Part shown: in pieces, positions 1 through 44,047 of the stretch
Position numbering within the stretch: the stretch's first letter is position 1
Layout of the letters: the number at the start of each line of letters is the position of its first letter
Source of the DNA: a virus
Taxonomy: Duplodnaviria; Heunggongvirae; Uroviricota; Caudoviricetes
IMG/VR virus record: IMGVR_UViG_2671180473_000014
Strand: one strand, 5' to 3'
Length of the DNA: 44,047 nucleotides
The notes under the pieces: model-generated
The model's database searches: none
The model's input: only the letters and a program-made list of their open reading frames with translations
What the model was told of the DNA's origin: nothing
Translations under genes and position numbers: made by a program

Positions 1-3000
1 ATACGCTATACCGTTAAAAATAATGGGCGGAATAATAATCTGGCGGTCAAAGTTATGATCATCGCTGATGGTGACTGTAACCGTACCGTTTGGTGTTTCC
101 GTGTTACCCCACGTACCGACTTTTTTCGGGAAGGCTTTTGATACAGCTTTAACGAAATCTCCTCTGACCTGGGTCGCCTCCAGCATGCCCTTAATCGTAC
201 AGTTCTGGTTAATCGTGACATTGTTGAGCGTTCCTGAGTTCGCATTCACACTACCACTGATATCCGCATTTTTAGCGGTCAGCTTTCCGTCTGATGTCAG
301 GGAAAATACCGGAGGACTGCCACCGCTGGTAATGGCGGGGGCTGTCAGGCGCTTCAGGAACACGTCGTTCATGAATATCTGGTTGCCCTGCGCCACAAAC
401 ATCGGCGTTTCATTCCCGTTTGCCGGGTCAATAAACGCGATACGGTTAGCGGCAACCAGAAACTGGCTCAGTTTGCCTTCCTCCGTGTCCTCCATGCTGA
501 GGCCAATACCCGCGACATAATGTTTGCCGTCTTTGGTCTGCTCAATTTTGACGCCCCACATCGCATTCCATTTATCGTTAGCGTCCTTCCACTCTTTCGA
601 AAACTCATCCAGTCTGCTGGCGTTATCCTCCGTCAGATCAACTTTTTCCAGCAGCTCTTTACCGAGATGGGATTCGGTTATCTTGCCTTTGAAAAAATCC
701 AGGTAACCTTCCGCATCATCGCTCGCCCGACCGACGGCCTCCACGAATGCCGATTTGCCAACGGTGTTCACACTGCGGATATAAAAGTAATAATCATGGC
801 CCGGTTTGATATTGATACTGGCGGCTATCCAGTACAGCCCCGCGCCAAGGTAGCGGGCTGTGGTTTCAACCTGCCTGATATCGGTAATCCGCGTTTCCGA
901 GAACCAGAACTCAAACTGTACCGTCGGATCATAAACCGCAAGATGCGGCGTGGCAGTTATCTGAAAATAGCCCGGCGTCAGCTCAATCCGCGACGGTGCT
1001 ACCGGTGCGGCAATCCTGAACGATACCGACGCCGGATCGCCCTGCTGTCCCCAGGCATTTACCGCCCGGACTGTCAGCGTGTACCGTCCCAGCGCCAGTT
1101 GCGTGAAGCGGTATGTGGTTTCCGTCGTCCGGGCCGTGCTGACCAGCCGCTCACTGCCGTCATCCGCTGCCACGGTCAGGCGAAGCATAAAGCTCACCCC
1201 CTTCACCACCTTCGGCGTGTCCCAGCGCGCCAGCACCTGATATTCCCCGCTGTCTGCGGTGACTTCGGCAGTCAGGTGCTGCACCGCTGGCGGCGTGACA
1301 CCATTCACCGTGCCGCTCTGGTCGCCGTCAAAGTGCGCCCCGTTATCCACGATGGCTTCTTTTTCCGGTACATGCTGCACGGCAGTGATGGCATACGTGC
1401 CGTCATCGTTCTCACGGATACTCACACAGCGGAACAGGCGCTGGCGCAACGTCGGCAGCTTCAGCCCCCACACGCTGTATTCAGCAACGCCGTCAGGAAC
1501 ACGGCTCACTTTCACCTTCACGCCGTCGGTGACGGACTGAACCTCCACGCTGACCGGATTGCCACTTCCGTCAACCAGGCTTATCAGCATGGTACCGGAG
1601 GATGGCAGCGTGATTTCACGGTCGAGCGTCAGCGTCCGGGTCTGGCTGTTTACCGCCAGCACGCGCCCGCCGATGCTGATACCCGCATAGTCATCATCAC
1701 AGATTTCAATGACATCGCCCGGCACATGGCGAAGCCCTTCTGCGCCCACGCTGAAGTCCACGGTCTGCGTTTCCAGCAGTTCTGTTTTAATCAGCCACAG
1801 CCCGGCGCGGTGTGCCTGCCNNNNNNNNNNNNNNNNNNNNNNNNNNNNNNNNNNNNNNNNNNNNNNNNNNNNNNNNNNNNNNNNNNNNNNNNNNNNNNNN
1901 NNNNNNNNNNNNNNNNNNNNNNNNNNNNNNNNNNNNNNNNNNNNNNNNNNNNNNNNNNNNNNNNNNNNNNNNNNNNNNNNNNNNNNNNNNNNNNNNNNNN
2001 NNNNNNNNNNNNNNNNNNNNNNNNNNNNNNNNNNNNNNNNNNNNNNNNNNNNNNNNNNNNNNNNNNNNNNNNNNNNNNNNNNNNNNNNNNNNNNNNNNNN
2101 NNNNNNNNNNNNNNNNNNNNACAGCGCATCGCCGAGCAGAAATCACTGAGCACATCCCACGCCTTGCGCTGTGTGGTCAGGTACGCATTACAGGTGATGC
2201 GCGGCTCCGTGCCGCCAAAGCCGTCCGGCACTGACTGGTCGCAGTACTGGCCGATGACATACAGCGCCCATTTGTCCACATCCGCCGCACCAAGACGTTT
2301 CCCCATGCCGTAGCGCGGGTGGGTCAGCATATCCCACAGACACCAGGCCATGTTGTTGCTGTATGCTGGTTTTAACGTTCCGTCCCAGATACCGCTGTAT
2401 TGTCGCGTCTGCGGGTTATAGTTCGACGGCACCTGCAGAATGCGCCCGCGAAGATGATAATTACGACTCACCTGCTGGCTGCCGAACTGCTCCGAGTCCA
2501 CCTGTACGCCGACCAGTGCAGTGTTCGGGTAGCACTGTTTCACATCGATGATTTCGGTGTATGACGACCAGAGCGTTTTGTTCTGCAGCTGGTCTGTGGT
2601 GCTGTCCGGTGTCATCCTGCGCATCCGGATACTGAACGGGCGCGGAGGCAGGTTATCCACCACCACCGAGACCAGATACTGCGAGGTGGTTTTGCCCTTA
2701 ATGGTGATGTCTTTTTCCGTCACCCAGCCACCGTTACGCTGTATCTGAACCAGCAGGCGGACTTCCGACGGATTCCTGTCTCCCTTTGAGGTGGTTTCCA
2801 CCAGTGCCTGTACACCGAAGGTAAAGCGCAGACGGTCGATGTTTGCCGACGTGATGGTCCGGGTGATCGGCGTGTCATATTTCACTTCCGTACCCAGCAC
2901 CGTCTCGGAGCCGGAGGATTCAAACCCCTCCGGCGGTGACTGCTCCTGCTCACCTGCCCGGAACACCACCGTGACGCCGGAGATGTTGGTATTCCCCTCA

Positions 3001-3164
3001 TTGTCCAGCACCGGCGTACTGTTCAGCAGCACGCTTTTTAATCCATCCACCGGACCTTCAACCGGCCCTTCACTGATGGCATCGATCACACTCAGCAGCT
3101 GCGTGGACTTCAGGTTGTCCTTCGCTTCGCGCGGGGTATGCCCCTTACTGCTGCCTTTACCCAT
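1..3164 (-). CDS. J: Tail tip / host-specificity protein J (partial: C-terminus lies beyond window start; interrupted by N-run 1821-2120)
   Basis: Reverse-strand ORF begins [34 protein letters not shown]..., recognisable as lambda-type J; the frame stays open to base 1 (reverse complement of bases 1-120 reads ...[39 protein letters not shown]). Confidence 0.9.
1821..2120. other. Assembly gap (300 N) inside J
   Basis: Run of n characters in the sequence. Confidence 1.
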
Positions 3165-3224
3165 TCCTCACGCTCCATAAACGACAAAACCGCCCGGAGG
3201 CGGTTTCACATAAAACATTTTGCA

Positions 3225-3872
3225 TCAGCGACCAATCACCACAACCTGACCACCATCCCCTTCGTCTGCCGTGCTGATCTCCTGAGAAACCACACGTGAC
3301 CCCACGCGCATTTCCCCGTACAGAACAGGCAGAACATTACCCTGGGCAACCATGTTATCCAGTGACGAGAAATACGTGTTCTGTTTGCCGTTATCTGTAC
3401 TGGCTGCCGTGGGCGTCCTGGCTTTCGGTGCCAGCATCTGCGCCACACCACCCAGGATCATACTGGCCCCTGCTGCATACATACCCGATACAGCCGCGGC
3501 CCCCAGCCAGCCCACAGGGTTCCACCATGCCACCGCAATCAGCGCCGCACCCAGCACCGCCTGAAACACACCGCCACTTTTGGCACCCGCCAGACGCGGA
3601 ACGATGTGGATCACGGCACCATTTGCCAGCGGTTCATTAAGACGGGCAGATAATTCATTTTCGCCTGCATCACGCCCGGCAATGCGCACCTGATACCAGC
3701 CGTCGCTCAGTTTCTGACGAAATGCCGGGAGCTGTGTGGCCAGTGCCCGGATGGCTTCGGCCCCCGTTTTCACACGAAGGTCGATGCGGCGGCCAAATCG
3801 CTGCAAATCCCCGTAAAGGCAGATGCGTGCCATGCCCGGTGACGCCAGAGGGAGTGTGTGCGTCGCTGCCAT
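3225..3872 (-). CDS. I: Tail assembly protein I
   Basis: 215-aa ORF MAATHTLPLASPGMARICLYGDLQRFGRRIDLRVKTGAEAIRALATQLPAFRQK... closely matching lambda I; start overlaps the 3' end of K as in lambda. Confidence 0.9.
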   Translation of the reverse strand: MAATHTLPLASPGMARICLYGDLQRFGRRIDLRVKTGAEAIRALATQLPAFRQKLSDGWYQVRIAGRDAGENELSARLNEPLANGAVIHIVPRLAGAKSGGVFQAVLGAALIAVAWWNPVGWLGAAAVSGMYAAGASMILGGVAQMLAPKARTPTAASTDNGKQNTYFSSLDNMVAQGNVLPVLYGEMRVGSRVVSQEISTADEGDGGQVVVIGR

Positions 3873-4731
3873 TTGTCGGTATACCTCTCTCGTTTGCTCA
3901 GTTGTTCAGGAATATGGTGCAGCAGCTCGCCGTCACCACAGTAAATGGCGGCATGATTCGGCACCGATGAACCAAAACAGCACAGCAGCACATCGCCCGG
4001 CTGCGCCGTTGACAACGGCACCTGATACAGCCCTGTAGCCTCCAGATTATCCAGATAGAGATTCTGACCATTACGCCACCAGTCGTCCTCACGATGAAAA
4101 TCTGGCATCTCAATTCCCGCCAGATGGTAAGCGTCCCGGAACAGCGTGTAACAGTCCGTCACCCCGTGCTCAAAGCGCCGCCCGGTGAGNNNNNNNNNNN
4201 NNNNNNNNNNNNNNNNNNNNNNNNNNNNNNNNNNNNNNNNNNNNNNNNNNNNNNNNNNNNNNNNNNNNNNNNNNNNNNNNNNNNNNNNNNNNNNNNNNNN
4301 NNNNNNNNNNNNNNNNNNNNNNNNNNNNNNNNNNNNNNNNNNNNNNNNNNNNNNNNNNNNNNNNNNNNNNNNNNNNNNNNNNNNNNNNNNNNNNNNNNNN
4401 NNNNNNNNNNNNNNNNNNNNNNNNNNNNNNNNNNNNNNNNNNNNNNGACCAGCCACCACGACAAATCACTCTGCACCTGCAGCCGCCGGTCGGCCTCACT
4501 CAGCCAGGGCAGACCACCGGGGTGGCTGTGGACCAGCGCCACAATCTCACCCTGCATCTCTGCCTGCAGCCAGTCCTCCGGAGCCATCCGGAAATACTCC
4601 TCCGGCTCACCGGAAATATTCACGCAGGGAAAATATCTTTCCCCCTCCGGTGTTCTCACCACGAAGCCGCACGACTCCGCTGGCGCACATCGCCGGGCGT
4701 GCGCCAGAATCGCTGATTCTGTCTGTGTCAT
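3770..4731 (-). CDS. K: Tail assembly protein K (NlpC/P60 plus JAB/MPN type); interrupted by N-run 4190-4446 so true length unknown
   Basis: N-terminal part MTQTESAILAHARRCAPAESCGFVV...EMQGEIVALVHSHPGG (MPN-like) and C-terminal part ...LTGRRFEHGVTDCYTLFRDAYHLAGIEMPDF...NHAAIYCGDGELLHH on either side of the gap, same frame family as lambda K. Confidence 0.85.
4190..4446. other. Assembly gap (257 N) inside K
   Basis: Run of n characters. Confidence 1.
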
Positions 4732-4736
4732 GGGAT

Positions 4737-5435
4737 TTACTGCGAAAGTTTGTTAATGGAAAGGAAGCCGCCAAAGTTGCCGACGTTATTGCGGAACTTA
4801 CAACCGCTCAGGCATTTGCTGCATTTATCCTTCGTGATATCGGACGTTGGCTGGTCATATTCATCCGCGACAGCCGGACCGTGATAACCGCACTCATCAC
4901 CGCGATAGGTCCAGGTGCAGGTATTAGCAAGCATGATGCGCCCCGGAAAAACAGCGCCGTCCGTTTCCGTCGGCGTGGACAGTACAAAGGAGGCACTGAC
5001 CGCGCTCAGTTCGCTGCACTGCTCAATACGCCAGCGGCTGATCACCTCCTGCTCCGGATCGGCGTCACTGTTTCCGTTGACGAAGTTCACCGCATCCAGA
5101 AAACGGGCGTAAACCTTACGCCTGACCACCGTTCCGCCGACCAGACTCTGCAGGTCTTCCGCCATCCCGGTGACCATGCCGTGCAGATTAGAGACTTTCA
5201 GCGTTGGCCTTGCACTGGCACCTTTGCCGTTCATCTCAAATCCACTCCCCTGAATGGGATAGGCCTGATACTGCCGACTCTGCCAGGTGACAGACTCTCC
5301 TTTCTCGTTCTGCTCATTGCAGAAAAAGTAGCGATCCCCGCCTACCTCGGTCAGGTCGATTTCCCAGAGCACCACGCTGGCCGACTGCTCCGCACGAATG
5401 CATTCATTCAGCGTTTCCTGTTGTATGTCCTGCAT
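4737..5435 (-). CDS. L: Minor tail protein L
   Basis: 232-aa [55 protein letters not shown]..., lambda L-like; abuts K and M. Confidence 0.9.
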   Translation of the reverse strand: MQDIQQETLNECIRAEQSASVVLWEIDLTEVGGDRYFFCNEQNEKGESVTWQSRQYQAYPIQGSGFEMNGKGASARPTLKVSNLHGMVTGMAEDLQSLVGGTVVRRKVYARFLDAVNFVNGNSDADPEQEVISRWRIEQCSELSAVSASFVLSTPTETDGAVFPGRIMLANTCTWTYRGDECGYHGPAVADEYDQPTSDITKDKCSKCLSGCKFRNNVGNFGGFLSINKLSQ

Positions 5436-5773
5436 CAGATCACCACTTCGTCAAACTGACACGAAAAATCGGTATAGGTGATATGTTCTGTCGCTGACCA
5501 CGTTCGACACACCACTCTGATTTTTCTGTTAATACCCGGCGGGCGCCAAAAAAAAGATTTATAGCCTTCATGCCGGGCTAAAAATTTTTCAAATGAATCA
5601 CGTTCATTCGCCTCAACTTTGAAATCACAGGTGAAAACGCGCAGAGAATGATTAAGTCCATTTGGACTTCGTTGCTCATAACCATCACCAAATCTTACAG
5701 TTTTTATCGATGGTTTATTTTCTGTTTTCATTCCATCCTCTGGTAACCAGTGAAATTCTTCCGTATTAGCCAC
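5435..5773 (-). CDS. M: Minor tail protein M
   Basis: 112-aa ORF with ...[16 protein letters not shown]...KSFFWRPP...QFDEVVI resembling lambda M; overlaps the tape measure stop and the L start. Confidence 0.8.
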
Positions 5774-8700
5774 TTAACATTCCCCCATCACGTCGCATAT
5801 TTAACAGATTGCCCTGCACCCGCTGATCAACCATCCCCATAAGTGCTTTTATTGCCTGAGGGCCAATCTCTCCATTCTGGCCGTCATTTTGAATAGTGAT
5901 TTGGTATACAGGGGCATAGGTAATATCTCCGCCTCCATTACCACTTTTACTATTAATAGCTCTGACACCAAGAGAACCATCGGAAGTTCGTGTTAATGGC
6001 ATAATGGCTTCCGGTCCAGCCTCACCAAAAACACCAGCCCCTTTTGCAAAAGCAAAAAATTGCGGGGAATCATAAATACCGTTCGAATACGTGCTCAATG
6101 ACGGAGACTCATAAACACCGCCCTTTGCATTCGGAATAAATTTACTAATAGCACTCCCGATAGTTCCTAAAATCCCCCCAGAAGAACTGTTACTAATGCT
6201 GTCGAAAATCCCAGTAATTGAAGCCTTTAATGCTATTCGACTAAGATCCGAAATCACGGAAGTAGCGAAAGAACGAAAATTTGCCTTGCCTGTCGTGACA
6301 AAATCACCCAGCGCATCGGTCATCCCATCAAACATCTGAGTCGTGGTTGATTTTATCTGCTCACTGATATCCTTAGTGTCATCCAGCCAGTTATTGAATC
6401 CCTGGGAGGCACCACTAACCCAGTCTCCTGCCTGAATATCGAGCTGCTCGTTTTTCTGTCTGACAATTTCTTTTTCCCGTTCCAGAGCATCATTCAGAGC
6501 CTGCATTTTCTCTTGAAAAACATGATCTGACATTCCACGGGATTTATCTGCATAGTCACGTTCAAGTTGCAGACGCTGATTGTTATATCCATGTTCAATC
6601 CGCAGTAATTCCTGCTGGCGTTGCTGATTTTTATCGCCAACCCCATAACCAGCAATCTGAATATCATACCCCTGCTGACGATTATCAATCGAAGCCTGCA
6701 ATGAATCACGCCATGCTGTTATTTCGGCGGATTCCTTGATTAGCCTGTTATTTTTTTCAATCGCAACATTTTTCTCCATCAACGTGGTTATTTCTTCCCG
6801 GTGTAAGAGAAGCGATTTCTGATCCTGGGTTAATTTCGATGATGGTCGTGACTCTAGGTCGGCAATCCGCTGACGCCACTTAACCAGTTCCTGTTCAGAG
6901 GAACTTAATTTAACGGTCAACTCAGCTTGTGAACTTAGTAACGCATTCTGTTGATTCAGATGATCAATCATTCGTTGGGCTGCATCATCAGAATAACCTT
7001 TCGCCTTTGGTTGCTTTGGATCTTTATAACGCTCATTTATTTGAGCGATAAGATTATTATATTCTTCCTTTGAATACTGATTCTTTAGCTTTTCCAGTTT
7101 TGCAAGTTCACTAGCTCTCTGCTGCTCCCGGGTCTGATATTGTTTTGAAAAGGCATCTGCTCTCTGTCTGAGTTCAATTCCTTCCTGTTGTCGCTTGTTG
7201 TAATCGTTTATTGATGAATTTAGTACGTCCTGAGCAATTTTTTCTGCTTGAAGTACGCCCAATTGCTGCTTTAATCGTGCCAGCCTTTTATTTTGAGCTC
7301 CGCCATCTCCAATGCCACCTAACCCGAAAACTCCGGGTCGGGTATTTTTTTCTATTTCATCAATTTGACGGAGAACATCTGAGATTTTTTGATCAAGGGA
7401 GGCCTCACGGCCAATATCCAGCATGGAATCCCATGCCCATTTTGCGGAGTCTGCGACAGCTTTCCATGCAGTCTCAAGATAACCAAGATTTTCTTTAATC
7501 TGGTTGGTGCGCTGGATCATTGAGGATGAGTATTCTTCTGTCGCAATGCGGGCGGCCTCCTGCTGGTTCCCTTCATCCTGTAGCGCCTTAATCTGGTTAT
7601 AAGTCGCAAGTGTCAGAAAATGGTACTGATCATTAAGTTTTGATATGGCACTGACAGGATCCTTTGCAATTTCATTGAAGTCATTAACCAGTTGTTCGGT
7701 TGATATTCCTGTTACTTCGCTCGTTTTTACTATCGCTGTCGTCACTTGCTCCAGCGAACTGCTCGCTACCTTTCCCGAACGCACAAGCTGATTTAATACT
7801 GCCGCCGCAGCACCAGTTGTCGAATCAGCCGCATTCCCGGCACGTTGAGCTATATCGCCCAATTGCCCGCTGGTTGTCCCCAACTGATTTCCGGTAAGAA
7901 TAAGAGATTTATTAAATTCGTCCTGCTCCTGAGAGCCTTTATAGTAAGCCAGTCCTAAGACCCCAACGGCTGCTGCGGCCAGGGTAAAAGGATTAATTAA
8001 TCCCAGCACATAAGAACCTACACCTTTGATCGCCGGGCCAATCCCACCGAACATATCTTTTAGCTGGCCGCCCTGCTGCATTAACACCATAAATGGCGAC
8101 TGACCAGTGGACAACCCAACAACAATATCCGTCATTTGTACAGGCAACATGCGCATAGCAAAAGCCGTTTGTTTTGCCGACATTCCGGTTTTGCTTAATT
8201 GTGATTGAGTAACCTCAAGCTCACTCCGCATAGCACGAAGTTTTCCAGAAAGCTCCTCATACATTTCAGGAGAAAGCATCCCCTTAGCTTTTGCTTCATT
8301 GAGCTGTTTCTGTTGTTCTACCAGACGATTAAAAGCAGTTCCGACAGGATCAAGTTGAGCAATCAGACGTTGCAAAGCAACAACCTGTTCATCATGCGCT
8401 TTTGCTGCTTCTCGCTCTGCCTGAGCCTCTCCGGTAAGCTCTCGCCGTGTTTCCTGTATTTTTCGGCTATAATTCTCAAACTGAGAACCATTTATTTTCC
8501 CGGATGCAAACGCAGCATTAAGTTCATCATGCTGTTGTTCAAGATTTCTTAGCGCCGCAGCCAGAGGGTCGATCTTGTCCAGCATTCTTTGAAAGGCCTG
8601 AGCCTGCGCTTCCTGCTGGGCGGCAGCAAGTTTTCCGGCCTTCTCGGCTTCTCTCTGCGCTTGCGCAACCCCGCTCAATTCCTCTGTGGTTTCATTAAGT

Positions 8701-8999
8701 TTACGGACAAGAAATTCATATTCTTCTTTATCAATAAGCCCTTTATCGAAAAATTTCTTTAATTCAGAATAGCGTCGACCGACAGTATCAATTGCGGCAC
8801 CAACTGGATCAATAGCTGCTTTTAATTTTGCGAGCGCGTTCTTCTCATCTTCTGTTGCCTTAGTCACTTTCCCTGCGCTATTTGCAGCAGTTTCCCCAGC
8901 CTGCGTCATTTTGACTAATGAGGAGGTCAGATTGTCAGCATTATTTTTCGCTCCAGTGCTATCAATAATTATTGCGAGACGCGAGGTTTGCTCTGCCAT
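5766..8999 (-). CDS. Tail tape measure protein (1077 aa)
   Basis: Very long coiled-coil-rich ORF (repeated AQ/EQ/KL-rich heptads), internal hydrophobic segment (...[30 protein letters not shown]...), position between the G/GT chaperone and M. Confidence 0.9.
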
Positions 9000-9014
9000 T
9001 TATTAAAACTCCTG

Positions 9015-9044
9015 ACAACAAAAAACCCACCGCGAAGTGGGTTT
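9015..9044 (-). terminator. Stem-loop plus U-tract just upstream of the tape-measure start (possible attenuator / partial terminator)
   Basis: Minus strand reads AAACCCAC-TTCGCG-GTGGGTTT followed by TTTTGTTGT; 8-bp stem, 6-nt loop, T-rich tail, sitting in the 165-nt gap between the GT stop and the tape-measure ATG. Confidence 0.3.
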
Positions 9045-9164
9045 CAGGCGACATAATAGTAGATATAGCGATTACGAGGCCACGCAATGCTTTTCTCCAG
9101 GAGCATCATCGATTTAATTAAAGACACCATCACATCTCTGTAACAGAGTGTACGTAATTAACAA

Positions 9165-9934
9165 CTACACACACTGCTCCTGAAAATACTGGTCATCCAG
9201 TGCAAAGATCACTGCTTCAAATTCATCGCGCTCAATCAATACCGGATGAGTGGCTAAATATTCATTTATCTCTGTCAGAGATAAAGGCAAAGGCACCCCA
9301 GCCATTCCAGCATAACGTCGGGCACGGGATATTACCGAATAGGCGTACAACAACTCCTTAAGCACCGGGTCTATTTCTGGTTCCGGTATCGGTGGCAACC
9401 TGAGTTTTTCTCGCTTCCATCTTGCCTTTTCCCCCCTTTCTCCCCCGAACTCCGATAACCACCGCTGGGCAGCTATGGCTTTTTTATCGTATCCTGCTTC
9501 TGCTGCTCTTTACCCTGGGCGATGCTGGCTGCTTCTGCAAGGATCTGCCAGTACAACTCTGGATTCTGCTTAAGCAGCGCGATCCCTCGTTCTGCCGTAT
9601 ATTCCAGTGCAACCTCAACACCATTAACCAGTTCACCAACCCCTTTCCAGTCTTTCAGCAGATAACGAGCGGCATTATCAATGAGTAAATCATCAACAGA
9701 ATCCACCTCGGAAACCTTTGAAATATCAAACTCCTTCGTTCCGACGTGCAAACTGGCATCCATTTTCTCAATGTGGCGACGGATTAATGCATTACGGGAG
9801 CGATACTGATCGTTATCGCTGCTTGCCACCAACAGTTTTAACCCGTCTACAGGTTTTAAGTCCTTCATTGGCGTAAACCAGCGTTCTCCACCAATGATAA
9901 TTTTCTGATTAAGAATAAACATCCATAACCTCAT
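9165..9934 (-). CDS. Tail assembly chaperone GT (predicted -1 frameshift fusion product)
   Basis: The -1 frame is open from the heptamer A_AAA_AAG (9479-9485) through the 77-aa ORF ending at 9165 (…KKAIAAQRWLSEFGGERGEKARWKREKLRLPPIPEPEIDPV...); no stop codon between the shift site and the downstream ORF. Confidence 0.6.
9473..9934 (-). CDS. G: Tail assembly chaperone G
   Basis: 153-aa ORF directly upstream of the tape measure; ends ...KQDTIKKP-stop; contains the slippery heptamer near its 3' end. Confidence 0.7.
   Translation of the reverse strand: MRLWMFILNQKIIIGGERWFTPMKDLKPVDGLKLLVASSDNDQYRSRNALIRRHIEKMDASLHVGTKEFDISKVSEVDSVDDLLIDNAARYLLKDWKGVGELVNGVEVALEYTAERGIALLKQNPELYWQILAEAASIAQGKEQQKQDTIKKP
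9479..9485 (-). other. Programmed -1 ribosomal frameshift slippery heptamer A AAA AAG
   Basis: Minus-strand sequence ...ACG ATA AAA AAG CCA TAG in the G frame; identical in form to the classical X_XXY_YYZ heptamer known from E. coli dnaX. Confidence 0.6.
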
Positions 9935-9982
9935 TCAATGCGTCCCCCTGTAGGGCAGTACCACAGGAGGAATAACGGAAAA

Positions 9983-10945
9983 TCAACTAATCGCCTCAGC
10001 ACTGGCTTTTGCGATCACGGCAGCCGGGGAATTTTTTTTTCTGGTTATCGTAGGTGCTTCATCTGCTGCGGTAATGCTCAATTGAACCTGGATAATGTCG
10101 CTATTACCCCCATCAGGCCATTCACCTGACACCTGAACCTTCGGGAAACTGAAAGTGTATGCCCCCTCTCCATTCGAAAGCGTGAAGCTGAACGGAACTG
10201 TTTCTCCAGTCAGTGTTTTACTCCAGATTTCCCACGCGGCTTTAGACCATGAAAGCGTCACCGTACCGGACGGTGTAAAAGTAGTCGGAATATTTGCTCC
10301 TGCATAAGGCGAGCCAGTCCCGATACAACGCTGTGTCTGGAGTTTGTTATCGAACTGAATATCAAAACTGTCGATACAAAAACCGTTACCTCCGGCAACA
10401 CCATTCAGGCTTACTGCTGAAACCTCCTTAAACGAATAACGTAGCTTTCCTGCACTATCCACAGGTTCGCCTTTGATAAAATTCGTATCATCGGCCTTTG
10501 ATTCCCAGTCCAGTCCGGCAAAGGTTACGGTCGCTGTAATATCGCCGTCGTTAGGGATCTGCATTTTCCATGAGCCAACCTGCGCTCCTCTGACGACAGA
10601 GGCAATTCCGACATCGGACGCATAGGTCGCCAGAGAAAATGTTATTCGCTCATTCCCCATTGTCAGAGAATCGCCTGACCATTCCGCGCCGAAACAGGAT
10701 GCAAGAAAATCATCATGTTGACCCCAGCGAAATTTGGTACCAACATCACCGCCGACATCCACAGTGCCAGGCGTCGCCCCCTGAGCCATCCGGGAGCCAC
10801 CAATCTCATTATTTTCGCCTTTATTCTGGGTGGGTTTTACTCCCCAGCTTGTGCGTTTTAATAAACTCCAGTCACCACTTGCTGGCGTAGTGCCTGCAAC
10901 CGTCTCCCGGATAAATGCCGAGATAACCTTTGCACCTGAACTCAC
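9983..10945 (-). CDS. Major tail protein (V-like) with C-terminal Ig-like extension
   Basis: 320-aa ORF immediately upstream of G/GT; Gly/Thr/Ser-rich beta-type composition and a C-terminal segment typical of Ig-like (Big_2-type) decoration domains. Confidence 0.75.
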   Translation of the reverse strand: MSSGAKVISAFIRETVAGTTPASGDWSLLKRTSWGVKPTQNKGENNEIGGSRMAQGATPGTVDVGGDVGTKFRWGQHDDFLASCFGAEWSGDSLTMGNERITFSLATYASDVGIASVVRGAQVGSWKMQIPNDGDITATVTFAGLDWESKADDTNFIKGEPVDSAGKLRYSFKEVSAVSLNGVAGGNGFCIDSFDIQFDNKLQTQRCIGTGSPYAGANIPTTFTPSGTVTLSWSKAAWEIWSKTLTGETVPFSFTLSNGEGAYTFSFPKVQVSGEWPDGGNSDIIQVQLSITAADEAPTITRKKNSPAAVIAKASAEAIS

Positions 10946-10971
10946 AGGAGCCTCCTATGTCATTAATTGCG

Positions 10972-11364
10972 CTAGAGCGCGCGATATGGAATTTGAAGAT
11001 TAAGCTGGAACCAGCCATTCTTTTCGCCAACGGCTATTGAGGAAACAGCCTGGTAACTGAGACGATCGTCATCCTGAAACTCAAACAGTTCCCGCAATTT
11101 ATCGGCTGTCTCAGTAATGAGTTTTGAACCAGAACCTGCGGGGACAAATAACTGAATAATGATTATCCCCGTGCGATAAACAACCGGCCCCGCGCCAATT
11201 TCATTAACTCCAGCCTGCCCGGGAATATTACTTAACCGCGCCCAGATTAACTTACCGGAAGGATCGAACGTTGGCCCGTTCGGATACAATACGTCTTTTC
11301 CATCAATAATCGTCTGTGCCGTCATTCTGGAAATAACCGTATTTCTGATTTCAGTAAACTTCAT
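10972..11364 (-). CDS. Tail terminator / tail completion protein (U-like, by position)
   Basis: 130-aa ORF between the head-tail joining genes and the major tail gene; assignment by synteny and size only. Confidence 0.45.
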   Translation of the reverse strand: MKFTEIRNTVISRMTAQTIIDGKDVLYPNGPTFDPSGKLIWARLSNIPGQAGVNEIGAGPVVYRTGIIIIQLFVPAGSGSKLITETADKLRELFEFQDDDRLSYQAVSSIAVGEKNGWFQLNLQIPYRAL

Positions 11365-11741
11365 TTGTAAGCCTGTAAAACACCATGAAAAGCGTTGGCA
11401 TACACGCCAGTTGGCGCTTGTTGTGAATGACCGTTTTCAAGAGCCTCTGCATAAGGAAGGTTATTCTGGATATAAATAACCCCGTAATTTGCAGCTTTCG
11501 AAATAACCCCGATCCCACGCTGAACAGCAATCGTACCGTTCGGATCCACGTTATCAGATATACCAAAATCGGGATGCTGTAACGACACCAGGTTGTTATT
11601 TCTGAAACGTCCGGTATCAACCGGAGCAGCAATATCAATAGCAGTAAGAATCTGCATAGCGATGTAGCGAATCTTCAGCCCTACATCTTCCTCAATCATC
11701 CCGGCAAATATTGACGGTTCTATATCCCATGCCTTTGCCAT
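11361..11741 (-). CDS. HK97 gp10-like head-tail joining protein
   Basis: 126-aa ORF, 4-nt overlap with the downstream gene; position and size typical of HK97 gp10 family. Confidence 0.45.
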   Translation of the reverse strand: MAKAWDIEPSIFAGMIEEDVGLKIRYIAMQILTAIDIAAPVDTGRFRNNNLVSLQHPDFGISDNVDPNGTIAVQRGIGVISKAANYGVIYIQNNLPYAEALENGHSQQAPTGVYANAFHGVLQAYK

Positions 11742-12125
11742 TTACGCTCTCCTTAACTGGATAGAGTAAACTGATGCGGAAGGATCTACACTTGCTGTAA
11801 TTACCTCGTATCGTTGTAACTGCCTTGATACAGGATCATAAATCTCAATAATATGGTCGACAGCTGGTTTATCCGTAACCTCGCATACCAGAGCGGTTAA
11901 TTTAAGGTCACCATGCAAAATATTAATCCCATCAATTCTGCCCAGCTTATAACGTGTCAACACGCCTCGCCCGGTATAGATTGCGGTTGATTCGCCGCCA
12001 GTTTCCGTCACAGGATCCCAGTGCCGGTGCGTAACGTAAGAACCAGAAAAATCACTCACGGCGTCCGCTAAATCCTCATCAAAAGCAGCGGCAACCTCTG
12101 ACTGAATCTCTTCACGAAGCCCCAT
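11742..12125 (-). CDS. Head-tail adaptor / head closure protein
   Basis: 127-aa ORF whose start overlaps the upstream gene stop (ATGA-type coupling at 12125); synteny. Confidence 0.45.
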   Translation of the reverse strand: MGLREEIQSEVAAAFDEDLADAVSDFSGSYVTHRHWDPVTETGGESTAIYTGRGVLTRYKLGRIDGINILHGDLKLTALVCEVTDKPAVDHIIEIYDPVSRQLQRYEVITASVDPSASVYSIQLRRA

Positions 12126-12520
12126 TATCCCCCCCTCACAACCCTGACTTGTGAGCGACTAAGTCCGTACGGTTTCAGCAGTGCTATCGCAAGCTGTAAA
12201 TCGGGTTCAAGCAATGCAGTGCTGTTTGCTGGCAACTCAGAAAATGATTTCGATACACTGACCCCGTCAGCCGACACGGCTTTACTGATAACAACGCCAG
12301 AATCATTTTTCTGCTGAAACAACTTACCGAATGAGGCAATTCTGGCTGCATATGCTCCCGCAAGTTTTACCTCTTCCGGAATACGGGATGGGTTAATTTT
12401 CAGGTTGAAGCCATTAAGCCAGGCATTAGCCATTAAAACAGCTTTATTTTTAGCGTTCTCACTCGTCCAGGCGTTCCCAAACGCATTATCAACGTCATCA
12501 CAGGTCACGTAAGTGATCAT
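12125..12520 (-). CDS. Head-tail connector protein (gp6-like)
   Basis: 131-aa ORF following the major capsid gene; synteny and size. Confidence 0.45.
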   Translation of the reverse strand: MITYVTCDDVDNAFGNAWTSENAKNKAVLMANAWLNGFNLKINPSRIPEEVKLAGAYAARIASFGKLFQQKNDSGVVISKAVSADGVSVSKSFSELPANSTALLEPDLQLAIALLKPYGLSRSQVRVVRGG

Positions 12521-12523
12521 GTG

Positions 12524-12700
12524 TTACTCCTGAGTTTTCCAGCCCATAGCCTTCCAGTTGTCAACTTCATCAGGATGAACATTAGCGATAGTTGGTGCGC
12601 CGGGAAACATCTGATAATCGGTCACCATAACCACTAACTCAATTTGCGTTTTTTGTGCGGCTTCACGCTGTGCTCTTTGCTCTTTAGTTAATCCGGCCAT
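12524..12700 (-). CDS. Small hypothetical protein (58 aa) between capsid and connector genes
   Basis: ATG at 12698-12700 preceded by a G-rich stretch; translation MAGLTKEQRAQREAAQKTQIELVVMVTDYQMFPGAPTIANVHPDEVDNWKAMGWKTQE; below the 60-aa cutoff of the ORF track. Confidence 0.25.
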   Translation of the reverse strand: MAGLTKEQRAQREAAQKTQIELVVMVTDYQMFPGAPTIANVHPDEVDNWKAMGWKTQE

Positions 12701-12742
12701 ATGCCCCCCATTAAAAATGGGGCCGAAGCCCCGTTTGAATGT

Positions 12743-13882
12743 TTAACCAAGAATCAGACAACCATGTGCCGGCTTCACTGATGAAACACCCCATGCCAGT
12801 CCAACTTCATAGCGCACCTGGCGATACTGACGATACAGTGCAATCTGGAACGTAATCCCTGAAATCGGGTCCGTAACATTCATTACATCATCAGCATTAT
12901 CGCCACCTTCCGGCATTGCCGGAGTACGGGATGCCAGCAGAAACGCGTTGCGATCAAACGCCATATTTGCAGTAAAGGCCCCAACAACTGTGATGGCAGT
13001 ATCATCGGCCAGATCCTGACGCAGTCCGGGCGCTGCAAGAGTAATCAGATTGCTGGTCGCTGCTGCCACAACATACTGATTCGGATCACCAGCGAACGTA
13101 ACAATCTGACCTGCAGAAATACTCCCCGAACCAGTATCAATGGAAATAAGAACATCGCCTTCTTTTTTCTCTCCATTCACGAGATAACCAGTTGCAGCAA
13201 CCTTTGGCGCTCGTTTCACACCTGCCGAACTGTGAATATTGAATCCCTCCAGACGCCCCAACACGCCCTCACGCAGTAGCTGTTCAGTGCCGGATTCATT
13301 CACTTTAAACAATACAGACTGTTTTCCGCGCAAATTAGCAATGGCAGTGGAGCCAAGCACCATCTGCAGATCGGTTGTCGGTGCGCCGTTATCCTCCAGA
13401 ACCTGACGAGCCAGAGCAGCATCAGAAAGATCATCTTTAACACCAAACGGCGTTGTCCCTGCGGTTCCCACGGCGCGGGAAGCACCGAAATACAACGCAC
13501 CAAGATCAGCCTCAACCTCGTTTGCAAGGGCGCGAAAAGCCTGCTTGAACTGATCAGCCAGAATGGTGTTGTAAGTCCCTGAAGGGCCAAGAGCCAGTTG
13601 TTCTTCACCATTCCATTTAACCGGTGCCATTTTGGATTTAGTAATTTTTACATCAACAGTGCCAATATTTTGATCACCGGTATTCGGAGCTGACGGCCCC
13701 GGTACGATATCTTCGGTTTTCGCCTCAGGCGCAACTGGCGCGGTTACCGTCTGATCTTTTGCTGCGGCGTCAGCTTTTGCGTTTTTTGCTACCGCAGGGA
13801 TAAAACCTACCTGCTCACGGGATACAACATCCAGGGCGGTATAAATAGTCGGGATCAACCCGGTCAGGGTATTTCCAGCCAT
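12743..13882 (-). CDS. Major capsid protein
   Basis: 379 aa from ATG 13880-13882 (MAGNTLTGLIPTIYTALD...) with AAGGAA Shine-Dalgarno just upstream; follows the scaffold gene; the ORF track's longer version likely uses an upstream non-ATG start. Confidence 0.8.
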   Translation of the reverse strand: MAGNTLTGLIPTIYTALDVVSREQVGFIPAVAKNAKADAAAKDQTVTAPVAPEAKTEDIVPGPSAPNTGDQNIGTVDVKITKSKMAPVKWNGEEQLALGPSGTYNTILADQFKQAFRALANEVEADLGALYFGASRAVGTAGTTPFGVKDDLSDAALARQVLEDNGAPTTDLQMVLGSTAIANLRGKQSVLFKVNESGTEQLLREGVLGRLEGFNIHSSAGVKRAPKVAATGYLVNGEKKEGDVLISIDTGSGSISAGQIVTFAGDPNQYVVAAATSNLITLAAPGLRQDLADDTAITVVGAFTANMAFDRNAFLLASRTPAMPEGGDNADDVMNVTDPISGITFQIALYRQYRQVRYEVGLAWGVSSVKPAHGCLILG

Positions 13883-13980
13883 AATTAAATATTCCTTAAA
13901 AATTTGCGTAATTGTGAATAGATGGAGTAATGAGCTATCCAGCCCTGACACCAGCTCCCATCCGGAAGCTGACAAATGTG

Positions 13981-14745
13981 TTAATCAACGATTGTGATAC
14001 CGTCTTTCAATGCGTTTTGCTTACCTGCAACATCCAGTGCATCAAAAGCAGAGCGTTTCATCGTTTTCTGACCAATATCATGCTGTGTCGGACGGGAGCC
14101 GCCGCCATTGTTGCCACTGGCTTTCAGGATGTAGTCTTTCTGAGGGTAATTTTCGACAAGGAACTCCAGCGCCTCATCAAACTGCGCCAGTTCGCCAGGC
14201 TTCGCGCGGGAATAAATTTTGTTGCCGGAAGCGTCATAAGCAACGATCCTCCCTTCTTCCACTTTGAATGCCTGCCCGAAGCGGGCTTGTAATAAATCTG
14301 CCGGGATCGCAATTTTATCGGCAATATATTTTGAACCCGCAAAACTACCGCCAATCATAGAATCGTAAAGCTGCTTCTCCAGCATCTGAGAGCGTTGCTT
14401 TTCTTCATCTAATTGCTGCTGAAAATTTTTCGTAATTTCTGCCTTAACCTGGTCAACCTGTCCCGCATCGAGCAGCTTTTTCTGGTCGATTTTTGACAGC
14501 ATTTCCAGTGCCTCGATCGCCTTCTTCGGGTCTTCGATAGCGGCAAACTTAGCCAGTTTTTCCTCTGCAGCTTCTTTAGCCAGGCGATGATTTTTTGCCT
14601 CGCCATTAAGCTCTGTAATTTTTTTTGTCGCCAGCGGTGCATCGAAGCCAATTTCTTTACCATCGTCGTGCACATAAACTGGCAGGCCAGCAGTATCAAT
14701 TTCTGCGTATTGTTTTCCGTTAATCTCGACCGTTTTCAGTTTCAT
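13981..14745 (-). CDS. Capsid scaffolding protein
   Basis: About 254 aa from ATG 14743-14745 (MKLKTVEINGKQYAEIDTAG...); highly charged, coiled-coil-like central region (...EEKLAKFAAIEDPKKAIEALEMLSKIDQKKLLDAG...), between head-morphogenesis and capsid genes. Confidence 0.6.
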   Translation of the reverse strand: MKLKTVEINGKQYAEIDTAGLPVYVHDDGKEIGFDAPLATKKITELNGEAKNHRLAKEAAEEKLAKFAAIEDPKKAIEALEMLSKIDQKKLLDAGQVDQVKAEITKNFQQQLDEEKQRSQMLEKQLYDSMIGGSFAGSKYIADKIAIPADLLQARFGQAFKVEEGRIVAYDASGNKIYSRAKPGELAQFDEALEFLVENYPQKDYILKASGNNGGGSRPTQHDIGQKTMKRSAFDALDVAGKQNALKDGITIVD

Positions 14746-14849
14746 ATTAGTACCTGGTTTAAGTCTTCCGACAGTTACGCTGCTCACCATCCGGATCGCA
14801 GCAATAAAAAAGGCCACCCGAAGGTAGCCTGTTGTAATAAATGATTTAT

Positions 14850-15965
14850 TTAAATCCCTGCTTTTCTGAATACCTGTGCATCACGCTCACGGAGCTGCTT
14901 CAGCGTCAGCCATTCGCCTTTATCGGTGTAAAATTCATCTGGCGACATACCACCATCCCGAATCAGCTTTGCTCGGCTTTCCCCCACAATCTGTTTTTGT
15001 CTGGTGTAAGGCTGACGCAAAAACCATTCCCTGTAGGTTGTATCTCCGGCCACCACGCCATCCATGCTGGCCCGCTCAGCCGGGGAAATATCGCGAACAT
15101 CAATACCCAGTTCCTTCGCTGATTTCAGAATGAACGTTTCCGTTGAGCGGCAGCAGAAATGAATTTTTCCCGGCCCCTGCAAATAAGGCACGCTGTGACC
15201 TACAGGTTTATTATTCAGCGTATATTTGAGGCGATCCCTGATTCGACATTGTGGCGTAGTACGATTATCAAGCGTTGATAACCATTGCTTACCCTTAATC
15301 AAATCATTATTCGCGCTGGCAAAACTCTCACGGGCAGTAGCAGCAAGATGTCCAACCGCTGTTTTTGCAATGCTGGCCGCATTAGCCCGGCTCATCTGCA
15401 ATGCACCATCCTGAAATCCCTTACTGACATGTCCCCGAATTTTTCTTGCGATCTGCTCATTGGTATCCCCCAGCAAAAAACCCTGACGCACTGTATTTGT
15501 TATGCGTCTGAGCCGATCCGCCTCAAGATCTGAGGCCCACTCACTGAGCAGTCGTCCCTGGAATGGTCGCGCCATTGCAGCGGCATAAAGTGCATCAGGA
15601 GAGATACCAACCAGAGGGTGAACATCAGCAACAAAATCAGGTAGCATAGAATCAAACAGACTTAACTGATAACCAGCCTCATAAATTGCCAGCTCGTTCA
15701 GCTCTCCGGAGAGACTGGTAAACATGCTGTTAATAGCAGTGCGGTTAACCTCTCTGACGCTCGCCAGAAGTGACTCCAGGCGCTTAACGGTAAAACTACC
15801 TGGATCGAGGCTGTCCAGTGCTATCAGCAGGCGAGCAGTAAGTTCCGCATCGCTGTCATTCAGTATTTTCACCATTCTGGCAGCCACGCCAGTGCTATAG
15901 CGGGATATCCAGACTGCATGAGCAATTGATTCATCACGCAGCCGTTCATTCACGGTTTGCATCAT
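14850..15965 (-). CDS. Head morphogenesis protein (phage Mu F / SPP1 gp7-like minor head protein)
   Basis: 371-aa ORF immediately after the portal gene; sequence features consistent with the Mu F-like family; synteny. Confidence 0.7.
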   Translation of the reverse strand: MMQTVNERLRDESIAHAVWISRYSTGVAARMVKILNDSDAELTARLLIALDSLDPGSFTVKRLESLLASVREVNRTAINSMFTSLSGELNELAIYEAGYQLSLFDSMLPDFVADVHPLVGISPDALYAAAMARPFQGRLLSEWASDLEADRLRRITNTVRQGFLLGDTNEQIARKIRGHVSKGFQDGALQMSRANAASIAKTAVGHLAATARESFASANNDLIKGKQWLSTLDNRTTPQCRIRDRLKYTLNNKPVGHSVPYLQGPGKIHFCCRSTETFILKSAKELGIDVRDISPAERASMDGVVAGDTTYREWFLRQPYTRQKQIVGESRAKLIRDGGMSPDEFYTDKGEWLTLKQLRERDAQVFRKAGI

Positions 15966-17352
15966 TGATTTCCATCAGCATTACACTCTGATTTTTTAAT
16001 TCATCGATCACTTCCTCTGGACGGGAATCCTGATCGATAAATTTCAACGCCTGCAACACCCGAACCGCATCAATCTGACGTATATCACCGCCCTGACGCA
16101 ATGACTGAACAGCCAGCGCGGAGGATGAGTCAAACACCTGGGCAGATACATCCAGTTCAGTGCGCACATCCACATTGCCACCGCAACTCTCTCCGATCCA
16201 TTCCGCCATTATCTGGAGAATATTATCGAGGGCATCTTCGAGGGAGTTCGCCATTGTATAAAGCGGCGAGTTTTCCTGCATTCGCTCTTCATTAGTCTGA
16301 TCAACAGATTTGGTGGATGTATTTTCAGCACGCAGAAGTTTAGCGCCGGCATGACGCATCTGATTTTCCAGCTTCTCAAGTGATGTTTCGCCAGATTCTA
16401 TCGCTGCGCCACTATGTTCAACATATTCGAGGCCATTTTTTGTTCTGTCCTCAAAAATCGTAGCGGTGGATGCACCAACCGTCAGTTCTTCATTCCTGTC
16501 CAGCCCGTAGGCCACCAGCAATGGAACGCGGGCAACATGAAGAATATTGTCCTGCTCGCTCTGGCTTTGCCAGTGCTTGATATTCAGCAAGCCAAGATTA
16601 AGCAATGGCGGTGTACCACGCATAAATCCTGTTTTCTTCGTGTACAGTGTTACCAGAGGAATATCATCACGGCTGGTATTCCATGACTCATGAAGCGTCC
16701 AGACAGATTCGCCATTAGTGCCTTCGCTACGTCGATAAATTTCAACTCGACGGGGCATAATATGGCGGATCTGCTCCACCTTCTTCTGCCCGAAATCATC
16801 ACCATCAATAATGATGACCTCTTTTATACGCAAATCAGTGAGAACAACTTTCCCTTTTTCAACTTTCGATTTCCATCCAATAACCTGGCGTGGATTCAGC
16901 ATCGTAACGTACGGACGACCACCGGTCGCGTTTTCATCGGCTTTTGTCCGAATCTCTTTCATATCCGTTCGTGGATAGTCCACCAGCGCATGTGCCACAC
17001 CATACTGAAATGCGAGGCTGAAAAATTGCTGCGCCCACACATCCAGTCGGCTCCCCTCCATGTCGATATTTTCTGCATATTCCCTGATTTTTGCCGGCGT
17101 TTCCTCACTCAATACTGTCGGCTCTGCAAATATGCGCCCAATATTTTGCTTGATGCTTTCTTCATACACAGGAAGTAGCGTAGCCACAGACAGGCGTTTT
17201 TTATAAGCGTCTTCATCTTCGTTAGGCCATTTTGGGAGATAATTTTCCCCCTGCCTGCGCATTTCAAGCGTACCGCCCATCAGTGCGTCGTTAATATCCC
17301 ACGCCTCCAGCATATCGTTATAGTCGAGGTTGGGTGTTGATATATCAGCCAT
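15946..17352 (-). CDS. Portal protein
   Basis: 468-aa ORF directly downstream of the large terminase gene. Confidence 0.8.
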   Translation of the reverse strand: MADISTPNLDYNDMLEAWDINDALMGGTLEMRRQGENYLPKWPNEDEDAYKKRLSVATLLPVYEESIKQNIGRIFAEPTVLSEETPAKIREYAENIDMEGSRLDVWAQQFFSLAFQYGVAHALVDYPRTDMKEIRTKADENATGGRPYVTMLNPRQVIGWKSKVEKGKVVLTDLRIKEVIIIDGDDFGQKKVEQIRHIMPRRVEIYRRSEGTNGESVWTLHESWNTSRDDIPLVTLYTKKTGFMRGTPPLLNLGLLNIKHWQSQSEQDNILHVARVPLLVAYGLDRNEELTVGASTATIFEDRTKNGLEYVEHSGAAIESGETSLEKLENQMRHAGAKLLRAENTSTKSVDQTNEERMQENSPLYTMANSLEDALDNILQIMAEWIGESCGGNVDVRTELDVSAQVFDSSSALAVQSLRQGGDIRQIDAVRVLQALKFIDQDSRPEEVIDELKNQSVMLMEINDANRE

Positions 17353-17354
17353 AA

Positions 17355-18665
17355 TTAAATCCGAAGTGATGTGACTCTTCCGGTCGGTTTGACAATAGGG
17401 AATTGCTTAACGATGAAATAACCTCCGGCATCATTCGGGTGATCATTGCCAGATTTTTTATCAGGCTCCCCCTTCTCATCCCAGACCTGTTGCTCCAGAG
17501 ATTCGGCATATAACGGGCAACGCTTCACATTAACTTTATAGCGACGCTCACCATTGGCATTGCAGAACATTGCATTCATTGAGTTAACGCGATCTTTTAC
17601 TGGCGGGTTCGAGCTGTTCACCACAACGTTAAAACCAGCCTGCTTAAGCTGGGCTATATCCGTCGTACTTGCGTTACTTGATTTTCTGGAATCCCCGGAA
17701 GCATCTGGATAAATATAAATTTCCCTCACTTTCCGGTAATCATTCCCATCATACAGCCAGAAGCGTTCTTTAATGATGCGGATCATATCCGGCGTATCGT
17801 AGGCATTGATGATTTCAGTTACCGCACATGGAAGCCCCAAACGCAGCACATGGACGATTCCCGCCATCTTTCCAACGTTAAAATCCATCCCAATATAAAT
17901 CGGCTCCCCTGGCTGCTCCACTTCTTCGCAATTATTCAGTTTCCGGTCAAACTGATGGTAAACAGTACCACTTGTCAGGTTAGTAAACTGTCCTCGAAGA
18001 TAGGCTTTAATCAGCTCTGGAGGGTATGATTCAAGAAGCGAAGGAATGTAATCTGCTGGCAGGTTCTTTTCATTATCGAAAGTAGATGCCTGCACCAGAC
18101 CATACAGTGAGGCCAGCTCTGTTTTTTCACGCACGGCTTTAACAAACTGCTCGTAGACAAATTTGAATCCTTCCGGCGTGGTTGTAACGTCAATACCGTT
18201 GCGAAGTCCATCAATCTTATAACGCATACGTGCAATTATCTTGCGCCACGCCGTTCTGGCTTTTTCCTTCGGCAAAATGTCCAGTTCATCCACCAACGCA
18301 TTACCAATTTTGAAACCGACGATCGTTTGTGGCTTCTCCATCGATCTGCAGATAGTGGTTCCCCGATACTGGCGTCCGTAATAAAAGTGAACCTCTTTAT
18401 TTCCCTCATTAATTTTTACGTTCAATCCCCAGTCAGCAGCAACTTCTTCCACTGTAGGGTAAAAAATATCGCGAATTTGGGGATACGTTGGCGCAAAATA
18501 TCCCTGATTTATACCTGGATGCTCCCAAATCCCCTTGCATATGCCGCCACACCCAACCCATGTTTTGCCCGAGCCAAAACCAGCAATATAGGCTTTAAAT
18601 TTATGGGGCATTGAAAGAAATCGCGCCTGAGGCACATTAAGCGTCGGAGAGATCATCTTCATCAC
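17355..18665 (-). CDS. Terminase large subunit
   Basis: 436-aa ORF with Walker A motif ...AYIAGFGSGKTWVG... and nuclease-type C-terminal half; overlaps the small-subunit gene by 29 nt. Confidence 0.9.
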   Translation of the reverse strand: MMKMISPTLNVPQARFLSMPHKFKAYIAGFGSGKTWVGCGGICKGIWEHPGINQGYFAPTYPQIRDIFYPTVEEVAADWGLNVKINEGNKEVHFYYGRQYRGTTICRSMEKPQTIVGFKIGNALVDELDILPKEKARTAWRKIIARMRYKIDGLRNGIDVTTTPEGFKFVYEQFVKAVREKTELASLYGLVQASTFDNEKNLPADYIPSLLESYPPELIKAYLRGQFTNLTSGTVYHQFDRKLNNCEEVEQPGEPIYIGMDFNVGKMAGIVHVLRLGLPCAVTEIINAYDTPDMIRIIKERFWLYDGNDYRKVREIYIYPDASGDSRKSSNASTTDIAQLKQAGFNVVVNSSNPPVKDRVNSMNAMFCNANGERRYKVNVKRCPLYAESLEQQVWDEKGEPDKKSGNDHPNDAGGYFIVKQFPIVKPTGRVTSLRI

Positions 18666-19731
18666 TCCTTACTCTGGCATCAACCACATTAATATTGATC
18701 GCCACAGGCTGGGGATGTTCATTATCTTCCACCGTTTCGATCTCTTTGCGCAGCTTCTGGTTTTCCATTCTGCGCCGTTCAATTTCCAGTTCCCGTAGCC
18801 GCTTATCTGCACATAAAGCCCCGCCAGCAGAAAACAAACGCAACAATTCACGCCGGGCGGCAGCCTTATCCTCCAGCAGGATCTCAACGCCGAATTTTCC
18901 GAATTTTGCCCCTGCATATAATTGCCGCGCATCCCCATCAAGCAGAGTGGTATCAGCCATATAAAGCTGTCCCGTTCCCTCACCGCAGCACTTCGGGCAG
19001 TCCGGATTGGGTATGGCGTTATCAACAAAGCCGAGGCCTCCATATTCCGGTTCGGGTTTGCCATCTCTGGAAGCCTGCGCCGCTGCCTTGTCGAATTCTG
19101 CTATATCGCGCCACTGGTAGAGATGATTCTCGCCCCAGCAATAACGGCAGTTAACACGGCGAAATTGTGCAAGCTGATTGGGGTCGGCCAGGACAATAGC
19201 CATCAACTGACTCACTAGTAAATCCAGGTCTGCGGTATAGCGTTTCTGGTACTGATTGCGGAAGTAGCTGATAGCGCGAAAAACCCTGGCATTTCTAAGC
19301 ATACGACTGGCGTTGCTGTTAGCTGTCGCACCTTGCCCCTCATAACCGGCTAGTCGGTACGCCTCTGTCGGCTTTTTACCCTGAGCAACAAGCATCGCAA
19401 ACTTAGCCTGCTGGTCAGAAATGCCGAATTCATCGGGACAGAACGAAAATTCCTCCGCGTCGCCCTCATTCAGGCCCGCATCGAATACTGGCTTTTTTTC
19501 CTGAGATTTTTCGTTCCGCTTTTGTGCAGTCTGCGCAGATTTTTTCTGCGCACTTTTTTGCGCAGTTTTGCACATTTCTGTCTGCGCATTTTTCGGAGTT
19601 TTTTTGATGTAACGACGGGCTGTTGCGTAATTCAGTCCCCTTGCTTCACACCATGCCACCGGAGATATACCGGAGCGGGTGTATTCAGCAATATACTCCT
19701 GCTGCAACGCCCCCCAGTCCGGTCTGCTCAT
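18637..19731 (-). CDS. Terminase small subunit (long form, 364 aa, with Lys/Ala/Gln-rich low-complexity linker)
   Basis: N-terminal HTH-like region (...GISPVAWCEARGLNYATARRYIKK...), directly upstream of and overlapping the large subunit. Confidence 0.6.
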   Translation of the reverse strand: MSRPDWGALQQEYIAEYTRSGISPVAWCEARGLNYATARRYIKKTPKNAQTEMCKTAQKSAQKKSAQTAQKRNEKSQEKKPVFDAGLNEGDAEEFSFCPDEFGISDQQAKFAMLVAQGKKPTEAYRLAGYEGQGATANSNASRMLRNARVFRAISYFRNQYQKRYTADLDLLVSQLMAIVLADPNQLAQFRRVNCRYCWGENHLYQWRDIAEFDKAAAQASRDGKPEPEYGGLGFVDNAIPNPDCPKCCGEGTGQLYMADTTLLDGDARQLYAGAKFGKFGVEILLEDKAAARRELLRLFSAGGALCADKRLRELEIERRRMENQKLRKEIETVEDNEHPQPVAININVVDARVRSDEDDLSDA

Positions 19732-19734
19732 CAG

Positions 19735-19986
19735 TTAGTCCTGATTTTTATCCACCCTGAGTAGTTCGCGCAGAGCAAAGGCATCCCCTTTTCTGGCAAG
19801 CTTAAACAATGCCGCTCGTAACTCGGCTTCACCTTTCGCTCTGCCCTTACGGATGGCCGCATAAAAATCTGTCATTGCTTCCCGATTTTCTTTCAGTCGG
19901 TTCAGATCAACATCCAGAACGTCAGCGATTTGTTGTGCAGTCATCCGGCACGCTGCCAGAGACTCGACTTTCGAATACGGAATCAT
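19735..19986 (-). CDS. Hypothetical small protein (83 aa), possibly DNA-binding
   Basis: ORF MIPYSKVESLAACRMTAQQIADVLDVDLNRLKENREAMTDFYAAIRKGRAK...; start uncertain (alternative Met at 19944); helix-rich basic protein next to the terminase genes. Confidence 0.3.
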   Translation of the reverse strand: MIPYSKVESLAACRMTAQQIADVLDVDLNRLKENREAMTDFYAAIRKGRAKGEAELRAALFKLARKGDAFALRELLRVDKNQD

Positions 19987-20872
19987 TTGTCACCCCCATT
20001 GATATGCAGGGTGTCTTCTTCCTGTATTTTTCGTGAAGGATTTTTACTGCAGCGTTGTTCCAGGTGACCTGATGGTGAATGCGTTTATGACTGGCACCCA
20101 TAAGTGAGATTTTTACGCACGACGGCGCATACATGACGGAGTAAAAACTTTTAACGTAGGTTCCGGAATCCAGATACAGCTCGGTCATTCCGCCGCTGTT
20201 TTTCTGCGTCTGTTTCTGCCCTAACTGGACAGCACCGATCGTCATAAACAATTCACCACAGCGACCGAGATTCGTGTACGTATTCACATCCTCGTTAATG
20301 CGCCCCATGAATGAGAACGGTCGATCAACCGAACAGATAAAGCTGTTCATTGCCTTGCGTTTCACCCACGAAGCATGGCCGCCATTGTCACCAAGAAAAT
20401 CCCCGCCCTGCGACATAGCGATGGAAAGAGCAGGTATTGATTCGTAGTACGCAAGCATTTCAGAAAGGATCTCATCCAGTTTCCTTATCGGGAAATAGGC
20501 CTGGTCATAGTTGCGATCCACCCGAAACTGGAACTCGTGATAATCATCATCGAGCTGAATGAAGTATTTACACCCGACCAGTTTTGCCTGGTCGAAACAG
20601 GCATTACGGGCGTAAAAAATTGAGCGGCGGTCACTAAAATTATCGGCTTCGTCAAAACGACTAGCAATATCGGCTTTGGAAAATACCAGCACCTGTTCAC
20701 CAAATTCAGCCATGTACTGATGCCGTGTCTTATCTTCATCATCAACAACGATAAAAATTTTCCCGGTATAGCCAGCACGACGCAACGTCCGGTAAGTCAG
20801 AACTTTGTCCGGTCGCCCGTGAGTCAGAATAAAGGCGCAAAAATCATCACGCATATTCCTCCTCCCCGCCAT
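19922..20872 (-). CDS. Soluble GT-A-fold-like glycosyltransferase (putative)
   Basis: 316-aa ORF with N-terminal pattern FILTHGRPDKVLTYRTLRRAGYTGKIFIVVDDEDKT and a later IQLDDDYHEF (DxD-like) motif, as in family-2 glycosyltransferases; no hydrophobic transmembrane segments. Confidence 0.4.
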   Translation of the reverse strand: MAGRRNMRDDFCAFILTHGRPDKVLTYRTLRRAGYTGKIFIVVDDEDKTRHQYMAEFGEQVLVFSKADIASRFDEADNFSDRRSIFYARNACFDQAKLVGCKYFIQLDDDYHEFQFRVDRNYDQAYFPIRKLDEILSEMLAYYESIPALSIAMSQGGDFLGDNGGHASWVKRKAMNSFICSVDRPFSFMGRINEDVNTYTNLGRCGELFMTIGAVQLGQKQTQKNSGGMTELYLDSGTYVKSFYSVMYAPSCVKISLMGASHKRIHHQVTWNNAAVKILHEKYRKKTPCISMGVTNDSVFESRVSGSVPDDCTTNR

Positions 20873-21635
20873 GCATGATCTCCACCATGCGCTGCGTCAT
20901 TCGGACAAATCCATTTTCAATAGCCTGCTGATAATCAATGATCACCAGCGCCGACTCCTCGAAAAGGCACTGAATTTCAGCGGGGGCATGAGCGTAATAG
21001 TCCGCAATTCTGCTGAAATTAAACACCGTGTGACGTTCTGCTGCACACAGGAGGAATTTCTCAATATCAGGATCAAGGGACGCCGAACGTATCCGGCTGA
21101 TCAGCTCCTGAGTTTTCGTATCGTCGTACAGTTCACTGATATCCGGTTTACCGCCTGACGGCTCATAAACAGGCGTATCAATTTTCGTCGTATACGGCTC
21201 CTCCTCATTTCCTGTACCGGGCAAAACATCCGTCAACAGTTCATCAATTTCTGCCGGGATGAAGCCTGTCAGGGAGACATCAAAATCAGCATTGATTAGG
21301 TCCGACAGCTCCATCCGCAACAGATCTTCATCCCAGCCAGCATTCATCGGCAGGCGATTATCTGCCAGGCGGTACGCCTTTTTCTGCTCATCCGTCAGGC
21401 CAGACAGAACAATGACCGGAACAGAATCCATTTTGAGCATTTCAGCCGCCATAACACGACCGTGACCCGCAATAATTTCGCCCTTTTCGTCAATCAGCAC
21501 CGGATTAGTCCAGCCGAATTGCTTAATACTTTCTACCAGTTGTGCCACCTGCTCAGTACTGTGCGTCCTGGCGTTGTGCGCATACGGTGACAATTCTTGT
21601 AATGGGCGATAGACTATCTTTAATTTCTCGCTCAT
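20847..21635 (-). CDS. ParB/sulfiredoxin-like nuclease-domain protein
   Basis: 262-aa ORF with ParB-type N-terminal signature (...NPVLIDEKGEIIAGHGRVMAAEM...); stop overlaps the start of the glycosyltransferase-like gene by 26 nt. Confidence 0.65.
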   Translation of the reverse strand: MSEKLKIVYRPLQELSPYAHNARTHSTEQVAQLVESIKQFGWTNPVLIDEKGEIIAGHGRVMAAEMLKMDSVPVIVLSGLTDEQKKAYRLADNRLPMNAGWDEDLLRMELSDLINADFDVSLTGFIPAEIDELLTDVLPGTGNEEEPYTTKIDTPVYEPSGGKPDISELYDDTKTQELISRIRSASLDPDIEKFLLCAAERHTVFNFSRIADYYAHAPAEIQCLFEESALVIIDYQQAIENGFVRMTQRMVEIMHGGEEEYA

Positions 21636-21772
21636 ACAGCCTTGCTTTATGAATAAAACGCACCCCAGCAGCCAGTGCTACTGGGGGCGGAGGTGTTGCT
21701 GGTAAAGTTAGGTATTGGATCAATGAGTGAGTCAACATAATATTAAACTCACAATTATAAATCAGCCATATA

Positions 21773-23230
21773 TTAGGAGCGCCAAAAAAAACCTGAAAAC
21801 AATATAATAACAGGATAAATTTCAAGGCGACCAAGAATCATAGCTATGCACATTAAATATTTTGCAATGTCATTAAGCACTCCGAATGACGATGCAGTAG
21901 CCCCAAAACCTAATCCCATATTATTAATACATGCAGCCACTGTTGCAAATGATGTAAGAAAATCATATCCCATACCATTTAACACCAGTATAAAAAACAC
22001 CGTGAAGAGAGTATAAAGAAAAAAGAAACTCCATACAGACCTCATTACACGATCTGTAACTATCTTCCCTCCTACATTTACACTCAACAACGCTCTGGGA
22101 TGAGAAAGCTGATTTATCTCGTGTTTGCTTTGTTTGAAAAGTATAAGAAATCGAAGTGACTTAATTCCACCACAGGTTGAACCTATACATCCCCCAAAGA
22201 AACTTGACAACAGCAAAAACACTATCGTGTGCGTGGGCCAGTTTGCATAATCCTGCGTAGCTAAACCATTATCAGTGAGCATGGAGCTGGCAAGAAAAAA
22301 CGAATGAATAAAACTTCCATGCAAGTCATACATACCTATATGCCAGACCTGGAAAGAGGTAACAATGATCACCCCTAAGGCTATTAACAGAAAGAAACGA
22401 AGTTCAATATCTCTGATTAAAGGTTTTATCGTTTTTCTGCTAATAACAATATACCAAAGAGTGAAGTTGAAAGCCGATAGCAGGGAAAAAGAACCAGCCA
22501 CCAGCTCAACCAAATAGTTATTAAAATATCCGATACTCTCGCTATGAGTTGAGAAACCACCAAGCGAAACTGTGGAAATCCCGTGACAAATAGCATCAAA
22601 CAAAGGCATTCCTGCAAGTCTATAACAGACAATACAAGCAATACCTAATAAAGAATAAGTTATCCACAGTGTCCGTGACGTATCGGCCAGGCGGGGAGTG
22701 AGTTTGTCATCCTTAAATGGCCCCGGCATTTCTGACTGATAAAGCTTTGCACCACCAATACCCAATAATGGCAATACTGCAACCGCCAGAACAATAACTC
22801 CTAAACCACCTATAAAATTTAACTGTGACCGATAGTACAAATATGCCCGAGGTAATGAACTAACATCATCAATTACAGTTGCTCCTGTTGTTGTTATTCC
22901 AGAAACCCCTTCAAACAGAGCATCAATGAACGTTAAATTAAGTTCTGAGTCAATCCATAAAGGGAATGCACTAATAACAGAAAACAAAATCCAAAACATT
23001 ACAATTATAATAAACCCATCACGGGTACGTAATTGAATGCCAGATTTCTTAGTTGTATACCACGCTCCGCCACCAATGCAAAAAAATATAACGAAAGTTA
23101 TAAAGAAAACGAACAGGCTTTTTTCTTTATAAAACAATGCTACAACCATTGGTGGCAACATTGAAAGACTATAGAGCCAAACCAGGAACCCACACATATG
23201 AGTAACAACTCTTACATGAGATGTATTCAT
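21773..23230 (-). CDS. trkG: Trk-system potassium uptake protein TrkG (TrkH/KtrB family)
   Basis: 485 aa from MNTSHVRVVTHMCGFLVWLYSL...; multi-pass membrane protein with the GIGGAK / GLGFG-type selectivity-loop motifs; known Rac prophage cargo gene; AT-rich relative to its flanks. Confidence 0.9.
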   Translation of the reverse strand: MNTSHVRVVTHMCGFLVWLYSLSMLPPMVVALFYKEKSLFVFFITFVIFFCIGGGAWYTTKKSGIQLRTRDGFIIIVMFWILFSVISAFPLWIDSELNLTFIDALFEGVSGITTTGATVIDDVSSLPRAYLYYRSQLNFIGGLGVIVLAVAVLPLLGIGGAKLYQSEMPGPFKDDKLTPRLADTSRTLWITYSLLGIACIVCYRLAGMPLFDAICHGISTVSLGGFSTHSESIGYFNNYLVELVAGSFSLLSAFNFTLWYIVISRKTIKPLIRDIELRFFLLIALGVIIVTSFQVWHIGMYDLHGSFIHSFFLASSMLTDNGLATQDYANWPTHTIVFLLLSSFFGGCIGSTCGGIKSLRFLILFKQSKHEINQLSHPRALLSVNVGGKIVTDRVMRSVWSFFFLYTLFTVFFILVLNGMGYDFLTSFATVAACINNMGLGFGATASSFGVLNDIAKYLMCIAMILGRLEIYPVIILFSGFFWRS

Positions 23231-23367
23231 ATCTAAATATTCTTTCAATTATAACCACCTTGCTGCAATATTATGATTATACTGTATAAAATTTAACTCC
23301 TCTTAGATCTTACTTCACTGTTCCTTATGAAACAATCATCAAAATGAATCATATTGTAGTTAAGATT

Positions 23368-23675
23368 TTACTTTAAACACTGCTCGGTTATGTATTGCTG
23401 AGCACCTTCAAGTTGGGCCTGCATCATTACCAGTCGTTCCCGGAGGGTGAAATAATCCCGTTCAGCGGTGTCTGCCAGTCGGGGGGAGGCTGCATTATCC
23501 ACGCCGGAGGCGGTGGTGGCTTCACGCACTGACTGACAGACTGCTTTGATGTGCAACCGACGACGACCAGCGGCAACATCATCACGCAGAGCATCATTTT
23601 CAGCTTTCGCATCAGCTAACTCCTTCGTGTATTTTGCATCGAGCGCAGCAACATCACGCTGACGCATCTGCATGT
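23368..23675 (-). CDS. Rz: Spanin inner-membrane subunit Rz (partial; N-terminus lost in N-run)
   Basis: ...MQMRQRDVAALDAKYTKELADAKAENDALRDDVAAGRRRLHIKAVCQ... matches the lambda Rz C-terminal two thirds. Confidence 0.85.
23427..23612 (-). CDS. Rz1: Spanin outer-membrane lipoprotein Rz1 (embedded in Rz, +1 frame)
   Basis: MRKLKMMLCVMMLPLVVVGCTSKQSVSQCVKPPPPPAWIMQPPPDWQTPLNG...; lipobox VVGC and proline-rich body, nested entirely inside Rz. Confidence 0.85.
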   Translation of the reverse strand: MRKLKMMLCVMMLPLVVVGCTSKQSVSQCVKPPPPPAWIMQPPPDWQTPLNGIISPSGNDW

Positions 23676-24039
23676 NNNNNNNNNNNNNNNNNNNNNNNNN
23701 NNNNNNNNNNNNNNNNNNNNNNNNNNNNNNNNNNNNNNNNNNNNNNNNNNNNNNNNNNNNNNNNNNNNNNNNNNNNNNNNNNNNNNNNNNNNNNNNNNNN
23801 NNNNNNNNNNNNNNNNNNNNNNNNNNNNNNNNNNNNNNNNNNNNNNNNNNNNNNNNNNNNNNNNNNNNNNNNNNNNNNNNNNNNNNNNNNNNNNNNNNNN
23901 NNNNNNNNNNNNNNNNNNNNNNNNNNNNNNNNNNNNNNNNNNNNNNNNNNNNNNNNNNNNNNNNNNNNNNNNNNNNNNNNNNNNNNNNNNNNNNNNNNNN
24001 NNNNNNNNNNNNNNNNNNNNNNNNNNNNNNNNNNNNNNN
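23676..24039. other. Assembly gap (364 N) across the endolysin 3' end and the Rz 5' end
   Basis: Run of n characters. Confidence 1.
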
Positions 24040-24425
24040 TTGATATCGCCCTGGTTTATTTTGCGAAGAAGCGTCGATGTTCTGAAATTGCCAGCGCCCA
24101 CGTTGTAAACGAACGAGTAAAGAGCGCCGCGCGTTGTTTCCGGTATATCGACTTTGATGTACGGGTTAATTTGTCTGGCGACAGTGGCAAGGTCTTTATT
24201 CAAGAGTGTTTTGCATTCTGCTTTGGTATACGTTTTACCGAGCATGATGTCTTTTCCTGTATGCCCGTGACATACAGTCCATACACCAACAATATCTTTG
24301 TATGGTATGTAGCTGACACCTTCCAGACCATCGTTACCACTTGGGCCAGTGATTAACACTGATGCTATAGCAATTGCTCCGCCACCAATAGCAGCAGCAA
24401 CGACTTTTCGTAATGATGGAGGCAT
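24040..24425 (-). CDS. R: SAR endolysin (P21 R-type lysozyme; partial, C-terminus lost in N-run)
   Basis: [57 protein letters not shown]...; N-terminal Gly/Ala-rich signal-anchor-release segment followed by a T4-lysozyme-type catalytic region. Confidence 0.85.
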
Positions 24426-24640
24426 TATTCACCTCTCGCAGCCTTGCGCTTATCTTCTTTAATCTTGAAATAAAGGTTTGTCAGGTACGTCAGCAGGCCA
24501 AATACCAGACTACCCAGCACACCGATTGCAGCCCACTGTGACGGAGTTACTCTATCGAGCAACTGTAAAAACCAGTAGCCAGCACTGCCTGCGGAGGTGC
24601 CGTAGGCAATGCCTGTTGAAATTTTGTCCATGGATTTCAT
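24425..24640 (-). CDS. S: Pinholin S (phage 21 S-type) with dual-start motif
   Basis: [71 protein letters not shown]; two in-frame ATGs (24638-24640 and 24629-24631) giving antiholin and holin forms; strong SD GGAGGTGA upstream; TGA/ATG-coupled to R. Confidence 0.85.
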
Positions 24641-24891
24641 AGCCTCACCTCCGCACGGAACGGATGGCATAGTTATTATGTGTAGGCTTTCAGACACATC
24701 AATCAGAGCCTTAATTGATATATATGCTGGAGACGATGCAATATAAAAAGCTCGCCGTAGCGAGCTAATAAAATGTATTTCTCTGATATTATGTTTATTT
24801 GTATTAGCTCAGACTTGACATCACAGGTTTCGTATATAGAACATCATCAAATCTGTCAGTTTGCTATGAATGAGATATAGTAATTGAAGAG

Positions 24892-25287
24892 CTAACCTCG
24901 CATGTCAAAGCCAGATTTCTGAAAATCTCTGTAGACTTCCGGATTGTTGAAGGCCGGAAATTTGGCTTTATGAGCTGCGGACTTTATCGCTTCGCAATAG
25001 GCTTTATCACCGTTACTGGTAGATATTTTTAACGCCGTGCCATCCTGAGAGAATTCCATATGCAACCTGCATTTTTTCCCTTTCCAGTTATGCGGCTCAT
25101 CAAGTTTGGCATTAATTGCAGCTCTGATTCCCCGCGCTTGCGCCCCCCATTCATCCTGATCATCCCAGCGTCCTGAACTGCAACTACCTGTAGCAGTAGT
25201 TTTGTGGCAATCTGAAGGGTGTAAAGGTGTGCATCCCGCAACAAAACCGACCCAAAAAGTCAACATAACGATTTTCTTTAATCCCAC
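24892..25287 (-). CDS. Lipoprotein with TolA C-terminal (domain III)-like domain, paralog 2
   Basis: Signal peptide plus lipobox (MGLKKIVMLTFWVGFVAGC, GTG start with GAGGAG SD) and C-terminal region ...GIRAAINAKLDEPHNWKGKKCRLHMEFSQDGTALKI...KFPAFNNPEVYRDFQKSGFDMRG, collinear with the TolA C-terminal pattern. Confidence 0.6.
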   Translation of the reverse strand: MGLKKIVMLTFWVGFVAGCTPLHPSDCHKTTATGSCSSGRWDDQDEWGAQARGIRAAINAKLDEPHNWKGKKCRLHMEFSQDGTALKISTSNGDKAYCEAIKSAAHKAKFPAFNNPEVYRDFQKSGFDMRG

Positions 25288-25437
25288 TTCTTGCTCCTCA
25301 ATCCATTAAAATCTCAGCAATAGTAGTTGTTACGTCCGCCACTGGCTCAGAGCTGACTATCCGCTAAATTTAGCTCAGTGCCGTAGCTGTGTCAGAACAA
25401 ACCTAAGCCGAAACCGTTTATTACAAAACAATAAATA

Positions 25438-25866
25438 TCAGGGTTTAAAATCCAGCACCCCATTTTGAAATACTTTATATACTTCCGGCGAAGGGGGGGC
25501 AGGTATATCAGCATTCTTTATCGCATTCATCGCTTCACGACATAAATCGAGGTCTCCACTTTCTCTTTTAACCTCCAGTAGAAGGCCATTCGGGGCCATA
25601 TGCATTCTCAGTGTACACTCTTTTCCTGAATACTTACTCGCATCCCCGAACTGTTTTTCGATGGCGCTCTTGATTTGATGGGCATACAGACGGATATCCT
25701 CACTAACATCAGAAGTACGTTCAGATGAACTCACATACTGTGTCTCTATTGCTTTATCGGAGTAATATGATGTACGGTCATGATAATTTGTCGATACAGC
25801 ATCAGTGCACCCGATAATAATCCCACTAATAATCAACGTAAGAATTGATGCGCTACGAAAACCCAT
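25438..25866 (-). CDS. Lipoprotein with TolA C-terminal (domain III)-like domain, paralog 1
   Basis: Lipobox IIIGC; C-terminal 80 aa YAHQIKSAIEKQFGDASKYSGKECTLRMHMAPNGLLLEVKRESGDLDLCREAMNAIKNADIPAPPSPEVYKVFQNGVLDFKP closely resembles the E. coli TolA C-terminus as recalled (...YAGQIKSAIESKFYDASSYAGKTCTLRIKLAPDGMLLDIKPEGGDPALCQAALAAAKLAKIPKPPSQAVYEVFKNAPLDFKP). Confidence 0.7.
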   Translation of the reverse strand: MGFRSASILTLIISGIIIGCTDAVSTNYHDRTSYYSDKAIETQYVSSSERTSDVSEDIRLYAHQIKSAIEKQFGDASKYSGKECTLRMHMAPNGLLLEVKRESGDLDLCREAMNAIKNADIPAPPSPEVYKVFQNGVLDFKP

Positions 25867-26803
25867 TTTTCCTCACATATGTCATATAGTAAAGGATTAT
25901 ATATACCGTTGTTTTGGACGCTCAAACAGCGAATCAGATCAAATAAAACGCACATTTGTTAACATTTACACAAAGTCTGCGTGGGATATTCTGAAAGAAT
26001 ATCCATAATGTGGAGAGAATCTATTGAAGTGCATGGTGCCGGGTGCCTCCCGGTGAACAAAATGTTCGTGATACCTGTCGGCGACAGAAAAGGTTAATGG
26101 TATCACCCCACCGCACAGGGGGATTCACCATGCAGGAGTTTTCTTAGCAAACTCACTGCGCGCCCGGCAACTCCCAACCACATAAAATGCGGAGTTTGTG
26201 GCATTTATGCATATAACTCGCAGGAATTATCTTAAAAAACTGATGTCGATCCGGATTAAAAAGAAGCAGGTCATCATCAGATGACTGGAAAAAAGGAAAA
26301 CAAAAAATACTCATCATACAGTTTTGATTGCAGGGATGAGCCTGCTATGCACAATATGCAGAATATAAGCAAGATAAAAATATGCAGGCATATTATTTCG
26401 GATCTTGTTATTAACACAACCTTTTTAATAATCATTTGGCATACAATAAACCAGCCCAAAAAGAACCGCCTAAACAGGCGGTTGGTCAATACAAAGGATG
26501 CTTCGTCTTTATTATAGTAATCTGAGGCGTCGGGTGTCTTGTATCAGACAACATATTGTCCCGCTAAACAGCGAATTACAAACCACCCTGCAATGATCTC
26601 TCATCTCATTTTATATGAGTTGACGACATCAGGATAACGCATCATCAGCCCCTGCCAAGAAATATCAAAACTCCCGCCAGCAATGTGTTATCACAATATT
26701 GTAAAAAAAACACAGCACCGAAACTATAACTGGTCTCTGTTATAATTTGGAGCAGAAAGACCAGTTGCCCAACTAGCAGCATTCTCCCCTGCTTTCCTGA
26801 CGT

Positions 26804-26830
26804 AAAAAAACCGCATTAAGCGGTTTTTTT
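26804..26830. terminator. Bidirectional intrinsic terminator (possible tR'-like terminator just downstream of the Q-like gene)
   Basis: AAAAAAACCGC-ATTA-AGCGGTTTTTTT: GC stem with A-run on one side and T-run on the other, about 80 nt downstream of the Q-like stop on the minus strand. Confidence 0.6.
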
Positions 26831-26910
26831 ACGATGTCCATGTCTGCAATCCGCCTCGCGATACAGCTTTGCGAAGCATAGCAAAATTGAAGCAGTTTAT
26901 ACGTAAGAAA

Positions 26911-27453
26911 TCAAGCCATTTTCTCAGCAAATGATTCACGCATGGGAATATATAGGGCATACTCAGCAACAGCTAACCAATTAGCAATCCGTTTTTCGCA
27001 TGTGCTAAAACACCACTCTGGGTGTGCATCATTTAGCAATTCAGCCATTTTGCGCTTAGTCATCCCCCGCCCTTCATAGCGTTGCCGGAGAATGCAAATC
27101 AATCCTGGATGCTCTGCCAGCACCTCACTTATGACTCGATCAATACATAACGCCTCTGCATCAGTACAATGCGCCAGCCAGCTCTTTTGCTTGCCGTTGA
27201 TCATCTCTCGCAAAAACGCTTCCAGCTCAGCTTTCTCTATTCCCGCTTTTTTCATTCTGCGCAGGGCTTCATTAATGGCTGTTTTCGTCAGTTTTTTGGA
27301 TGCCAACAACTGATTGAACATATTCCCTGACCTGCCACCGCCAATATACGACCAGCGCCCCCACATACGTAGTTTTCCCTGAATCCAGACACTTTCCAGC
27401 GTGGTGAGGCGAAGGTGTTCTCCGCTTTTTCCTGTATTCGTTGGGTAAATCAT
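26911..27453 (-). CDS. Putative late-gene antiterminator (Q-like, by position)
   Basis: 180-aa ORF immediately upstream (in transcription order) of a terminator and the lysis cassette, following nin-type genes; no sequence-level match recalled. Confidence 0.35.
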   Translation of the reverse strand: MIYPTNTGKSGEHLRLTTLESVWIQGKLRMWGRWSYIGGGRSGNMFNQLLASKKLTKTAINEALRRMKKAGIEKAELEAFLREMINGKQKSWLAHCTDAEALCIDRVISEVLAEHPGLICILRQRYEGRGMTKRKMAELLNDAHPEWCFSTCEKRIANWLAVAEYALYIPMRESFAEKMA

Positions 27454-27740
27454 AAATGACCTTTCTTTCTCCAGATTTCTTGTGTGCGAAAAACCCCTTC
27501 AGCATGCATCAGGCGCAATTCTTCTTTGGTGTAATCGCTGGTTTTTACCCGCCCGTCGATTAGATCGTGGCATGAGCTACAGGCTATCGCCGCCTGCATA
27601 TCATGTGGTTTTGTCGCTGTTCCGCACGTCCCCGCCAGCCTGTAATGCGCCAGCACAGAGGTTTCGGGATTGTGATTGCAGTAGCCAGGGATTCTGATCT
27701 GGCACATCTGGCCTTTAGCCGCTTTACGTAAATTCACCAT
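27450..27740 (-). CDS. YbcO-like (DUF1364) putative Zn-binding nuclease
   Basis: 96-aa ORF MVNLRKAAKGQMCQIRIPGYCNHNPETSVLAHYRLAG...ACSSCHDLIDGR with the Cys pattern and N-terminal motif recalled for DLP12 YbcO. Confidence 0.6.
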   Translation of the reverse strand: MVNLRKAAKGQMCQIRIPGYCNHNPETSVLAHYRLAGTCGTATKPHDMQAAIACSSCHDLIDGRVKTSDYTKEELRLMHAEGVFRTQEIWRKKGHL

Positions 27741-28339
27741 TACGCAAACTCCAGTAGTTGTGCGGCCACATTTTCAACTTCCTCCTGAGAGGAGAATTTA
27801 CGGAACAGAATCCAGTTCCACAGCACATTCAGTACAGATTTATAAACCTGCTGAAACTCGACTTCGTCCATATTCGCAAAAGCGATGGATTTTGCCCGAC
27901 GCCCACGGCTACCGTCCGGATAAATATGCTCGGTGTAAAATCCGGCCTGAATGGTTACCCACTCGCGGAAAGCCTCAAACGACTTTAGCAACGCCGTATC
28001 CCGGGTTCTACGAGTCGCAACGGTGTTAAGGTATTGCTCTGCGGCATCACTCAGGGCTGGCGTGTGTTCCCGACCAACTGATTCGCACAGGTAATCAACG
28101 AAACCAGACAGCAGTTCTCGTTCGCGAGGCGTGATCGCCCCACCGACCGGAGTCCAGTAATCGAATCCCAGTTGCAGGAGTTTGAAAAAACGCTTGTGGA
28201 ATGCGTAGTTACGCACACGCTTAAAGTCTGCGTGTATCCACTCACCTATTTTGATTTGATGCAGAAAATCGCAACTCTCCGGCGTCGCCGGGAGAAGTAA
28301 ACCAGAAGAGGTTTGTTTGACCAGTTGTATATGCGCCAT
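27740..28339 (-). CDS. nin-region phage protein (DUF1367-like)
   Basis: 199-aa ORF MAHIQLVKQTSSGLLLPATPESCDFLHQIKIGEWIHADFKRVRNYAFHKRFFKLL...; ATGA-coupled to the YbcO-like gene; family assignment from memory only. Confidence 0.4.
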   Translation of the reverse strand: MAHIQLVKQTSSGLLLPATPESCDFLHQIKIGEWIHADFKRVRNYAFHKRFFKLLQLGFDYWTPVGGAITPRERELLSGFVDYLCESVGREHTPALSDAAEQYLNTVATRRTRDTALLKSFEAFREWVTIQAGFYTEHIYPDGSRGRRAKSIAFANMDEVEFQQVYKSVLNVLWNWILFRKFSSQEEVENVAAQLLEFA

Positions 28340-28619
28340 TTCTCAATCTCTCGATGGCGCAGCGCAGCAGATGCCAGTTGTTCAGGCTGACGAATAAAGT
28401 ATAAATAAACTGGCTATGGTGTAAAGCCCCACATAGCATGAACAAACACTACATATCAAATAGCTGGTACAAGGATAGAAATACGACACTTATTATTAAA
28501 AACGATTAGATAAATTACATTTTAATGTTATGCAAAAGTTCTTTTTTATCATAACATTTCAATAAAAGCATTACAGATGCAATCATCCCGTCATCATCAA
28601 TTATTTAAGGTGGTTAAAC

Positions 28620-28706
28620 ATGGAAAATAACAAGTTCGCACATCTCGCTCCTTTTTTATCCGTAATCCTTTTCGCTTGTTGTTTTATATGGGCATTATTT
28701 TTATAA
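28620..28706 (+). CDS. Small hydrophobic peptide (28 aa), candidate membrane peptide / toxin-like ORF
   Basis: ATG at 28620 preceded by AAGGTGG Shine-Dalgarno at good spacing; translation MENNKFAHLAPFLSVILFACCFIWALFL (one predicted transmembrane helix); lies in the AT-rich island. Confidence 0.3.
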   Translation: MENNKFAHLAPFLSVILFACCFIWALFL

Positions 28707-29110
28707 AGTAGCCACATGATAAGTTGCTGGAATCATATTTCCCACTCAAGTCATTAACATTTGATAAGATATATCTAAAAGGACGCCTTTACATTATTTA
28801 TGCGTATATAATTTATTTATATACACAGTAAAGGTATCCTGGGAAAATATTTATCGTTAAAAAATACATCATAAATAATTAAGCTGAAATTTCAGAACAC
28901 AACTAATACACACAATAAGGTTCAGTAACAGTAATCTATGTGGACTACATCGAGATTTTTTGATTAAACTTTAATAACTTATTCCTAACACACAGAATGC
29001 ATAAACTAAAAGTAAAACAAATAGTTATACGAAAAACAACCATATTTATTCTATCTTCTCCTCTAATCAACATATCAATTATGTGTTTCATAACAGCTTG
29101 ACATAACCCT

Positions 29111-29141
29111 CCAAAAGATGCATTTTTAATGCATGTTTTGG
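29111..29141 (+). promoter_or_regulatory. Imperfect 31-bp palindrome resembling an NsrR operator, overlapping the promoter of the yeaR-like gene
   Basis: CCAAAAGATGCATTTTTAATGCATGTTTTGG; core AAGATGCATTT-T-TAATGCATGTT (29115-29137) versus the recalled NsrR 11-1-11 consensus AAGATGCATTT-n-AAATGCATCTT; TTGACA at 29098-29103 upstream and SD GGAGGAGGTGG downstream. Confidence 0.5.
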
Positions 29142-29152
29142 AGGAGGTGGTT

Positions 29153-29491
29153 ATGACACACAAGAGAATTCCTAAAGATTGGGTAATCAAACGCTCAACT
29201 CCGTTCTTCACAAAAGAGAACGTACCTTCAGCGTTATTAACACATCATAATACAGCAGCAGGTGTTTTTGGGCAGTTGTGCGTAATGGAAGGCACTGTAA
29301 CATATTATGGTTTTACTGATGAGAATGCTACTGAACCGGAGATAAAAGTAGTCATTAATGCTGGCGCTTTTGCAACAAGCCCACCACAATACTGGCACCG
29401 TGTTGAACTAAGCGATGATGCTCAGTTTAATATTAACTTTTGGGTCGCTCCAGACTTTTCGGGCGAAAAAGTCTATAGCACCAAAAAATAG
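29153..29491 (+). CDS. YeaR-like DUF1971 protein
   Basis: 112 aa from ATG 29153 (MTHKRIPKDWVIKRSTPFFTKENVPSALLTHHNTAAGVFGQLCVMEGTVTYYGFTDENATEPE...PPQYWHRVELSDDAQFNINFWVAPDF); pattern RSTPF...VM.G.V.Y.G..DE..EP...AG.FA..PP..WH..E..DD..FNI.F.VAP shared with E. coli YeaR as recalled. Confidence 0.6.
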   Translation: MTHKRIPKDWVIKRSTPFFTKENVPSALLTHHNTAAGVFGQLCVMEGTVTYYGFTDENATEPEIKVVINAGAFATSPPQYWHRVELSDDAQFNINFWVAPDFSGEKVYSTKK

Positions 29492-29520
29492 ATGATCATA
29501 TTAAAAATGCTTTAACAGTC

Positions 29521-29560
29521 AGACCCGGCAGGGCTATCCCCGACGGGTCTCATTTTTGTA
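29521..29560 (+). terminator. Intrinsic terminator after the yeaR-like gene
   Basis: AGACCCGGCAGGGCTATCCCCGACGGGTCTCATTTTTGT: GC-rich stem (GACCCG.../...CGGGTC) followed by a T-run, 30 nt after the stop codon. Confidence 0.5.
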
Positions 29561-30111
29561 AATATATTGGTTCTACATTGACAGGAGACTTCAACCATAA
29601 GAAGTAATCTGAATACTTGAGCAATAAATTTACTTAAGATTAATGAGCGCACCTTGCCGGACAAAGATAAACCAAGGTAACACCTTTTTTCTAGCCAGTA
29701 TGTAATCAATCAGAAAGCCGCTCCATAAGAACAACAGCAAGACAATAAATTGCCATTACAGCCGCAATAGCCAGCGCACATTTGAGAACCAGCACGACAA
29801 CCCCCTGTATTAGACGCACACCAGTCCTGATAAATATGAGGCTGTCTCGTCAGTGATTCAATACAACTATTGGGTATAGTTTCTGTGATTTTATTCTGTA
29901 GAAATGGAACACAACAACCAGTCACCACCAGCACTTCCTTAAATGCTCTAAGTCAGAAACAAGCCAACATTTTAGTCCGCTTTGAGCGATCTGCAGACAT
30001 TGCTAGCAGCCTTCTGTGTGAATTCTCAGGGAGCAGGTCGGCATAGCATCACGTTGAGGCTCTTACCCTACTTGTTCACACCAACCCTAACTCCACAGAC
30101 TGATTCATAAA

Positions 30112-31113
30112 TTAGTAATCTGCGTGTTTCGCACTTTTCAGAAATGCTTTCATATTTTCATTAGGTCGCTCAATTTCGAAGTTACTTCCATATAACTCTT
30201 GTAATTTTGGCCATAACTTACTTAATAACCCTCTCCTGCGATAAAATGGATGTATCCAAACGGTAGATAGGTACGGAGAATTTGCATTTGAATTGTTTAT
30301 TGTGACCAGCCCAACTAAACATTGTCGATAACCACTATTATCCATTGATTGTATTTCTTCGACGAATGGATACGCGATTACATCAGTCCAACCATGATCG
30401 GTTGTATCCCATTGCATTCCGTCATGACATTCCTTCGACTGATAGCGGCGTAAAGCTACACACGCGAGCTTTTGCCAATCTGGAGAATTAATTGTGATCT
30501 CTTCATCGTATGACGCGCCTATTGGAGCGGGTATTGGTCTGATTAATCCAGCATGGCATTCATCATAGAACTTCATGTTTCCCTCAGAAACGTTGTGTAC
30601 GTTGGGTTGCTCCATGTGTGCGCCATTCAAAAATAGCTCTGATAGTAGTGTATCTACACTGTAATCTTTATTGATTATTGTCGGCTTAGAGTTTTTCTTA
30701 TTAAGGCCGCGAGTAACGATTTTTTGATCAATGTTAACAACATGGAATAATCCGTCGGGGAGGCTAGCGAACCACGATGGGGCATCGGACCAGAATAGCA
30801 TGCCTTTTGTACTTCTTAAGAGTTTAATTAAGTTAATACAAGCTTCTTCACTAGTCTTGCCGTTGATGCGAAGTATGTTAGGACTAAAGTAATATTCATC
30901 CATATCAGGGAATGCAGCTTCGCAAAACTCCTGTACATAATTTAGCACCTGGATTCTACAGAGATCATCATAGCTGGTAATAACTAAGGGGGTATCTTCA
31001 TTACTATTATGATTATCAATAATGCAATCTATAGCGAGACTTACTGCTTTGCGTATCACTTCAGTTGAATCTAACGACTCTAAAAATTTTGTCTTTCGTG
31101 TGCGAATATCCAT
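30112..31113 (-). CDS. Hypothetical protein B (333 aa) of the AT-rich two-gene operon; C-terminal region weakly GNAT-like
   Basis: ATG 31111-31113, 15 nt after the stop of gene A; C-terminal ...CLVGLVTINNSNANSPYLSTVWIHPFYRRRGLLSKLWPKLQELYG resembles an acetyltransferase beta4-alphaC core (R-x-x-G motif), imperfectly. Confidence 0.55.
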   Translation of the reverse strand: MDIRTRKTKFLESLDSTEVIRKAVSLAIDCIIDNHNSNEDTPLVITSYDDLCRIQVLNYVQEFCEAAFPDMDEYYFSPNILRINGKTSEEACINLIKLLRSTKGMLFWSDAPSWFASLPDGLFHVVNIDQKIVTRGLNKKNSKPTIINKDYSVDTLLSELFLNGAHMEQPNVHNVSEGNMKFYDECHAGLIRPIPAPIGASYDEEITINSPDWQKLACVALRRYQSKECHDGMQWDTTDHGWTDVIAYPFVEEIQSMDNSGYRQCLVGLVTINNSNANSPYLSTVWIHPFYRRRGLLSKLWPKLQELYGSNFEIERPNENMKAFLKSAKHADY

Positions 31114-31128
31114 GTATGACCTGCGCTA

Positions 31129-32151
31129 TTAAAATTCATGAATGAACGGTTTGTCATCTGGTTGCAAAATGGTGGTTTTATTCGTTGCTACATTTAAACT
31201 GTTGTAGAGCATAATTGCCAGGTTCGATGCATTTTCAATCAGCGTTTCAAGATCCTGGTCTGTAATCACTACGAGGTTCCCTTCTTTATCCTTTCCACCA
31301 CGATGCACTAAGTGATTTCGATTGAGGGTTGCCAATTCAATAGCTTCTATCGGACAGTCTTTTTGTACTTTTATATCGAATGTAGCTTCATAGCGGTCGA
31401 TTACCTTTTTAGTGCTATGCCAGCTTGCACTGATCAAGTGTTCCTTGATTGACCTGATTAGCTCTCCCCTAATTTTCTCGATGGGTTCACCCTTGAAAGG
31501 CAACGCAGCAATATCTTTGCTTACTTTAAATTCAGTCTTACCTTTTTCTATACAATTGGCTATGTAGACATCATCTTTCTCTATAGAATTAATGAATAGC
31601 TCAACATAAAGCGTTTCCAAAGCTGTAATAACATTCGTGTAGAGCAAACTAAGCAAGTGGTTTTTTTGCTGTTGTTCAGTTTTATCTTTTGCAAGTTTTT
31701 TTATTTTATCGATATTATCAATGAATTTTAAATACGGATTACCGGAAGACGTTACAGCGTCGTAGATATCATCATCGTACCAATCATCTATATTATTTGA
31801 GTTTCCAGACCAGTCAAAACATTGTGTTTGTAATTCATCTACTAATTCCTCAATATACTCAGATTTAACATATTGACCGAAGATGGATTGTAGTTCTTCG
31901 CTCGCATCATACGGCCCGCCATATATGTAAGCATAGCCACCTTCTCTACTTTCATACGGACAAGCATTTGCCGGATCTTCAAAGTTTTCAAAGAACCAGT
32001 TTTTCATTACTTCGAGTTGATCTTTTTTGCTTATGTATTTTAAAGATTTTAGTGGAACTTTCTTTCCATTAACCTCGAAAACAATTTTCACGATGTAACG
32101 CTCCCTTGTATCAATTGCGCAACTATTATACCACAGCGAAATACAGGGCAT
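31129..32151 (-). CDS. Hypothetical protein A (about 340 aa) of the AT-rich two-gene operon; lone R-x4-H (HEPN-like) motif near the C-terminus
   Basis: Likely start ATG 32149-32151 with AGGAGG Shine-Dalgarno 6 nt upstream (MPCISLWYNSCAIDTRERYIVKIVFEVNGKK...); the ORF track extends it to 32220 via an upstream alternative start; contains ...ELATLNRNHLVHRGGKD... Confidence 0.55.
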   Translation of the reverse strand: MPCISLWYNSCAIDTRERYIVKIVFEVNGKKVPLKSLKYISKKDQLEVMKNWFFENFEDPANACPYESREGGYAYIYGGPYDASEELQSIFGQYVKSEYIEELVDELQTQCFDWSGNSNNIDDWYDDDIYDAVTSSGNPYLKFIDNIDKIKKLAKDKTEQQQKNHLLSLLYTNVITALETLYVELFINSIEKDDVYIANCIEKGKTEFKVSKDIAALPFKGEPIEKIRGELIRSIKEHLISASWHSTKKVIDRYEATFDIKVQKDCPIEAIELATLNRNHLVHRGGKDKEGNLVVITDQDLETLIENASNLAIMLYNSLNVATNKTTILQPDDKPFIHEF

Positions 32152-32289
32152 AACCTGCCTCCTTAAACTAACATACCATGAGCCAGCAATGTCCGCTATT
32201 GGCACAAAGCGGACAACCACGCTAGCTCTCCCCTGTGCCAGAAAAATGTCAATTTACATATGAACTAATGCTCTTTGATCTAGTAACGT

Positions 32290-32706
32290 CTATAAATACC
32301 GAAGATTTCCTTGATAAAATGCCAGTACACGTTTCATAACTTCACTCTTCCGGCACTCGCGACAGATTATGTTCTGACGCCTGTCATAGCGGCGTATTTC
32401 TCCGTCTGGTAATGACCAGATAAGGTCAGGATCAACCACAACCGTTTTTTTCACCTTTGCCCTGGATAGTTTTTTGCGGGCGTTTTTCCAATCCTTACGA
32501 GCCTGTTCAGACGGGAATAACCCATAGCCAGAGTTGTATACATCGCCACTGGCAACCAACTCTCTGGCAAGAATGCTCATCAGATATCTTGTCGCACCTG
32601 TCTTGGCCTCCAGTTGCCTTAACGTCTCGCGCCCACTCTGGCGTACCAACTCAACAACCTGCTCCTTAATTTTTTCACGCTCTTCCTGTGTAAAAACTTT
32701 TGCCAT
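32290..32706 (-). CDS. Hypothetical HTH / winged-helix protein (138 aa)
   Basis: ATG 32704-32706 with GGAGG SD; MAKVFTQEEREKIKEQVVELVRQSGRETLRQLEAKTGATRYLMSILARELVASGDV...; normal GC content, flanks the AT-rich island. Confidence 0.5.
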   Translation of the reverse strand: MAKVFTQEEREKIKEQVVELVRQSGRETLRQLEAKTGATRYLMSILARELVASGDVYNSGYGLFPSEQARKDWKNARKKLSRAKVKKTVVVDPDLIWSLPDGEIRRYDRRQNIICRECRKSEVMKRVLAFYQGNLRYL

Positions 32707-32721
32707 AAGCGCCTCCGGCAA

Positions 32722-33534
32722 TCACTTTTCCGACACAATACGACTGGAGGAATCGACAATCTGTCGGACAATATCCCGGTGCTTGTTCAGCTCCCGCAGC
32801 GCGGCGCAGACTCGCTCCCACTTCTGGACATGATTTTTCGCCCGACGCAGTTCGCGGTTTGCCATATGCAGCGATGGTAAAACTAGGTCATCCGCTTGCG
32901 TTTCAGTAAACGATGGCAGCGACTGCACAATGTCCGCCACAGTTTCTGTTTTAATATCTTCCTGTGTTGCCGCTTCCTGTACTGGTAACGCAACACCGGC
33001 TGGCTGAGGAAAGGCTTTACCATCAGTTTCCGCTACCGATGCAGCTTTCGGCTCTGCTGGTAAATTATCGCCCGGCATGCAGTAACGAAATTTACTGTTC
33101 TGGTTTACGCGAATCAGGCGTCCTTTGCTGATTGCCATTGCCAGCGTTGAAGCAACTTTGCGGGATGTTGTACCGAACAGCGTAGCCAGTTCATCCGCCG
33201 TTTGTGGTCCGCGTTGTTCAATCGTCGCGGTTAAATCGCACTCTGAGATTTTCACTACAGTTGCCGTGGTGGTTTCTTCCGGCAGTTCTGCCTGCATTGG
33301 CTGTTCCTGCTGAACGTTGTTATCAGCCACACGCCAGGTGTACGCGCTTTTATCAACGAAACCAGCTTTTTTCAGTTCCCATAGTTCGTTCAGCACTTCT
33401 TCACGACTGATATCAAGTCGCGCAGCAAGTTCTATGGATGTGGCTTTTCCCATTGCTTTCAGTGCGTCAAAAACAGTCTCCATAAAAATTTCCTCCCGGT
33501 AAAAATTACTTCTCAATTCCTGGCTGGACGACAT
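32722..33534 (-). CDS. Phage protein with two winged-helix-like segments (possibly an intact ydaW-type gene, by position after ydaV)
   Basis: 270-aa ORF (likely start at Met 33483, [46 protein letters not shown]...); overlaps the ydaV stop. Confidence 0.45.
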
Positions 33535-34252
33535 TCGGACGCCAGCTCTCCCAGTTAAAATTCACCCATCGCCCGCCGTTCATGGTCATGCGATCCATAA
33601 TCCGCTCGCCGAGCAATGTTTTCATGGCCTCATAGTTCAGGTTTGTCAGCATCCCCACGCTGCGCATCGACGCTGTCCGGCGATCAACAATCTGGTGCAG
33701 CACCACCTGCTCGTTTTTCGTCTCGCGCTGAATGCCAATTTCATCAAGAACCAGCAGATCCACTTCGCATAGTTCCCGCAAAAATTTTTCGCCTGACTGC
33801 CCATCGTCATAGCTGGCGTGCAGGGCACTCATAACATCAGCCACGGTAACCACAATCACTGTCTGACCGTCTTTCAGCAGGCGATTCCCGATAGCTGCCG
33901 CTAAGTGGTTCTTCCCGGTACCAGGTTTTCCGCTGAACGCAAAATTTGTACACCCGGTCATCAGTTCATCAGCGATGGATTTCGCCTGACTCAACGCGTA
34001 TCGCTGCGCTTCGTTCTGCACCTGGTAATTCGAAAACGAGCATTTGCGGTGCAATGGCTGGATGCCAGAGCGATTCAGAATTTTTTCCACCCGCAACTGA
34101 CGATTCTGACGGTTGATCTCCTCACAACGTTTCTGGCCTTCGGAAAGTTGCCACTCGCGCCACTCCGCTACCGTCTTGAATGGCGCGGTTACATGTGACG
34201 GGGCCAGTCTGCGGATACGTTCAAGAACGTCGCCTGTCGCAATATTTTTCAT
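33506..34252 (-). CDS. ydaV: DnaC-like replication protein / helicase loader YdaV
   Basis: 248-aa ORF with Walker A (...[19 protein letters not shown]...) and Walker B (...DLLVLDEIG...); Rac synteny. Confidence 0.85.
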
Positions 34253-34258
34253 GGTCAG

Positions 34259-35116
34259 TTACCCCCTGAAGCCTGGCGGGATCGCACTATCCGGTAACGA
34301 GACGGTGTTAACCTGTCGGAGTAACGTCTCAGGTCGAACACCTTTCGGCGCGAACAAGCCCTGGTATTCATTGGCGATGCTGTGTCGAATCACCTGCTCA
34401 GGTGAAAAACCCTGCTGGCGGAATTTTTCCAGCTCCCGTATCGCCCCGTTAGCGCCCTGCTCCGTTCGAATCGGTTTTCGCAATGCCTGGCGAAATTCAA
34501 CCCACTCACGCCAAAGCGAGACAGAAATCCAGTTCGGCAAAGCAATATCCAGAGGGTCAAACTTTTTGACACCTCGATTCCCCCGGGGGGGATTTAGGGG
34601 GGGATCTGTTTTTAGATCTTTATCTGTATCTTTATTAGTTGCCTTTGTGTTGACATCATGTTCAAACACCACTTCAACATCTGTTTGAACACCTGTTAAA
34701 TTTCTCTCTTGTTTTGTTTGAACATCTGCTTCCTTTCTGCTTCTTCTGGCCTGAACAGATGCTTTTCCTGCGGCTGATTTTTTGGTTAATTTTTCCCTGA
34801 CTGATGCCAGATCTTCCTCAATCCGAAGATGCACCCATTCCTCGCCGTTATCGCAAAAAAACTCCTGCAAGGATGGTTCAACATCAGCCCATCGCTCGTT
34901 AGTCAGACGGGCAATTTTTGCCAGCCTGTTTTTAGGTATTGGCTTTCCTGTTTGCCAGTAATTGAACATCAGCAACAAATACGCACCATGCTCCTCTGCT
35001 GACAAATGCATGGTGTCAGCCAGGTAATCAGCTATGTACAGTTGCATGTATGGTAATGCGGCCATAATTGCCCCGTATGATGCTGCCCGGTGGCTTAGAA
35101 TAAGCACAAACAGCAT
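34259..35116 (-). CDS. ydaU: Replication-initiation-type protein YdaU
   Basis: 285-aa ORF immediately upstream of the DnaC-like gene (O/P-like arrangement); Rac synteny. Confidence 0.75.
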   Translation of the reverse strand: MLFVLILSHRAASYGAIMAALPYMQLYIADYLADTMHLSAEEHGAYLLLMFNYWQTGKPIPKNRLAKIARLTNERWADVEPSLQEFFCDNGEEWVHLRIEEDLASVREKLTKKSAAGKASVQARRSRKEADVQTKQERNLTGVQTDVEVVFEHDVNTKATNKDTDKDLKTDPPLNPPRGNRGVKKFDPLDIALPNWISVSLWREWVEFRQALRKPIRTEQGANGAIRELEKFRQQGFSPEQVIRHSIANEYQGLFAPKGVRPETLLRQVNTVSLPDSAIPPGFRG

Positions 35117-35128
35117 GGAAACTTTTGC

Positions 35129-35551
35129 TTAATGAACAATGACAGAATCGTCGGAAGACCCGCCGCCGCTGAAATGCGCTTTCCGGTAAACGGCTTGGAC
35201 TGCATCATCATGCGCATCAATTGCCGTACTTAACGCTTCCTGCGCCGCCAGTAATGCACGGCGTTCCAGGGTATCGAAGATGCAGAGTCGGTGACGCAGC
35301 TCGCGCGGAAGGATTGCCAGAATTGCTGGGATCAGCTTCTGAATTTTTTCTCTTTGCGTTTTCGTTTCACCTTTCAACCAACGGTGATAGATATTCTGCT
35401 GATTATTCCAGTCCTTGCCTGGTACCAGGGGCAATTCGCCGCCCCCCTGGCGCAGATATTCTTCAGTAATGGCATTGGCTACCCATGCCTGCCCTTTTTC
35501 GGCTGCCAGGGCTAACAACACTGACTCGATGTGCTCATGCTTGATTTTCAT
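35129..35551 (-). CDS. ydaT: YdaT (Rac prophage toxic protein, partner of YdaS)
   Basis: 140-aa ORF MKIKHEHIESVLLALAAEKGQAWVANAITEEYLRQGGGELPLVPGKDWNNQQN...; TGA/ATG overlap with ydaS. Confidence 0.8.
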   Translation of the reverse strand: MKIKHEHIESVLLALAAEKGQAWVANAITEEYLRQGGGELPLVPGKDWNNQQNIYHRWLKGETKTQREKIQKLIPAILAILPRELRHRLCIFDTLERRALLAAQEALSTAIDAHDDAVQAVYRKAHFSGGGSSDDSVIVH

Positions 35552-35802
35552 GAATCAACTCCCATCAGCTTTTTCGTAGTAGTTTTATTTCTGCCAATAG
35601 TTAAAATTACATCAGCAGAAAATAATCCGTTTGATGCATGAGCGATTTTTTCAGCGTAATTTGTTTCGCCGGTATATTCTGTGCGAGGCAATTTTCCGTT
35701 ATCCATCCATTTGTAGATTGCTCTTTGGCTGACACCACAAACGTCGGCCACAACAGAAACGCGAACAGTTTTGATTACATCTTCAAGTGTTTTCTGGTTC
35801 AT
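35548..35802 (-). CDS. ydaS: YdaS (Cro-like HTH protein)
   Basis: MNQKTLEDVIKTVRVSVVADVCGVSQRAIYKWMDNGKLPRTEYTGETNYAEKIAHASNG...; start may lie further upstream (alternative GTG near 35841); divergent from racR. Confidence 0.75.
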   Translation of the reverse strand: MNQKTLEDVIKTVRVSVVADVCGVSQRAIYKWMDNGKLPRTEYTGETNYAEKIAHASNGLFSADVILTIGRNKTTTKKLMGVDS

Positions 35803-35863
35803 ATCACCCTCACAATGTGAACTTTGAGTACATGCTATAACAGAACTGACAGTACATTCAAGA

Positions 35864-36301
35864 GTGAATATCATTGAACTTATGGTTCATGAAGATAAAG
35901 CGCGTAAAGAGTTCGCCAGTAGGCTTGCGCTAGCCTGTGAAAACGCTGGTTATGAACAACATGGAAGGCAGGCAGAAATTGCCCGTCGAATGAAATTAAC
36001 ACCAAAAGCGGTTAGCAAATGGTTTAATGGCGAAACAATTCCTCGCCGAGAGAAATTAAGGGAATTAGCAACACTCATTGGAACAACACCAACCTATCTT
36101 TTGGGAGAGGATACAGAAGAAAGTGGACAGGTACGTTTCTATCAGGAGTTAAATCCAAGACAAAAAATCATCATTGACCTTCTGGACGAGCTCCCTGACA
36201 GTGAGACAGATGAACTTTTAAAAACTCTTGAGGAGAAAAAACAGAAGTACAATGCAATTTACGAAGAGCTAGCACGAAAGAAAAAACAAAAAGCCTCTTA
36301 A
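35864..36301 (+). CDS. racR: Prophage repressor RacR (cI-like)
   Basis: ...MVHEDKARKEFASRLALACENAGYEQHGRQAEIARRMKLTPKAVSKWFNGETIPRREKLRELATLIGTTPTYLLGE...; HTH; divergent to ydaS; start is either GTG 35864 or ATG 35882. Confidence 0.75.
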   Translation: MNIIELMVHEDKARKEFASRLALACENAGYEQHGRQAEIARRMKLTPKAVSKWFNGETIPRREKLRELATLIGTTPTYLLGEDTEESGQVRFYQELNPRQKIIIDLLDELPDSETDELLKTLEEKKQKYNAIYEELARKKKQKAS

Positions 36302-36591
36302 ACCAGCATAAATCCGGTAGCGTCCCCCTCCGGGTTTGTGCTTCACTTTATCCCATCTCATTTTTTTACACACAAAATGTACTTATAGTACTTTACATCA
36401 ATGAACACAAAGTACATTATATACCTACCAACCCACCCCGCCCCACAGAACGCAGGGCAATACTTCGAGTTACCAGGCAGTGGTCAGGGGTTAAGTAGCC
36501 AGCCCGAGGCGTATGAACATGACGGCAGGGTTCAGATTTTGCAGTGCAGCAGGTTTCAGTTCCGCCACCCGGCGTTAAGGGGAGAGATAAG

Positions 36592-36726
36592 ATGGTGCAT
36601 TACGAAGTAGTTCAGTATTTGATGGATTGTTGCGGTATCACTTACAACCAGGCTGTGCAGGCTTTACGCAGCAACGACTGGGATCTCTGGCAGGCAGAAG
36701 TCGCTATACACAGCAACAAGATGTGA
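36592..36726 (+). CDS. ydaG: Small Rac protein YdaG (44 aa)
   Basis: MVHYEVVQYLMDCCGITYNQAVQALRSNDWDLWQAEVAIHSNKM; size and position downstream of racR. Confidence 0.55.
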   Translation: MVHYEVVQYLMDCCGITYNQAVQALRSNDWDLWQAEVAIHSNKM

Positions 36727-36736
36727 GATTCGCAAA

Positions 36737-36892
36737 ATGCAAAAAATCGACCTCGGCAACAACGAATCCCTGGTGTGCGGCGTGTTCCCCAACCAGGATG
36801 GAACGTTCACTGCCATGACGTATACCAAAAGCAAAACATTTAAAACCGAAACTGGTGCGCGCCGATGGTTGGAGAAGCACACAGTAAGCTAA
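36737..36892 (+). CDS. ydaF: Small Rac protein YdaF (51 aa)
   Basis: MQKIDLGNNESLVCGVFPNQDGTFTAMTYTKSKTFKTETGARRWLEKHTVS; size and position. Confidence 0.55.
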   Translation: MQKIDLGNNESLVCGVFPNQDGTFTAMTYTKSKTFKTETGARRWLEKHTVS

Positions 36893-37377
36893 CGATTAAA
36901 ACGTCTACTCCTGCTGTTCCAGAATAACTTCATAAAATGGGAGTATTTTTCGGTGACGAGATAATAAGAACAGTTTGCGCTATCACTCTGATGTTGAATG
37001 ATGCCCTTCCGTTCTAATTTTTTCATAACCGGGTTACGGCAAGGAGAAGTGATAATAAGATTTCCTGTTTTAAGGAAATCTTTAAATACAGCGATTTCTT
37101 TCTCAGATAAACGAAGCAATACTCGTTGCTCTGGTAGTAATGAATAATGCTTTTGAATATGTGCTCGCAATCTTGAGAAGGAAATGGCGACCACGAAAGA
37201 AAAGGCAAAAACGATAATCTGAAAGAGCCAAGGTATTTCAGTATAAGCATTGAATGCGACAGTAAACTCTTTCGGTATCAGCCAGAGAGTGAGACCAAAA
37301 ATGATAATCGTATACATAAGTATTTCGAGTGGCTCGTTAGCAAAAAGTTTCAACAATGGAGTAAATACATCCAACAT
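36889..37377 (-). CDS. sieB: Superinfection exclusion protein SieB
   Basis: 162 aa from ATG 37375-37377 (MLDVFTPLLKLFANEPLEILMYTIIIFGLTLWLIPKEF...); membrane helices. Confidence 0.75.
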   Translation of the reverse strand: MLDVFTPLLKLFANEPLEILMYTIIIFGLTLWLIPKEFTVAFNAYTEIPWLFQIIVFAFSFVVAISFSRLRAHIQKHYSLLPEQRVLLRLSEKEIAVFKDFLKTGNLIITSPCRNPVMKKLERKGIIQHQSDSANCSYYLVTEKYSHFMKLFWNSRSRRFNR

Positions 37378-37818
37378 ATCAATAACTCTCAACTGTAAGG
37401 GTATTGAAATGTTAACACAAGCTCTCGCTGTAGGGGTATAGCCGAGACCACCGAAGCCCGGAGGTGGTGAAATAAAACCGGGCACAACACGAAGGCGCAT
37501 TTCCGATATCCATAAAGAGTCGGTCTTGTCTGTTAAATTTAAATGGTGGGAGTGCGCCTCCGGTTGTAAATAACGACATTGCTGTGTGTAGTCCTGGCGG
37601 CATCAGTTTTTTTCTTGAAGTTCGGCTGATGTCCGCCCTTTTTAAAGTGAATTTTGTGATGCGGTGAATGCGGCTAAGCGCACGTGGCACAGTTAAAAGT
37701 CATGTTAGTCCTTATTGGTTTGGGTGGGAAAGCCGACTGTAATTGTTAACTGGTTGCAGTCACCTGGAGGCACCAGGCACCGCATCAACAAAGTTCATTT
37801 GTAAAAATGGAGATAATT

Positions 37819-38040
37819 ATGATTGCACATCACTTCGGAACTGATGAAATACCACGTCAGTGTGTGACTCCTGGCGATTATGTTCTTCATGAAGGCCGGA
37901 CATATATTGCCTCGGCAAACAATATTAAAAAGCGAAAACTATATATTCGTAACCTGACCACAAAAACATGCATTACTGACCGCATGATTAAAGTCTTCCT
38001 CGGTCGTGATGGTTTACCTGTAAAGGCGGAGTCATGGTGA
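37819..38040 (+). CDS. kilR: Cell-division inhibitor KilR
   Basis: 73 aa [73 protein letters not shown]. Confidence 0.8.
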
Positions 38041-38210
38041 TGACTAAGAAAATAAAATGTGCTTACCACCTTTGCAAAAAAGACGTTGAAGAAAGCAAAG
38101 CTATTGAAAGAATGCTTCACTTCATGCACGGGATTTTATCAAAAGACGAACCGAGAAAATATTGCAGTGAAGCTTGTGCCGAAAAAGACCAGATGGCACA
38201 TGAACTTTAA
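38040..38210 (+). CDS. ydaE: Small Cys-rich protein YdaE (56 aa)
   Basis: [56 protein letters not shown]; ATG overlaps the kilR stop. Confidence 0.6.
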   Translation: MTKKIKCAYHLCKKDVEESKAIERMLHFMHGILSKDEPRKYCSEACAEKDQMAHEL

Positions 38211-38284
38211 TTAATTGACTATTCGAAACTGAATTTATGCCAGAAATGGCAGGTATTCGCTCAACCTTAATTAAGGAGAAAAAC

Positions 38285-38560
38285 ATGATTACCAATTATG
38301 AAGCCACTGTTGTAACTACCGATGACATTGTTCACGAGGTGAATCTGGAAGGAAAGCGCATTGGCTACGTAATTAAAACAGAAAATAAAGAAACCCCATT
38401 CACTGTGGTTGATATCGATGGTCCATCAGGCAACGTAAAAACACTTGATGAAGGTGTCAAAAAAATGTGCCTGGTGCATATCGGAAAGAATCTGCCCGCA
38501 GAAAAAAAAGCCGAATTTCTGGCAACTCTAATTGCAATGAAATTAAAAGGTGAAATCTGA
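38285..38560 (+). CDS. racC: RacC
   Basis: 91 aa MITNYEATVVTTDDIVHEVNLEGKRIGYVIKTENKETPFTVVDIDGPSGNVKTLDEG...; directly upstream of recE. Confidence 0.75.
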   Translation: MITNYEATVVTTDDIVHEVNLEGKRIGYVIKTENKETPFTVVDIDGPSGNVKTLDEGVKKMCLVHIGKNLPAEKKAEFLATLIAMKLKGEI

Positions 38561-38661
38561 AAGAAATAGCCTGCGTATGGCGCAGGCTATGAACAGTGTG
38601 TATCCGGCAAGATCATTCACTGAACAAAACGAATTTTAATCTGAGTTGAGGTTAAAAAACA

Positions 38662-41262
38662 ATGAGCACAAAACCACTCTTCCTGTTACGGAAAGCGAAA
38701 AAATCATCCGGTGAACCTGACGTCGTCCTGTGGGCAAGCAACGATTTTGAATCGACCTGTGCCACTCTGGACTACCTGATCGTTAAGTCAGGTAAAAAAC
38801 TGAGCAGCTATTTTAAAGCTGTTGCCACGAATTTTCCTGTCGTTAATGACCTGCCCGCTGAAGGTGAGATCGATTTTACCTGGAGTGAACGCTATCAACT
38901 CAGCAAAGACTCCATGACATGGGAACTAAAACCGGGAGCAGCACCAGACAACGCTCACTATCAAGGCAATACCAACGTCAACGGCGAAGACATGCCTGAG
39001 ATTGAGGAGAATATGCTACTCCCAATTTCTGGCCAGGAACTGCCCATTCGTTGGCTTGCTCAACACGGCAGCGAAAAACCGGTAACGCACGTTTCACGCG
39101 ACGGACTCCAGGCATTACACATTGCTCGGGCTGAAGAACTACCGGCTGTTACTGCCCTGGCTGTTTCCCACAAAACCAGCCTGCTCGACCCGCTGGAAAT
39201 TCGCGAACTCCACAAACTGGTTCGTGACACTGACAAAGTTTTCCCTAATCCTGGTAATTCAAACCTGGGACTGATAACTGCTTTTTTCGAAGCATACCTG
39301 AACGCTGACTACACCGATCGAGGACTGCTGACAAAAGAGTGGATGAAGGGTAATCGTGTTTCACACATCACTCGCACGGCTTCCGGTGCTAATGCTGGCG
39401 GCGGAAACCTCACCGATCGCGGCGAAGGTTTCGTACACGATCTGACGTCACTGGCGCGGGACGTAGCCACTGGCGTACTGGCCCGTTCAATGGATCTGGA
39501 CATCTATAACCTTCATCCGGCACACGCTAAACGCATTGAGGAAATTATCGCTGAAAATAAACCGCCCTTTTCTGTTTTCCGCGACAAATTCATCACCATG
39601 CCTGGCGGGCTGGATTATTCCCGCGCCATCGTGGTTGCGTCCGTAAAAGAAGCACCAATTGGGATCGAGGTCATCCCCGCGCACGTCACTGAATATCTGA
39701 ACAAAGTACTGACTGAAACCGATCATGCCAACCCTGATCCGGAAATCGTGGATATTGCCTGCGGTCGCTCCTCTGCCCCGATGCCGCAGCGAGTAACAGA
39801 AGAAGGAAAACAGGATGATGAAGAAAAACCGCAACCATCTGGAACAACGGCAGTTGAACAGGGAGAGGCTGAAACAATGGAACCGGACGCAACTGAACAT
39901 CATCAGGACACGCAGCCGCTGGATGCTCAGTCACAGGTAAATTCTGTTGATGCGAAATATCAGGAACTGCGGGCAGAACTCCATGAAGCCCGGAAAAACA
40001 TTCCATCAAAAAATCCTGTCGATGCCGATAAATTGCTTGCTGCATCACGTGGTGAATTTGTTGACGGAATTAGCGACCCGAACGATCCGAAATGGGTAAA
40101 GGGGATCCAGACTCGCGATTGTGTGTACCAGAACCAGCCAGAAACGGAAAAAACCAGCCCGGATATGAATCAACCTGAGCCAGTAGTGCAACAGGAACCG
40201 GAAATAGCCTGCAATGCCTGCGGCCAGACTGGCGGGGATAACTGCCCTGACTGTGGTGCGGTGATGGGCGACGCAACATACCAGGAAACATTCGATGAAG
40301 AGAGTCAGGTTGAAGCTAAGGAAAATGATCCGGAGGAAATGGAAGGCGCTGAACATCCGCACAATGAGAATGCTGGCAGCGATCCGCATCGCGATTGCAG
40401 TGATGAAACTGGCGAAGTCGCAGATCCCGTAATCGTAGAAGACATAGAGCCAGGTATTTATTACGGAATTTCGAATGAGAATTACCACGCGGGTCCCGGT
40501 GTCAGTAAGTCTCAGCTCGATGACATTGCTGATACTCCGGCACTGTATTTGTGGCGTAAAAATGCCCCCGTGGACACCACAAAGACAAAAACGCTCGATT
40601 TAGGAACCGCTTTCCACTGCCGGGTACTTGAGCCGGAAGAATTCAGTAACCGCTTTATCGTAGCACCTGAATTTAACCGCCGGACAAACTCCGGAAAAGA
40701 AGAAGAGAAAGCGTTTCTGAGGGAATGCGCAAGCACAGGAAAAACGGTTATCACTGCCGAAGAAGGCCGGAAAATTGAACTCATGTATCAGAGCGTTATG
40801 GCTTTGCCGCTGGGGCAATGGCTTGTTGAAAGCGCCGGACACGCTGAATCATCAATTTACTGGGAAGATCCTGAAACAGCAATTTTGTGTCGGTGCCGTC
40901 CGGACAAAATTATCCCTGAATTTCACTGGATCATGGACGTGAAAACTACGGCGGATATTCAACGATTCAAAACCGCTTATTACGACTACCGCTATCACGT
41001 TCAGGATGCATTCTACAGTGACGGTTATGAAGCACAGTTTGGAGTGCAGCCAACTTTCGTTTTTCTGGTTGCCAGCACAACTATTGAATGCGGACGTTAT
41101 CCGGTTGAAATTTTCATGATGGGCGAAGAAGCAAAACTGGCAGGTCAGCTGGAATATCACCGCAATCTGCGAACCCTGGCTGACTGCCTCAATACCGATG
41201 AATGGCCAGCTATTAAGACGTTATCACTGCCCCGCTGGGCTAAGGAATATGCAAATGACTAA
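38662..41262 (+). CDS. recE: Exodeoxyribonuclease VIII (RecE)
   Basis: 866-aa [57 protein letters not shown]... matching E. coli K-12 RecE in length and sequence as recalled. Confidence 0.95.
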
Positions 41263-42064
41263 GCAACCACCAATCGCAAAAGCCGATCTGCAAAAAACTC
41301 AGGGAAACCGTGCACCAGCAGCAATTAAAAATAACGACGTGATTAGTTTTATTAACCAGCCATCAATGAAAGAGCAACTGGCAGCAGCTCTTCCACGCCA
41401 TATGACGGCTGAACGTATGATCCGTATCGCCACCACAGAAATTCGTAAAGTTCCGGCGTTAGGAAACTGTGACACTATGAGTTTTGTCAGTGCAATCGTA
41501 CAGTGTTCACAGCTCGGACTTGAGCCCGGTAGCGCCCTCGGTCATGCATATTTACTGCCTTTTGGTAATAAAAACGAAAAGAGCGGTAAAAAAAACGTTC
41601 AGCTAATCATTGGCTATCGCGGCATGATTGATCTGGCTCGCCGTTCAGGTCAAATCGCCAGCCTGTCAGCCCGTGTTGTCCGTGAAGGTGACGAGTTTAA
41701 TTTCGAATTTGGCCTTGATGAAAAGTTAATACACCGCCCAGGAGAAAACGAAGATGCCCCTGTTACCCACGTCTATGCTGTCGCAAGACTGAAAGACGGA
41801 GGTACTCAGTTTGAAGTTATGACGCGCAAACAGATTGAGCTGGTGCGCAGCCAGAGTAAAGCTGGTAATAACGGGCCGTGGGTAACTCACTGGGAAGAAA
41901 TGGCAAAGAAAACGGCTATTCGTCGCCTGTTCAAATATCTGCCCGTATCAATTGAGATCCAGCGTGCAGTATCAATGGATGAAAAGGAACCACTGACAAT
42001 CGATCCTGCAGATTCCTCTGTATTAACCGGGGAATACAGTGTAATCGATAATTCAGAGGAATAA
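41255..42064 (+). CDS. recT: Single-strand annealing recombinase RecT
   Basis: 269 aa [62 protein letters not shown]...; start overlaps the recE stop by 8 nt. Confidence 0.95.
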
Positions 42065-42119
42065 TTCAGCCTGGCGGTGTAATGCACCGCCAACTTGAAA
42101 TATTTTTATGAGAAAAATT

Positions 42120-42269
42120 ATGAGATATGACAATGTTAAACCATGTCCATTTTGTGGTTGTCCATCAGTAACGGTGAAAGCCATTTCAGGATATTACCGA
42201 GCGAAGTGTAACGGATGCGAATCCCGAACCGGTTATGGTGGAAGTGAAAAAGAAGCACTCGAACGATGA
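42120..42269 (+). CDS. ralR: RalR (restriction-alleviation / type I toxin endonuclease), apparently truncated by a premature stop at codon 50
   Basis: MRYDNVKPCPFCGCPSVTVKAISGYYRAKCNGCESRTGYGGSEKEALER-TGA; the same frame continues after the stop as NKRTTGNNNGGVHV-TAA, which is the K-12 RalR C-terminus as recalled (there the stop position is Trp). Confidence 0.6.
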   Translation: MRYDNVKPCPFCGCPSVTVKAISGYYRAKCNGCESRTGYGGSEKEALER

Positions 42270-42306
42270 AATAAACGAACCACTGGAAATAATAATGGAG
42301 GTGTTC

Positions 42307-42495
42307 ATGTATAAAATTACCGCCACTATTGAAAAGGAAGGTGGCACTCCTACTAACTGGACAAGATATTCAAAATCTAAACTAACGAAATCAGAATGCG
42401 AAAAAATGCTCTCAGGTAAAAAAGAAGCAGGCGTTTCCAGAGAGCAGAAAGTAAAACTGATAAATTTTAATTGCGAGAAACTTCAGTCCTCGTGA
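42307..42495 (+). CDS. ydaC: YdaC
   Basis: MYKITATIEKEGGTPTNWTRYSKSKLTKSECEKMLSGKKEAGVSREQKVKLINFNCEKLQSS; alternative start at 42295; Rac synteny. Confidence 0.6.
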   Translation: MYKITATIEKEGGTPTNWTRYSKSKLTKSECEKMLSGKKEAGVSREQKVKLINFNCEKLQSS

Positions 42496-42594
42496 ATTGC
42501 ATTGTATTCAAATTAAAACTTCATAGCTGATTATTAATAATCAACATCGGGCGTCAATTTAAGTCTAACATTGGCGCCTGCCAGAGGTGATGCG

Positions 42595-42810
42595 ATGGCA
42601 CAAGTAATCTTTAATGAAGAGTGGATGGTTGAATACGGCCTGATGCTTCGCACTGGTCTGGGGGCCAGACAAATTGAAGCATACCGCCAGAACTGTTGGG
42701 TGGAAGGCTTCCACTTCAAACGAGTATCTCCTTTAGGGAAGCCAGACAGTAAGCGAGGGATTATCTGGTATAACTATCCAAAGATAAATCAGTTTATCAA
42801 AGACTCATGA
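42595..42810 (+). CDS. xisR: Excisionase XisR (YdaQ)
   Basis: 71 aa [71 protein letters not shown]; stop overlaps the intR start region. Confidence 0.8.
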
Positions 42811-42811
42811 T

Positions 42812-44047
42812 ATGTCTAAATTACCAACAGGTGTCGAGATTCGAGGTAAATACATTCGCATCTGGTTCATGTTTCGAGGAAAACGATGTCGGGAAACATT
42901 GAAAGGCTGGGAGGTTACTAACAGTAACATTAAAAAAGCCGGGAATTTAAGAGCGTTGATAGTTCATGAAATCAATTCCGGTGAGTTTGAGTATTTAAGA
43001 CGTTTTCCCCAGTCCAGCACTGGGGCAAAAATGGTGACAACGAGGGTCATAAAAACGTTCGGGGAGCTTTGTGATATCTGGACAAAAATTAAAGAAACAG
43101 AGTTAACAACAAACACAATGAAGAAAACGAAATCACAATTAAAAACACTCAGGATAATAATTTGTGAGAGTACTCCGATATCGCATATTCGTTATAGCGA
43201 TATCTTAAACTACCGGAATGAACTGCTGCATGGAGAAACGCTTTACCTGGATAATCCAAGATCCAACAAAAAAGGAAGAACCGTGCGCACAGTTGATAAC
43301 TATATCGCCCTGCTCTGTTCGTTGTTACGTTTTGCGTATCAGTCGGGATTTATATCAACCAAACCATTTGAAGGAGTAAAGAAATTACAGAGAAACAGAA
43401 TAAAGCCTGACCCGTTATCTAAAACAGAATTCAATGCATTAATGGAAAGTGAAAAAGGACAGAGCCAGAACTTGTGGAAATTTGCCGTATACTCCGGGCT
43501 TCGTCACGGGGAACTGGCTGCTCTGGCGTGGGAGGATGTGGATTTCGAGAAGGGAGTTGTGAATGTCAGAAGAAACCTGACGATACTGGATATGTTCGGT
43601 CCCCCAAAAACAAATGCGGGGATCCGGACGGTAACACTACTGCAGCCTGCTCTTGAAGCACTGAAGGAGCAATACAAACTGACCGGGCATCATCGCAAAA
43701 GCGAAATCACTTTTTATCATCGGGAGTACGGCAGAACCGAAAAGCAAAAACTGCATTTTGTTTTCATGCCCAGAGTGTGTAACGGAAAACAGAAACCTTA
43801 TTACTCGGTAAGCAGTTTGGGTGCGAGATGGAATGCAGCAGTAAAACGTGCTGGTATTCGCCGCCGTAATCCGTACCATACGCGGCATACTTTTGCCTGC
43901 TGGCTGTTGACGGCAGGAGCGAACCCGGCGTTTATAGCCAGCCAGATGGGGCATGAAACTGCGCAGATGGTGTATGAAATTTACGGTATGTGGATTGATG
44001 ACATGAACGACGAACAGGTAGCCATGTTGAATGCGCGGTTATCGTAG
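42812..44047 (+). CDS. intR: Tyrosine-type site-specific integrase IntR
   Basis: 411-aa ORF MSKLPTGVEIRGKYIRIWFMFRGKRCRETLKGWEV... with C-terminal catalytic region (...RHTFACWLLTAGANPAFIASQMGHETAQMVYEIYGMW...); stop codon TAG is the last three bases of the window. Confidence 0.95.
   Translation: MSKLPTGVEIRGKYIRIWFMFRGKRCRETLKGWEVTNSNIKKAGNLRALIVHEINSGEFEYLRRFPQSSTGAKMVTTRVIKTFGELCDIWTKIKETELTTNTMKKTKSQLKTLRIIICESTPISHIRYSDILNYRNELLHGETLYLDNPRSNKKGRTVRTVDNYIALLCSLLRFAYQSGFISTKPFEGVKKLQRNRIKPDPLSKTEFNALMESEKGQSQNLWKFAVYSGLRHGELAALAWEDVDFEKGVVNVRRNLTILDMFGPPKTNAGIRTVTLLQPALEALKEQYKLTGHHRKSEITFYHREYGRTEKQKLHFVFMPRVCNGKQKPYYSVSSLGARWNAAVKRAGIRRRNPYHTRHTFACWLLTAGANPAFIASQMGHETAQMVYEIYGMWIDDMNDEQVAMLNARLS

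What the first reader, a model, noticed from the sequence alone, without database searches (positions are those of the whole stretch)
19735..21635. ParB-like protein translationally coupled to a soluble GT-A-like glycosyltransferase directly upstream of the terminase genes
The ParB/Srx-type protein (IIAGHGR motif) overlaps by 26 nt a 316-aa protein with family-2 glycosyltransferase hallmarks (FILTHGRPDKV...IFIVVDDEDKT, LDDDY) and no membrane segments, followed by an 83-aa basic protein and the small terminase. A soluble sugar transferase in the packaging operon could modify DNA (anti-restriction) or a virion or host component. The ParB-like partner could be a DNA-binding or packaging accessory.
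Basis: partly seen in the sequence, partly recalled or inferred. Interest (0 to 1): 0.5.

Follow-up and report, generated by a model that had tools for sequence, protein, structure and literature searches.

The report
ParB-partnered sugar transferase before terminase
A Rac-like E. coli prophage carries, just ahead of its DNA-packaging genes, a tightly coupled pair (a ParB-like protein and a DNA-type sugar transferase) that always occurs together in phages of bacteria and archaea, yet no enzyme that makes the sugar's usual attachment point on DNA was found, so what it glycosylates is an open, easily testable question.

Summary
On the minus strand lie ynaK (ParB-like, 262 aa), a 310/316-aa soluble GT-A glycosyltransferase, an 83-aa basic protein, TerS, TerL and portal. 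The window is a Rac-like E. coli prophage.

Two corrections:
- The transferase belongs to Pfam TAGT (TET-associated DNA glycosyltransferases, E 4e-34), not GT2.
- Its likely start is Met7, so the overlap with ynaK is 8 nt (ATGCGTGA), not 26.

New here:
- In all ~118 related loci fetched, a YnaK-family gene sits immediately upstream of the TAGT gene. This holds ahead of at least four terminase families and in phages of Lactobacillus, Nocardia, Porphyromonas and the archaeon Haloarcula.
- The TAGT-specific part of YnaK is a Y-x-K-I-x-x-P-x-YEP linker plus a helical C-domain. In some loci this part occurs without ParB.
- YnaK's N-domain is the one fused to phage DNA methyltransferases.
- No TET/JBP dioxygenase or hydroxymethylase was found in the window or annotated in two complete small phage genomes.

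Best reading (about 0.5): a two-subunit, ParB-coupled, late-expressed DNA glycosyltransferase with an unknown acceptor. The main rival is protein glycosylation. I rate it a new variant of a known kind, interest about 0.6.

The parts
20847..21635 (-). ynaK: 262-aa acidic (pI 4.5) ParB-like partner protein. It has a ParB/Srx NTP-binding fold (res 1-~100), a helical extension (103-134), a disordered linker and a helical C-domain.
   Evidence: PF02195 29.3 bits and phrog_620 E 1.7e-90. AF2 model. Foldseek matches to MxParB, BsParB, Noc and KorB, best E 2e-6. AGHGR aligns with ParB AGERR and LADN with LIEN. RefSeq gene name ynaK.
21216..21635 (-). YnaK N-terminal 140 aa: the ParB_N subtype that is also found as the N-terminal domain of phage DNA methyltransferases.
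   Evidence: tblastn finds 497 phage records, listed hits 29-58% identical, many annotated as DNA, adenine or cytosine methyltransferase. phrog_498 'DNA methyltransferase' E 6e-51. PADLOC MTase_II model positions 13-151, E 1.5e-38.
21156..21200 (-). Conserved linker motif P-Y-T-x-K-I-D-T-P-V-Y-E-P-S (res 146-160) in a region of low predicted order.
   Evidence: Y148, T149, K151, P155, Y157, E158 and P159 are invariant in A2. The motif is kept in divergent and ParB-less partners. Only the YEP core is kept in the Porphyromonas phage. pLDDT is below 50 for residues 136-170.
20871..21122 (-). YnaK all-helical C-terminal domain (res 172-255), the TAGT-specific partner domain.
   Evidence: Identity tracks that of TAGT across loci (42-70%) while the N-domain decays. 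It occurs with the linker motif but without ParB_N in L117 and L106. 1195 clusters at 50% identity match at E<=1e-3; in the 150 listed the domain is almost always at the C-terminus.
19922..20854 (-). TAGT-family GT-A glycosyltransferase (310 aa from Met7; the maximal ORF runs to 20872). RefSeq names it 'GREB1-related protein'.
   Evidence: PF20691 E 4.1e-34 and phrog_842 E 8e-104. R20, D108-D110 and E194-D195 are invariant. The AF2 GT-A core is confident for res 1-220. Foldseek matches to SpsA, ColGalT1, GtrB and glycogenin and to viral TAGT proteins, best E 2e-19.
20847..20854 (-). 8-nt overlap ATGCGTGA: the TAGT start codon lies inside the end of ynaK, preceded by the Shine-Dalgarno sequence GGAGGAGG (20858-20865).
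   Evidence: Sequence read directly. Homologues start at MRDDFC. Overlaps of 4-41 nt (maximal ORFs) occur in nearly all loci.
19735..19986 (-). 83-aa basic protein (RefSeq start gives 69 aa). It overlaps the E. coli-specific C-terminal tail of TAGT. It goes with this terminase type and is not part of the conserved pair.
   Evidence: phrog_309 'terminase small subunit', profile positions 145-218 of 319, E 8e-23. Present in Yersinia as an 82-aa gene. Absent in phi jlb1 and NTR1.
18637..19731 (-). Small terminase subunit (364 aa).
   Evidence: PF03592 and phrog_51 E 7e-75.
17355..18665 (-). Large terminase subunit (Terminase_6N/6C).
21663..21686 (-). Terminator-like hairpin between the trkG moron and ynaK. 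Late transcription would have to read through it.
   Evidence: 10-bp stem with 7 G-C pairs and a T-rich tail.

Best explanation
YnaK and the 310-aa TAGT protein form a two-subunit glycosyltransferase that acts on phage DNA late in infection.

Shown:
- The two genes are translationally coupled.
- They are always adjacent and under strong purifying selection.
- The enzyme is a GT-A sugar-nucleotide transferase of the TAGT DNA-glycosyltransferase family, with the R...DDD...ED catalytic motifs intact.
- The conserved, TAGT-specific part of YnaK is its YEP-containing linker plus helical C-domain.
- Its N-domain is the ParB/Srx NTP-binding module that phages otherwise fuse to DNA methyltransferases.

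Inferred:
- The C-domain and linker bind or complete the transferase.
- The ParB module, probably nucleotide-gated, loads or holds the basic enzyme on duplex DNA. This is by analogy with ParB176, which activates the phage thymine dioxygenase 5mYOX176 on dsDNA.
- Expression at the head of the Q-dependent late operon, just before terS/terL, means concatemeric DNA is marked before or during packaging, presumably to escape restriction in the next host.
- The donor is probably a UDP-hexose.

The acceptor is unknown. No hydroxymethyl-pyrimidine pathway was found, so the sugar would have to go onto a canonical base or backbone position, probably at sparse sites.
For: Family and fold:
- TAGT Pfam, PHROG and viral structure matches; GT-A model and PDB matches.
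- Catalytic residues R20, DDD108-110 and ED194-195 are invariant. They match the R...DDD...EDY/F motif of phage GT-A enzymes shown to glycosylate 5hmC (bioRxiv 10.1101/2023.12.21.572611).

Obligate pairing:
- A YnaK-family ORF lies directly upstream in all ~118 loci.
- This includes complete phages phi jlb1, c5, HHTV-2, NTR1 and Porphyromonas phage005b.
- The pair sits ahead of Terminase_6, GpA, TerL_ATPase and Terminase_3 terminases.

Which part of YnaK matters:
- Partners with only the linker and C-domain exist.
- C-domain identity tracks TAGT identity.

Link to DNA:
- The N-domain equals the N-terminus of ParB-DNA-methyltransferase fusions.
- Most TAGT homologues are basic, median pI 8.7.
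- In loci where no terminase follows, the neighbours are replication genes: a sliding clamp in L106 and a helicase and primase in L117.
- TAGT is 50-60% identical across bacterial phyla and 43% to an archaeal virus. That fits a universal substrate such as DNA.

Selection: synonymous sites are saturated (pS 0.73-0.90) against pN 0.13-0.37.

Precedent: a ParB-like activator is required by a phage DNA dioxygenase on dsDNA (PMC13229309).
Against: - No TET/JBP dioxygenase, dCMP/dUMP hydroxymethylase or DNA methyltransferase was found in the window (Pfam on 36 ORFs; RefSeq annotation). None is annotated in the complete genomes of phi jlb1 (38 kb) or c5 (31.8 kb). All characterised TAGT enzymes put sugar on a hydroxyl of 5hmC, 5hmU or an existing sugar, so there is no known acceptor on this DNA.
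- YnaK is very acidic (pI 4.5, net charge about -24) and shows no HTH DNA-binding domain.
- The ParB catalytic Glu is replaced by His.
- As far as I recall, no DNA modification has been reported for these long-studied Lactobacillus phages.
- The complex itself was not modelled, because no multimer tool was available.
Confidence: 0.5

Rival explanations
1. The pair is a protein glycosylation system. TAGT transfers sugar to a Tyr, Thr or Ser of a protein. The most obvious candidate is the invariant Y-T-x-K-I-x-x-P-x-Y-E-P segment of its own partner (glycogenin-like priming). Other candidates are a packaging or virion protein.
For: The human TAGT-domain protein GREB1 O-GlcNAcylates a protein, ERalpha (PMC7968844), and RefSeq names this protein 'GREB1-related'. 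The partner carries an invariant, disordered Tyr/Thr-rich motif. The motif persists when ParB_N is absent. Glycogenin, which glucosylates its own tyrosine, is among the structural matches. This reading removes the missing-acceptor problem.
Against: The partner's N-domain is the module otherwise fused to DNA methyltransferases. Terminase and virion proteins differ in family between loci while TAGT stays 50-60% identical. In the distant Porphyromonas pair only the YEP core of the motif is kept. Virion-glycosylating GTs seen here (L005, Glycos_transf_2) sit among the structural genes instead. No function is evident for a glycosylated ParB.
Confidence: 0.22
2. The enzyme is a conventional hydroxymethyl-pyrimidine or sugar-extending TAGT. 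Its acceptor is supplied from elsewhere: a dioxygenase too divergent to recognise, a helper phage or the host, or rare oxidative 5hmU.
For: The family assignment. Thousands of 5mYOX-like contigs escape the Pfam TET/JBP model (PMC13229309). The Vibrio phages with a 44%-identical TAGT have large nucleotide-metabolism gene sets, including a thymidylate synthase homologue.
Against: YnaK's C-terminal half is all-helical and too short for a double-stranded beta-helix dioxygenase. In the 31.8-kb phage c5 the only proteins annotated as hypothetical and at least 150 aa are ORF25, ORF44 and ORF45 (155-208 aa), below the roughly 290-300 aa typical of active phage 5mYOX; the one truncated 209-aa member tested was inactive. 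The same pair occurs in hosts as different as Haloarcula, Lactobacillus and E. coli.
Confidence: 0.12
3. The adjacency is only operon packing. YnaK is a packaging or partition accessory (pac/cos recognition or nicking). The transferase is an unrelated moron, or a decaying remnant of a ParB-5mYOX-GT cluster.
For: ParB-like genes next to terminases are common in phages. The pair sits right after cos in c5. In E. coli K-12, by my recollection, and in many genomes the region is truncated: only 867 of about 1600 matching genomes keep at least 80% of it.
Against: Co-occurrence is 100% over ~118 loci. A dedicated C-domain co-varies with TAGT. ParB-less partners are still paired with TAGT. Both genes are under strong purifying selection. 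Pairing is independent of terminase family.
Confidence: 0.06

Closest known systems
TET/JBP-associated glycosyltransferases (Pfam PF20691 TAGT): phage GT-A enzymes that glycosylate 5hmC, and the T2/T6 beta-glucosyl-HMC-alpha-glucosyltransferase
   Same: Same Pfam family, well above threshold. Same GT-A fold and R...DDD...ED active-site motifs. Phage-encoded and soluble.
   Different: No 5mYOX, C5-methyltransferase, hydroxymethylase or alpha/beta-GT accompanies it. It has a conserved extra C-terminal region (res 229-290) outside the Pfam domain. It has an obligate YnaK-type partner. It is only 23% identical to the TAGT homologue of the T4-like Aeromonas phage 65, and T2/T6 were not retrieved at E 1e-3.
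ParB-dependent phage thymine dioxygenases (5mYOX176/ParB176; PMC13229309)
   Same: A ParB-like protein with an NTP-binding N-domain and a C-terminal domain but no obvious DNA-binding domain. It is encoded next to a post-replicative DNA-modifying enzyme, often near terminase genes.
   Different: The enzyme here is a glycosyltransferase, not an Fe/2OG dioxygenase. Dependence on the partner is inferred, not measured.
Phage ParB-DNA methyltransferase fusion proteins (phrog_498; PADLOC MTase_II model)
   Same: The first ~140 residues are homologous (29-58% identity in listed hits; E 6e-51 and 1.5e-38). Some hits lie at the very start of the phage record, as a gene placed before the terminase would.
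   Different: The effector is not fused. A linker motif and a helical domain replace the methyltransferase, and the catalytic activity is on a separate polypeptide.
GREB1, the eukaryotic TAGT-domain protein
   Same: It shares the TAGT glycosyltransferase domain, and RefSeq names the E. coli protein 'GREB1-related'.
   Different: GREB1 is a large cytoplasmic protein reported to O-GlcNAcylate a protein (ERalpha). It has no ParB partner and no phage context.
Chromosome and plasmid partition ParB (Spo0J, P1 ParB, KorB, Noc)
   Same: The N-terminal CTPase fold. Conserved positions N21/R23, G57/R60 and D92/N93 correspond to the phosphate-binding box residues.
   Different: No HTH/parS-binding domain, no ParA gene nearby, the hydrolysis Glu replaced by His, and a C-terminal domain specific to this family.

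Membership tests
TAGT (PF20691) DNA glycosyltransferases | Match to the family profile above the curated threshold | tested here: met
   118.8 bits against a cut-off of 27.5, profile positions 4-205 of 205. phrog_842 E 8e-104.
TAGT (PF20691) DNA glycosyltransferases | GT-A fold with R...DDD...ED(Y/F) active-site motifs | tested here: met
   The AF2 core is confident for residues 1-220 and the Foldseek hits are GT-A enzymes. R20, D108-110 and E194-D195 are invariant in 20 homologues. The motif is as defined in the bioRxiv GT paper.
TAGT (PF20691) DNA glycosyltransferases | Genomic association with an enzyme that creates the acceptor (TET/JBP 5mYOX, a ThyS-type hydroxymethylase, or alpha/beta-GT) | tested here: not met
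   None among 36 window ORFs scanned with Pfam or in the RefSeq annotation of the identical prophage. None is annotated in the complete genomes of phi jlb1 and c5.
TAGT (PF20691) DNA glycosyltransferases | Transfer of a sugar to DNA | not testable with these tools
   Needs LC-MS of nucleosides or an in vitro assay.
ParB/Srx (ParB-CTPase fold) | ParB_N profile match and fold | tested here: met
   PF02195 29.3 bits against 26.3. phrog_620 E 1.7e-90. Foldseek matches to MxParB-CTPgammaS, BsParB-CDP, Noc, PadC and KorB, E 2e-6 to 1e-4.
ParB/Srx (ParB-CTPase fold) | Nucleotide-binding and hydrolysis box residues (QPR; GERRxR; ENxxR) | tested here: inconclusive
   R23 (nearly invariant), R60 and N93 equivalents are conserved, but Q is replaced by N21 and the hydrolysis Glu by H58; the box reads AGHGR. 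Binding of CTP, ATP or GTP cannot be decided in silico.
Partition ParB (ParABS) | HTH parS-binding domain, ParA partner and parS sites | tested here: not met
   No HTH Pfam hit and only short helices between the N and C domains. No ParA in the annotated prophage. No convincing parS-like repeats in 18500-21900.
ParB-activated DNA-modifying enzymes (ParB-dependent 5mYOX class) | A DBD-less ParB-like gene (NBD + CTD) adjacent to the gene of a post-replicative DNA-modifying enzyme | tested here: met
   Architecture. Adjacency in all loci.
ParB-activated DNA-modifying enzymes (ParB-dependent 5mYOX class) | The enzyme is an Fe(II)/2OG 5-methylpyrimidine dioxygenase | tested here: not met
   The enzyme is a GT-A transferase. 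The YnaK C-half is helical, not a jelly-roll.
ParB-activated DNA-modifying enzymes (ParB-dependent 5mYOX class) | Enzyme activity on dsDNA depends on the ParB partner | not testable with these tools
   Needs co-expression and in vitro assays.
   PF20691 was the only Pfam family matched at E<=0.01. TAGT is described as a sister group of GT2 (PMC13216743).

The most novel reading that the evidence does not exclude
YnaK-TAGT is a self-sufficient, ParB-loaded DNA glycosylation system that puts a sugar directly on canonical DNA (an exocyclic amine or another position) without any hydroxymethyl precursor. It would mark sparse sites before packaging. That would be a new chemical class of DNA modification, widespread in temperate and virulent phages of bacteria and archaea, and present in roughly 16-30% of complete E. 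coli genomes.
Probability: 0.2. Interest if true: 0.9.

Novelty: new variant of a known kind. Interest (0 to 1): 0.6.

Why it matters
Phage DNA glycosylation is currently understood as a second step after hydroxymethylation, by ThyS-type enzymes before replication or by TET/JBP dioxygenases after it. About two thirds of phage GT contigs, and 288 of 753 TAGT-encoding phage genomes, have no such first step, and their role is undefined.

This finding isolates a large, coherent subset of those orphans:
- about 1000 partner-domain clusters at 50% identity;
- phages of bacteria and an archaeal virus;
- roughly 16-30% of complete E. coli genomes.

It shows that the subset has its own obligate partner, built from the ParB module that phages attach to DNA methyltransferases. 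That gives a concrete two-gene unit to test.

If the substrate is DNA, this extends the newly described ParB-activated DNA-modifier principle from dioxygenases to glycosyltransferases and may reveal a new modification chemistry. That would matter for restriction evasion, Type IV restriction, phage therapy and sequencing artefacts. If the substrate is protein, it is a new phage glycosylation system tied to packaging.

It can be tested directly in E. coli with standard plasmids and nucleoside LC-MS.

Tried and rejected
1. Hidden dioxygenase in YnaK's C-terminal half. Rejected: about 120 residues, all-helical, no Pfam hit.
2. An acceptor-making enzyme elsewhere in the prophage. None in 36 ORFs scanned, from integrase to tail genes, or in the RefSeq annotation.
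3. GT2 membership or a membrane-bound seroconversion GT. No PF00535 hit and no hydrophobic segment.
4. A natural ParB-TAGT fusion (Rosetta stone). None among the top hits of either search or in the 150 representatives. In Lactobacillus phage Ld25A a 45-residue match to the TAGT C-terminus lies under the gene annotated as ParB nuclease, which suggests a remnant rather than a fusion; I did not inspect it further.
5. The 83-aa protein as a third module component. Not conserved with the pair.
6. parS-like sites around the module. Only short chance-level repeats, plus a repeat cluster inside terS.
7. Known defence-system membership. The only PADLOC hit was the MTase_II N-terminus.
8. NCBIfam gave no family for the transferase.
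9. The Foldseek afdb50 library, wanted to test similarity to trypanosome JGT, was unavailable.
10. Iyer et al. 2013 (the origin of TAGT and of the ParB-directs-modification idea) could not be read. The supplement with ParB176 sequences is not held.
11. Literature searches for ynaK, HHTV-2 plus ParB, ParB plus glycosyltransferase plus terminase, and ParB plus glucosylation found no description of this pair.
12. The AF2 model of the TAGT C-terminal third (222-316) was poor, so nothing was inferred from it.
13. I started a whole-genome survey of Vibrio phage pv27 for a hydroxymethylase and stopped after 100 of 191 kb.
Full report
WHAT IS THERE. The window is a Rac-like lambdoid prophage of E. coli. 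The 2-kb stretch is 100% identical to chromosomes such as strain EC2. It occurs in about 1600 of 5426 complete E. coli genomes, 867 of them with at least 80% of it, and in 10 deposited phage records. On the minus strand the late region runs: Q-like antiterminator, lysis genes, the trkG moron (21773-23248), ynaK (20847-21635, 262 aa), a glycosyltransferase (19922-20872 as maximal ORF), an 83-aa basic protein (19735-19986), TerS, TerL (Terminase_6) and portal.

TWO CORRECTIONS. First, every homologue of the transferase begins MRDDFC, which is Met7 of the maximal ORF. RefSeq uses that start, and GGAGGAGG lies 3 nt before that ATG. The overlap with ynaK is therefore the classic 8-nt ATGCGTGA rather than 26 nt. 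Second, the enzyme is not a Pfam GT2. Its only Pfam match is PF20691, the TET-associated glycosyltransferase (TAGT) family, at 118.8 bits over the full profile. It also matches phrog_842, annotated beta-glucosyl-HMC-alpha-glucosyltransferase.

THE ENZYME. An AlphaFold2 model is confident for the GT-A core (residues 1-220) but poor for residues 222-316. Foldseek finds GT-A enzymes in the PDB (SpsA, ColGalT1, GtrB, glycogenin; E about 1e-4) and TAGT-domain proteins among viral models (best E 2e-19). R20, D108-D109-D110 and E194-D195 are invariant in 20 homologues. They correspond to the R...DDD...EDY/F signature of phage GT-A enzymes shown experimentally to glycosylate 5hmC in DNA.

THE PARTNER. 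The YnaK model shows four parts:
- a ParB/Srx fold (residues 1-95), with Foldseek matches to M. xanthus and B. subtilis ParB with CTP analogues, Noc, PadC and KorB at E 2e-6 to 1e-4;
- a short helical extension (103-134);
- a low-confidence linker (136-170) that nevertheless carries an invariant motif, P-Y-T-x-K-I-D-T-P-V-Y-E-P-S;
- an all-helical C-domain (172-255).

The ParB box II reads AGHGR where ParB has AGERR, and box III reads LADN where ParB has LIEN. The phosphate-binding Arg and Asn are therefore kept, and the hydrolysis Glu is His. There is no HTH domain and no ParA gene, and the protein is strongly acidic (pI 4.5). The helical, 120-residue C-half excludes a hidden jelly-roll dioxygenase.

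THE KEY RESULT: AN OBLIGATE PAIR. I collected about 118 loci encoding relatives of the transferase from IMG/VR, from one genome per species, from metagenome contigs and from GenBank phages. I then searched their six-frame ORFs with profiles of both proteins. In every locus a YnaK-family ORF lies immediately upstream on the same strand. It overlaps by 4-41 nt (maximal ORFs) in all but two cases, which have gaps of 1 and 17 nt. In a handful of loci a contig end, a split gene or a second TAGT copy blurs the count.

The pair is found in:
- enterobacterial prophages;
- Bacteroides, Lachnospiraceae, Desulfovibrionaceae, Prosthecochloris and Saccharibacteria contigs;
- Lactobacillus gasseri phage phi jlb1, genes 024/025, 11-nt overlap;
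- virulent L. delbrueckii phage c5, ORF1/ORF2, directly after cos;
- Nocardia phage NTR1, Orf1/Orf2/TerL;
- Porphyromonas gingivalis phage005b, whose TAGT is only 27% identical;
- the archaeal halovirus HHTV-2, gp21/gp22.

The downstream terminase belongs to at least four Pfam families: Terminase_6, GpA, TerL_ATPase and Terminase_3. The module is therefore not tied to one packaging machine. In two loci where no terminase follows, the neighbours are replication genes: a sliding clamp in L106 and a helicase and primase in the 191-kb Vibrio phages.

WHICH PART OF YnaK BELONGS TO THE TRANSFERASE. In the Vibrio phages and in a Lachnospiraceae contig the upstream gene encodes only the linker motif and C-domain (139 and 134 aa), with no ParB_N. 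Across 16 diverse pairs, C-domain identity to the window (42-70%) tracks TAGT identity (40-78%). The N-domain falls to 22-30% or is absent.

A search of 1.84 billion representative proteins with the linker plus C-domain found 1195 clusters at 50% identity (1008 at E<=1e-10). In the 150 listed, the domain is almost always at the C-terminus of proteins of about 130-300 aa. About 70% have a recognisable YnaK-type N-domain. Most of the rest have divergent ParB-like N-domains (NPR...G[HN]xR) that Pfam does not detect. No fusion to the transferase was seen. Both genes are under strong purifying selection: synonymous sites are saturated (pS 0.73-0.90) while pN is 0.13-0.37.

WHAT THE ParB MODULE SAYS. 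The first 140 residues of YnaK hit 497 phage records. Listed hits are 29-58% identical, and many lie under genes annotated as DNA, adenine-specific or cytosine-5 methyltransferases, that is, the ParB-methyltransferase fusions. The same link appears in PHROGs (phrog_498, E 6e-51) and PADLOC (MTase_II model positions 13-151, E 1.5e-38). So this ParB subtype is a module that phages attach to DNA-modifying enzymes. In one case it is fused to the enzyme. Here it is attached through a dedicated adaptor domain.

A 2026 study showed that a DBD-less ParB-like protein is required for a phage thymine dioxygenase to act on double-stranded DNA, and that GTs, ParBs and terminases are the commonest neighbours of phage 5mYOX genes (PMC13229309). 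According to Burke et al. (PMC8256090), Aravind and co-workers proposed earlier that ParB directs modification enzymes during packaging. I could not read the original paper.

THE DIFFICULTY. Characterised TAGT enzymes add sugar to the hydroxyl of 5hmC or 5hmU, or to a sugar already on DNA. I found no TET/JBP dioxygenase, ThyS-type hydroxymethylase or DNA methyltransferase in the window (36 ORFs scanned; RefSeq annotation). None is annotated in the complete genomes of phi jlb1 and c5. In c5 the only hypothetical proteins of at least 150 aa are 155-208 aa, shorter than the roughly 290-300 aa typical of active phage 5mYOX; the one truncated 209-aa member tested was inactive.

The literature treats such orphan GTs as undefined. 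[quoted passage not shown] 288 of 753 TAGT phages have solitary TAGTs of unknown role. I found no paper describing this pair, its partner domain, or any function for ynaK.

BEST EXPLANATION (confidence about 0.5). The pair is a two-subunit, ParB-coupled glycosyltransferase expressed at the head of the late operon that marks replicated phage DNA before or during packaging.
- Shown: family, fold, intact catalytic motifs, obligate adjacency and coupling, the dedicated partner domain, homology of the ParB module to that of DNA methyltransferase fusions, and selection.
- Inferred: that the linker and C-domain bind or complete the enzyme, that the ParB module loads or holds it on duplex DNA in a nucleotide-gated way, that the donor is a UDP-hexose, and that the purpose is anti-restriction.
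- Unknown: the acceptor.
- Supporting the DNA reading: the enzyme is unusually conserved across hosts (50-60% across phyla), which fits a universal substrate. It is mostly basic (median pI 8.7). Its occasional alternative neighbours are replication genes.
- Against it: the missing acceptor chemistry, the acidity of YnaK, and the lack of any reported modification in the Lactobacillus phages (the last from my own recollection).

RIVALS.
- Protein glycosylation (about 0.22). GREB1, a TAGT-domain protein, O-GlcNAcylates ERalpha, and the invariant Tyr/Thr linker of the partner could itself be the acceptor, in the manner of glycogenin. This removes the acceptor problem but leaves the methyltransferase-type ParB module unexplained.
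- A conventional hm-pyrimidine GT whose precursor comes from an unrecognised or external source (about 0.12).
- Mere operon neighbours, or a decaying remnant (about 0.06). This is contradicted by the 100% pairing, the co-varying domain and the selection.

NOVELTY AND SCORE. The parts are known families, and the principle of a ParB-like protein coupled to a DNA-modifying enzyme is now known for dioxygenases and, as fusions, for methyltransferases. As far as I could find, three things are not described:
- this large TAGT clade has an obligate partner;
- the partner has a defined linker-plus-helical domain that can exist without ParB;
- the unit works in genomes with no hydroxymethylation step.

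I rate it a new variant of a known kind, interest 0.6. If the sugar goes directly onto canonical DNA (probability about 0.2), it would be a new class of DNA modification.

Noticed in passing
window 1821-2120, 4190-4446, 23676-24039: Three runs of N (300, 257 and 364 nt) mask parts of the tail gene J region, the NlpC/P60 tail gene region and the phage lysozyme gene. ORFs spanning them, such as the 597-aa plus-strand ORF 520-2313 and the 269-aa ORF 23616-24425, are partly artefacts of the masking.
   Followed up: partly
window 21773-23248 and 21663-21686: The potassium transporter gene trkG (TrkH family, E 1e-144) is a moron inserted between the lysis cassette and ynaK. It is lower in G+C (39% in 22001-23000) and is followed by a terminator-like hairpin that late transcription must read through.
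   Followed up: partly
window 19507-19606 (inside the 5' part of terS): A cluster of 4-5 imperfect direct repeats of TTTTTCTGCGCA-like units spaced 12-36 nt apart. They encode the AQK-rich low-complexity stretch of TerS (about residues 42-75). This could be a pac-type recognition array or just a repetitive coding segment.
   Followed up: no
window 30112-31113 and 31129-32220 (minus strand): Two adjacent large genes of unknown function in the nin-like region, in a low-G+C stretch. The 333-aa protein has a sub-threshold GNAT match and the 363-aa protein a sub-threshold HEPN/RES N-terminal domain match. Neither hits PADLOC. They could be a moron or a defence or anti-defence pair.
   Followed up: partly
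window 24892-25287 and 25438-25866 (minus strand): Two prophage genes encode TolA C-terminal-domain proteins (E 1e-14 and 2e-23) just upstream of the lysis genes. They may be decoys interfering with Tol-dependent colicin or phage entry.
   Followed up: no
window 19922-19986: The E. coli transferase carries a tail of about 22 residues that other genera lack, so the gene runs 65 nt into the 83-aa ORF (23 nt by the RefSeq start). This suggests that an ancestral stop codon was lost.
   Followed up: partly
L001 21679-21936 (E. coli EC2, identical to window 20847-21635): RefSeq annotates ynaK there as a truncated pseudogene of 258 nt although the full 262-aa ORF is intact and identical to the window. 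This is probably an annotation carry-over from the truncated K-12 ynaK.
   Followed up: partly
L003 2180-3332 (Yersinia enterocolitica prophage): Genes for a heat-labile-enterotoxin-like A subunit (Enterotoxin_a/Scabin-like) and an LT-IIB-like B subunit lie about 300 nt upstream of the ParB-TAGT pair. This is the same moron position that trkG occupies in E. coli.
   Followed up: no
L111 3581-6161 (Hyphomonadaceae MAG): Here the YnaK homologue is followed by a 564-aa protein in which the TAGT domain is fused to a C-terminal region with a SAM-methyltransferase-like motif (VVDLGNGLG). A second stand-alone TAGT gene follows. This hints at a more elaborate modification, such as a methylated or extended sugar.
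   Followed up: partly
L117, L121, L122 (Vibrio phage pv27, 191 kb): The phage whose TAGT partner lacks ParB also encodes a PurZ-like enzyme annotated '2-aminooxy adenylosuccinate synthetase' (which, if a true PurZ, would suggest a 2-aminoadenine genome), a thymidylate synthase next to DHFR and a dNMP kinase. Only 100 of 191 kb were inspected.
   Followed up: partly
L005 15837-16894 (metagenomic HK97-like phage): Besides the ParB-TAGT pair before its terminase, this phage has two Glycos_transf_2 genes after the capsid genes. It therefore carries two separate glycosyltransferase sets in different modules.
   Followed up: no

Follow-up and report, generated by a model that had tools for sequence, protein, structure and literature searches.

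Two adjacent genes of a Rac-type E. coli prophage, here called P1 and P2, encode short predicted lipoproteins that each end in a domain homologous to the C-terminal domain III of TolA (TolAIII), and we consider that they may serve as TolAIII decoys, tethered to the outer membrane, that capture Tol-dependent colicins and filamentous phages, a reading to which we assign a rough probability of 0.45. The window analyzed is the whole 44,047-nucleotide stretch of viral DNA (IMG/VR record IMGVR_UViG_2671180473_000014), and its relevant features are collected in Table 1. The gene structure, the domain homology and fold, the missing energizing domains, purifying selection, mobility, and distribution are established. 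An earlier note, made from the letters of this DNA, had described both reading frames as having a signal peptide, a lipobox (IIIGC and FVAGC) without Asp at position +2, and a C-terminus resembling TolA domain III. All of this is borne out, for two reading frames on the minus strand, by ORF calls with a Shine-Dalgarno sequence before each start, by the Thr found at +2 in both proteins, and by Pfam, phmmer, and BLASTP.

Table 1. Features of the P1/P2 locus, in descending window coordinates by start of the unit.
Feature	Position	Strand	Description and basis
Q-like late-gene regulator (DUF1133)	26911..27453	-	Named "antitermination protein Q" in phage records
pR'-like promoter and tR'-like terminator	26455..26540	-	Promoter 26540..26511, then terminator 26483..26464 and T-run; analogy with lambdoid late operons
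Mosaic block	24424..26057	-	Holin, P2, P1, and ~190 bp upstream; 99% to phage mEp460_ev081
Sigma-70 promoter-like site	25896..25925	-	TTGAGC-18-TATAAT, 10/12, ~30 nt upstream of the P1 start; consensus scan only
P1 gene	25438..25866	-	ATG start; 142-aa predicted lipoprotein with TolA domain-III copy; ORF, Pfam, BLASTP
P1 signal peptide and lipobox	25807..25866	-	MGFRSASILTLIISGIIIGC, ...GIIIGC20|T, Cys20, Thr at +2; read from sequence
P1 linker	25705..25806	-	Residues 21-54; dN/dS and model pLDDT
P1 TolAIII domain	25441..25704	-	Residues 55-142; gapless alignment to TolA 334-421
Putative promoter-like site	25367..25395	-	CTGACA-17-TAAATT, upstream of P2; consensus scan
P2 gene	24892..25287	-	GTG start; 131-aa predicted lipoprotein with diverged TolAIII domain
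P2 signal peptide and lipobox	25231..25287	-	MGLKKIVMLTFWVGFVAGC, ...GFVAGC19|T, Cys19, Thr at +2
P2 N-terminal module	25147..25230	-	Residues 20-47; TPLHPSDCHKTTATGSCSSGRWDDQDEW; two extra cysteines
P2 TolAIII domain	24895..25146	-	Residues 48-131; Cys pair retained; C-terminal strand FDMRG
Intrinsic-terminator-like hairpin	24739..24766	-	AGCTCGC-TACG-GCGAGCT, then TTTTTAT; between P2 and holin
EssD-type holin	24425..24640	-	First lysis gene

The similarity of P1 and P2 to TolA is far above chance. The Pfam profile TolA_C (PF06519, gathering threshold 25 bits) matches P1 with 82.6 bits (E=2.4e-23) and P2 with 54.6 bits (E=1e-14), and phmmer aligns both proteins without gaps to the TolA chains in the PDB (E=5e-28 for P1 and 5e-9 for P2). 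According to BLASTP, P1 is 60% identical to residues 336-421 of E. coli TolA and P2 34% identical to TolA, in line with the earlier note's view that the first paralog is especially close; the TolA peptide quoted there agrees with the PDB sequence. The likeness extends to structure, since Foldseek superposes the AlphaFold model of P2 on the TolAIII structure 3QDP with a target-normalized TM-score of 0.92 and an rmsd of 1.1 Å over 86 columns, and the modeled domain has a pLDDT >90 over most of its length and lower values at both ends. The single-sequence AlphaFold model of P1 was discarded for its low quality (pLDDT 56), and P1 would be expected to have the TolAIII fold by its identity to solved chains. 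Both TolA cysteines (363 and 388) are conserved in P1. A Foldseek search of the viral structures in BFVD found no TolAIII-like protein at E<=0.001.

The likeness is confined to one domain. Among the Pfam, PHROG, and NCBIfam profiles scanned, the only above-threshold matches are TolA_C, TonB_2, TIGR02794 (P1 only), and phrog_5772, which P1 matches. Only positions 293-386 of 387 in the NCBIfam TolA profiles, i.e. about the last 95, are matched, and neither protein reaches the TolA equivalog NF007065 (107.8 bits for P1 and 53.7 for P2 against a cutoff of 213). P1 scores 75.6 against the TIGR02794 cutoff of 59.45 from domain III alone, which is probably why PGAP misnames this gene "tolA". Because the membrane anchor and the helical domain II are absent, P1 and P2 are not TolA. 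Host TolA domain III (~334-421; PDB 1TOL, 1S62, 2X9A, 3QDP/3QDR) shares with them the Pfam domain, the fold, and the Cys363-Cys388 pair, but host TolA is anchored in the inner membrane and coupled through its domain I to TolQR, whereas P1 and P2 would hang unenergized from the outer membrane. P2 departs further from the host protein in its low identity and in an extra conserved Cys-loop module.

The N-terminal parts of the two proteins point to export and anchoring. The P1 start codon is preceded by the Shine-Dalgarno sequence GAGGA and the P2 start by GAGGAG, and the PGAP product for P2 is shorter, at 124 aa. The lipobox [LVI][ASTVI][GAS]C is satisfied by IIGC in P1 and VAGC in P2; in the family alignment the lipidated Cys is invariant and the Gly before it nearly invariant. 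The lipobox is present in 50 of 68 full-length short representatives, none of which (0/50) has Asp at +2, and by the sequence rule P1 and P2 likewise have no Asp inner-membrane retention signal. Both would thus be lipidated and sorted to the outer membrane. What follows the lipobox differs between the two. The P1 linker has a dN/dS of 0.59, compared with 0.24 for the domain, and a pLDDT <50 in the single-sequence AlphaFold model, and is presumably a fast-evolving, flexible tether. The corresponding N-terminal module of P2 is kept across genera in the family alignment, with a dN/dS of 0.02-0.09 at near-saturated synonymous sites, a constraint equal to that of the domain; it is disordered by prediction in the AlphaFold model, and phmmer found no matches to it in the PDB. 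That the stretch SGRWDDQDEWG in this module mimics a colicin TolB box is speculative; its Trp-Trp spacing is unlike that of the ColE9 box.

Many colicins and filamentous phages dock in the periplasm on the tip domain of TolA, and the strand by which TolA is bound has survived in both proteins. In TolA, β3 is the site of backbone β-augmentation by g3p-N1, ColN, and the TolB N-terminus, and D418P or K420P abolishes it as a binding site (PMC4339652; PMC7391070). The P1 strand, LDFKP, is the same as TolA 417-421, and P2 has FDMRG, which fits the permissive rule of PMC4339652 because D418 and β-forming residues are kept; by the criterion of that study, the docking strand is retained in P1 and P2. 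Recent capture from host tolA was rejected, since blastn found no similarity between the DNA of the P1 domain and chromosomal tolA in 5426 genomes. Because the DNA has diverged beyond the reach of blastn while the protein is still 60% identical, P1 is a mimic that selection has maintained rather than a gene newly captured from the host. The earlier note had also called the two genes tandem paralogs: they are indeed adjacent with related domains, but their closeness was overstated. Because P1 and P2 are only 29% identical, P1 being nearer to host TolA than to P2, and because each type is found alone in other elements, they are evidently not recent duplicates and have separate histories.

Selection also bears on whether the genes function at all. 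The P2 family has a dN/dS of 0.08-0.15 at dS 0.5-1.0, which indicates strong purifying selection. One may argue that the genes are non-functional debris, i.e. captured tolA fragments carried passively in a decaying prophage, as Rac-type prophages are often defective and at least one genome has P1 annotated by PGAP as a partial "tolA" pseudogene. However, both reading frames are uninterrupted, and each has a Shine-Dalgarno sequence and a canonical lipoprotein signal of a kind that tolA does not have. Even at high dS, the dN/dS ratio stays far below 1. The best matches preserve the mosaic block at 100%, 772 genomes have a match covering at least 80% of it, and members of the family occur on plasmids, in prophages, and on chromosomes of several genera. 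We regard debris as very improbable, and the selection analysis effectively refutes it.

If P1 and P2 are decoys, the 28-34-residue linker would hang a free-standing TolA domain III into the periplasm, and because the membrane anchor and helical domain II of TolA are missing, there would be no coupling to the TolQR motor. Both proteins would lie immediately under the outer membrane, at the point of first emergence of group A colicin translocation domains and of the g3p tip of filamentous phages, and would present to them the same β-strand docking edge as genuine TolA. Ligands would be captured unproductively, and the lysogen or plasmid host would therefore be tolerant to such colicins and phages. 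What we infer here is that the genes are expressed in the lysogen, that the proteins bind ligands, and that they protect the host; the case is better for P1, which mimics TolA closely, than for P2. As early as 1993, Levengood-Freyermuth et al. reportedly saw that periplasmic TolAIII confers colicin tolerance. Laboratory constructs of this kind (Levengood-Freyermuth 1993; Wan & Baneyx 1998) are likewise detached periplasmic TolAIII, perturb the outer membrane (PMC6195910), and provide a direct functional precedent for a decoy, although they are soluble, over-expressed, and identical in sequence to the host domain, whereas P1 and P2 are natural, lipid-anchored by prediction, diverged, and presumably expressed at a low level.

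Known entry-exclusion proteins offer further comparisons. Cor of phi80/N15/mEp phages, Llp of T5, and TraT of F-like plasmids are, like P1 and P2, small lipoproteins of mobile elements. In the known cases they are expressed from the resident element and block entry at the envelope. By analogy, P1 and P2 would have the same ecological role and cellular address. The Pfam, PHROG, and NCBIfam scans revealed no homology of Cor, Llp, or TraT to P1 or P2, and the mode of action would differ, since the known proteins inactivate a surface receptor (FhuA, OmpA) whereas P1 and P2 would imitate a periplasmic co-receptor. The superinfection immunity mediated by filamentous-phage g3p, which blocks the entry of phages and colicins, targets the same g3p-N1/TolAIII interaction, but in reverse: there, a phage ligand saturates the host receptor, whereas here a copy of the receptor would saturate the incoming ligand. 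No family in PADLOC-DB, which catalogs known anti-phage defense systems, matched P1 or P2 at E<=1, a point against decoys.

Several considerations speak against decoys. Were a decoy to bind the N-terminus of TolB as well, a leaky and costly "tol" phenotype would be expected, which does not sit well with how common the genes are. In addition, P2 is only 34% identical to TolA, and the extreme conservation of both its linker and its domain across genera looks like the mark of one conserved partner rather than of diverse, fast-evolving colicins and phage proteins, and filamentous phages are irrelevant for lysogens without conjugative pili.

The genomic setting is relevant to the choice between decoys and their chief rival. 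The pair lies between the Q-like gene and the holin, as the earlier note had placed it, and its comparison of this site with those of phage morons holds, as the Q-to-lysis slot carries different cargo in other prophages, including P1-type genes that occur alone and adjoin other cargo. The Q and endolysin regions of mEp460_ev081, which shares the mosaic block, differ from those of this prophage, and in phages that share the Q-like gene, no DNA match was seen beyond it in the downstream direction. With its variable presence and mosaic boundaries, the P1/P2 layout is, to all appearances, accessory and moron-like, in favor of decoys. Of 50,697 phage records searched by tblastn with P2, only one encodes the protein, and among the matches listed from the IMG/VR scan (80 loci) there are only near-identical copies of the cassette. 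Genome comparisons of UPEC list a strain-variable 1,355-bp prophage region with "TolA protein, hypothetical protein" (PMC6854850). The promoter and terminator sites are consensus matches, and the promoter-like matches in the region number 11, compared with 7.4±2.7 in shuffles, which tells against decoys; the stretch CTGACA..GCTAYGGYACTGAG upstream of P2 is common to plasmid copies. A scan for LexA boxes upstream of both genes and their homologs found none. The STnc100 RNA upstream of P1 was considered as its leader and rejected, being absent upstream of P1-type genes in other prophages, where tRNA genes are found instead.

The main rival to decoys is that P1 and P2 modulate Tol-Pal. Tethered TolAIII would bind the TolB N-terminus, and perhaps other TolA partners, and titrate TolB away from energized TolA. 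The outer membrane would then be held less firmly to the cell wall, which would result in more vesiculation, leakage, or toxin release, or in easier disruption of the outer membrane when the late operon fires at lysis. TolB uses the same β3 edge that P1 keeps unchanged, TolAIII exported to the periplasm releases periplasmic proteins and makes cells leaky (PMC6195910), and a review of Tol-Pal (PMC7391070) notes that vesicle production could be regulated by modulating how TolB interacts with Pal and/or TolA. Moreover, P1 and P2 belong to the Q-dependent late transcription unit, where they immediately precede the holin, and they move with it in the mosaic block, and the strong conservation of P2 would suit a conserved host partner. 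Nevertheless, the prophage already encodes a holin, an endolysin, and spanins, the affinity of TolA for TolB is weak (Kd ~40 µM; PMC4339652), and a constitutive tol-like defect should be counter-selected in bile-exposed gut bacteria. Most P2-type copies, on plasmids or as solitary chromosomal genes, have no lysis genes nearby, so the idea that the proteins aid lysis loses support. We consider modulation of Tol-Pal somewhat unlikely.

Where else the genes occur bears mostly on P2. P1-type genes are present in 897 of 5426 complete E. coli genomes (~1 in 6). P2-type genes are found on ~600 plasmids, comprising I-pilus IncK2/Z plasmids and pO157. Solitary chromosomal copies lie in other Enterobacterales, namely Enterobacter, Serratia, Citrobacter, and Klebsiella. 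Tol-dependent bacteriocins are known in these four genera, and phage IF1 attacks via I pili. The structure 2X9A shows g3p of IF1 bound to TolAIII, and P2-type genes on I-pilus plasmids, like the solitary copies in these genera, fit a decoy role, as indirect support alongside the retained β3 strand and the missing energizing domains. The Serratia copy adjoins a GmrSD_N/HEPN pair.

Alternatively, though we rate this as unlikely, proteins of the P2 type may serve another conserved partner. In that case, the TolAIII/TonB-C fold together with the conserved Cys-loop module would be a general β-augmentation adaptor, whose target could be peptidoglycan, an outer-membrane protein, or a component of a pilus or of conjugation, for instance, and the likeness to TolA would be ancestral rather than functional mimicry. 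Besides the modest identity of P2 to TolA and the very strong constraint on its N-terminal module, it is consistent with this that the nearest relatives of P2 are dozens of short-lipoprotein clusters, not full-length TolA, and that in MPF_I IncK2/Z conjugative plasmids the gene lies directly downstream of nikB and before the trb transfer genes. However, on the plasmids a terminator-like hairpin precedes the gene, which is also served by a promoter-like site of its own, and it thus hardly resembles a member of the transfer operon; the solitary chromosomal copies have no neighbor in common, which argues that no partner gene travels along; and the fold match of P2 to E. coli TolAIII is very close (1.1 Å).

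The decoy reading can be extended, as a tentative possibility that we rate below the reading itself, to the whole family: short TolAIII lipoproteins may be a widespread, unrecognized class of single-gene "tolerance" determinants on prophages, I-pilus plasmids, pO157, and enterobacterial chromosomes, directed against all parasites of TolA, i.e. group A colicins, related bacteriocins, and pilus-specific filamentous phages. P2 would then be bipartite, with its Cys-loop module as a second binding epitope, e.g. for the TolB propeller, and so forming a high-avidity trap at the outer membrane. In a full-text literature search, no account of prophage- or plasmid-borne TolA-like lipoproteins turned up. 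A ciprofloxacin-induced "TolA" type gene of CP-933O (PMC11125564) was followed up and set aside, as a 50-kb EDL933 prophage stretch at the expected position of CP-933O has no TolA-like gene; because the "tail fiber protein" of that report is the mEp460_ev081 label on a 216-nt holin, the remark may rest on a misannotated holin.

The pipeline label "tolA" on a 142-aa gene can mislead analyses of gene content. If P1 and P2 are decoys, a single mobile gene would protect its host against an entire class of bacteriocins and against filamentous phages, with a bearing on colicin competition in the gut, on colicin-based antimicrobials, and on the use of pilus-specific phages to select against resistance plasmids. 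In that case, co-receptor mimicry would join the known mechanisms of entry exclusion, and Tol-Pal research would gain natural TolAIII variants, tuned by evolution, in which ligand binding is uncoupled from energization.

P1 and P2, two predicted lipoproteins of the window, each carry a copy of TolAIII, the C-terminal domain of host TolA. Both match the Pfam family TolA_C (PF06519) well over its gathering score (E=2.4e-23 for P1 and 1.3e-14 for P2). Against PDB sequences, P1 55-142 aligns without gaps to E. coli TolA 334-421 (E ~5e-28) and P2 51-129 to TolA 341-419 (E ~5e-9), and identity to TolA by BLASTP is 60% and 34%, respectively. Cysteines aligned to TolA Cys363 and Cys388 are present in both proteins. 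An AlphaFold model of P2, built from a family alignment of 19 sequences, has a pLDDT >90 over most of the TolAIII domain and matches the TolAIII structure 3QDP with a target-normalised TM-score of 0.92 and an rmsd of 1.1 Å; the next best structural matches are TolAIII complexes with colicin A, IF1 g3p, and M13 g3p. The structure of P1 was inferred from sequence identity alone because its single-sequence model was poor. Thus, the domain III likeness proposed in the earlier note, which placed two such tandem lipoproteins between the Q-like gene (a DUF1133 late-gene regulator) and the lysis genes, holds in both alignment and structure, and both ORFs lie where that note put them, on the minus strand. 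Public annotation (Pfam, RefSeq) already assigns this domain, so the observation itself is not new to databases, and full-text literature searches gave no description of, or experiment on, these lipoproteins. A comparative study of UPEC merely lists a variable 1,355-bp prophage region that holds "TolA protein, hypothetical protein" (PMC6854850).

P1 and P2 are not TolA itself. They match only the final ~95 positions of the NCBIfam TolA equivalog profiles, their NF007065 scores are far under the cutoff, and both lack the transmembrane anchor and helical domain II, leaving no route to coupling with the TolQR motor. Domain III by itself takes P1 past the TIGR02794 cutoff, the probable reason for the gene symbol tolA that RefSeq gives this 142-aa lipoprotein (loci L001 and L005 examined); one RefSeq genome flags its gene as a partial pseudogene. 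In PHROGs, both proteins belong to phrog_5772 (function unknown), and PADLOC gave no match for either.

Both starts are preceded by correctly spaced Shine-Dalgarno sequences (GAGGA for P1, GAGGAG for P2), and both N termini are canonical lipoprotein signals (MGFRSASILTLIISGIIIGC followed by T in P1, MGLKKIVMLTFWVGFVAGC followed by T in P2); lipidation and localisation are predicted from sequence rules. RefSeq begins P2 at an internal ATG, giving a 124-aa protein whose signal peptide is cut short and lacks the positively charged n-region; we find the GTG start, which has a strong ribosome-binding site, more credible. Plasmid copies of P2-type genes (P2 homologues) are annotated as 143 aa, with an upstream extension running through the ribosome-binding site.

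Features around P1 and P2, in their order along the minus strand
Feature	Coordinates	Strand	Remarks
Q-like gene	27453..26911	minus	
pR'-like promoter	26540..26511	minus	AAGACA-18-TATAAT, consensus match
tR'-like terminator hairpin	26483..26464	minus	directly after pR'-like promoter; consensus match
STnc100 (RF02076)	26163..25977	minus	full-length Rfam match, 86.6 bits vs gathering score 47
Promoter-like site before P1	25925..25896	minus	consensus match only
P1	25866..25438	minus	ATG start, 142 aa
Promoter-like site between P1 and P2	25395..25367	minus	weaker; consensus match only
P2	25287..24892	minus	GTG start, 131 aa
P2 stretch after lipid Cys (TPLHPSDCHKTTATGSCSSGRWDDQDEW)	25147-25230	minus	28 residues, two extra cysteines
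Terminator-like hairpin after P2	24766..24749	minus	strong; consensus match only
EssD-type holin		minus	after terminator-like hairpin

In gene order the window, a lambdoid prophage of Rac type, matches a Rac-type prophage of strain ECCHD184: intR, recET, replication genes, DUF1133 Q-like gene, two TolA-like genes, lysis genes, trkG, terminase, and head and tail genes. P1 and P2 stand in a classical moron layout whose putative promoters and terminators are consensus matches only. The pR'-like/tR'-like pair (26455-26540, minus) is arranged as in lambdoid late operons, and just 3' of the Q-like gene, at ~26806-26830, a hairpin with an A-run on one side and a T-run on the other (AAAAAAACCGCTTAATGCGGTTTTTTT) resembles a bidirectional terminator. 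The segment 24424-26057, comprising holin, P2, and P1, is a mosaic block with 99% identity to phage mEp460_ev081, whose Q and endolysin are unlike those of the window; phages with the window's Q-like gene gave no DNA match downstream of it. The upstream edge of this block (26057) falls within the STnc100 match, which sits between the tR'-like terminator and P1, and STnc100 was not found upstream of P1-type genes (P1 homologues) in other prophages. By tblastn, P2 occurs in one of 50,697 phage records, and no TolAIII-like fold was found in the BFVD viral structure set.

Other features of the element were also observed. In the holin frame (24425-24697, minus), a dual-start motif like that of lambda, ATG AAA TCC ATG (MKSM), lies at 24640, and the mechanical ORF reaches 90 aa via an upstream in-frame GTG at 24697. 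Masked bases (N) lie at 23672-24043, inside the endolysin gene; the alignment gap to related prophages spans ~364 bases in the window against ~265 in strain SE11, so the masked run may differ in length from the real sequence. Another cargo gene is the potassium transporter gene trkG (21773-23248, minus), which has the lysis genes on one side and the ParB-like and terminase genes on the other, a place it also has in other Rac-type prophages.

P1 and P2 differ in evolutionary history. They share only 29% identity, and P1 is far nearer to host TolA than to P2. Other lambdoid prophages have P1-type genes on their own between Q and holin, where the neighbours are tRNA genes, an AraC-like gene, a DUF1737/SASA/DUF6645 gene (probably nanS-p), and DUF826; P2-type genes stand alone on plasmids and chromosomes. 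In 5426 complete E. coli genomes, blastn with the P1 domain did not detect chromosomal tolA DNA. The domain DNA is thus too diverged for blastn, so the 60% protein identity reflects an old similarity under selection, and recent capture of tolA as the origin of P1 is ruled out. In a few pairwise comparisons, ω is 0.59 for the fast-evolving P1 linker and 0.24 for the constrained P1 domain, and P2-type genes from the window, pO157, an IncK plasmid, Enterobacter, and Serratia have dN/dS of 0.08-0.15 at dS 0.5-1.0 (Nei-Gojobori). Passive gene debris is excluded by this selection analysis together with the intact expression and sorting signals. Separately, the homologue P0023 joins a P0026-type signal peptide and linker to a TolAIII domain of the window P1 type (family alignment A1), a mixed composition that indicates within-gene recombination among P1 variants.

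The stretch after the lipid Cys of P2 is disordered in the AlphaFold model, and its constraint at least equals that of the domain (ω 0.02-0.09 vs 0.06-0.14); it behaves as a second functional module rather than a spacer. Such purifying selection exceeds that on many folded domains. The motif is C-x-PLHPS-x-CHKTTATGSC-SSGRWDDQDEW in the window and the homologues P0168, P0174, and P0185 (A1), and 13 of 50 short TolAIII lipoprotein representatives have a C-x(6-10)-C pair. P2-type proteins might bind another conserved partner through the TolA/TonB-C fold together with the Cys-loop module, which we consider improbable.

The two-gene block, covered to at least 80%, is present in 772 of the 5426 genomes, with best matches 100% identical; P1-type domains are found in 897, and a P1-type variant gene of another prophage has matches in 136. 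P2-type genes occur at ~88% nucleotide identity on ~600 plasmids, of which eight were inspected for context. All five sampled conjugative plasmids (four typed IncK2/Z) are of mating-pair type MPF_I, with the P2-type gene adjoining trb transfer genes. In the three where nikB, the I-complex relaxase gene, is annotated, 68 bp separate it from the P2-type gene downstream, which follows a terminator-like hairpin and has the CTGACA-N17 promoter-like element also seen in the window. The pO157-type copies (L003, L021, L022) are preceded by the same nikB 3' remnant as IncK2/Z (L004), so this piece of pO157 came from an I-type conjugative plasmid; on pO157 the gene has toxB on one side and the hok/psiA/psiB region on the other. 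The P2-type genes of Enterobacter, Serratia, Citrobacter, and Klebsiella are solitary and chromosomal, in unrelated neighbourhoods; that of Serratia marcescens (L010/L011 8957-10736) adjoins GmrSD_N (DUF262-like) and HEPN genes, which look like a defence module. With P2 as query, an exhaustive HMMER search gave 130 cluster representatives, only a handful of them full-length TolA proteins. Full-length proteins of 105-170 aa account for 68; a lipobox is present in 50 of the 68, in no case with Asp at +2. The members that have names are from Erwinia, Klebsiella, Enterobacter, and Leclercia, all annotated by homology alone.

In the periplasm, filamentous-phage g3p-N1 and colicins N and A dock on TolAIII, whose physiological partner is the TolB N terminus. 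IF1 attacks via I-type pili, the kind specified by plasmids carrying P2-type genes, and its g3p has been solved in complex with TolAIII (PDB 2X9A); Tol-dependent bacteriocins are known in P2-type carrier genera. A TolAIII domain tethered beneath the outer membrane would encounter incoming ligands first and, uncoupled from TolQR, would hold them unproductively. Periplasmic TolAIII reportedly gives colicin tolerance, a result ascribed to Levengood-Freyermuth et al. in 1993. Export of TolAIII into the periplasm of wild-type cells perturbs the envelope (PMC6195910). g3p-N1, ColN, and TolB each add a beta-strand to TolA beta3, which accepts substitutions provided beta-forming residues stay, and a single proline at D418 or K420 abolishes this binding; colicin A docks on beta2, on the opposite face (PMC4339652; PMC7391070). 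The beta3 strand is LDFKP in P1, identical to TolA, and FDMRG in P2. Docking, beta3 retention, and the periplasmic precedent, together with carriers that fit, favour P1 and P2 as decoys conferring tolerance, a function to which we give a probability of about 45%, with P1 the stronger case of the two. As the main alternative, and a rather unlikely one, they might titrate TolB and so modulate Tol-Pal, with effects on vesiculation or leakage or as help in lysis; the place in the late operon and the signs in P2 of a conserved partner agree with this, but most P2-type copies are without nearby lysis genes, the prophage already has its own spanins, and a tol defect should carry a cost when constitutive.

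Among known systems, the exclusion lipoproteins Cor, Llp, and TraT have the cellular address and ecological role proposed for P1 and P2, but they lack homology to them and use another mechanism; laboratory periplasmic TolAIII constructs are the other nearest functional relative. As a decoy, the pair would provide a kind of function that we rate as exclusion or tolerance through co-receptor mimicry.

Follow-up and report, generated by a model that had tools for sequence, protein, structure and literature searches.

The interval between lygF and irsA is a real slot in a Rac-like E. coli prophage, in which cargo is swapped in and out, and it is best read as a stacked-moron defence hotspot that carries a HEPN abortive-infection candidate. 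The window analysed here is a stretch of 44,047 nucleotides, and the island fills positions 28340-32289, between the Ren-like lygF and the NinB-like irsA of this lambdoid prophage (Table 1). Judged against 5,426 complete E. coli genomes, the island is not a single unit but a patchwork of three modules of differing prevalence, namely a yeaR-like (DUF1971) moron, a conserved 300-bp block, and a 2.2-kb cassette with two genes, A and B. We consider it rather probable that this three-module accessory slot combines the yeaR-like moron with A as a default-off abortive-infection RNase and B as its accessory.

Table 1. Features of the lygF-irsA interval and its flanks
Feature	Position	Strand	Description
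irsA	27740..28339	-	DUF1367, Pfam E 6e-98; phrog_319 'NinB/Orf recombination mediator'; conserved nin-side flank
AT-rich untranslated leader of DUF1971 module	28340..29097		small ORFs within it not conserved
Promoter-like TTGACA and NsrR-type palindrome	29098..29137	+	read from sequence
DUF1971 (YeaR/TehB-N-like) moron gene, 112 aa	29153..29491	+	PF09313 E 2.6e-26; PGAP start; phrog_34268
Intrinsic terminator of DUF1971 moron	29521..29560	+	-19.4 kcal/mol, z -2.47, followed by a U-run
300-bp conserved block	29691..29989	-	nin-side edge of variable slot
29-aa hydrophobic peptide ORF, MLVLKCALAIAAVMAIYCLAVVLMERLSD	29706..29795	-	Shine-Dalgarno 5 nt upstream; unannotated
Left arm of 46-nt imperfect inverted repeat	29962..30007		longest inverted repeat in region (repeat search)
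Variable cassette (promoter, A, B, 3' tail)	29990..32187	-	rare part of island, 2.2 kb
B, 333 aa	30112..31113	-	orphan N-terminal alpha/beta domain and C-terminal GNAT-fold domain
A, 320 aa	31129..32091	-	probable HEPN/RES N-terminal domain 1 and C-terminal HEPN domain; R258-x4-H263 invariant
Cassette expression signals	32101..32133	-	recognised by inspection of the letters
Right arm of 46-nt imperfect inverted repeat	32182..32227		repeat search
lygF	32290..32721	-	DUF977, Pfam E 3e-31; phrog_142 'Ren-like exclusion protein'; conserved replication-side flank

The GC content of the island is 0.376 versus 0.456 for the whole window. Among all windows of 3,950 bp the lowest value is 0.374 (at 28401), and 0.6% of them are as low as the island. 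GC3 is 0.35 in the DUF1971 gene, 0.36 in B, and 0.35 in A, against 0.47-0.61 in the flanking genes Q, ybcO, irsA, lygF, ydaW, ydaV, and ydaU. The profile of GC and codon usage, a check set beforehand, is thus not uniform between 27 and 33 kb, and the AT-rich, compositionally distinct island described in a first-pass annotation is real. The block is also not present in all related prophages, and the full 6.2-kb arrangement occurs in only 12-14 of the 5,426 E. coli genomes. Because the composition is uneven and the arrangement is not universal, the interpretation offered in that annotation, horizontally acquired and stacked morons, is supported: there are at least three modules, each distributed independently. 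Its individual observations were confirmed in part, as described below.

The related loci all keep irsA, and other cargos lie between identical flanks in related Rac-like prophages of E. coli genomes. In 32 lygF-irsA intervals we found 17 distinct cargo configurations, four of which include DUF1971. PADLOC matches among the alternative cargos are type II R-M, Tmn, 3HP, NsnABC, AbiL (AbiLi/ii), and BstA-like systems; non-defensive cargo is present too, in the form of DUF1971 and a QueH-like gene assigned by eye from a sequence motif. The slot therefore has what defines a prophage defence hotspot, conserved flanks and many cargos including known defence systems. [quoted passage not shown] Like the hotspots of P2/P4 prophages and satellites (PMC9122126) and the lambdoid moron slots, it has conserved core flanks around highly variable, low-GC, defence-enriched cargo that also turns up on plasmids and in phages of other types. 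It differs from them in phage family, in lying between the Ren-like and NinB-like genes of Rac- and Qin-type lambdoids, and in that related 24-nt palindromic elements enclose a subset of the slots. This maps a defence/moron hotspot in the Rac- and Qin-type prophages, the commonest lambdoid class in E. coli, and its sharp, reusable boundaries can be used for mining further cargo.

The truly variable part is the A/B cassette. Identity to three related loci (L002, L003, and L004) ends at 29989-29998 and restarts at 32185-32188. A palindromic element, GTCCGC-N12-GCAGAC at 29975-29998, spans the left breakpoint (29989/29990), and its counterpart, GTCCGC-N12-GCGGAC, lies at 32191-32214, where similarity between cargo types restarts; the same palindromic element is found at the edges of other cargos. 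Phages would probably swap cargo by recombining within the conserved flanks, which have the related 24-nt palindromic elements as their inner edges.

The first module has the appearance of a classical moron, with a DUF1971 gene, a -35 box, a putative NsrR-type operator, and a terminator of its own, and the module at 28340-29690 is found at a coverage of at least 80% in 450 of the 5,426 E. coli genomes. The GC content of 28340-29128 is 0.305, and the leader is missing from the canonical Rac prophage (442/2), which has rem and hok/mok instead. A plus-strand small-peptide ORF proposed earlier did not survive comparison: of the two candidates, 28724-28831 and 28997-29101, neither is conserved, since related copies have lost the frame or start codon or show only non-synonymous changes. 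The yeaR-like plus-strand gene itself was confirmed as DUF1971, with its start corrected from 29129 to the ATG at 29153 and a GC content of 0.41, and the terminator proposed downstream also held. Upstream of the gene are TTGACA (29098-29103) and an 11-1-11 palindrome of the NsrR type, AAGATGCATTT-T-TAATGCATGTT (29115-29137), which matches the NsrR site of ytfE at 20 of 23 positions (PMC5320621, Table 4); ATGCAT-N5-ATGCAT occurs only once in the window. No good -10 hexamer was found for this promoter, and a scan for consensus promoters did not list the site. By its promoter-like -35 box (with a weak -10), terminator, composition, and pattern of presence and absence, the module appears to qualify as a phage moron. 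The gene may be controlled by NsrR, and the lysogen is predicted to express it under nitric oxide or nitrosative stress. E. coli yeaR-yoaG, which is regulated by NsrR/NarL, likewise combines a DUF1971 domain with an NsrR-type 11-1-11 palindrome just upstream, whereas the island gene is phage-borne and monocistronic, has its own terminator, and lacks yoaG. The candidate NsrR-type operator on a phage yeaR-like gene is a small addition that is cheap to test.

The roughly 550 bp at 29561-30111 had been taken as non-coding; they hold the conserved 300-bp block and its minus-strand 29-aa ORF. The block is found in 1,718 of the 5,426 E. coli genomes (~32%) and is annotated in none of them. Several types of lambdoid phage share it: Qin/DLP12-like prophages have it beside hokD, phages Evi and Tritos have it too, and its identity to L005, L006, L009, L117, and other loci is 91-96% (blastn). 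Relative to the window, the peptide ORF has 12 nucleotide differences in L186, leading to three conservative amino acid changes, six in Evi (L005), leading to one change, and three in S88 (L009), again leading to one. Family searches with the peptide, including PHROG, gave no match. This second module would encode a 29-aa membrane peptide, and a conserved, unannotated gene of this size is likewise cheap to test. It should be mentioned that the first-pass annotation contained neither this small minus-strand gene, nor the palindromic elements bracketing the cassette, nor the identities of A and B.

The third module is a 2.2-kb cassette that encodes A and B and has a predicted promoter of its own. 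The convergent minus-strand pair noted earlier was confirmed. A predicted extended -10 element, TGGTATAAT, lies at 32133-32125, and a Shine-Dalgarno sequence, AGGGAG, lies at 32106-32101, upstream of the GTG at 32091, a start codon on which PGAP and the homologues of A agree. These signals fall within 32150-30070, a span that is 86% conserved with an A-B locus in Aeromonas. Neither the sequence nor a promoter scan revealed a separate promoter for B.

Protein A contains the Rx4-6H motif of HEPN proteins as R258-N-H-L-V-H263, with R258 and H263 invariant across 72 aligned homologues, and its modelled structure has the four-helix up-down HEPN fold. PF18870 (HEPN/RES N-terminal domain 1) matches A at 22.2 bits (E 1.9e-4), below the Pfam cut-off of 27.4, and all 26 homologues at E<=0.01 (best 1.3e-5). 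PF18735 (RiboL-PSP-HEPN) matches nine of 26 aligned homologues (best 1.3e-8), several homologues have a precomputed PF18735 annotation, and A of the window has no such match at E<=0.01. Pfam found no RES domain in A, its C-terminal domain being HEPN. Neither A nor B matched a PADLOC-DB 2.0 profile at E<=0.01, and no sequence relative was found in the PDB. Protein B belongs to the GNAT superfamily, as judged from its GNAT fold with the acetyl-CoA-binding beta4-alpha3 motif. The GNAT-type toxins of toxin-antitoxin systems (TacT/AtaT/ItaT) are about 170 aa long and are paired with an RHH/DUF1778 antitoxin; B was rejected as such a toxin, having 333 aa, an orphan N-terminal domain, a HEPN partner, and no DUF1778.

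Two described systems are the nearest to A. The stand-alone protein aRES joins PF18870 to a RES domain and protects against phage (bioRxiv 10.64898/2026.01.28.702374); it is located in defence islands, and its defence, accompanied by growth arrest, has been validated. A shares with it the probable family of the N-terminal domain and a layout in which a single protein joins that domain to a toxic effector (a predicted one in A). Unlike A, the effector of aRES is RES, which degrades NAD+, and the PF18870 match of A is sub-threshold; A, without a RES domain fused to PF18870, is not an aRES. HepS (STM14_3211) of the Salmonella prophage Gifsy-1 is a solo HEPN anticodon nuclease acting in abortive infection, encoded in a lambdoid accessory slot (PMC13043305). 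It resembles A in being a prophage-borne HEPN protein with the Rx4-6H motif in an accessory slot after the lambdoid replication genes; HepS needs no obligatory partner, the host tolerates it, and the homologues of A are mostly solo too. A was not assigned to the HepS family, which would call for a stand-alone protein of less than 250 aa with sequence homology to STM14_3211.

We infer that the A/B pair is most likely an anti-phage defence module. A would be a default-off abortive-infection RNase. Its putative N-terminal PF18870 domain would act as a sensor or gate, and detection of a superinfecting phage would let the C-terminal HEPN domain (Rx4H) cut RNA and arrest the cell. B, whose N-terminal domain is family-specific, would be a co-transcribed acetyltransferase with an accessory part in modulating or extending the system rather than an obligatory antitoxin. 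If A defends, PF18870 may be a portable N-terminal module that drives either RES (aRES) or HEPN effectors, and its trigger could then be tackled.

The cassette is present at >=99% identity in 211 of the 5,426 E. coli genomes, so that ~4% of the complete genomes of this species carry the candidate system, among them those of the workhorse ExPEC strains UTI89, S88, APEC O1, and IHE3034, as well as that of the type strain, ATCC 11775. In S88 the same cassette occupies the slot of a Qin-type prophage. It is also found on IncF and other plasmids. Insertion sequences show that each gene tolerates the loss of the other, and this tolerance of single-gene loss fits a default-off effector. In SF-173, B is split by IS1 and A is an identical, intact protein; in AHB12, A is truncated and B is intact.

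Such independence could mean that A and B are functionally unrelated morons travelling together, A as a solo HEPN protein and B as an acetyltransferase acting in lysogenic conversion or on small molecules or proteins, with a role in host physiology. Both families are solo in many genomes, B for example in marine gammaproteobacteria beside housekeeping genes (PolA and a beta-lactamase-family gene) in a context that is not defence-like, and unrelated morons are evidently stacked elsewhere in the island. However, gene order and the exact 15-nt spacing of E. coli recur in Aeromonas (A 87%, B 78% identity) and in a metagenomic contig (A 78%, B 74%), no separate B promoter is apparent, and 3' remnants of A persist upstream of 'solo' copies of B. 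We therefore regard independent travel as unlikely.

The same conserved two-gene operon is what a toxin-antitoxin addiction module would look like, in which A is a constitutively toxic HEPN RNase that B neutralises by acetylation, stabilising the prophage or plasmid without any phage defence. The plasmid copies lie near partition, stability, and other toxin-antitoxin genes, and the damage falls on A with B left intact in a Providencia plasmid, L094, L106/L107, and AHB12; a near-full-length match to A is missing in four of 209 E. coli genomes, whereas at least 80% of B is kept in all 209. On the other hand, SF-173 retains A despite its broken B, an IS3 element separates A from B in MB56, homologues of A (56-77% identity) occur with neither B nor a co-oriented downstream partner, and homologues of B occur without A. 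The analogy is with the type VII system HepT/MntA, where the MNT nucleotidyltransferase AMPylates the HEPN protein. The A/B pair does not belong there: the partner has a GNAT fold, the cassette contains no MNT nucleotidyltransferase or DNA-binding antitoxin domain, A has an extra N-terminal domain, and at least one natural strain (SF-173) does without an intact B. An addiction role is, on balance, quite improbable.

Comparably doubtful is an undescribed two-component module, in which a GNAT with a family-specific sensor licenses or restrains the PF18870-HEPN RNase, or in parallel acetylates a target in the phage or the host, and in which the Rac/Qin ren-ninB slot is exchanged through the paired 24-nt palindromes as dedicated recombination or insulation sites rather than by generic homologous recombination.

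The cassette has the same orientation as the early-right operon and follows immediately after the replication genes and the Ren-like gene, which would also allow it a part in the lytic cycle of the prophage itself or in counter-defence, for example with the HEPN protein degrading host RNA and the GNAT inactivating a host factor from the early-right transcript. This is very improbable: the cassette has its own predicted promoter, it occurs on non-phage plasmids and at a chromosomal Aeromonas locus beside genes with TIR (TIR_2, a weak match) and SIR2 (SIR2/STALD) domains, and the alternatives found in the slot are defence systems that protect the host. Finally, the island might be junk in decay, silenced by H-NS and with ORFs that arose by chance, as the low GC content and ~0.8 kb of AT-rich DNA without a conserved ORF could suggest. 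This view is effectively refuted: about 205-209 genomes have both A and B undamaged at >=99% identity, homologues remain ORFs even below 40% identity and never vary in the catalytic-type residues, and the AF2 models of the two proteins are confident.

The window is a Rac-like lambdoid prophage of Escherichia coli, whose minus-strand early-right operon runs on from one side of the island (28340-32289) to the other (see the table). Because PHROGs labels lygF a 'Ren-like exclusion protein' and the DUF1367 gene irsA a 'NinB/Orf recombination mediator', the island corresponds to the lambda-equivalent ren-ninB interval, as the first-pass annotation had it in placing the island with the nin region on one side and the replication module on the other. 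That annotation had also called the island AT-rich and compositionally distinct, and both GC and GC3 bear this out. The GC content is 0.376 against 0.456 for the window, the lowest value of any 3,950-bp segment being 0.374 (at 28401), with 0.6% of segments equally low; the three island genes have a GC3 of 0.35-0.36 and the seven flanking genes one of 0.47-0.61. The earlier observation was largely right, and its interpretation is supported.

Among 80 IMG/VR contigs with a close relative of lygF, 31 also have irsA downstream. Together with the window they give 32 lygF-irsA intervals of 1.7-5.3 kb, among which 17 configurations can be told apart at 90% reciprocal coverage. Several alternative cargos (locus handles in brackets) have PADLOC defence matches: a type II R-M system (L120), Tmn (L117), the three-gene 3HP system (L125), NsnABC (L134), AbiLi/AbiLii (L154; marginal for AbiLii, E 8e-4), and a BstA-like protein (L149). 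The others have no assignment or are non-defensive, for example DUF1971 and a QueH-like gene, the latter assigned by eye. On E. coli chromosomes, the slot also holds a '4-fold beta flower' gene with a 471-aa protein, a pair of 347 aa and 106 aa, or a gene annotated 'chaperonin'. By the working definition, the slot is a prophage defence or moron hotspot, and the delimited Rac/Qin ren-ninB defence hotspot is a modest but concrete new result.

Features of the island and its surroundings
Feature	Position	Strand	Remark
ydaU, ydaV, ydaW		-	early-right operon; ydaV DnaC-like, ydaW DUF1627
lygF	32290-32721	-	early-right operon; DUF977
24-nt palindromic element	32191-32214		GTCCGC-N12-GC(A/G)GAC; one per inverted-repeat arm
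Extended -10 TGGTATAAT	32133-32125	-	ahead of A's GTG at 32091; read by eye
Shine-Dalgarno sequence AGGGAG		-	precedes A's GTG at 32091
A	31129-32091	-	320 aa
B	30112-31113	-	333 aa
24-nt palindromic element	29975-29998		GTCCGC-N12-GC(A/G)GAC; one per inverted-repeat arm
29-aa hydrophobic ORF MLVLKCALAIAAVMAIYCLAVVLMERLSD	29706-29795	-	conserved, unannotated; with Shine-Dalgarno sequence
Terminator of DUF1971	29521-29560		-19.4 kcal/mol, z -2.5, then U-run
NsrR-type 11-1-11 palindrome AAGATGCATTTTTAATGCATGTT	29115-29137		between TTGACA box and DUF1971 start codon
-35 box, perfect TTGACA	29098-29103		upstream of DUF1971; read by eye
irsA	27740-28339	-	early-right operon, continued beyond island; DUF1367
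ybcO (early-right operon)		-	beyond island
Q-like antiterminator		-	early-right operon, continued beyond island; DUF1133
STnc100 sRNA (Rfam)	26001-26163	-	78 bits, above gathering score; downstream of Q-like gene

Comparison with three other Rac-like prophages (L002-L004) delimits the variable part. The window matches them from 27400 up to 29989-29998 and then again from 32185-32188 on; therefore, the truly variable cassette is 29990-32187, and DUF1971 with its AT-rich leader is common to the window and these prophages. Canonical Rac (strain 442/2), whose slot contains rem, hok/mok, and small ORFs, has nothing in common with the window from the end of irsA (28339) to lygF. Evi, Tritos, and the S88 Qin-type prophage share with the window only lygF and the block at 29691-29989, which in all three has hokD or a gene of the Hok family as its neighbour. 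Of 5,426 complete E. coli genomes, 1,718 contain this 300-bp block, usually just upstream of hokD, 450 the DUF1971 module (at least 80% coverage), 211 the A/B cassette, and 12-14 the full 6.2-kb arrangement. Prevalence this unequal makes the island a stack of three modules, each with a history of its own, which upholds the earlier reading of stacked morons. It should be mentioned that the first ~370 bp of the AT-rich leader beside irsA (28340-28720) match ~366 other E. coli genomes, at 76-78% identity only and without annotation there; this sequence points to a conserved non-coding element, older and diverged, next to the start of irsA.

The plus-strand gene described as yeaR-like does encode a DUF1971 protein (E 2.6e-26), and its real start is at 29153, preceded by a strong Shine-Dalgarno sequence. 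Upstream of this sequence and the ATG, the palindrome halves read AAGATGCATTT-T-TAATGCATGTT, and their ATGCAT-N5-ATGCAT core occurs only once in the window. The 23-mer agrees at 20 of 23 positions with the ytfE site AAGATGCATTTAAAATGCATCTT, which is the strongest among the NsrR 11-1-11 sites listed for E. coli CFT073, and chromosomal yeaR is among the NsrR targets (PMC5320621). The -35 box lacks a good -10 hexamer downstream, and a consensus promoter scan found no promoter excess and did not list that box. The terminator reported earlier is sound by folding energy and U-run. Judged by sequence, these upstream signals and the gene's own terminator make a textbook moron; the putative NsrR-type operator of this yeaR-like phage gene is newly found, and we infer that the gene may be under NsrR or NO control.

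Two details of the earlier reading did not hold. One is the plus-strand small-peptide ORF, since its candidates upstream of DUF1971 show no conservation as ORFs; the other is the stretch taken as 550 bp of non-coding DNA, which holds the conserved 300-bp block and, inside it, a 29-aa ORF that is itself conserved. Nucleotide changes to this ORF in relatives are mostly synonymous, and an NCBIfam search with the peptide gave no useful match. It appears to be a newly found peptide gene, for which a small membrane protein or a peptide resembling type I toxins is a possible product. An Rfam search of 26-34 kb gave no match above noise within the island; STnc100 alone was found, outside it.

In the cassette, A and B are co-oriented on the minus strand and 15 nt apart, and they also follow the direction of early-right transcription. 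The 320-aa start of A is consistent with its homologues, and the consensus promoter scan missed the extended -10 upstream of it. A of the window matches PF18870 (HEPN/RES N-terminal domain 1) below threshold; in the homologues sampled, PF18870 is found in 26 of 26 and PF18735 (RiboL-PSP-HEPN) in 9 of 26. Residues invariant in 72 A homologues include E159, W224, H225, and R258-x4-H263-R264, and R258-x4-H263 is the HEPN RNase signature. There was no match in PADLOC with A, B, DUF1971, and lygF as queries or in a PDB profile search from the A alignment, no useful match in NCBIfam with A and B, and no description of the A-B pair in the literature (RefSeq accessions, 'lygF', HEPN + GNAT systems). 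Every function ascribed to these genes is one that we infer.

Several observations link the two genes. B follows every A at 96% identity or more, and both the order and the exact 15-nt spacer are kept in Serratia grimesii, in Aeromonas (A 87%, B 78% identity), and in a contig from a metagenome (A 78%, B 74%). With the Aeromonas locus, where the pair adjoins TIR_2 (a weak match) and SIR2/STALD genes, similarity at the DNA level covers 32150-30070, in other words the promoter, A, and B. Even 'solo' B copies (86% identity) are preceded by the final 16-20 codons of A. On viral contigs the A family is mostly solo: 11 homologues (56-74% identity) have neither B nor a co-oriented downstream gene, and its distant members occur as morons of Mu-like phages. 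Against an obligate dependence of the two genes, solo A is also found at 77% and 74% identity. The ~325-aa genes downstream of distant A homologues are not diverged B genes; they encode Mu-like protease I or YqaJ. Disrupted loci also speak against such dependence: an IS3 element lies between A and B in MB56, B is intact and A broken in AHB12 and a Providencia plasmid, and IS1 splits B in SF-173 next to an identical, intact A, which weakens B as an obligatory antitoxin. Overall, the pattern fits an effector that is off by default and whose accessory partner is facultative better than a classical toxin-antitoxin pair. In three Aeromonas contexts (L198-L200, 3420-3836), a conserved gene for 138 aa, of unknown family, also lies 165 bp upstream of A-B; it is unrelated to lygF, of which it had been considered a homologue.

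Among known systems, HepS and aRES are the closest analogues in function. HepS is a solo HEPN Abi protein in the accessory slot of Gifsy-1, triggered by a tail-tip protein and cleaving tRNA anticodon loops (PMC13043305); A has the slot and the effector class in common with it but lies outside the HepS family. aRES, a stand-alone PF18870 + RES protein, protects against phage via NAD+ degradation (bioRxiv 10.64898/2026.01.28.702374); A shares its N-terminal domain but is outside this family too, and A/B is not a HepT/MntA pair. We newly nominate A/B as a candidate PF18870-HEPN + GNAT pair, present in ~4% of E. coli.

Within 29900-32300, no inverted repeat is longer than a 46-nt pair (29962-30007 and 32182-32227, 72% complementary), whose arms sit exactly astride both cassette breakpoints. 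The same pair of 24-nt palindromic elements also flanks different cargos, at least half a dozen of them, in other prophages (L004-L006, L009, L159, L181, L185, and L191); in L003, L117, and L125 the strict pattern is found on one of the two sides only. On the lygF side, similarity between cargos starts exactly at this element. The elements could be recombination handles, RNA-processing or insulation hairpins, or merely conserved flank ends; no simple target-site duplication was seen at the cassette edges. A structured terminator in the 3' tail (29985-30111, minus strand) is not supported (z +0.44). Some 45 bp at the 3' end (within 29990-30040) are 90-95% identical to unannotated intergenic DNA of many unrelated enterobacterial plasmids, including IncHI and Pantoea megaplasmids, and may be a small dispersed repeat.

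Outside the island, local GC falls to its minimum for the window (0.28-0.30 in 1-kb segments) over the Rz, lysozyme, and holin region (23001-24500), a second compositional anomaly. A trkG-like TrkH potassium-transporter gene (21773-23248, minus strand) comes after the lysis cassette. Between the antiterminator and the holin are two minus-strand TolA C-terminal-domain genes (24892-25287 and 25438-25866), possibly superinfection-exclusion or colicin-tolerance morons.

Follow-up and report, generated by a model that had tools for sequence, protein, structure and literature searches.

A DUF1971 cargo gene of Rac-type Escherichia coli prophages with a predicted operator for the host nitric oxide sensor NsrR

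The DNA analyzed here, a viral stretch of 44,047 nucleotides that we refer to as the window, carries a small gene for a DUF1971 protein behind a long palindrome. The question raised by this locus is whether the palindrome ties a phage-borne gene to a regulator of the bacterial host. A sequence-only reading had described the gene as a yeaR-like moron behind an NsrR-box-like palindrome and possibly responsive to nitric oxide (NO). The relevant features are the following:

29098-29103, plus strand: predicted -35 hexamer TTGACA, a perfect consensus, unchanged among E. coli alleles
29108-29144, no strand: extended 37-bp palindrome, CCTCCAAAAGATGCATT-TTT-AATGCATGTTTTGGAGG, with 17-nt arms and a 3-nt center, read from the sequence
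29115-29137, no strand: predicted NsrR operator AAGATGCATTTTTAATGCATGTT, an 11-1-11 inverted repeat (AAGATGCATTT-T-TAATGCATGTT) with a matrix score of 27.8 bits
29121-29126, plus strand: predicted -10 hexamer CATTTT, at box positions 7-12 and with a 17-bp spacer, in the layout of the orthologues
29144-29150, plus strand: Shine-Dalgarno sequence GAGGTGG, the invariant part of GGAGGAGGTGG, 3-9 nt 5' of the ATG
29153-29491, plus strand: DUF1971 coding sequence with ATG start and TAG stop, 112 aa, assigned to the STM1808/Vibrio fischeri 3DL3 subfamily
29521-29557, plus strand: probable intrinsic terminator with a G+C-rich hairpin (29521-29550) and a U-run (29553-29557)

The coding sequence at 29153-29491 encodes the protein WP_000149055.1 of RefSeq. 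It matched the Pfam profile PF09313 (DUF1971) over positions 1-80 of 80 with 92 bits against a cut-off of 23.1 (E 2.3e-26), and the earlier assignment of a 112-aa product to the DUF1971 pattern thus passed the alignment check. The description as yeaR-like was correct as to the family, but we rejected the possibility that the gene is a copy of yeaR: the protein is 43% identical to YeaR and 73-82% identical to proteins of Salmonella, Klebsiella, Kluyvera, and Vibrio (79-82% for the STM1808/Vibrio subfamily), and the yoaG partner is missing, the gene being followed 3' by the predicted terminator and then by unrelated DNA. Among solved structures, the protein aligned with PDB 3DL3 at ~80% identity (E 3.5e-59) and with the YeaR structure 3BB6 at an E value of 1.6e-24. 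3DL3 is a protein of Aliivibrio fischeri deposited as "tellurite resistance protein B," and the alignment with it is full length, so that the fold of the prophage protein can be regarded as effectively known. The protein encoded after nhaB-dsbB in S. enterica is 79% identical to the prophage protein; going by the LT2 gene numbering, we take this gene to be STM1808. Residues H32 and H82, which presumably correspond to the zinc ligands of STM1808, were unchanged across 19 aligned sequences, YeaR included. Based on these similarities, we assign the prophage gene to the STM1808/3DL3 subfamily, which is otherwise absent from E. coli. PADLOC returned no match for the DUF1971 protein or for its two neighboring cargo genes.

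Along 1772 bp, the window matches a Rac-type prophage located beside ttcA in E. coli CP084096 at 100% identity, which bears out the prophage context proposed earlier. The gene has the replication genes (ydaU/ydaV) on one side and the DUF1367-YbcO-DUF1133(Q-like) genes on the other. It is encoded by the plus strand and the flanking replication and nin/Q genes by the minus strand, and the GC content of the cargo island is 29-45% compared to ~50% in the flanking phage genes. The cargo beside the DUF1971 gene varies between prophages, and the complete phage genome ON470616 has the gene at the same position. The orientation antisense to the flanking phage genes, the low-GC cargo stretch, and promoter- and terminator-like signals of its own agree with the moron reading; we therefore regard the gene as a moron of a Rac-type lambdoid prophage with a predicted promoter and terminator. 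The module was present in 464 of 5426 complete E. coli genomes (~1 in 12), always within Rac-type prophages, and also in three phages with complete sequenced genomes; carriers include isolates from humans, poultry, and pigs. The gene is missing from K-12, and the published NsrR site list for CFT073 contains no such site, which put the locus out of reach of the published NsrR ChIP studies. Literature searches (DUF1971; NsrR with prophage or moron; Rac prophage with NsrR) retrieved neither an NsrR-controlled prophage gene nor a description of such a module. Phage morons under host regulation include the Fur-controlled stx1 as well as bor and lom of lambda. Like these, the DUF1971 gene is an independent prophage unit outside the phage modules that would be active in the lysogen; it differs from them in its predicted control by the NO sensor NsrR.

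The NsrR box begins 11 nt after the perfect -35 hexamer, contains the -10-like hexamer, and ends 15 nt before the ATG. This spacing would place the transcription start near 29133, within the 3' arm of the palindrome. As had been proposed, the gene has its own Shine-Dalgarno sequence (GGAGGAGGTGG directly 5' of the ATG), of which GAGGTGG was identical in 8 of 8 aligned E. coli/Shigella alleles, while 29140-29143 was variable. The gene's own terminator, likewise claimed earlier, is compatible with the hairpin at 29521-29550 followed by UUUUU, in which a 7-bp G+C-rich outer stem precedes CAUUUUUG; its support is modest, with a predicted folding energy of -19.4 kcal/mol and a z score of -2.0. A generic consensus scan of the plus strand called neither the promoter nor the terminator; it missed the -10 hexamer because CATTTT matches the consensus at just 3 of 6 bases and the terminator because the hairpin loop exceeds 8 nt. 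The predicted promoter and terminator are thus based on comparative evidence and folding.

To score the operator, we used a symmetrized matrix made from the 26 distinct NsrR sites of CFT073 published from ChIP-seq (PMC5320621, Table 4). The box in the window scored 27.8 bits, compared to 12.2-30.3 bits for the sites used in training, and ytfE alone among these 26 scored higher. The site is therefore near the top of the range of known sites, in support of the earlier suggestion that the core of the palindrome resembles the 11-1-11 NsrR operator. The exact tail probability at this score is 3.6e-11 per position for a uniform background and 1.3e-9 for 70% A+T, which corresponds to about 1e-6 to 6e-5 expected chance matches in 44 kb; the runner-up in the window scored 13.8 bits. 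The ytfE site (AAGATGCATTTAAAATGCATCTT) is unlike the box in the window at 3 of 23 positions, one of which is the central spacer. The ytfE and hmp operators have the same 11-1-11 motif but serve core-genome genes for iron-sulfur repair and NO detoxification; the prophage box is part of a mobile element and varies between strains. The E. coli yeaR-yoaG operon, which is repressed by NsrR and activated by NarL, likewise combines a DUF1971 gene with an 11-1-11 NsrR site (AAATGGTATTTAAAATGCAAATT), which scored 22.7 bits and is thus much weaker than the prophage box. By eye, we saw neither NarL heptamers nor an FNR site 5' of the prophage -35 hexamer. The best match to a Fur box in the window was 11 of 19 positions, equal to background. 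Separately, we note that a Fur-box-like element occurs at a fixed place in Kluyvera/Leclercia-type orthologues.

The same arrangement recurs outside phages. About 50 chromosomal orthologues in enterobacteria (Kluyvera, Leclercia, Citrobacter, Klebsiella, Raoultella, Salmonella, Buttiauxella, Yokenella, and others) have an NsrR box of 24-30 bits that ends 15-27 nt before the ATG, and 29 of these loci are downstream of dsbB. The second-best box in each 6-kb orthologue locus scored at most 14.4 bits, except at three marine loci. In ~35 orthologous loci, a -35-like hexamer (TTTACA, TTGACG/TTGACC, or TTGCCT) is located 11-12 nt before the box. Box positions 7-12 of the orthologues contain a -10-like YATWTT (TATATT, TATTTT, or CATATT) at 17-18 bp from the -35 hexamer. 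The Salmonella gene STM1808 shares with the prophage gene the subfamily, the organization as a single gene, an NsrR box between the -35 hexamer and the ATG, and H32/H82. It is chromosomal, fixed, and downstream of dsbB with its box 27 nt from the ATG, while the E. coli gene is prophage cargo whose box is 15 nt from the ATG and which has a perfect -35 hexamer and a longer palindrome. A different neighborhood is found at 20 loci of Vibrio, Aliivibrio, Photobacterium, Shewanella, and related genera, where norV-norW immediately precedes the gene on the same strand. At these 20 marine loci, that of A. fischeri ES114 among them, the gene is without an NsrR box of its own, so that the link to NO would be made through a different regulatory unit; the Aliivibrio locus has a gene for an NAD-binding oxidoreductase in addition. 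This norVW linkage in marine genomes provides what appears to be an independent link of the gene to NO. In Neptunomonas, NsrR-like boxes of 22-24 bits are present at the operon promoter and beside the adjacent gene for an uncharacterized Rrf2 regulator, which adjoins sufB. A tehB homologue was previously predicted to belong to the NsrR regulon of enterobacteria and Photobacterium profundum (Rodionov 2005). A passage in PMC7527575, crediting Karlinsey 2012, places STM1808 in the NsrR regulon with a role in virulence. In Salmonella, this type of protein is reported to aid NO resistance and virulence.

Taken together, the matrix score, the layout of the orthologues, and the prophage context support computationally the proposal of a prophage gene wired to a host regulon. 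Our main reading, to which we assign a probability of roughly 80%, is that 29098-29557 is a self-contained prophage cargo gene under the control of host NsrR and inducible by NO. We infer the transcription start, NsrR binding, NO induction, and a benefit to the host, and propose the following course of events. The sigma-70 promoter (TTGACA, 17 bp, CATTTT) would be overlapped by a high-affinity NsrR operator from the spacer through the -10 hexamer to ~+4. In an unstressed lysogen, the host Fe-S repressor NsrR would occupy the operator and block RNA polymerase, keeping the gene off. NO would damage the cluster of NsrR, and the repressor would leave the operator. An mRNA with a short leader would then be made from ~29133, translated by way of GAGGTGG, and ended at the hairpin at 29521-29557, and its product would be the 112-aa cupin-like DUF1971 protein of the STM1808 type. 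Because a search of E. coli genomes detected no other copy of the STM1808-type subfamily, the prophage would be what supplies E. coli with such a gene, pre-wired to the NO regulon of the host.

The operator is polymorphic among carriers. Just 5 of the 458 carrier genomes have the exact box of the window. The left half-site is AACACGCATTT, with a C at the nearly invariant T5, in at least 244 of these genomes, and a box of this type scored 20.7 bits overall and 8.4 bits for the left half-site. The E. coli alleles range from 17.7 to 27.8 bits, and their changes are confined to the left half-site, which is down to 5.4-8.4 bits in most alleles, and to the flanks; the right half-site, the -35 hexamer, and the ribosome-binding site are unchanged. 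Given the weaker left half-site in most carriers, repression may be leaky or differently tuned in most lysogens. WP_000149055.1 was identical in four promoter alleles besides that of the window. Between close alleles, 5-7 of 10-11 differences over 871 nt were inside the 37-nt palindrome (Fisher p 2e-5 to 4e-8).

This palindrome was reported earlier as a near-perfect palindrome of 31 bp; it is present and has a single mismatch in its arms (G29117/G29135), but its length is 37 bp, the 23-bp NsrR box being extended in both directions by 7 complementary bp. Several of the allelic changes are paired across the arms: 29112 C>A occurs with 29140 G>T and 29109 C>A with 29143 G>T, and allele H65 is a one-sided intermediate. 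Compensatory flank changes are also found in the Citrobacter orthologues. Long extensions are limited to two clades, the E. coli prophage and Citrobacter/Yokenella, and extensions of at least 5 bp are present in 17 of 57 distinct sequences compared to 1.7 expected by permutation. Kluyvera, Leclercia, Klebsiella, Raoultella, and Salmonella orthologues keep the box with extensions of 0-3 bp. NsrR binding does not account for the 7 complementary bp per side, which compensatory changes have preserved. The flank compensation seems to have arisen independently in the E. coli prophage and in Citrobacter.

For these extra base pairs, we consider it an evenly balanced proposition that NsrR accounts for the central 23 bp, while the additional 7-11 bp and the clustering of SNPs arise as a side effect of template switching at a quasipalindrome, in which one arm is copied onto the other in the weakly constrained promoter spacer (left) or start of the leader (right). 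Template switching is known to perfect quasipalindromes from the work of Ripley and of Lovett. The concentration of SNPs in the palindrome next to an identical protein, the paired changes with the one-sided H65, the restriction of the extensions to two clades at more than the permuted frequency, and G29117>C, which abolishes the sole mismatch, are in agreement with this mechanism. However, T29119>C creates a new mismatch, so that not all changes are templated, and the extension has been lost in alleles H80, H81, and H43. Moreover, selection for a cruciform or hairpin would give an identical pattern. Template switching complements the explanation by NsrR and is a rival only to the long palindrome as a selected structure. 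The latter, in which the palindrome would be a tuning point where Rac-type prophages time and again adjust the strength of NsrR repression of their cargo gene, with arms selected as a cruciform or hairpin that affects promoter or repressor loading, is in our view tentative and rather unlikely.

The same allelic changes bear on the improbable alternative that the module is a decaying passenger with no NO-related benefit to E. coli, in which the hot spot would reflect an eroding operator. The degraded left half-site (5.4-8.4 bits) in most alleles would fit such decay, as would the frequent defectiveness of Rac-type prophages and the IS2 and frameshifted genes near the module in CP084096. Nevertheless, the reading frame is intact and the protein identical across the sampled alleles, the right half-site, -35 hexamer, and ribosome-binding site are invariant, every allele scores at least 17.7 bits and thus exceeds many ChIP-confirmed sites, and the three phages that carry the module have complete sequenced genomes.

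More doubtful still is the possibility that the palindrome is chiefly a hairpin in the RNA leader that hides the ribosome-binding site, whether for translational control, as a thermometer-like element, or to stabilize the mRNA, with the likeness to an NsrR site being secondary. At the RNA level, 29108-29144 is predicted to form a 17-bp stem of -25.1 kcal/mol (z -4.9; 0 of 200 shuffles as good), the 3' arm finishes in the first GGAGG, and the compensatory flank changes in E. coli alleles and Citrobacter orthologues lie outside the box. However, because the conserved -35 and -10 hexamers set the start near 29133, in the 3' arm, an mRNA made from the gene's own promoter would not contain the 5' arm. 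In addition, the stem takes in almost nothing of the invariant GAGGTGG at 29144-29150, and the GGAG at 29140-29143, which is paired, varies; the extension is absent from the five box-keeping genera named above, and the Citrobacter hairpin does not reach the ribosome-binding site. An Rfam scan of the whole window found no family at the palindrome or gene, with RalA and STnc100 found elsewhere in the window. A hairpin sequestering the Shine-Dalgarno sequence or an RNA thermometer was judged unlikely on the basis of the predicted start inside the 3' arm, the mostly unpaired ribosome-binding site, the missing flank pairing in most orthologues, and the lack of an Rfam match. The least probable alternative is that a different dimeric regulator (a phage repressor or an Rrf2 protein such as IscR) uses the palindrome as its operator or that the palindrome is a terminator or processing site for phage transcripts reading through on the minus strand. 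It lies in a prophage, where early transcripts running from the replication genes to Q would pass through it on that strand, Rrf2-family sites look alike, and the Neptunomonas boxes adjoin an Rrf2 gene beside sufB. However, a phage-specific repressor is ruled out by the occurrence of the same box at the same promoter position in ~50 non-phage chromosomal loci. Moreover, the box matches the NsrR ChIP-seq matrix nearly as well as ytfE does, and no U-run follows the hairpin on either strand.

NsrR-controlled DUF1971 genes were already known from yeaR of E. coli and STM1808 of Salmonella, and the prediction of a tehB-like regulon member dates from 2005. What appears to be new is that E. coli obtains an STM1808-type gene only by way of a mobile Rac-type prophage and that this gene appears to come with a ready-made predicted operator for the NO sensor of the host. 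If confirmed, NsrR control of this module would be a clear example of phage cargo joined to a host stress regulon. The palindrome may be a natural case of quasipalindrome mutagenesis at a regulatory site, and the polymorphic operator provides a natural allele series on NsrR half-sites and repression. For E. coli, the module could add to differences between strains in the survival of host- or nitrite-derived NO.

The DUF1971 gene in the window is a compact unit on the plus strand, with the following features:

29098–29103, + strand: perfect −35 hexamer TTGACA, read from the sequence
29108–29144: 37-bp palindrome CCTCCAAAAGATGCATT-TTT-AATGCATGTTTTGGAGG, with 17-nt arms and a single G/G mismatch at 29117/29135
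Between palindrome and ORF, + strand: GGAGGAGGTGG, then the ATG at 29153
29153–29491, + strand: DUF1971 ORF of 112 codons, with the TAG stop at 29489–29491
29521–29550, + strand: G+C-rich terminator-like hairpin (−19.4 kcal/mol), with UUUUU next

The palindrome noted in the sequence-only reading is thus present, and its assignment of the product to DUF1971 held, with a Pfam match spanning the entire model (92 bits, E 2.3e-26). A consensus scanner called neither the promoter, because its −10 is weak, nor the terminator, because its loop is long.

To score the predicted NsrR site, we built a symmetrised weight matrix from the 27 11-1-11 sites of E. coli CFT073 (26 distinct sequences; Mehta et al. 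2015, PMC5320621, Table 4). The site at 29115–29137, AAGATGCATTTTTAATGCATGTT, scored 27.8 bits, and among the 26 training sites (12.2 to 30.3 bits; 8.8 to 29.6 bits by leave-one-out), only ytfE scored higher. The exact tail probability of this score is 3.6e-11 per position on a uniform background and 1.3e-9 on a 70% A+T background, and the runner-up in the 44-kb window reached 13.8 bits. The poor score that the sequence-only reading had named as counting against NsrR was clearly not obtained.

We then took 80 loci of the gene, drawn from species-representative genomes, and scanned the 300 nt upstream. In about 50 of them, all enterobacterial, a box of 24 to 30 bits ends 15 to 27 nt ahead of the ATG, while the second-best match in these 6-kb loci is at most 14.4 bits. 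In a box-anchored alignment, a −35-like hexamer precedes the box by 11 to 12 nt: Kluyvera and Leclercia have TTTACA, Citrobacter has TTGCCT, and Klebsiella and Raoultella have TTGACG or TTGACC. Box positions 7 to 12 (TATATT, TATTTT or CATATT) are −10-like at a spacing of 17 to 18 bp. The window, with its perfect TTGACA and CATTTT, has the same geometry. Based on this conserved arrangement, transcription probably starts near 29133, within the right half-site. With NsrR on its operator, spacer, −10 and start would all be covered, as in classical promoter occlusion. Separately, a Fur-box-like element (e.g., GATAATGAGATTTATTATC; 13 to 17 of 19 consensus matches) lies right before the −35, at a fixed 24 to 26 nt upstream of the NsrR box, in chromosomal loci L004–L025 (Kluyvera, Leclercia, Buttiauxella, Pseudescherichia, Silvania), L056 (spacing 15 nt) and L076, an arrangement that points to joint control by Fur and NsrR in those lineages. 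Neither the prophage copy nor the copies linked to dsbB have the element.

The closest solved structure to the protein is Aliivibrio fischeri 3DL3 (E 3.5e-59; 111 residues aligned at about 80% identity). YeaR of E. coli (3BB6) matched with E 1.6e-24 in the search against solved structures and is 43% identical in a multiple alignment; we therefore rejected a yeaR copy. In a large protein database, the protein belongs to a tight subfamily (73 to 82% identity) from Salmonella, Klebsiella, Raoultella, Kluyvera, Citrobacter, Vibrio, Aliivibrio, Photobacterium, Shewanella and others. The subfamily gene of S. enterica subsp. diarizonae comes after nhaB-dsbB; with nhaB as STM1806 and dsbB as STM1807 in LT2 numbering, it presumably sits at the place of STM1808. 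STM1808 is reportedly a zinc protein requiring H32 and H82, and both residues are invariant in the aligned DUF1971 sequences. Thus, of the earlier description as a yeaR-like DUF1971 gene, the family stands, while the type is that of STM1808. PMC7527575, with reference to Karlinsey et al. 2012, places STM1808 in the NsrR regulon and gives it a virulence role, and Rodionov et al. (2005) had earlier predicted that this regulon includes a tehB homologue in enterobacteria and Photobacterium profundum.

A 71-nt promoter query had exact matches in only five genomes, and a census of exact matches in 458 carriers revealed several operator alleles.

Operator alleles among E. coli carriers (left half-site; exact matches; box score)
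Window allele: AAGATGCATTT; 5; 27.8 bits
Allele C: AACACGCATTT; 143; 20.7 bits
Allele D: as C, plus G29143>T; 101; 20.7 bits
Allele F: AAGGTGCATTT; 99; 26.6 bits
Other alleles: various; about 110; at least 17.7 bits where sampled

None of these alleles differs in the right half-site (12.1 bits), the −35, the ribosome-binding site GAGGTGG or the first part of the coding sequence; the left half-site spans 5.4 to 15.6 bits. The window allele is rare and unusually strong by matrix score; this and the STM1808 type of the gene are the two main corrections to the sequence-only reading. Comparing 29108–29144 with otherwise near-identical E. coli prophage copies (L083–L088, L003, L089 and L090), we found that the 37-nt palindrome holds 5 to 7 of the 10 to 11 differences over 871 nt between close alleles (Fisher p 2e-5 to 4e-8), which share the same protein accession. 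Arm changes are paired (29112 C>A with 29140 G>T; 29109 C>A with 29143 G>T, for which allele D is a one-sided intermediate); G29117>C abolishes the sole mismatch of the window allele and T29119>C introduces one.

Seven complementary bp on each side of the palindrome fall outside the NsrR box. Citrobacter and Yokenella have a comparable extension of 7 to 11 bp with compensatory variants (GCATCTAT/ATAGATGC, GCATTTAT/ATAAATGC, GCACCTAT/ATAGGTGC, TCATCTAT/ATAGATGA), and it is missing from the Kluyvera, Leclercia, Klebsiella, Raoultella and Salmonella orthologues. In these Citrobacter and Yokenella chromosomal loci (L026, L027, L029, L030, L032, L037, L043, L045–L047, L049, L051 and L060), the box lies inside a palindrome of up to 43 to 45 bp at about positions 2939–2985, with covarying flanks such as TGGCATCTAT/ATAGATGCCA, TGGCATTTAT/ATAAATGCCA and TGGCACCTAT/ATAGGTGCCA. 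Extensions of at least 5 bp occur in 17 of 57 distinct sequences versus 1.7 expected by permutation, and the arm covariation score is 0.281 versus 0.195 for shuffled arms and at most 0.196 with partner columns slid. Because such covariation is unexplained by a homodimeric protein, and because the flanks, which comprise promoter spacer and first leader nucleotides, are weakly constrained, we prefer the reading that the long arms are a mutational by-product of template-switch correction of a quasipalindrome. Alternatively, they may be a selected cruciform or hairpin. A hairpin acting in the mRNA is disfavoured despite the strong RNA fold of the palindrome (−25.1 kcal/mol, z −4.9), since the 3′ arm probably contains the start of the gene's own transcript, almost all of the invariant ribosome-binding site falls beyond the stem, and flank pairing is not kept among orthologues; folding of the leader from 29133 on gave no notable structure.

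The proposed prophage location was borne out by E. coli CP084096, which is 100% identical to the window over 1772 bp and carries the gene (WP_000149055.1) within a Rac-type prophage adjoining ttcA. It is flanked there by the replication genes ydaU and ydaV, two hypothetical genes and IS2 on one side and by DUF1367-YbcO-DUF1133 (Q-like) genes on the other, and its strand is opposite to that of all flanking phage genes. The cargo stretch (about 28300–32200) has 29 to 45% GC versus about 50% in phage genes. In other strains, the module is beside the same nin/Q genes and the far-side cargo differs (hok/gef and a KilA-N protein); it is also present in the complete genomes of three phages (vB_EcoS-673R7, -613R10 and -666R9). 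A 501-nt query found the module in 464 of 5,426 complete E. coli genomes and no more distant copy among them, and E. coli thus appears to lack a chromosomal gene of the STM1808/3DL3 subfamily.

Several neighbouring features were also recorded. Next to the DUF1971 gene are two low-GC cargo genes on the minus strand, 30112–31113 (333 aa; weak C-terminal GNAT match, E 9e-4) and 31129–32220 (363 aa; weak HEPN/RES N-terminal-domain match, E 2e-4), with both matches under cut-off. Neither had a PADLOC match, RefSeq labels both as hypothetical, and the two may form a defence or toxin pair not yet characterised. On the minus strand at 29706–29819, where related prophages have a hok/gef toxin gene (7518–7643 in prophage copy L090), a 37-codon ORF specifies a highly hydrophobic peptide, MRLIQGVVVLVLKCALAIAAVMAIYCLAVVLMERLSD, without a Pfam match; the ORF may have arisen by chance or may encode a small membrane toxin. 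The roughly 760 bp that separate the DUF1971 promoter from the DUF1367 gene (28340–29097; 29 to 36% GC; no ORF above 88 codons) lie within the 1772-bp query, parts of which match about 2,000 E. coli genomes, far above the number of DUF1971-gene carriers, and are therefore a widespread lambdoid intergenic segment. Rfam matches above gathering score were RalA, the antitoxin sRNA of the Rac RalR/RalA system (42313–42491, minus strand, 225 bits), and STnc100, just downstream of the Q-like gene (25977–26163, minus strand, 86.6 bits). Three masked N runs (1821–2120, 4190–4446 and 23676–24039) total 921 bases.

Most Vibrionaceae and Shewanella orthologues have no NsrR box of their own in the 300 nt upstream. 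At 20 loci from Vibrio, Aliivibrio, Photobacterium, Shewanella, Agarivorans and Oceanospirillales (L031, L036, L040, L044, L048, L050, L054, L058, L059, L062, L064–L066, L069, L071, L072, L075, L079, L081 and L082), the DUF1971 gene is directly 3′ of norV-norW and on the same strand as this pair, which encodes the NO reductase flavorubredoxin and its reductase; the Aliivibrio loci have an NAD-binding oxidoreductase gene in between. In Neptunomonas (L077, about 1966 and 4069), a two-gene Fer2_3/Fer4 and DUF1971 operon has NsrR-like boxes of 22 to 24 bits at its promoter, and a second set lies between sufB and the divergent gene of an Rrf2 regulator. More broadly, Neptunomonas and Parendozoicomonas have NsrR-like boxes of 18 to 24 bits outside the gene's immediate upstream region, including those in L067 (about 1962 and 1997) and L070 (about 2315 and 2339). 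The norV-norW linkage and the Neptunomonas boxes, which tie the family to nitric oxide independently of the enterobacterial operators, thus place the DUF1971 family in NO-stress units with at least two regulatory arrangements.

Our literature searches turned up no account of this gene in E. coli prophages, nor of its operator as polymorphic and self-complementary. NsrR-repressed DUF1971 genes have already been described, and the kind of element is therefore known. The proposal of a nitric-oxide-responsive gene wired to a host regulon passed every computational test applied, and we predict that this prophage carries an NO-responsive, NsrR-wired moron of the STM1808 type.

Follow-up and report, generated by a model that had tools for sequence, protein, structure and literature searches.

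A computational survey of 2013 catalogued proteins in which a HEPN/RES-NTD1 domain of ~95 aa is followed by a HEPN domain with an R-x4-H motif (Pfam PF18870 and PF18735), and predicted an Abi-like role for them (PMC3710099). It was done wholly in silico and reports no GNAT partner, cassette or phenotype; no experimental test of the class, predicted since 2013, was found in the literature. HepS of the Salmonella prophage Gifsy-1, encoded in a slot equivalent to the one described here, is a solo HEPN protein, an anticodon nuclease working by abortive infection, whose default state is inactive without any need for an inhibitory partner (PMC13043305). ApeA and DARNA (PD-T7-3) are single-protein HEPN systems carried on mobile elements; both are abortive tRNA cleavers, and in each the activation of the HEPN effector is governed by a non-catalytic domain to which it is fused. 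DARNA is a HEPN anticodon nuclease (bioRxiv 10.64898/2026.02.22.705581). HEPN toxins whose activity a modifying enzyme controls form an established class (PMC13000451).

The locus considered here lies in the window, a stretch of 44,047 nt of Caudoviricetes DNA (IMG/VR record IMGVR_UViG_2671180473_000014), and consists of two minus-strand genes, A and B, which are predicted, as the most likely function, to be an anti-phage module. Our preferred reading, with a probability of roughly 0.6, is that A is a self-restrained Abi-type HEPN RNase with B as its accessory, the two being carried on a self-contained mobile cassette. The genes are 15 nt apart, as an earlier note made from the same DNA had observed: B occupies 30112–31113 (minus strand, 333 aa; WP_000354966.1, phrog_16994) and A ends at 31129, with the spacer (31114–31128, minus strand) lying in a conserved motif, TGAATTTTAATAGCGCAGGTCAT (31116–31138), that is still present in cassettes which have lost A. 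The note was also right in describing the block as AT-rich, and the string which it quoted is found at 31681–31740; A has a G+C content of 0.361 and B one of 0.391, with the cassette as a whole at 0.390, compared with 0.498 for the flanking replication genes and 0.490 for the genes on the nin side. The flanks agree with the earlier description, with DUF977, DUF1627 and ydaV on one side and DUF1971 followed by DUF1367, DUF1364 and DUF1133 on the other; in this Rac-like prophage the cassette occupies an accessory slot directly past the replication/ren-like genes.

Gene A had been assigned to 31129–32151 with about 340 aa. Its end was retained, while its start was moved to the GTG at 32091, which is the most likely start and gives a protein of 320 aa (31129–32091, minus strand; WP_014639476.1, phrog_17908), because the homologues begin at the GTG position, the Shine-Dalgarno sequence and GTG are kept in 11 related cassettes, and the upstream ATG at 32151 is not conserved (ATA, frameshifted or then followed by a stop in L003, L109, L111 and L114). 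The PGAP annotation is likewise of 320 aa. The longer form has a strong AAGGAGG Shine-Dalgarno sequence, yet it was rejected, as neither its ATG nor its reading frame is conserved.

The N-terminal region of A (residues 26–92; 31816–32016, minus strand) corresponds to the HEPN/RES-NTD1 domain PF18870, the window protein scoring 22.2 bits (E 1.9e-4), which is under the gathering cutoff of 27.4 bits, and 55 of 59 homologues matching at E up to 0.01. PF18735 (HEPN_RiboL-PSP) had no match with the window protein and matched 30 of the 59 homologues at E up to 0.01 (best E 7e-11). The A family profile matches both families, with the window protein itself below both Pfam cutoffs. Further along, A shows an all-alpha HEPN fold (about residues 140–308; 31168–31674, minus strand). 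A conserved R-x4-6-H motif opening the last core helix is a hallmark of the HEPN superfamily, and in A this position is taken by R258-NHLV-H263, within the codons for R258-N-H-L-V-H263-R264-G-G at 31294–31320 (minus strand). Residues R258, H263 and R264 are invariant across the 59 homologues, whose identity goes down to 26%. A weak HEPN call had previously been made by eye from the peptide LNRNHLVHRGG; the peptide is present and the call was correct. A is accordingly classed as a HEPN protein and may be regarded as a putative RNase; members of the superfamily are metal-independent endoribonucleases that usually work as dimers.

In domain content A resembles the HEPN/RES-NTD1-fused HEPN proteins most closely, and it shares with HepS a position past the replication genes in the accessory slot of a lambdoid prophage. 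However, it falls outside the HepS family, which is restricted to stand-alone HEPN proteins of <250 aa with no extra domain (PMC13043305). As in ApeA and DARNA, a HEPN effector is fused to a domain that would control activation, this function being a predicted one in A, but the accessory domains and the domain order are different and no PADLOC match to PD-T7-3 was obtained. A search of PADLOC-DB v2.0.0 returned no significant model for the pair (best E for A 0.011, to a PglX fragment; no matches for B), NCBIfam gave no usable match for either protein, and PDB sequence searches with the A and B family profiles yielded nothing meaningful. Neither protein matches a phage housekeeping family, in line with the earlier note, which had recognised no such protein. 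In the literature nothing was found that names the pair, its accessions or PHROG identifiers, the HEPN+GNAT combination or a DUF977-slot hotspot. The term "undescribed" used for the pair is only partly correct, as the HEPN/RES-NTD1+HEPN architecture was already catalogued in silico in 2013 (PMC3710099).

Gene B encodes two domains. The N-terminal one (about residues 1–170; 30604–31113, minus strand) is an alpha/beta domain in the AF2 model (pLDDT 90.6) and has no family match in Pfam, NCBIfam or PDB sequences. The C-terminal domain (about residues 180–333; 30115–30576, minus strand) has a GNAT fold, in agreement with a weak assignment that had been made from the end of the protein (LVGLVTIN...VWIHPFYRRRGLLSKLW), a peptide which is indeed present. 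Pfam Acetyltransf_1 scored 19.9 bits against the window protein, below the cutoff of 20.7 bits, and matched 17 of 45 B homologues. The acetyl-CoA loop reads R-R-R-G-L-L in place of Q/R-x-x-G-x-G/A and is degenerate, lacking the last G/A; its first glycine is substituted in several homologues and is unconserved in the family. B is a GNAT-fold protein and probably an acyltransferase. With the type II GNAT toxins TacT, AtaT and ItaT it has in common a GNAT fold of ~150 aa and a location on mobile elements. The partner of the HEPN protein in the type VII system HepT-MntA has a MNT nucleotidyltransferase fold, whereas a GNAT fold is found here; the present locus also differs in having the HEPN gene first and an extra N-terminal domain on the HEPN protein.

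The pair is contained in a cassette of ~2.24 kb (29975–32214) edged by 30-bp terminal inverted repeats, and these repeats sharpen the limits of the AT-rich block, whose existence had been recognised correctly. Repeat t1 (32185–32214, minus strand; GTCCGCTTTGTGCCAATAGCGGACATTGCT) is at the promoter-proximal end and contains an internal palindrome with a 7-bp stem, for which a DNA hairpin of -9.3 kcal/mol (z-score -3.7) was calculated; repeat t2 (29975–30004, plus strand; GTCCGCTTTGAGCGATCTGCAGACATTGCT) is at the distal end and has two stem mismatches. Both were identified by repeat search and fuzzy scan, with 0 matches in 30 shuffled windows. Similarity to cassettes in other contexts ends at the 30-bp repeats, which coincide with the cassette limits, so that terminal inverted repeats stand exactly at the limits of the mobile unit as in a transposon. 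As far as the outer half of t1 the flank is identical to that of strain PF9285, and breakpoints lie in the middle of the 30-mers. By eye, in about 10 independent contexts, no direct repeat indicative of a target-site duplication was seen beside the cassette ends; no transposase is present inside any cassette, and no linked integrase or transposase was seen.

Upstream of A is a conserved non-coding leader (32092–32184, minus strand) with a Shine-Dalgarno sequence, AAGGGAG, in the 32099–32107 region and an extended -10 element, TGGTATAAT (32125–32133); the -35 element is poor. The leader is kept in 10 of 11 related cassettes, with the -10 and Shine-Dalgarno elements kept in L117 too, and it likely carries the cassette's own promoter, as these elements suggest. 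At the other end, a 3' untranslated tail (30005–30111, minus strand) is conserved together with the cassette. No terminator-like fold (RNA fold z-score -0.27) and no terminator match were found in this tail. The possibility that the 137-nt tail contains a terminator or small RNA was rejected, as no fold reached significance and neither Rfam nor tRNA searches gave a match. A 3' element (30019–30040, minus strand; CGACCTGCTCCCTGAGAATTCA), with inverted repeats found in L107, L003 and L110, is complementary to the A–B intergenic region and partly to the leader motif GCAGGTyAT.

The earlier note had taken the locus for variable cargo, and the distribution of the pair bears this out: it occurs in 209 of 5426 E. 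coli genomes, compared with 4463 for the adjoining DUF977/DUF1627 module. More than 200 genomes have the two ORFs intact at ≥99% identity, and no copy of the pair was found in the GenBank phage collection. Loci at 86% identity which had appeared to represent an independent, solo B cassette proved to be internal deletions of A.

On the preferred reading A would be the effector, with its N-terminal HEPN/RES-NTD1 domain either holding it inactive or sensing infection. On infection by another phage A would cut host or phage RNA, the most plausible target being tRNA anticodon loops, which other stand-alone HEPN proteins of defence systems attack; translation would then stop and the infection would be aborted. 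B would be a co-transcribed accessory and not an obligatory antitoxin, and could either tune or extend the action of A or represent a separate cargo function fused into the same cassette.

Wherever A is at ≥83% identity, B is next to it, 6–15 nt apart or with a 4-nt overlap (L112 and L113), and the two diverge strictly in step (A 83–100%, B 78–100%). Such tight spacing and parallel divergence would be compatible with a toxin-antitoxin or addiction pair, in which A would be constitutively toxic, B would neutralise it, for example by acetylation, and decay of B would produce defence or stabilise the cassette. This explanation, which we consider unlikely, is modelled on the type VII systems, in which MntA AMPylates HepT, and it gains from HEPN toxins with a modifying enzyme being an established type. 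It would also suit the three loci (L004/L090 and L091) in which A has been deleted, at least twice, with B and the promoter kept, an asymmetry expected of a toxin and its antitoxin, and the IS elements found in the leader and in the A–B intergenic region. However, every A homologue at ≤74% identity is without B within 6 kb and without any conserved neighbour, these solitary genes being found in satellites, prophage ends and conjugative elements; and strain SF-173 has A and its leader intact alongside a B split by IS1. Solitary B homologues occur in marine gammaproteobacteria, the C-terminal domain of B is found alone in phages, and at 333 aa B is far bigger than typical antitoxins. A toxin gene is not expected to be maintained without its antitoxin, and solo A and, at the sequence level, SF-173 depart from this rule. 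Because of the solo A genes, the split B and the three B loci without A, a classical toxin-antitoxin pair is unlikely, and the solo A clades and the split-B isolate speak against obligatory neutralisation of the HepT-MntA kind. For the same reasons (solo A, A-less cassettes and SF-173) it has become less likely that the two genes form an obligate module.

The separate occurrence of the genes could be taken further, with A and B being independent cargo that shares a cassette and a promoter: A would be a solo HEPN defence and B a phage-type accessory acyltransferase with a function of its own, such as counter-defence, host takeover or small-molecule modification. Both families are mostly solitary elsewhere, natural disruptions of each gene singly exist, and cassettes of this family can stand in tandem, fuse or lose parts. 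Solo homologues of the C-terminal domain of B, ~160 aa in length, are found in phages and satellites, where a primase or helicase gene directly precedes them. Against this, gene order, spacing and the conserved intergenic motif do not vary across about 40 paired loci, which come from several genera and contexts, and no exchange of partners was observed; we regard independent cargo as quite improbable. The constancy exceeds chance adjacency, but recent common descent of the cassette could explain it. A locus with no role in phage defence, whether a moron for lysogenic conversion or regulation that acts on the RNA or metabolism of the host or a decaying remnant, seems very improbable. It is true that neither protein is matched by the defence database and that the cassette family also bears flxA (K-12 Qin), an EAL-domain protein and transporter/regulator sets (a LysR/hydrolase/MFS set), which do not look defensive. 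However, the catalytic HEPN residues are invariant despite wide divergence, the two ORFs have stayed intact in the many near-identical copies noted above, such an arrangement of domains is typical of conflict systems (PMC3710099), and the slot and cassette family are rich in validated defence genes.

The same pair of repeats bounds at least 10 other cargo sets. These include known defence genes, with 3HP, a PD-T7-1 homologue, AbiH, a RelA/SpoT-domain protein and a DUF262 protein among the cargo, and one repeat copy adjoins Dsr1. In the same slot, strain PF9285 has the PD-T7-1 homologue and SE11 the DUF262 protein, so the suggestion that this variable slot holds defence cargo is confirmed for other strains. 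Since the family also bears the cargo that does not look defensive, the association of the repeats with defence is suggestive and not diagnostic. Around the solitary A homologues the repeats are mostly missing (present at 8 of 104 loci, mostly weak). The 30-bp repeats were not found described in the literature, and publications on P2/P4 hotspots and PD systems do not mention inverted repeats. The cassettes resemble integron cassettes, mobile insertion cassettes or MITE-like elements, and pdif modules, in that short conserved repeats bound promoter-plus-gene units with swappable cargo, which occur in tandem and have no transposase of their own. The repeats, of the form GTCCGCT-N10-AGCGGAC-ATTGCT, are without RYYYAAC/GTTRRRY cores, and no integron integrase is annotated near the arrays in prophages, satellites and plasmids. 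We take these repeats to be unlike attC core sites or Xer sites.

A wider joint reading, which we put forward tentatively as possible, is that A and B are a new two-component Abi system and that the 30-bp repeats mark an unrecognised, very widespread class of mobile cassettes in Enterobacterales. In this case a HEPN RNase gated by its HEPN/RES-NTD1 domain would work with a GNAT-fold acyltransferase, which might modify the RNase, the RNA target or a phage trigger, and the cassettes would shuttle 3HP, PD-T7-1, AbiH, CapRel-like, DUF262 and A–B among prophages, satellites and plasmids. Such movement could proceed by a site-specific recombinase or by short-homology recombination through phage RecET/Red. 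If A protects against phages, it would provide the first experimental handle on HEPN/RES-NTD1-gated HEPN nucleases, and what a HEPN effector gains from a GNAT-fold partner could be tested directly. The structure of the cassette may outweigh the pair itself in importance. It provides a tangible answer, defined at the sequence level, to the question of how individual defence systems are exchanged at hotspots in prophages, satellites and plasmids. The two 30-bp repeats also provide a simple search key for further candidate defence genes in uncharacterised cargo, which in the cassettes of this family includes proteins of 436+84, 176, 314 and 449 aa. Of complete E. coli genomes, 64% have a t1-like site, as do about 1400 plasmid records.

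The window is a Rac-like prophage with recE/recT, the RalA sRNA, a terminal integrase and structural genes. The two minus-strand ORFs for which an earlier note had proposed a defence or abortive-infection role were located precisely where it had placed them, and the AT-rich string and both peptide motifs that it quoted were found in the window sequence. Gene B (30112–31113, minus strand) encodes 333 aa and is separated by a 15-nt spacer from gene A, which ends at 31129 on the same strand and encodes 320 aa from a GTG at 32091. A and B have G+C contents of 0.361 and 0.391, respectively, against 0.498 for the upstream replication genes and 0.490 for the nin-side genes. The length of A is based on its homologues starting at GTG 32091, on a Shine-Dalgarno sequence and GTG (ATG in locus L116) conserved in an alignment of eleven related cassettes, and on the loss of an upstream ATG at 32151. 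This ATG was rejected as a start because in several of the eleven cassettes it reads ATA, is out of frame or is followed by a stop. The PGAP call is also 320 aa (WP_014639476.1). A (at least 95% identity) was found in 209 of 5426 complete E. coli genomes and B in 209 as well, against 4463 genomes with the neighbouring DUF977/DUF1627 module; the pair is thus rare cargo and not core.

The DUF977 gene directly upstream (32290–32721) matches PHROG 142, "Ren-like exclusion protein" (E 1.4e-46), which places the pair at the equivalent of the lambda ren/nin junction. A second AT-rich block (28340–29974; G+C 0.357 overall, 0.29 around 28400–29200) separates the cassette from DUF1367 and contains a plus-strand DUF1971/TehB-N-like gene (29129–29491) and ~600 nt without a long ORF. 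Strain PF9285 has this block too, and the repeats described below do not flank it. Rfam matches in the window were confined to the RalA antitoxin sRNA (42313–42491, 225 bits) and STnc100 (25977–26163, 87 bits), and no tRNA genes were found.

As a single sequence, A gave in Pfam only a sub-threshold match to HEPN_RES_NTD1 (E 1.9e-4). Across its homologues (n = 59, identity down to 26%), HEPN_RES_NTD1 was matched by 55 and HEPN_RiboL-PSP by 30. Within the RNHLVHRGG motif, none of these homologues departs from R258, H263 or R264, and E159 and W224-H225 are likewise unchanged throughout the set. Foldseek with full-length A returned no matches. Gene B scored 19.9 bits against Pfam GNAT, just under the 20.7-bit cutoff, and the model is matched by 17 of 45 B homologues. 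The motif calls made by eye, HEPN for A and GNAT for B, were therefore correct. The AcCoA loop of B is degenerate (R-R-R-G-L-L), its glycine not being conserved across the family, and the N-terminal ~170 residues received no assignment in Pfam and NCBIfam searches of B. PADLOC and NCBIfam gave no matches for A or B, and PHROGs holds both solely as families of unknown function. The C-terminal domain of B also exists as stand-alone proteins of ~160 aa (full HMMER scan, 1.8 billion representatives), most of which are missed by Pfam. These homologues (P0193–P0206; loci L222, L223, L224 and L227) are found in phages and satellite-like elements, directly downstream of primase/helicase-type genes (DUF3987, DUF3631 or a gene for an 802-aa protein).

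Paired loci in unrelated contexts share similarity from ~123 nt upstream of A to ~137 nt downstream of B, and the ends of this cassette are 30-bp inverted repeats, t1 (32185–32214, GTCCGCTTTGTGCCAATAGCGGACATTGCT) and t2 (29975–30004, GTCCGCTTTGAGCGATCTGCAGACATTGCT). Each contains a palindrome with a 7-bp stem, the overall pattern being GTCCGCT-N10-AGCGGAC-ATTGCT, and shuffled windows gave zero matches at ≤8 mismatches. A minus-strand 9-mer, GCAGGTyAT, occurs in the leader (32150–32158) and in the A–B spacer (31116–31124). The 3′ tail holds its complement (30033–30039), within a conserved ~22 nt complementary to the spacer region. Judging from sequence, these sites could allow long-range RNA pairing over the B start or could be bound by protein.

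Linkage was surveyed with a profile HMM scan covering 176 loci from genomes, viral contigs and metagenomes. Wherever A is ≥83% identical to that of the window, B always follows it, 6–15 nt apart or with a 4-nt overlap, and the two diverge in step (83–100% identity for A, 78–100% for B). At ≤74% identity, A never had B within 6 kb; these solitary copies lie in a small E. coli integrase-AlpA-Rep island, at the ends of Aeromonas prophages and in a conjugative element. Distant B homologues (39–62% identity) are solitary in marine gammaproteobacteria. B is split by IS1 beside an intact A in strain SF-173, A is truncated by IS1 beside an intact B in AHB12, and two other strains carry IS2 and ISSen4 in the leader or spacer. 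Three cassettes with B alone (86% identity) were rejected as original single-gene units, since the final ~23 codons of A persist in them together with t1 and the leader (remnants of leader and A 3′ end at L004 7817–8003, L090 5817–6003 and L091 5876–6003). The two different deletion end points indicate that A was lost independently at least twice, with B and the promoter kept. A 3.3-kb contig labelled Collinsella sp. MAG (L002, JAIHTM010000277.1) matches the E. coli pair at 100% identity; it most likely derives from enterobacterial DNA, through mis-binning or contamination. In Serratia grimesii (L003 9450–12607) the cassette lies in an island between RadC-/YeeU-like genes and genes for 660 and 383 aa, the latter two McrBC-like by eye.

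Several features suggest that A would be a gated HEPN RNase: its catalytic motif does not vary, it has the HEPN fold, and it is fused to an N-terminal domain of a type known to pair with alternative toxin domains, RES and other HEPN families (PMC3710099). A is probably inactive by default, as solitary homologues without a conserved neighbour and the isolate with a broken B suggest. Such behaviour agrees with that of HepS, a HEPN protein that acts alone in abortive infection and is encoded in the corresponding slot of Gifsy-1; a phage tail protein activates HepS, which then cleaves tRNA in the anticodon loop (PMC13043305). DARNA/PD-T7-3 (bioRxiv 10.64898/2026.02.22.705581) is a further match. 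A defence role gains circumstantial weight from the hotspot location and from the many validated defence systems carried by the cassette family. On these sequence comparisons, a probability of about 0.6 is given to A being an abortive-infection-type HEPN RNase with B as an accessory.

What B does is the least secure part of this explanation. An antitoxin role for B towards A would agree with the constant order of the genes, their parallel divergence, the conserved spacer motif and the fact that A, unlike B, has been lost repeatedly; however, solo A clades exist and A is intact beside the split B of SF-173, so this is considered unlikely. Stand-alone B homologues borne by phages, and the proneness of these cassettes to fusion, would fit A and B being independent cargo, which we regard as rather improbable, and a non-defence role for the pair is very improbable. 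HepT-MntA was ruled out as the partner fold differs, and identity of A with PD-T7-3 or ApeA was also rejected. The domain architecture of A was already catalogued in silico in 2013, and no experiment, named system or defence-database model was found for it. The A–B pair is best described as a candidate for HEPN-based abortive infection.

More unusual than the pair itself is the family of cassettes with these inverted repeats. The same t1…t2 pair flanks unrelated cargo elsewhere (L177, L178, L180, L185, L190, L193, L195, L216, L218 and L232–L235), in prophages, satellites and plasmids. Cargo, surveyed as a sample and not a census, comprises PADLOC Hp1–Hp3, which we take to be the Rst_3HP system (L180, L190); a PD-T7-1 homologue with a 156-aa protein (L193, L182 and the PF9285 Rac slot, the companion in PF9285 being annotated as a 112-aa 4-fold beta flower protein); a DUF262 protein (SE11 Rac slot); a RelA/SpoT-domain protein (GPEC1165); AbiH with a 463-aa protein (FY10); an EAL-domain protein (a Klebsiella plasmid); a LysR regulator, hydrolase and MFS transporter (P2-like prophage, Trh52); and genes of unknown function (L195, L185, strain 035152). 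The Qin prophage of E. coli K-12 (L216 5001–6015) holds an flxA cassette adjoining relBE-hokD; the annotated ORF ydfV overlaps t1 there and may be spurious. A single t1 repeat lies 57 nt from the Dsr1 gene in L213. No published description of the repeats was found in a literature search of partial coverage, and they may be described elsewhere.

The family behaves like gene cassettes, yet it lacks the defining features of integron cassettes and of transposase-driven elements; no transposase was present in any cassette examined and no target duplication was seen at the ends. The prophage flanks of PF9285 and the window are identical as far as the outer half of each repeat, and the DNA differs inward from ~nt 15–16. 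Mobility may depend on short-homology exchange by phage recombinases such as the RecET encoded in the window prophage; these mid-repeat breakpoints fit such exchange, and also site-specific crossover. At four loci (L004 9321–9398, L090 9754–9831, L182 2757–2834 and L233 5669–5746) adjacent cassettes lie tail-to-head, with exactly 18 nt from t2 of one to t1 of the next, forming a composite palindrome of ~78 bp that may serve in recombination or reflect a preferred target. Of the 5426 E. coli genomes, 3482 have a t1-like 30-mer, as do 1375 plasmid records. An identical A–B cassette with both repeats was found in a Klebsiella variicola IncFIA/IncFIC conjugative qnrS1 plasmid (L217, NZ_CP114364.1), adjoining relB between IS26 and ISKpn19, which indicates that it has moved out of a prophage setting and onto a resistance plasmid of a different genus.
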